A stretch of DNA of 10,552 bases from Candidatus Hodarchaeum mangrovi. GTDB lineage: Archaea; Asgardarchaeota; Heimdallarchaeia; Hodarchaeales; Hodarchaeaceae. This document shows positions 1 to 10,552 of the stretch, piece after piece (the first letter of the stretch is position 1; every line of letters begins with the position of its first letter). Below the pieces are notes generated by a model. The model was not told the DNA's origin and did not search any database. It was given only the letters and a program-made list of their open reading frames with translations. Both the position numbers and the translations under genes were made by a program. The DNA lies in contig JAEOUE010000100.1 in the NCBI GenBank assembly GCA_016839515.1, positions 1 through 10,552 on the forward strand, read 5' to 3'.

Positions 1-1813
1 ATAATTTATCAGTAATTTCTTCACGAGGAATTATATGACTGATGGCATGTCTTACCCCTTTTTTATTTAAGTGGTAAATGCCTCCTTCTTCGAATTTAGG
101 ATTCATATAGAGAGATTGCCAACCAGATGCAGGTGTTAGAACAGGGGTAATAGTAGATGCAGCTTGGATTTCATCGAAAACATTTCTTAGCATATACCAT
201 GGATCAAGGATATCAACCATTCCTAATTTCATTTCAGCGATAGCAATATCCATGCCAGCCATAATTACTTTTGCAGATGTAGGCATAGCAAACCATTTAC
301 CTTCAGAAAACTCAAAGTATCTAAGGGATGTATTTGAAACCCAGGTTTTAGTTATGTGATCCCATTGTATCCCATCAAACTTCTCAAAAGTAATTTCATT
401 TTTAGTAGCATTATATTCTTTAAAAACTACGGGACCAGCTCCAATGGGTCCGTTTAAACCACCAGGATCAGAAGAATGACCAGTATTAAATGAGTGAGTT
501 GACCAATCCGATGGTTTACAGAGCCAGAGATTTGGATCAAAATTCCCACTTTTATCAAAACCATGGTTAACTGGATCACCAAGAATATGTTCAGGGAAAA
601 TACTAAAATCTAATACATCAGTTACAAAGGAGGGAAAAATAGTAACGAAATTAAAACTGATATGTTCAAAGAAACCATCATCATCTTTATCCTCAATAAT
701 AACAGAGTAATTCCCCCGATGATTGACTTTATCATCTAAACCAAACGGGAGAATCCATTCAGCCCATAATTCATCCGAATTACTACCACTTTTTTTACTT
801 AAAGTGGGAATTAGTTTAACTTGCAGAGAAAATGCGACATCCCACCCATCGAGCTGATGACCATCATGAAAAAAGACATTATCACATAATGTAATGTTAT
901 ACTGTAGCCCATTATTAGAATAATTACCTCTTTCTGTGGCAATCCTTGGAATAACTTTTAGATATTCCGTCGTACCAAAATTGGTGGTCATCCAAGCTTC
1001 ACGATCTGTATTCATAGGTAAAACAAGGTATTTTGAAGGAGTATGTTGAACTAGACCAGCCATTGATGAACCTACACTGTATATATCATAAATATTATCA
1101 GCAAATATTGGATTAAATGGAGGTCCACAGCCAGAAACTGCAAAAGTAACAGTGGGTCGGCCCCACATTGTGATAAGAGAATCGAAGGGGAAAAATACAG
1201 GATCATAACCATAAAGGGTAGAGGAAATCGCGTGCACGTCATATGGAGTGTAAACCACAATATGTGGTAAGACATCATACCAGATCTTCTGCCATTCAAC
1301 AAGTTGCATTCCTAATTCAGAACGATTGTAATTTGTCCTTATTCTTTGGATTAAATTATTCGACTCTTCAGCGCGGTATGTCATATAATGCTTGGATGGA
1401 TCATTAGCCCAGTACATTATATTAAACCCAGCTGGGGGGATGGCAGTAGTACCATAACCCCCTTGTAATCCATCACCAAGGTGTCTTATGGGACTTCCCA
1501 CCCCCGTTCCAAGAACAATAAGATCATAACCTCCATCTTTATAAGCACCAACTTCTTCTTTAATTGAACGGGGATAAAGAGTCGGCCAACCTACATAATC
1601 TAATTCAGCTTTGATACCTATTTTAGCAAATTCTGGAACCATCATTTGTTCCCAAAGTAATCGTAATGGTCCACTTATAGGTGCTAGCATATTAACAGAG
1701 AAGAAATAGTCCTGTCCAACTTCACCATGTGGAGTGATAATTAATGGACTTATTATAAAAGAGAAGTAAAATAATAGAAAAAAGAATCGTCTACATAAAG
1801 AATAAAAGCTCAT
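1..1813 (-). CDS. ABC transporter substrate-binding protein, family 5 (DppA/OppA-like), circularly permuted and divergent; 3' end runs off the window (at least 604 aa)
   Basis: Manual minus-strand translation from ATG 1813 (in-frame TGA just upstream at 1823-1825) is open to position 1: MSFYSLCRRFFFLLFYFSFIISPLII...FFSVNMLAP...EFAKIGIKAELDYVGW...YDL...EWQKIWYDVLPHIVVY...TVTFAVSG..PPFNP...IPRIA...YNITLCDNVFFHDGHQLDGWDVAFS...GPIGAGPVVF...VDILD...LYMNPK...GVRHAISHIIPREEI. It has family-5 SBP motifs (FHDG, PIGxGP, VRxAIS), a hydrophobic N-terminal signal/anchor and a GAAGGGA RBS-like motif upstream. It is probably absent from the ORF track because it has no stop in the window. Confidence 0.9.
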   Translation of the reverse strand, partial: MSFYSLCRRFFFLLFYFSFIISPLIITPHGEVGQDYFFSVNMLAPISGPLRLLWEQMMVPEFAKIGIKAELDYVGWPTLYPRSIKEEVGAYKDGGYDLIVLGTGVGSPIRHLGDGLQGGYGTTAIPPAGFNIMYWANDPSKHYMTYRAEESNNLIQRIRTNYNRSELGMQLVEWQKIWYDVLPHIVVYTPYDVHAISSTLYGYDPVFFPFDSLITMWGRPTVTFAVSGCGPPFNPIFADNIYDIYSVGSSMAGLVQHTPSKYLVLPMNTDREAWMTTNFGTTEYLKVIPRIATERGNYSNNGLQYNITLCDNVFFHDGHQLDGWDVAFSLQVKLIPTLSKKSGSNSDELWAEWILPFGLDDKVNHRGNYSVIIEDKDDDGFFEHISFNFVTIFPSFVTDVLDFSIFPEHILGDPVNHGFDKSGNFDPNLWLCKPSDWSTHSFNTGHSSDPGGLNGPIGAGPVVFKEYNATKNEITFEKFDGIQWDHITKTWVSNTSLRYFEFSEGKWFAMPTSAKVIMAGMDIAIAEMKLGMVDILDPWYMLRNVFDEIQAASTITPVLTPASGWQSLYMNPKFEEGGIYHLNKKGVRHAISHIIPREEITDKL

Positions 1814-2100
1814 TAAATCCCTTCATGGGAACAATTATAATCCTATACCTTAATTGTTTAAAAAGATTTGTATCTATATGTGTTTTCAAACCATTTTGTC
1901 AATATTAGGATAAAAATCTCAGGTTGATTATATATTAAATAAATGATATAAAAGAAAATCTAGAAAAAAGACTAAGTGAAGATGATTGGTCCTAAAAGAG
2001 GCAAATATTCTTTTCCATAAAAGAGGAGAGGAAATTTTTTGAAAAATTCGTTTAAAGTTTTATTAAGCTATATTTTTCAAAAATAACCTTAGGGATTAAA

Positions 2101-2886
2101 TTGGTCTGGAATATTTTTTTCGACTTGCATGGGCCATTAGTTGATTTAAGAAAGGTATTTCAAAATTATGATGCGTATTTAGTCACGGTATTATCCCCTA
2201 TTGGTCTTTCTCATAGAAGAATTAGTTGTCTTCATAGAAAAGCTTTAGATCAATGGCTTGATAAAGTCAATAAAATTGCTACTGACCCTAAATGTGAAAT
2301 TGACCCTGATTATTTTTTAAAGGAAATGGAAAGGATTGATAAAGAATGGGAGCAATTTATATTGACTAAAATACCAAAAAGTAAAAGAATGCAGGTTGAA
2401 GATCATATCAAAGCATCAATTGTGGAATATAATGCATTAGCTAAAGGTCAAATTCCTATTTTATTTCCAGAAGTTCGATCCACATTATTAGAATTATCTC
2501 AGATTCCTACTCTTAATTTAAACATAGCATCCTCCGCTAGTTCTCACCACATTAAAGGGGTTATTATTCTTCATAATTTAGAAGGATTATTTAAATATTT
2601 AATCGGATATGATATAGTTAAGGCCCCTAAAAAAGGATTAACTGGAATCTATTATAAAAAAATCATTGAATTGACCCAAGCACAACCAGCGAAAACAATT
2701 TTCATTGGAGATTCACGAGAGGAAGCTGCACATTCAAAAAAGGTGGGTTTCAAATTTATCATGGTCTCACGAAATGGAACTACTTTTTCTGACCTCGAAA
2801 CGAATGATACTTTTCATTATGTTAGAAAGTTTGATGAAACTCCAAGTTTAGTTCATGAATGGTTAGAAATGGAGCTGAAGGAATAA
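2101..2886 (+). CDS. HAD-superfamily hydrolase (C1-cap type, phosphoglycolate phosphatase-like fold) with atypical motif I
   Basis: Motif I IFFDLHGPLVD, motif II IASSAS, motif III Lys (KAPKK), motif IV FIGDSREE, followed by GFKFIMV. A helical cap region lies between motifs I and II. TTG start with AGGGA at 2091-2095. Confidence 0.85.
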   Translation: MVWNIFFDLHGPLVDLRKVFQNYDAYLVTVLSPIGLSHRRISCLHRKALDQWLDKVNKIATDPKCEIDPDYFLKEMERIDKEWEQFILTKIPKSKRMQVEDHIKASIVEYNALAKGQIPILFPEVRSTLLELSQIPTLNLNIASSASSHHIKGVIILHNLEGLFKYLIGYDIVKAPKKGLTGIYYKKIIELTQAQPAKTIFIGDSREEAAHSKKVGFKFIMVSRNGTTFSDLETNDTFHYVRKFDETPSLVHEWLEMELKE

Positions 2887-3037
2887 TAGTATTCTGTTCT
2901 AATATAAGATAGTATCAAGTTAATACTTTTTCTAGGTTCTTCAAACGTAATTCGTTCTTTTAATACAACAAATATATTATTCTTCTATTAATACCCAATA
3001 ATAACATTTAGTTTAGTCGTTTACAAAATTATTGAAT

Positions 3038-4006
3038 TTATCGTGAATCAGTGGGATAAAAACAAGCTGTCCAGTGGTTTTTCCTTATTTCCTCTAATGG
3101 AGGTTCTTCCCGTGAACATTTTTCTTGAGCATATTTACAGCGTTTTACAAATCGACAGCATTTAGGAGGATCGATGGGAGTGGGTACTTCTCCAGTTAAC
3201 AATTCTCTTTTCTTCTTTGTTCTTGGATCAGGGATTGGAACAGAAGCAATTAAAGCTTCAGCATAAGGATGTTGGGGATAATCAAAAAGATCATTAATTT
3301 CTCCTAGTTCTACAATTTGTCCGAGATACATTACACCTACCCTATTACAAACATGTCTGACTACTGAAAGATCATGTGAAATGAAGATATATGTAAGAGC
3401 AAATTCTTTCTGTAGTTTTTCAAGTAAATTTAAGACTTGTGCTCGAACTGAAACATCTAATGCTGAAACTGGTTCATCCATAATTAAAATATCAGGTTCG
3501 ACGGCTAAAGCTCTTGCGATAACTACCCTCTGTCGTTGTCCTCCAGAAAATTCATGTGGATATCTATATAAATGAAATGGGGCTAATCCAACAGTTTCCA
3601 TAAGCTGAAGAATTCGTTTTTTCTTTTTCTTCCCTTTAATTAATTTGTGAATATCAAGAGGTTCACCAATAATATCATAAACTGTCATTCTGGGATTTAA
3701 TGATGAGTATGGGTCTTGGAATATCAATTGAATTCTTCTACGCATTTGGGTTTTTTTATTTCTAAAAATATCCTTACCATCAAAAAGTATCCTCCCTGAT
3801 GTTGGAAAGAGTAGCTTTAAAATTAATTTTGCAACTGTAGTTTTTCCACACCCTGACTCTCCAACTAATCCAAATGTTTCTCCTTTATTAACAGTAAAGT
3901 TTACATTATCAACAGCATGAATAAAAGAGCCGCTTCGAGTACCAAAAATTCCCATTTGAACTGGAAATTTCTTTGTCAGATTCTCTAATCTAAGAATTTC
4001 ATTCAT
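3038..4006 (-). CDS. dppF: Dipeptide/oligopeptide ABC transporter ATP-binding subunit (DppF/OppF)
   Basis: Walker A GESGCGKT, Q-loop IFQDPYSSLNPR, signature FSGGQRQR, Walker B ILIMDEP, H-loop ISHD, C-terminal HPY domain with Cys cluster. Start re-called to ATG 4006 (MNEILRLENL) because AGAGGGA lies just upstream, overlapping the dppD stop. Confidence 0.95.
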   Translation of the reverse strand: MNEILRLENLTKKFPVQMGIFGTRSGSFIHAVDNVNFTVNKGETFGLVGESGCGKTTVAKLILKLLFPTSGRILFDGKDIFRNKKTQMRRRIQLIFQDPYSSLNPRMTVYDIIGEPLDIHKLIKGKKKKKRILQLMETVGLAPFHLYRYPHEFSGGQRQRVVIARALAVEPDILIMDEPVSALDVSVRAQVLNLLEKLQKEFALTYIFISHDLSVVRHVCNRVGVMYLGQIVELGEINDLFDYPQHPYAEALIASVPIPDPRTKKKRELLTGEVPTPIDPPKCCRFVKRCKYAQEKCSREEPPLEEIRKNHWTACFYPTDSR

Positions 4007-4016
4007 TATATTCCCT

Positions 4017-5045
4017 CTAACTATAGAGATGACACCGAACAAAATGACGAGGAGCTATCTCTAATCTTTTAGGAACCTCTTTGCTACATATATCCATTAC
4101 ATCTTTGCAGCGTGGATGGAATCTACATCCAGATGGAGGATTAATTAAATTTGGGATAGAACCTTTAATAACTTCGAGATGATCAAGCTTTCGATCTACT
4201 CTTGGTATTGAAGATAATAAATCTCGTGTATAGGGATGTGCCGGATTCACGAAACATTCTAAACAAGAGTTTTCTTCAACAATATATCCTGCATACATTA
4301 CTGCTACACGATCAGCTATTTCTGCAACAACGGCAAAATTATGTGTTATATAAAGAACAGCGGTATTATATTTCTGCTTTAATTTATCTATTAAATAAAG
4401 TACTTGAGCTTGAATTGTAACATCAAGTGCTGTTGTAGGCTCATCAGCTATGAGTAAAGATGGTCGACAAGAAAGAGCAATTGCTATCATGATTCTTTGT
4501 CGCATACCACCGGAAAATTGATGAGGAAAATCTTGTGAACGTTTTTCTGCATCAGGTATTCCTACTTCTTTCATCATTCTTATAGCTTCAGTTTTTGCTT
4601 CATTTGGATCTAATTTTTGATGAACCCTTAAATTTTCAGCAATTTGGTCAGCTACTGAATAAAGAGGATTCAAAGATGTCATTGGATCTTGAAAGATCAT
4701 TGATATATTTCCCCCACGAACTATACGCATCTCTTTATTTGAAAATTGTAATAAATCCTTAGTTTTAAATAAAATGGATCCACTGATAATTTTTGCAGGG
4801 GGAATCGGTAATAATTGTATAATAGAAAGTGCTGAAACAGTTTTTCCTGATCCTGATTCTCCAATTAAGCCTAATGTTTCTCCTTTCTTAATATCTAAGT
4901 CAATACCCTCGACGGCCTTAACTATGCCCTCCTCAGTGTAAAAATATACTTTTAAATTTCTTATCTTAACAAGAAATTCACTTTCTCTTTCGATGGTATT
5001 AACCAGATCTTTTTCTGAGAAATTTGAATCCAAATGTGATACCAA
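4017..5045 (-). CDS. dppD: Dipeptide/oligopeptide ABC transporter ATP-binding subunit (DppD/OppD)
   Basis: Walker [53 protein letters not shown] and [12 protein letters not shown] tail. Start uncertain: TTG 5045 or TTG 5033, with no clear RBS. Confidence 0.95.
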
Positions 5046-5182
5046 CGTTTAATTAGATATTCTTGTATCGGATTTTAAATTATGTATTTAATCTCTTTCT
5101 TCTATTCATCTGTATTGTTATAAAAAGAAGACAAATCTCTTTGGTTTTGTAGAAATTAAAAATAAAAGACTTATTACATTAT

Positions 5183-5257
5183 TTCAAATTAATTTGAATC
5201 TCAATTTTTAATTTTTTAATAATATTCTCACAAAAACGTTATTCAAATTCCTTTGAA
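5183..5257. promoter_or_regulatory. Pair of TTCAAA-N4-TTTGAA palindromes (5183-5198 and 5242-5257), putative transcription-factor sites
   Basis: TTCAAATTAATTTGAA (perfect 16-bp palindrome) and TTCAAATTCCTTTGAA, 59 bp apart in the dppD/dppA divergent intergenic region. Confidence 0.55.
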
Positions 5258-5413
5258 CATATGTAGAGTAAAATCTAAGCGTCTTTAATTTCAATCATCT
5301 GGTTAATGAATATTATCGCTTAATTAACGTAGAAAACACAAAATATGATTTTTTAAGGAAATTATTTTCGTTGACTTGATATAAATGTTTAAAAACGTTT
5401 CAGTGGAAGTAGC

Positions 5414-5474
5414 AACTTGTTTTTGAAAATCAGAATAATTTTCTTTTTATTGTAACTGGTTTTCGAAAATCAGA
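5414..5474. promoter_or_regulatory. Tandem 21-bp direct repeat with palindromic core, putative operator pair for dppA
   Basis: AACTTGTTTTTGAAAATCAGA (5414-5434) and AACTGGTTTTCGAAAATCAGA (5454-5474): 19/21 identical with a 40-bp period. The copy-2 core CTGGTTTTCGAAAATCAG is palindromic except for one base pair. Confidence 0.65.
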
Positions 5475-5478
5475 TTCT

Positions 5479-5484
5479 AGGAGA
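5479..5484 (+). promoter_or_regulatory. Ribosome-binding site of dppA
   Basis: AGGAGA 8 nt upstream of the TTG start at 5493. Confidence 0.7.
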
Positions 5485-5492
5485 ATTTTAAT

Positions 5493-7271
5493 TTGAATAA
5501 TACAAAATTTAAACTTCTGGTATTAACATTAATTCTAGGATTGTTCTTTGCAAGTTTACCACTCCCCGCACTTGCTGCAGAGGAATTATCACTGGAATTA
5601 TGGTATATGCCAGTAAAACGACCATATTTTCCTGACGCTAAAACAGTCGCGGAATTTATGCAAGCTGACCTTAGCAAAATAGGAATTACAACAACTCTAA
5701 AAACTTTTGATTGGAGTGAATATCTGGAAAGAACAGAAGCTGGTGAGCATGACATGTGTCTTCTTGGTTGGAGTGCTGATCTTGCGGATCCAGATAACTT
5801 TATGTATGTATTATTGCATGTGGATACAGCTACAGTAGGAAGTGCAGGTAATGTTGCTTTTTATAACAATTCTGAAGTCAACGCTTTACTTACTGAAGCT
5901 CAGCAAACCACTGATTTGGCAACAAGAACGAAAAATTATAAAGATGCTCAATGGTTAGTTCATAAGGATTCACCATGGGTTACTGTAGCTCATTCTCAAA
6001 ACCTCGCAGCATATTTGAGTAGTGTCTCTGGATTTCAAACCCATCCGACTGGTTCAGGAACTAATGTTTTTGCTAATGTTACTAAATCCGGTTCTACAAC
6101 CTTAACAATAGGCCGTGTTGGTGATTCGGATAGCCTTGACCCAGCAGAACCAACTGATGGGCAATCATTTAAAGTTATGAGACAAATATTTGATGGTTTA
6201 TACAATCTTCCAGCAGGTTCCACTATTCCTGAACCTGGACTAGCTACAAGCTATACTACATCTGCTGATCTACTTGAATGGACCTTTACTTTACGTCAGG
6301 GTGTCAAATTCCATGATGGAACCCCATTTAATGCCTCAGCTGTTGTATTTAGTTTTGAACGTGCACAAGCCTGGGCGGATAATACCTCTACATACTACAT
6401 AAATGGATGGACTCCGCCAGAAGCTGGTTATATTGACTGGATTTTTGGTGGTGTAAATGTAAACATTTCTCAAGTTGACACTTATACTGTGAAATTTACT
6501 TTAGACGCGAAATACGCACCATTCTTTAATACAATGGCAATTCCTCCTTTTGCAATAGTAAGTCCAACATATGTCAAAGCTCATAATGGAACCACGAACT
6601 TAGATCGTTTGGGTCTTAATCCAGTTGGTACTGGTCCTTATAAGTTTGTAAGCTGGGAACAAGAACAAACAATTACTCTAATAAAGAATGACGATTTCTG
6701 GGGTACCGCTACTGGGGCTAATACCCTAATATTTAAACATATTGAAGAAGAAGCTACAGCTATTATCGAAATAACTGCAGGAACACCCACAATTGATATT
6801 CTTGATGATTTTTCAGGAACTAATGTGCCAGCAATAGAAGCAGCTAGCGGAGTAAATATGTTCACTCAACCTGGAATGAATATTGGTTATTTAGCGATGA
6901 ATGCTCTCCGTTATCCATTTAATAATACTGAAGCAGTCGATGATCCAGATTTCGGAGGACAAACAACCCATGCCTCTTTAGTACGTCGAGCTTTCCATTA
7001 TGCAATTAATCGAAGTGCAATTATTGAAAACGCATACGGTGGATATGCAGTTCAGGCTAAAAATCCATTCCCACCAAGTATCTGGGGTTATAATGATACA
7101 ATAGAAGATTATAAATTTGATCCCGACCATGCCCGAGATATATTAAAATCTCTTGGGTATGCAGTTAAAGGTGGAAGACCAGCAGGACCTGATGCTATTA
7201 CTGCATTAATAACGGCCTTAGGTGGATTTATAGTTCTAACAATCCTCTTCAGTAATAGAAGGAAGAAATAA
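5493..7271 (+). CDS. dppA: Dipeptide ABC transporter substrate-binding protein (DppA-like), circularly permuted, with Sec signal peptide and C-terminal membrane anchor
   Basis: Signal peptide ending ...LPALA. DppA motifs LWYMPVKRPY, GWSADLADPDNF, TLRQGVKFHDG, NPVGTGPY, PGMNIGYL, VRRA, KNPFPPSIWGYND and YKFDPD. C-terminal hydrophobic helix followed by RRKK. Confidence 0.93.
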   Translation: MNNTKFKLLVLTLILGLFFASLPLPALAAEELSLELWYMPVKRPYFPDAKTVAEFMQADLSKIGITTTLKTFDWSEYLERTEAGEHDMCLLGWSADLADPDNFMYVLLHVDTATVGSAGNVAFYNNSEVNALLTEAQQTTDLATRTKNYKDAQWLVHKDSPWVTVAHSQNLAAYLSSVSGFQTHPTGSGTNVFANVTKSGSTTLTIGRVGDSDSLDPAEPTDGQSFKVMRQIFDGLYNLPAGSTIPEPGLATSYTTSADLLEWTFTLRQGVKFHDGTPFNASAVVFSFERAQAWADNTSTYYINGWTPPEAGYIDWIFGGVNVNISQVDTYTVKFTLDAKYAPFFNTMAIPPFAIVSPTYVKAHNGTTNLDRLGLNPVGTGPYKFVSWEQEQTITLIKNDDFWGTATGANTLIFKHIEEEATAIIEITAGTPTIDILDDFSGTNVPAIEAASGVNMFTQPGMNIGYLAMNALRYPFNNTEAVDDPDFGGQTTHASLVRRAFHYAINRSAIIENAYGGYAVQAKNPFPPSIWGYNDTIEDYKFDPDHARDILKSLGYAVKGGRPAGPDAITALITALGGFIVLTILFSNRRKK

Positions 7272-7305
7272 CCTTTTTATTCCCCCTCTTCTTTTTTTTC
7301 TTTTT
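7272..7305 (+). terminator. Oligo-T (archaeal-type) terminator candidate after dppA
   Basis: Pyrimidine tract with T5, T8 and T5 runs immediately after the TAA. No strong hairpin is visible. Confidence 0.55.
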
Positions 7306-7345
7306 AATATATAAATCAACAATCCTCCTTCTTTGAATCGTCTTC

Positions 7346-8416
7346 TTAAGTTTCGTAGGTTAAAATAAAACGTTCTACCTGTTTAATGGATTGTATTCGG
7401 ATAAAATGTTTAACGAGGAGATAAAATTTACTGATAAATGCTAATATAAAAAAAGTAATAAAATAATACTTGAATTCTGTATAGATAGACAGAAGCCATA
7501 TGTTATTAAATGATACAATAGAAAGAAATGAGTTAATCAATCCCCAAAAAGCTAAGGCAATAAAACTATCTGGATTTTCCCAAAGAAAATTATAATGAAC
7601 CAAATTAAAGAAAGAAATGAGGCCAGTTTCTAAAATCACGAAAATACCTATAGGGAATGCGAGAATTAAAATTGCAGGAATATTAACGCTAAAATTCTGT
7701 TTAATTCTGATCTGTTTTACGAATGCAATCAAATGATTCTCCGAGGTTTGATATAATTCACCTATTAGGATAAATGGTAAAAAAAGTTCAACAAAAACAA
7801 TGATATTAACTATCATAGGAAGAATTACCTGAAGGAGTAGAGGGAAAATAATCATTATTACCACAGGATAATTTAATGATCCTTCCTTGAATGAATCAAA
7901 GGCATTTGAAAGAATTGAATGTTGTTTATCAGAGAATCGAAGGATTAATTTTTCTTTCAAAATCACTTGTTTTATAAAAATAAGAAAAAAGAACAGAATT
8001 AGAAAATAAAAATAGCTAAATAATTCAAAGAAATCTAAATTTTCAAATATTTGAACTAAATTTTGAAGAGAAATTCCTTTCAAAATGAAAATAACTGCTT
8101 GATCACCATAAGCGATCATTAATACAAATAAGGTGAATCCCAATCCTGTAAGAATTGATATCAGTTTTATCAGTTGAATTTGGAAAATTTCTTTCCTTTT
8201 TATTGTTGGAGATAGGAGAAAGTAAATAAAAAATAGTAAAATGGCTATAAAATATAAGAAATAGAATGAAATCCAATTAGAAGTAATAAAGAAGATATAA
8301 AAAAAGATTATGAGGATTATGATACTAGAAAAGACGATGGTCATTTCAATGATTTTAAATTTCACCGAATTTTTCTGAACCTCTGGGACTATGGTTTCGG
8401 AGTGTTGATTTGCCAT
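7346..8416 (-). CDS. Hypothetical multi-pass membrane protein (roughly 8-9 hydrophobic segments by eye)
   Basis: 356-codon open frame despite very AT-rich DNA. F/I/L-rich segments. ATG preceded by AAGGTGAT. Starts 19 nt after the dppC stop. No family motif recognised. Confidence 0.75.
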   Translation of the reverse strand: MANQHSETIVPEVQKNSVKFKIIEMTIVFSSIIILIIFFYIFFITSNWISFYFLYFIAILLFFIYFLLSPTIKRKEIFQIQLIKLISILTGLGFTLFVLMIAYGDQAVIFILKGISLQNLVQIFENLDFFELFSYFYFLILFFFLIFIKQVILKEKLILRFSDKQHSILSNAFDSFKEGSLNYPVVIMIIFPLLLQVILPMIVNIIVFVELFLPFILIGELYQTSENHLIAFVKQIRIKQNFSVNIPAILILAFPIGIFVILETGLISFFNLVHYNFLWENPDSFIALAFWGLINSFLSIVSFNNIWLLSIYTEFKYYFITFFILAFISKFYLLVKHFIRIQSIKQVERFILTYET

Positions 8417-8424
8417 ATTTTATC

Positions 8425-8432
8425 ATCACCTT
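8425..8432 (-). promoter_or_regulatory. Archaeal-type ribosome-binding site of the membrane-protein gene
   Basis: Minus-strand AAGGTGAT, 8 nt upstream of ATG 8416. Confidence 0.7.
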
Positions 8433-8435
8433 CTT

Positions 8436-9380
8436 TTACTTTTTAAATCTAGGATCAAATGCTTCTCGTAAACCATCGCCTACTAAATTAAATGATATTA
8501 CTGTTAATAGAATTGCCATTCCAGGGAAAAAAGTTAAGTGAGGTGCAGCAGCAAAAAATTTCCTTCCATCTCCAATCATGGAACCCCACTCAGCGGTTGG
8601 AGCTTGAGCGCCTAATCCAAGAAAACTTAACGCAGCAACTTCCAAAATAGCAGTTCCTACTCCTAAAGTAGAATAGACAATTAATACACCAAACACATTT
8701 GGAAGAATGTGTTGGGTTAAAATCCGTGGGGTTTTAGCTCCTAGAACCTTTGCTGCTTCAACATACATCAATTCACGTTCAACAAAAGTTTGACCTCTTA
8801 CAATTCGTGCATAATAGGGGATATAAACAATGCCCACAGCGAGCATTGCATTTTCTAAACTGCTTCCCATTAATGATAATATCGCTAAAGCTAGTAATAT
8901 TGCTGGAAAAGCCAGTAACATCTCTAAACCCATTGAAATAATAGAATCAATCCAACTACCATAATATCCTGCTAGTAATCCAATTAATGTTCCCACTGAT
9001 AATGAAACAAAGACAGCTATAAAGCCTACTGTAATGGAAATACGAGCACCATAAATAATACGAACAAAAATATCACGTCCAACGTTATCTGTTCCAAAAA
9101 AATGCTTTGGTGATGGAGTTTGAAAACTTCTTGACACAGGATCGTTTGGGCCATAAGGAAAGATAGGAATGTTAAAAAAATTGAATAACATTTCATCGAG
9201 AAGTGATATAATTGCTAAAATAATAAAGAAACCTAAAATGCCTAATCCAACAAGTGCTGCTTGATTACGTCGAAATCTCTTGAAGATTACACTCCATGTT
9301 GTCGCTCCCGAAATTTCATCTAGTTTACTATCTGATTCATCTTCAAATTTCCCAATTTTAGCAACCTTAAGACTTCTCAT
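8436..9380 (-). CDS. dppC: Dipeptide/oligopeptide ABC transporter permease (DppC/OppC)
   Basis: N-terminal RFRRNQAAL, HFFGTDNVGRDIF, GARISITVG, EAA loop YVEAAKVLGA, HILPN, LSFLGLG, EWG and NLVGDGLREAFDPR. Starts 3 nt after the dppB stop. Confidence 0.95.
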   Translation of the reverse strand: MRSLKVAKIGKFEDESDSKLDEISGATTWSVIFKRFRRNQAALVGLGILGFFIILAIISLLDEMLFNFFNIPIFPYGPNDPVSRSFQTPSPKHFFGTDNVGRDIFVRIIYGARISITVGFIAVFVSLSVGTLIGLLAGYYGSWIDSIISMGLEMLLAFPAILLALAILSLMGSSLENAMLAVGIVYIPYYARIVRGQTFVERELMYVEAAKVLGAKTPRILTQHILPNVFGVLIVYSTLGVGTAILEVAALSFLGLGAQAPTAEWGSMIGDGRKFFAAAPHLTFFPGMAILLTVISFNLVGDGLREAFDPRFKK

Positions 9381-9383
9381 TGA

Positions 9384-10469
9384 TTAATCCCTCTTAAAAT
9401 ACCGTACTCTCGGATCCAAATAGGCATAGATAATGTCTGTTGCCATATTTGTAACGACAAATATGAAGGCACTAATCATGACGAATCCCATAATAACTGG
9501 GAAATCTCTATCTTGAATACTATTCCAAATATATCCTCCTACCCCTGGCCAAGAAAAAATAGTTTCAGTTAAAACTGCTCCTGCTAACAGTGCTCCAAAA
9601 TTTAAGCCAATTACTGTAATAGTTGGAATCATCGCATTTTTTGTAACATGTTTTACTATTACTAACCTTTCTTTAAGACCCTTTGAGCGAGCTGTTCTAA
9701 CATAATCTTTTCCAAGTTCCTCAAGCATACTAGATCGCATCATTCTAGCAATTACAGCTAAGGGAATAGTTGCTAATGCCAAAGAAGGTAAAACAAGATG
9801 GTTTGTTGCTGAAAGGAAATACTCCCAGTTACCTTCCATTATTCCTACTACAAAAGAATCAATAAGATAAAAATTTGTATATTTCGGAAGTGAAGCACTT
9901 AAATGGGAATCTATTCTATGTGTTGCTTCAAACCATCCGAGATTGTTAAAAAATACGCTTTGCAGCATTAATCCTAACCAATAAATTGGCATACTAACCC
10001 CCAATAATGCAATTATCATCGTAAGGTAATCTATTCGTGAGTGTTGTTTATAGGCTGATAATATTCCAATAGGAATTCCTGCAATTGTTGCAAGTAATAT
10101 TGATACTAATGTTAATTCAATCGTTGCAGGGAATCGAATTCCTAACTCATAAGCAACTGGAGTTGAAGAAATCATTGAAATTCCCAAATCAAATTCAAAA
10201 AGTAATTTTTGCATAAAAATTAAATATTGCTCCCAAGCTGGCTTGTCTAAACCCCATTTTTGTCTAATTAATTCGAGTTTTTCAGGCCTAGGATCTTTTC
10301 CTGCTAATGTATTTGCAACATCCCCTGGAAGTAACCGGAATAGGATAAAAACAATAGTTGCCACCCCAATTAAAACTGGTATCGCCCTAAGGATACGTTT
10401 TATTGCAAATTTTAAAAAGTCAGTAGTTGTTTCAGTGGAGGATTCAATTTTTTCAGACATATTAACCAT
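9384..10469 (-). CDS. dppB: Dipeptide/oligopeptide ABC transporter permease (DppB/OppB)
   Basis: LPGD, WGLDKP, RFPATIEL, GVSMPIYWLG, HLVLP, EAA loop DYVRTARSKGL, ETIFSWPGVG, RDFPV and DIIYAYLDPRVR. The start could be ATG 10469 or ATG 10460. Confidence 0.95.
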   Translation of the reverse strand: MVNMSEKIESSTETTTDFLKFAIKRILRAIPVLIGVATIVFILFRLLPGDVANTLAGKDPRPEKLELIRQKWGLDKPAWEQYLIFMQKLLFEFDLGISMISSTPVAYELGIRFPATIELTLVSILLATIAGIPIGILSAYKQHSRIDYLTMIIALLGVSMPIYWLGLMLQSVFFNNLGWFEATHRIDSHLSASLPKYTNFYLIDSFVVGIMEGNWEYFLSATNHLVLPSLALATIPLAVIARMMRSSMLEELGKDYVRTARSKGLKERLVIVKHVTKNAMIPTITVIGLNFGALLAGAVLTETIFSWPGVGGYIWNSIQDRDFPVIMGFVMISAFIFVVTNMATDIIYAYLDPRVRYFKRD

Positions 10470-10552
10470 CTAAGAATATATAATATAGAAGTTAGCCTTG
10501 ATTTACCCGATTAACTATAATTTCATAATAGTTGCTAGACTAAACTAAATTA

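Follow-up and report, generated by a model that had tools for sequence, protein, structure and literature searches.

At the left end of the window, a stretch of 10,552 nucleotides comprising the whole of contig C8 from the 4.0 Mb Candidatus Hodarchaeum mangrovi genome, the minus strand encodes a family-5 (OppA/DppA-type) solute-binding protein in which the last third of the chain now comes first (nt 2–1813; 604 codons, 3’ end open). Each block of this protein, referred to here as P1, is present once, the two are swapped, and both derive from one ancestor, which makes P1 a circularly permuted protein. Because its segment order is non-canonical, with residues equivalent to 344–507 of mature E. 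coli DppA (the numbering used for all comparisons) placed before those equivalent to 1–343, P1 is a variant of the family-5, or cluster C, solute-binding proteins and no ordinary member. The permutation is real and conserved. In the explanation that, taken whole, we consider highly probable, P1 is a genuine protein of an old permuted clade, other proteins reached the same cut through separate events at the same loop, and the likely role of P1 is oligopeptide uptake via an Opp-type importer. Named homologs carry the labels Hodarchaeales, Hodarchaeota, Heimdallarchaeota and Promethearchaeota.

The P1 chain begins with a signal-like segment (residues 1–33, nt 1715–1813, minus strand) that has a hydrophobic core from residue 10, a hydropathy of 2.45 over 17 residues and a helix at residues 3–25 in the structural model. 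The normally C-terminal block follows (residues 34–219, nt 1157–1714; DppA 344–507), with the motifs DYFFSVN at residue 35 (nt 1711–1691) and LYGYDP at residue 200, and with the conserved residues Arg51 and Trp76. The old C-terminus meets the old N-terminus at residues 217–221 (nt 1151–1165), a junction defined by profile boundaries and by bridging contigs, and the motif positions match the switch at residues 218–221 (nt 1151–1162) first proposed from the sequence. The normally N-terminal block (residues 220–604, nt 2–1156; DppA 1 to ~295) was assigned from Pfam, profiles and the model, and carries family-specific insertions; its motifs are PTVTFAVSG at residue 220 (nt 1156–1130), FFHDG at 314, PIGAGP at 456 and VRHAIS at 587. 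Pfam family PF00496 matched P1 above its cut-off (72.9 bits against 32.4; E 3.6e-20), with residues 286–604 covering model positions 1–235. In profile–profile alignments, residues 33–219 fell on DppA 340–507 (probability 93%, E 4.4e-8) and residues 220–636 of a longer form on DppA 1–334 (probability 99.8%). A profile of the P1 family (38 members) gave the same swapped order against AppA, positions 37–202 aligning with AppA 360–502 and positions 286–412 with AppA 58–166.

Two structural models agreed with the profiles. The AlphaFold2 model of the 636-aa form of P1 had a pLDDT of 89.7, and its residues 220–633 superposed on DppA 1–323 (Z 20.1, rmsd 6.3, 307 aligned). Folded alone (pLDDT 81), residues 32–219 matched family-5 proteins over their last third in ranks 1–48 of 50 rows; the best match had Z 9.3 (rmsd 5.7, 162 aligned), and scores were middling (Z 6–9) with the rows unanimous. 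All segments of the three-domain fold are present, as judged from both block models and, for the final helix, from a paralog and flanking contigs. In both blocks the fold is that of the canonical B. subtilis AppA (1XOC), C. jejuni NikZ (4OET), E. coli DppA (1DPP, 1DPE, 8Z1Z) and OppA (1OLA, 3TCF), with which P1 also shares a PF00496 score above the cut-off and the Trp at DppA 386. In contrast to these, P1 has ~20% identity, large insertions and no DppA dipeptide motif, and its order is 344–507 then 1–343, whereas all the listed solved chains are canonical; no solved structure of a permuted relative was present among the structure matches listed. The link at the junction has a median of 7 residues in the P1 family (46 rows) and medians of 4–7 across permuted groups, and the cut loop varies in length among canonical family-5 proteins.

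The contig stops within the gene, in a repeat that P1 has in common with a paralog on contig C143. The break is a collapsed repeat: the window starts with it (nt 1–127), the terminal sequence common to C8 and C143 is exactly 127 bases long, and the other end of C143 likewise has 127 bases in common with the start of C264. In run X8 the repeat forms a 341-base record and in run X3 it extends over 472 bases, where depth is 15.2 compared with 9.2 next to it. At both the far end of C143 and the start of C264, the encoded final helix is followed by a Thr-rich stalk, a membrane helix, a basic tail and a stop codon. In another assembly P1 is longer by 32 residues with one difference, and the C143 paralog is whole (718 aa) with the same end as C264. 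P1 would continue into the far end of C143, forming a tandem pair of paralogs, and would reach a whole length of ~720 aa, with a membrane anchor of its own predicted from the C143 and C264 ends. Such an ending, a helix followed by a short stalk, a membrane anchor and a basic tail, closes the whole homologs of P1, in keeping with the terminus that the earlier note had proposed to look for.

That P1 might be an assembly chimera, a partial duplication or a decaying pseudogene is hardly credible, even though its contig breaks off within the gene, in the repeat common to it and the paralog, and the source genome carries 6% contamination. The junction is bridged by single contigs in runs X3 (possibly the source), X5 and X14 with 0–2 differences, run X8 having no coverage of it. 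The permuted order was found in 51 of 56 P1-family matches, from many assemblies, the other five being partial, and a second C-terminal block, the sign of a partial duplication, in none (0/56); the same scoring called 202 of 202 canonical relatives canonical. The portion of P1 left unseen amounts to ~94 bases and is therefore too small for a second 165-residue C-terminal block. The model is a confident single chain, and decay is ruled out by a dN/dS of ~0.29 between P1 and its paralog and by retention of 88% of 217 conserved columns. P1 appears to be under purifying selection and to carry a recent conversion tract, because dN is 0.27 and dS 0.94 and yet the last 42 codons of the pair are identical. 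The 3’ ~340 bases are identical in P1 and its tandem paralog despite synonymous sites that are near saturation elsewhere; the identical tract, likely a recent gene conversion, spans about DppA 262–343 and reaches the cut site.

A second permuted binding protein, the DppA-like P2, is encoded on the plus strand of the window (nt 5493–7271), with its junction near nt 6069–6101 and a C-terminal membrane anchor at nt 7194–7250. The breakpoints of P1 and P2 are equivalent, their profile boundaries being the same within a few residues, and the two sequences are very dissimilar (best BLAST E 1.2, not significant), both as the earlier note had it. Its description of P2 as very close to bacterial DppA holds for the relationship but not for the closeness, as the nearest canonical relatives of P2 are 44–47% identical. 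Among the 120 P2 matches listed, the best 29 comprise 27 permuted and 2 partial proteins and the next 91 are canonical, the named canonical ones all being bacterial.

The remainder of the window holds a HAD-family hydrolase gene divergent from P1 (nt 2101–2886, plus), which had no match at E 1e-8 across 20 wide regions, and a dpp cluster (nt 3038–10469). On the minus strand the latter comprises genes for dppF-like (nt 3038–4042) and dppD-like (nt 4017–5045) ABC ATPases, assigned by motifs and cluster position and not by family scan, and for dppC-like (nt 8436–9380) and dppB-like (nt 9384–10469) permeases. The cluster is split, with minus-strand dppBC and dppDF on either side of plus-strand P2, and the layout in genome G010 is alike; P2 and the dppC-like and dppB-like genes form a block conserved there. 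A 356-aa membrane protein encoded between P2 and dppC (nt 7346–8416, minus) had no Pfam or NCBIfam match and has a counterpart in the same place in G010 (45% identity). The case for P1 as a conserved member of this cluster was weak, since the G010 gene lying 7 kb from the cluster has the flanks of the paralog on contig C331. A bacterial promoter scan, which is unsuited to archaea, returned 2 sites against 3.1 expected.

Nine family-5 frames were found in the source genome, and six are permuted: P1, P2 and the proteins on C119, C143 and C331 are cut at 343/344 and the C20 protein near 205, with canonical frames on C86, C108 (with an insertion) and C202. At E below 1e-100, P1-family members are present in 13 of the 24 genomes from the order, and the nearest matches outside the family are permuted Bathyarchaeia proteins of ~24% identity. 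For trees, blocks were put in canonical order by profile boundaries before alignment; a quick tree of 107 rows, hand-picked from 572 units to span groups, and a careful tree of 45 rows were built, both unrooted. P1 very probably sits in an old clade in which parsimony favours the permuted order as the ancestral one, with P2 and others of separate origin. The P1 family had support of 100/100 and fell within a 20-row clade (100/99), mostly permuted, of Asgard, Bathyarchaeia and a few bacterial proteins; a long stem (1.09) and sister-group support of 91/86 leave its exact place inside the clade weakly supported. P2 was placed among canonical DppA-like rows (100/98 in the 45-row tree), the C119 protein with its canonical sisters (100/100) and the G019:C267 protein with canonical Hodarchaeales proteins (100/100). 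The canonical sisters of the C119 and G019:C267 proteins are 64% and 45% identical to them. For C119, the best 5 of 120 listed matches are permuted (2 being itself) and the next two are canonical, 63–65% identical in both segments. The same-loop label changed 8 times on the tree (bootstrap 5–95% range 8–8), and the sequences thus compared suggest at least four origins of this cut, with L071, L092 and L093 as a fifth group outside that count.

A single ancient permutation, by which P1, P2 and all same-loop proteins would descend from one permuted archaeal ancestor, accounts for a breakpoint equal within a few residues and for the great frequency of the permuted order among Asgard and Bathyarchaeia matches. 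It is nevertheless very improbable, given that P2 is nested among canonical rows at 100/98, that AU tests rejected both P1 with P2 as one clade (p = 9.7e-5) and P2 with C119 (p = 1e-56), and that some same-loop proteins have canonical sisters 64% and 45% identical to them; trees built from each segment on its own gave the same groupings, with an old clade for P1 and a separate origin for P2. A rather unlikely alternative holds that the clade ancestor was canonical and that the P1 family was permuted in an event separate from those of the Bathyarchaeia and Heimdall permuted groups. The canonical rows P0094, P0119 and P0137 lie within the clade, separate origins are demonstrated elsewhere in the family, and recruitment with permuted queries under-samples canonical relatives and so favours a permuted ancestor in the parsimony count. 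Against it, that count was 7 changes (by hand, on the 45-row tree) for a canonical ancestor and 5 for a permuted one, the earliest branches of the 20-row clade are all permuted, and so are the nearest non-family matches of P1 at ~24% identity. The AU test also rejected the 14 permuted rows of the clade as a single group (p = 3.8e-8). On the preferred reading of an old permuted clade, the canonical proteins inside it are probable reversions. The earlier note had offered a lineage-wide, old permuted family or repeated permutation at one loop as alternatives, and both appear to be true, for different genes.

Four further cut points were found in the family, near DppA 170, 205, 270 and 394, and the clade of P1 contains, besides canonical proteins, cuts near 270, 170 and 394; a protein cut near 170 shares 58% identity with a same-loop protein. 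The earlier note had anticipated neither these cut points nor the reversions. The 138 further proteins among the best 150 profile matches fall into 91 that carry the same-loop cut, 10 the 270 cut and 2 the 170 cut; another 10 are canonical and 11 are partial, and the other 14 were short or went unscored. When named genomes were scanned with a Bathyarchaeia-type alignment, 58 loci turned up, in Bathyarchaeia, Asgard, Methanomethylicia and Methanofastidiosia and under a few bacterial labels; of the 57 frames scored, 53 are fully permuted and 4 are partial. A search of the phylum, scoring presence and not block order, matched 173 of 201 genomes, and in a broad alignment (A3) no region was sufficiently conserved to be used in scanning for loci. 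Head-to-tail fusions join two units cut at 270 in five frames and two same-loop units in one (G201:C30), and tandem arrays of family-5 genes also occur; none of the frames proved to be an intermediate carrying a duplicated block. L064 was considered as such an intermediate and ruled out, since it too is cut cleanly, near DppA 394. Frames that hold two permuted or four canonical units were noted in L077, L088, P0070, P0074, P0372, G201:C30 and P0090, and in G003 fifteen P1 matches, several as tandem pairs, point to a local family expansion.

P1 is probably a working extracellular binding protein, exported by means of its N-terminal signal and held at the membrane by a C-terminal helix. The short link joins its old termini, and the new ends lie in a domain III surface loop, between DppA 343 and 344. 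The models show that the two-lobed clamp is kept after re-cutting, and it presumably closes on ligand; it survives because a short link suffices for the old ends and the new ends lie where loop length varies. P1 probably inherited the permuted order from the old archaeal clade. According to the trees, separate events opened this loop in no fewer than three other lineages (P2, the C119 protein and G019:C267), and block order changed again inside the clade of P1. Permutation probably proceeded through tandem duplication, then head-to-tail fusion and trimming between signal and anchor, for which the fusions of permuted units, the tandem arrays and the conversion tract may represent the raw material. 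A gain of the C-terminal anchor was rejected as the general cause of permutation: the canonical sisters of C119, which lie in clusters with Asgard names, are already anchored, and anchorless permuted forms exist (P0091, P0185, P0186, L259 and L261), the anchor being present in 265 of 284 same-loop proteins. Shorter stalks in permuted forms were likewise unsupported (medians of 9–22 against 24.5 residues, with overlapping ranges).

Circular permutation by duplication then deletion is an established model, with the DNA amino-methyltransferases and saposin/swaposin as natural examples, and natural permutations are usually single old events. The family-5 proteins resemble these examples in a fold kept with new termini and in fused repeats as likely intermediates. 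They differ in that several cuts, the reuse of one loop and probable reversions occur within one transporter family, and in that permutation happens between a fixed signal and a fixed anchor. The layout of signal and anchor in P1 is like that of crenarchaeal OppA (Sulfolobus, Aeropyrum), for which PMC3387779 describes an N-terminal signal and a C-terminal membrane segment after a Ser/Thr-rich stretch. OppA of T. kodakarensis (7FI3), unlike P1, is in canonical order, its residues 522–745 aligning with the N-terminal block of P1. Among Asgard proteins, P1 shares family-5 membership, terminal membrane segments and N-glycosylation sites (6 sequons in the 604 residues of P1) with DSAG12_03090 of Promethearchaeum syntrophicum, a highly glycosylated family-5 binding protein according to PMC11284389, where the word stem ‘permut’ occurs 0 times. 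No literature on permuted family-5 binding proteins was found among the openly accessible papers searched. In this one genome, five same-loop proteins of apparently three origins coexist with one cut elsewhere and three canonical proteins, and the window itself adds two proteins 3.7 kb apart that would have reached the same cut by different routes. Sister pairs that are 64% identical and differ only in block order make the effect of permutation on folding, affinity and transport directly testable, and the tolerated cut sites are insertion points already at hand for peptide biosensors. Annotation by profiles scores permuted family-5 proteins too low or overlooks them; P1 is below all NCBIfam cut-offs, its best match being Opp4A at 48 bits against a cut-off of 650.

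The function of P1 is probably ordinary nutrient uptake. The residues with which DppA binds dipeptides were not found in P1, which has Thr and Gly at the positions of DppA Trp405 and Asp408; its ligand class would follow from the fold alone because this motif is absent, and family-5 proteins also bind nickel, sugars and opines. P2, by comparison, keeps Arg355, Trp386, Trp405 and Asp408. The dipeptide-binding Arg355 and Asp408 of DppA correspond to R383 and D436 in PMC12136057. Arg51 of P1 lies near DppA 355 yet aligns off it. It is conserved in 33 of 38 family members and aligns with AppA position 373, where Arg is presumably a mark of AppA/Opp4A long-oligopeptide binding proteins. A peptide is the somewhat favoured ligand, and P1 most likely captures oligopeptides and not DppA-type dipeptides; longer peptides are the best guess because P1 lacks the dipeptide Arg/Asp and keeps Trp386 and the Arg at AppA 373.

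P1 probably hands its ligand to an Opp-type importer encoded elsewhere, for which the operon on C301 would be the best candidate. No binding-protein gene was found on that contig. Its long DppC-type permease occurs in 7 of 24 genomes, all 7 among the 13 with the P1 family and none among the other 11 (0/11), and the operon lies 4–6 kb from a P1-family gene in G002, G010, G015 and G017; this synteny belongs to the C331 paralog and not to P1 itself. No C301-type permease was found in 6 of the 13 P1-family genomes, including ones that are 93–99% complete. In the wider clade, dppB or dppC is within 3 kb at 38 of 58 loci. The C301 permease itself (L167, nt 1240–2943 of that contig, minus strand; 567 aa) is DppC-like with an extra region of ~250 residues that has no NCBIfam match.

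A ~980-aa FtsX-type permease lies within 4 kb at 7 of 18 wide P1-family loci, with an eighth at 8.7 kb, in two arrangements, with two paralogs that are 30–32% identical. In G011, G016, G018 and G019 the P1-family gene is co-directional with the permease, two ATPases and a beta-helix protein, and no C301-type permease was found in these four genomes. These loci could mean that P1-family proteins of some Hodarchaeales work with a type VII (FtsX/MacB-like) ABC system, or as surface receptors, instead of with an Opp-type importer, which we consider decidedly improbable: the linkage genomes are kin, amounting to about two independent events, the source genome had no match to the permease at E 1e-20, and type VII ABC systems are not known to use family-5-type binding proteins. 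The context is a lead only, because FtsX domains are common in these genomes (33–68 matches each). A broader proposal, also unlikely, would make the cut point adaptive and reversible. Anchored archaeal family-5 proteins would then be a circle re-cut by tandem arrays and gene conversion, and the domain III loop would be selected repeatedly, as the short tether shifts to the other lobe and changes the contact between clamp and transporter, some Hodarchaeales forms pairing with an FtsX/MacB-type ABC system instead of OppBC. The preferred reading for P1 is that of an oligopeptide-binding protein for an Opp-type importer.

P1-family genes beside the ~980-aa FtsX-type permease, usually with two ATPases, were recorded at L150, L153, L155, L156 and L159 and at L146, L157 and L160, and are either co-directional with it, a beta-helix gene lying between, or divergent from it. 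The gene for the C20 protein, cut near 205, is also divergent from an FtsX-type gene. Two permuted proteins of the archaeal clade bear bacterial labels (L259, Rhodospirillales; L261, Acetobacteraceae), are unanchored and have twin-arginine-like signals, and may possibly represent transfer from archaea.

Follow-up and report, generated by a model that had tools for sequence, protein, structure and literature searches.

A naturally permuted DppA-like binding protein beside a Dpp-type importer in a Hodarchaeales archaeon

Overview

The open reading frame at positions 5493..7271 (plus strand, TTG start, 592 aa) of the window, i.e., the whole 10,552-nucleotide stretch of DNA analysed, codes for a DppA-like family-5 substrate-binding protein, and translation, phmmer and profile searches confirm, at the level of the sequence, that this protein is a true circular permutation of the canonical chain. 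Together with its genomic surroundings, this makes it very probable that the gene provides a working, surface-tethered, permuted peptide receptor for the adjoining DppBCDF-type importer, with an origin and a mode of anchoring that can be proposed. The host is an archaeon of the Hodarchaeales (Asgard), and the ligand would be a peptide, probably a dipeptide. Specifically, the chain leads from a signal peptide to the canonical last third, through a linker of about 7 residues to the first two-thirds, and ends in the loop that follows the "...LGY" helix; its ligand binding, transport role, processing and lipidation are predictions.

Chain order of the permuted protein

The putative signal peptide covers approximately residues 1-28 (5493..5576, plus strand) and ends in PALAA, with a cleavage site predicted from the sequence and from the AlphaFold2 model, in which a helix at residues 3-21 is followed by a low-confidence stretch at residues 22-27. 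What comes next is the C-terminal third of canonical DppA. When the protein is searched against the PDB with phmmer, residues 32-188 (5586..6056, plus strand) match residues 372-526 of E. coli DppA (8z1y_F, 535-aa numbering; 104.7 bits, i-E 4.9e-29), and residues 202-556 (6096..7160, plus strand), which correspond to the N-terminal two-thirds of the canonical protein, match residues 29-368 (147.8 bits, i-E 4.5e-42), so that the original prediction of two matches in swapped order was borne out. The first block aligns without gaps up to about DppA residue 460, and the alignment stops at residue 526 of 535. The same swapped pattern is obtained with H. pylori DppA (6ofq_A), GbpA (3m8u_A) and other structures, and residues 36-188 match residues 384-536 of P0050.

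Profile searches return the same order. Membership in SBP_bac_5 (PF00496) is indicated by 297.9 bits (E 1.5e-88) against a cut-off of 32.4, and the Pfam match is split into two stretches, as anticipated, which are not collinear with the profile: positions 297-363 lie at nt 5625-5822, upstream of positions 2-283 at nt 6228-7175. With a custom profile built from 91 canonical relatives, positions 365-526 fall on residues 37-200 and positions 29-361 on residues 202-561 (stop-to-stop frame numbering); all segments of the fold are thus represented, each profile position once, and the chain is opened between positions 361 and 365 of the profile. The native termini meet in a variable linker, residues 197-203 (TKSGSTT; 6081..6101, plus strand), delimited by the clade alignment, whose invariant columns end at V196 and restart at L204, R208 and D211, and crossed by independent contigs. 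Within this linker, the KSGS element (residues 198-201) translates from nt 6084-6095, exactly where it had been placed, and the claim of a circular permutation, with the native ends joined by a short variable linker and the chain reopened after the "...LGY" helix, holds in both of its parts.

Genuineness of the junction

A protein with this architecture might arise as an artefact, if fragments of two binding-protein genes, or a tandem of such genes, had been falsely merged into one frame, and two circumstances invite this suspicion, namely that the window is the full length of one 10.5-kb contig in a metagenome-assembled genome that is broken into 348 contigs and that tandem binding-protein genes and fusions exist in the phylum. 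The probability of such an artefact is nevertheless negligible, since the same block swap is found in 29 of 30 relatives, coming from independent assemblies (the remaining one, P0028, is an N-truncated fragment), and the permuted architecture is also present in a single-contig 4.9-Mb genome; moreover, each profile position is found exactly once and the clade-invariant residues are spread through both blocks. The 29 related clusters share 52-93% identity, and those that are named derive from Hodarchaeales or Heimdallarchaeota metagenome-assembled genomes. When 21 further genomes from the genus were surveyed, full-length collinear orthologs with 55-64% identity were recovered in G066, G061, G077 and G068, and ortholog fragments in G059.

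The segment at nt 6080-6100, for which a coverage check had been advised in case it concealed a misassembly breakpoint, is bridged by X3 (5987-6202) and X6 (6016-6548), which are contigs from two DNA studies, and by one RNA-library contig (X20, 6014-6178). None of these contigs, which come from three studies, shows any difference, joint or indel, and no breakpoint was found. Misassembly is ruled out, as far as sequence data can do so, by the relatives, the orthologs, the conserved gene order and the bridging contigs. Two RNA-library contigs, X19 and X20, span parts of the gene, which is no proof of its transcription.

Fold, ligand residues and transporter neighbourhood

The AlphaFold2 model of the protein has a mean pLDDT of 81.6 and a pTM of 0.77. 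Foldseek retrieves 169 PDB matches with it at E<=1e-3, and the top matches listed all belong to the cluster C binding proteins; 3m8u, for one, aligns with an rmsd of 2.9 Å over 365 columns. The alignments comprise 365-390 columns, about two-thirds of the targets, with TM scores of 0.47-0.60; because the method depends on sequence order and the coverage is partial, the placement of the N-terminal block is taken solely from the global confidence of the AlphaFold2 model.

In E. coli DppA, R383 is described as binding the carboxylate of the dipeptide (PMC12136057) and D436 (D408 in mature numbering) as binding its amino group (PMC12136057, PMC3295651), and both residues are described as also meeting the scoop loop of DppB (PMC12136057). 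The arginine and the aspartate that salt-bridge the dipeptide termini are present in the ungapped alignment as R43 (5619..5621, plus strand) and D96 (5778..5780, plus strand), the phmmer alignment equating each chain position of DppA with the query position plus 340, and D96 is invariant in all 26 clade sequences compared. If the fold is kept along with these two residues, as the model predicts, the protein would be expected to bind and deliver its ligand in the manner of DppA. The protein scores 271.1 bits against the DppA equivalog NF043070 (NCBIfam), far below the cut-off of 1005, and its substrate may therefore differ.

Opp/Dpp-type permeases and ATPases adjoin the gene, all of them encoded on the minus strand and identified by their domains and by synteny. 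On one side lie a DppF-type ATPase (3038..4042) and a DppD-type ATPase (4017..5045), each with ABC_tran and oligo_HPY domains, the latter being divergent from the binding-protein gene; on the other side lie a DppC-type permease (8436..9380; OppC_N and BPD_transp_1) and a DppB-type permease (9384..10469; BPD_transp_1_N and BPD_transp_1). This arrangement is kept in G066, a closed genome of the same genus, in the order dppF-dppD / binding protein / membrane protein-dppC-dppB, with identities in that order of 79, 82, 64.5, 45, 78 and 77%.

The permuted protein might have left peptide import and act beside the Dpp-type operon in sensing, in adhesion or in the reception of some other ligand. Its gene is on the strand opposite to all four transporter genes and has evolved faster than them (64.5% versus 77-82% identity to G066), and to these points can be added the low DppA equivalog score and a further, apparently permuted, binding-protein gene at the contig's opposite end. 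Such a change of role is improbable, however, as the inverted position is conserved together with the operon, it retains the residues that in E. coli contact the peptide termini and the scoop loop of DppB, and the nearest canonical relatives are DppA-like. The reading as a peptide receptor of the neighbouring importer is accordingly preferred.

The second binding-protein gene at the contig's other end occupies positions 2-1813 on the minus strand. It gives no match to the PDB by phmmer, and its permuted order is read from partial NCBIfam and Pfam matches only.

C-terminal anchor and sorting signal

The chain closes with a short tether, residues 557-567 (7161..7193, plus strand), defined by tail comparison and the AlphaFold2 model, which includes an x-G-[FP]-[DE] motif (AGPD, 564-567). 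It is followed by a hydrophobic helix (568-586) and a basic tail (RRKK, 589-592), both within 7194..7268 (plus strand) and delimited by the clade tails and the model, so that the C-terminus is tripartite. A membrane anchor had been expected approximately 10 residues past the new C-terminus, and the hydrophobic stretch with its RRKK does follow, 11 residues after Y556. AlphaFold2 models residues 568-591 as a helix and assigns a pLDDT below 50 to tether residues 563-567, among which G565 is nearly invariant across the clade alignment; the combination of x-G-[FPLV]-[DE], hydrophobic stretch and K/R recurs in 27 of 28 complete clade tails. The predicted transmembrane helix and RRKK are hence present, and the tail looks more like an archaeosortase-type sorting signal than like a plain transmembrane segment.

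More precisely, the anchor looks like a weak variant of the PGF/Heimdall-CTERM tripartite sorting signals that are common in this genome. Its hold on the membrane would be either a transmembrane helix or a C-terminal lipid attached upon processing by an archaeosortase. Substrates of archaeosortase A in haloarchaea, the PGF-CTERM proteins, are described as having a tripartite C-terminus of motif, hydrophobic helix and basic cluster (PMC6098224). The resemblance to them extends to the many ORFs of the genome with PGF[DE] tails (19 carry PGF in a tail with a transmembrane segment and basic residues) and to an exosortase/archaeosortase-family gene, the candidate on genome contig C169, detected as a TIGR04178 match of 46.5 bits (cut-off 23), with a PF09721 match of 33.4 bits (cut-off 25.7) in the same genome. 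Unlike PGF/Heimdall-CTERM proteins, the permuted protein has the degenerate motif AGPD instead of PGF and gives no match to the Heimdall-CTERM model (NF045529) at E<=1, and the matches of its relatives, 8 of 26 clade members, all lie under the curated cut-off (best 17.3 versus 24 bits). Literature searches found no paper using the term "Heimdall-CTERM" and no demonstration of such C-terminal processing for any Asgard archaeon.

Position of the tether

Archaeal Opp/Dpp binding proteins of the Sulfolobus type have the canonical order and a C-terminal transmembrane segment after a Ser/Thr-rich linker. The protein studied here shares with them the N-terminal signal peptide and the C-terminal membrane anchor on a family-5 protein, and differs in being permuted and in having an 11-residue tether where the Sulfolobus type has a long linker. 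The original prediction had proposed that the permutation repositions the tether point so that the receptor sits close to the membrane. The first half of this proposal is sustained, as the tether point is moved elsewhere in the fold; that the move serves closeness to the membrane is not supported as stated, in view of the canonical-order paralog C202, long linkers, lipoproteins and the resemblance of the anchor to a sorting signal.

In its adaptive form, the proposal says that the permutation was selected to shift the anchor to the post-LGY loop, holding the receptor by a short linker near the permease and correctly oriented on it. This is a doubtful explanation, although several observations speak for it: the spacer from LG[YFI] to the motif measures 5-9 residues in 25 of 27 clade tails of tripartite form, a C-terminal anchor is found throughout the Heimdall-type clade of 12 rows, this loop has been reopened time and again, and independent lipoprotein versions bring a lipid anchor to the same site through their new N-terminus, which would fit a preferred tether position. 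Conversely, C202, encoded in the same genome, bears a like anchor on a similarly short linker, with about 8 residues between the native C-terminus and the anchor; the two exceptions within the clade are long, with a S/T-rich linker of about 37 residues in P0025 and an insert of about 300 residues in P0022; other permuted relatives in the phylum (L005, L013, C20) have T/S-rich linkers of approximately 25-60 residues; lipoprotein versions, such as P0147, have long N-terminal linkers; and at least five other break points argue against a single preferred site. Since the break recurs and other loops have been opened repeatedly, the moved tether point is best viewed as following from the permutation, and any selective benefit that it may bring is hypothetical.

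Recurrence and origin of the permutation

Permuted chains make up 24 of the 150 closest cluster representatives, with breaks at six or more different points. A single clade for the break of the present protein is rejected by the AU test (lnL difference 443.5, p-AU 2e-55), and this break has arisen independently in P0147, P0163, P0192, P0206 and P0236, which have a lipobox cysteine at the N-terminus and lack a C-terminal anchor. Both trees come from "quick" searches and contain some long branches; the first left out C108 and C331, which were too gappy, and the second comprised 36 canonical representatives (every third, 480-620 aa), the permuted representatives of >=500 aa and 8 clade members. 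On these trees and alignments, the same loop, and several others, is opened repeatedly in the subfamily.

The permutation would most likely go back to two binding-protein genes, joined in frame by tandem duplication or by fusion, whose outer parts were then lost. Tandem binding-protein fusions are found in the phylum and among the close relatives (L009, L011, L008; P0125, P0156, P0176, P0160), and, as they are not direct sisters of the clade, this route is only plausible. The N-terminal extension of P0022 was considered as a relic of the duplicated copy and rejected, its match to the canonical pre-break helix being too weak. A broader scenario, put forward as speculation with little probability, is that family-5 proteins form a natural permutant series across archaea and bacteria, in which the same surface loop has been reopened many times independently, the tether (an N-terminal lipid or a C-terminal sorting signal) being brought there each time, selection acts on the position of the tethered receptor with respect to its permease, and giant Asgard multi-receptor fusions supply the raw material.

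Significance and comparison with known systems

Few bacterial receptors have been studied as thoroughly as the cluster C binding proteins, which also serve widely as scaffolds for biosensors; to our knowledge, their chain order has so far been treated as fixed. No natural permuted family-5 or cluster C protein was found in the openly accessible papers searched, which yielded only engineered permutants and TpMglB-2, in agreement with the earlier impression that the architecture had not been described. The weight of the finding lies in the recurrent pattern rather than in the single gene: a conserved natural permutant, accompanied by numerous siblings that evolved independently at this break and elsewhere, reveals which loops of the fold can accept new termini, and with it one could test whether the position of the tether matters for delivery to the permease. 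Moreover, it is a warning for annotation that whole proteins may lie behind split or truncated SBP_bac_5 matches, and it places binding proteins among the likely clients of the C-terminal sorting system of Asgard archaea, which still awaits characterisation.

With respect to E. coli DppA and its relatives (1DPP/1DPE, 8Z1Y/8Z1Z, 6OFQ, 3M8U), the identity in the Foldseek alignments is about 28-32%. In common with canonical cluster C proteins, the permuted protein has all fold segments, the equivalents of R383 and D436, and adjoining Dpp-type permeases and oligo_HPY ATPases. Unlike DppA, it has a rotated order, with the break after about precursor residue 368 and the native termini joined, and it is anchored at the new C-terminus, whereas DppA is free in the periplasm. 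A parallel is TpMglB-2 (Tp0684) of Treponema pallidum, designated "Cluster Bc", likewise an ABC-transporter binding protein with a circular permutation that is natural and conserved, which is described as still binding its ligand and whose homologs are, according to its authors, probably tethered (PMC4990184). As portrayed in that paper, TpMglB-2 differs in belonging to cluster B, in binding sugar and in having another break point; its permuted segment is poorly similar to the canonical one, whereas both blocks of the protein encoded at 5493..7271 align with canonical DppA, at E values of 1e-29 to 1e-42.

Chain order of the window protein

The ORF at 5493-7271 (+) encodes a 592-residue protein, in agreement with the translation given in the original prediction, and holds both blocks of DppA in swapped order. 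Specifically, in a search against all PDB chains, residues 202-556 align with positions 29-368 of E. coli DppA (8z1y_F, precursor numbering; 147.8 bits, i-E 4.5e-42), and residues 32-188 with positions 372-526 (104.7 bits, i-E 4.9e-29), bearing out the two swapped segments that had been predicted; the blocks are likewise swapped against H. pylori DppA, GbpA, and Yersinia DppA. The Pfam SBP_bac_5 match (297.9 bits) is split into two stretches, as also anticipated, with profile positions 297-363 upstream of 2-283 on the window DNA. Moreover, a custom profile made from 91 canonical relatives is read in the order 365-526 and then 29-361, with no part absent or repeated. The circular permutation, with the chain opened after the "...LGY" helix (hereafter, this break), is confirmed far beyond chance, and the KSGS linker lies at nt 6084-6095, where it had been placed.

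Relatives, synteny, and integrity of the junction

A word-indexed search finds 29 related clusters at 52-93% identity to the window protein, the named members being Hodarchaeales or Heimdallarchaeota MAGs; below them, identity falls abruptly to ~40%, in canonical, mainly bacterial proteins that cover only ~60% of the query. Compared by BLASTP with the canonical reference P0050, 29 of the 30 clade members align as two HSPs in swapped order, the sole exception, P0028, being an N-truncated fragment. Among 400 phylum genomes, four from the genus of the window (G066, G061, G077, and G068) carry collinear full-length orthologs at 55-64% identity, and a fifth (G059) has the ortholog as fragments only. 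G066 consists of one 4.9-Mb contig, on which the genes around the ortholog are arranged as in the window: dppF and dppD lie on one strand and the binding-protein gene on the opposite one, followed by the gene for a polytopic membrane protein and by dppC and dppB (79, 82, 64.5, 45, 78, and 77% identity to the window genes, in the order from dppF to dppB). Near-identical copies of the stretch occur in 20 public runs from seven studies of soil and marine sediment, and nt 6080-6100, where the original prediction had considered an assembly breakpoint, are spanned by contigs from two DNA studies and from one metatranscriptome library, with zero differences, joints, or indels. Misassembly is rejected in view of the swap in the relatives, the G066 synteny, and the independent contigs across the junction.

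The membrane protein between dppC and the binding-protein gene (356 aa, 7346-8416 (-)) is without a Pfam or NCBIfam match and occupies the same position in G066. Upstream, a 447-bp intergenic region (5046-5492) separates the divergent dppD and binding-protein genes and presumably holds both promoters.

Predicted fold and function

The AlphaFold2 model, computed from the 26-sequence clade alignment (mean pLDDT 81.6, pTM 0.77), comprises a signal-peptide helix (3-21), a confident body, a disordered segment (563-567), and a terminal helix (568-591). Foldseek retrieves 169 PDB chains at E<=1e-3, the top matches listed being cluster C binding proteins throughout, including GbpA (3m8u; rmsd 2.9 A, 365 columns) and 1dpp_A (rmsd 3.5 A, 371 columns); the TM-scores of 0.47-0.60 come from a sequence-order aligner that can use the larger block only.

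In E. coli DppA, R383 is reported to bind the carboxyl end of the dipeptide and D436 its amino end, with binding lost in the R383D+D436R double mutant and both residues touching the scoop loop of DppB once the complex has formed (PMC12136057); D436 corresponds to D408 in mature numbering, according to PMC3295651. Where the alignment runs without gaps, with DppA numbering exceeding that of the window protein by 340, they correspond to R43 and D96 of the window protein, and D96 is invariant across the 26-sequence clade alignment. Since R43 and D96 match the ligand residues, and the flanking genes code for permeases of the Dpp/Opp type and for ATPases of that type carrying the oligo_HPY domain, the protein is read as the predicted peptide receptor of the adjoining importer. 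It scores 271 bits against the NCBI cut-off of 1005 for a DppA equivalog, and falls outside that assignment.

Recurrence of permutation across the family

The permuted window protein is a solid observation whose interest lies chiefly within a recurrent pattern. When 1.84 billion cluster representatives were searched exhaustively with phmmer, 54,349 matched at E<=1e-3; 24 of the best 150 are permuted by the custom profile, with 14 opened near this break, six near position 147, and one each near 195, 274, 292, and 459, and tandem proteins of two to four domains are found as well. Of ten permutants that were looked up, only two carry a name, one a Heimdallarchaeota MAG and one a Planctomycetes MAG; P0180, labelled as from a Planctomycetes MAG, carries this break and, if the binning is right, extends it beyond archaea.

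In a 65-row tree, for which the order labels were assigned beforehand, a fully supported and wholly permuted 12-row clade unites the Hodarchaeales proteins with P0122, P0130, P0140, and P0181, which carry this break. Seven further rows with this break are scattered among canonical proteins, and several of these have a canonical row as their well-supported sister. The tree, which like its 64-row predecessor is a quick search with some long branches, needs a minimum of 11 changes of chain order, at least six of them forced by starred branches, and constraining all 19 rows with this break to a single group lowers the log-likelihood by 443.5 units (p-AU 2e-55). The earlier 64-row tree gives the same picture within the phylum; there, the canonical C202:16384-18045 (-) of the window genome and the permuted L015 of G075 (>1170 aa, including a long extension at the C-terminus) are fully supported sisters, which suggests a separate recent permutation inside the genus.

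The window genome itself has nine family-5 ORFs. Three (on contigs C202, C86, and C108) are in canonical order, and three (the window gene and those on C119 and C331) clearly carry the permutation at this break. The ORF at C20:607-2556 (-) is opened elsewhere (profile 229-437, then 30-224), and its tail consists of a linker rich in Thr and Pro, a TM helix, and RRRRK. The remaining two, both cut by contig ends, are probably permuted at this break: one on C143 and a second binding-protein gene of the window (2-1813 (-)). In the latter, residues 135-204 match the end of the Opp4A profile (471-542 of 556), whose start appears only from residue ~281-286; its paralogs are the C143 gene, at 65% identity, and the one on C331, at 42%, which is complete at 713 aa and carries a PGFE anchor. 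L013 (G078) and L014 (G074) are opened at a third site, around profile position 293-297, the former running full circle (294-516, 25-189, 183-293).

Origin and novelty

The classical route would consist of a tandem duplication, an in-frame fusion, and the trimming of both ends, and it fits the short junction and the occurrence of tandem fusions among relatives. In-frame fusions of at least two complete domains are L009 (G262), L011 (G257), and L008 (G368), with further giants in P0125, P0156, P0160, P0176, P0237, and P0268; across Asgard genomes and metagenomes, such proteins string together complete family-5 domains, from two to four or more of them, and reach 4308 aa, making them possible raw material for permutation. 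None of the tandem fusions found is the immediate sister of the Hodarchaeales permuted clade. The original prediction knew of no description of this architecture, and full-text literature searches likewise found none for a natural permuted family-5 or cluster C protein; the nearest precedent for a natural permuted binding protein is TpMglB-2, of cluster B, as reported in PMC4990184.

Tether and C-terminal anchor

Permutation was proposed to bring the receptor close to the membrane and permease. The anchor is indeed shifted from the native termini to another loop, in domain III of DppA, but membrane proximity as the reason is not singled out by the evidence, and the adaptive story is unproven. 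The canonical paralog on C202 has its PGFD anchor ~8 residues past the native end; the clade members P0025 and P0022 have an S/T-rich linker of ~37 residues and a ~300-residue insert, respectively, and T/S-rich linkers recur in other permuted relatives of the phylum. Moreover, the N-terminal lipoproteins P0147, P0163, P0192, P0206, and P0236 were opened independently at this break, and their chains simply stop after "...AGY".

In the tail of the window protein, seven residues separate LGY (554-556) from AGPD (564-567); a hydrophobic stretch (568-586) and RRKK follow. In 27 of the 28 clade members whose C-terminus is complete, the tail takes the form x-G-[FPLV]-[DE], then ~20 hydrophobic residues, then a cluster of K/R; in the remaining one, P0022, TPGF precedes the hydrophobic stretch and the basic tail. 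Exosortase/archaeosortase sorting signals have this tripartite form; haloarchaeal ArtA substrates with a PGF motif are reported to be cleaved and lipid-anchored (PMC6098224). The NCBIfam Heimdall-CTERM model matches eight of 26 clade members, each below the cut-off, and gives no match to the window protein, whose anchor is probably a degenerate, putative sorting signal. An exosortase/archaeosortase-family gene is present in the window genome (contig C169, ~8933-9755). A rough regular-expression count over the 3033 ORFs of this genome with 150 aa or more finds 162 whose C-terminus combines a hydrophobic stretch with a basic tail, and PGF is present in 19 of these. Lastly, (T/I)PGF(E/D) followed by a hydrophobic helix and a K/R cluster ends many predicted surface proteins of this genome, for example at C77:5026-6678, C148:33712-35022, C260:690-2291, and C282:3482-5833.
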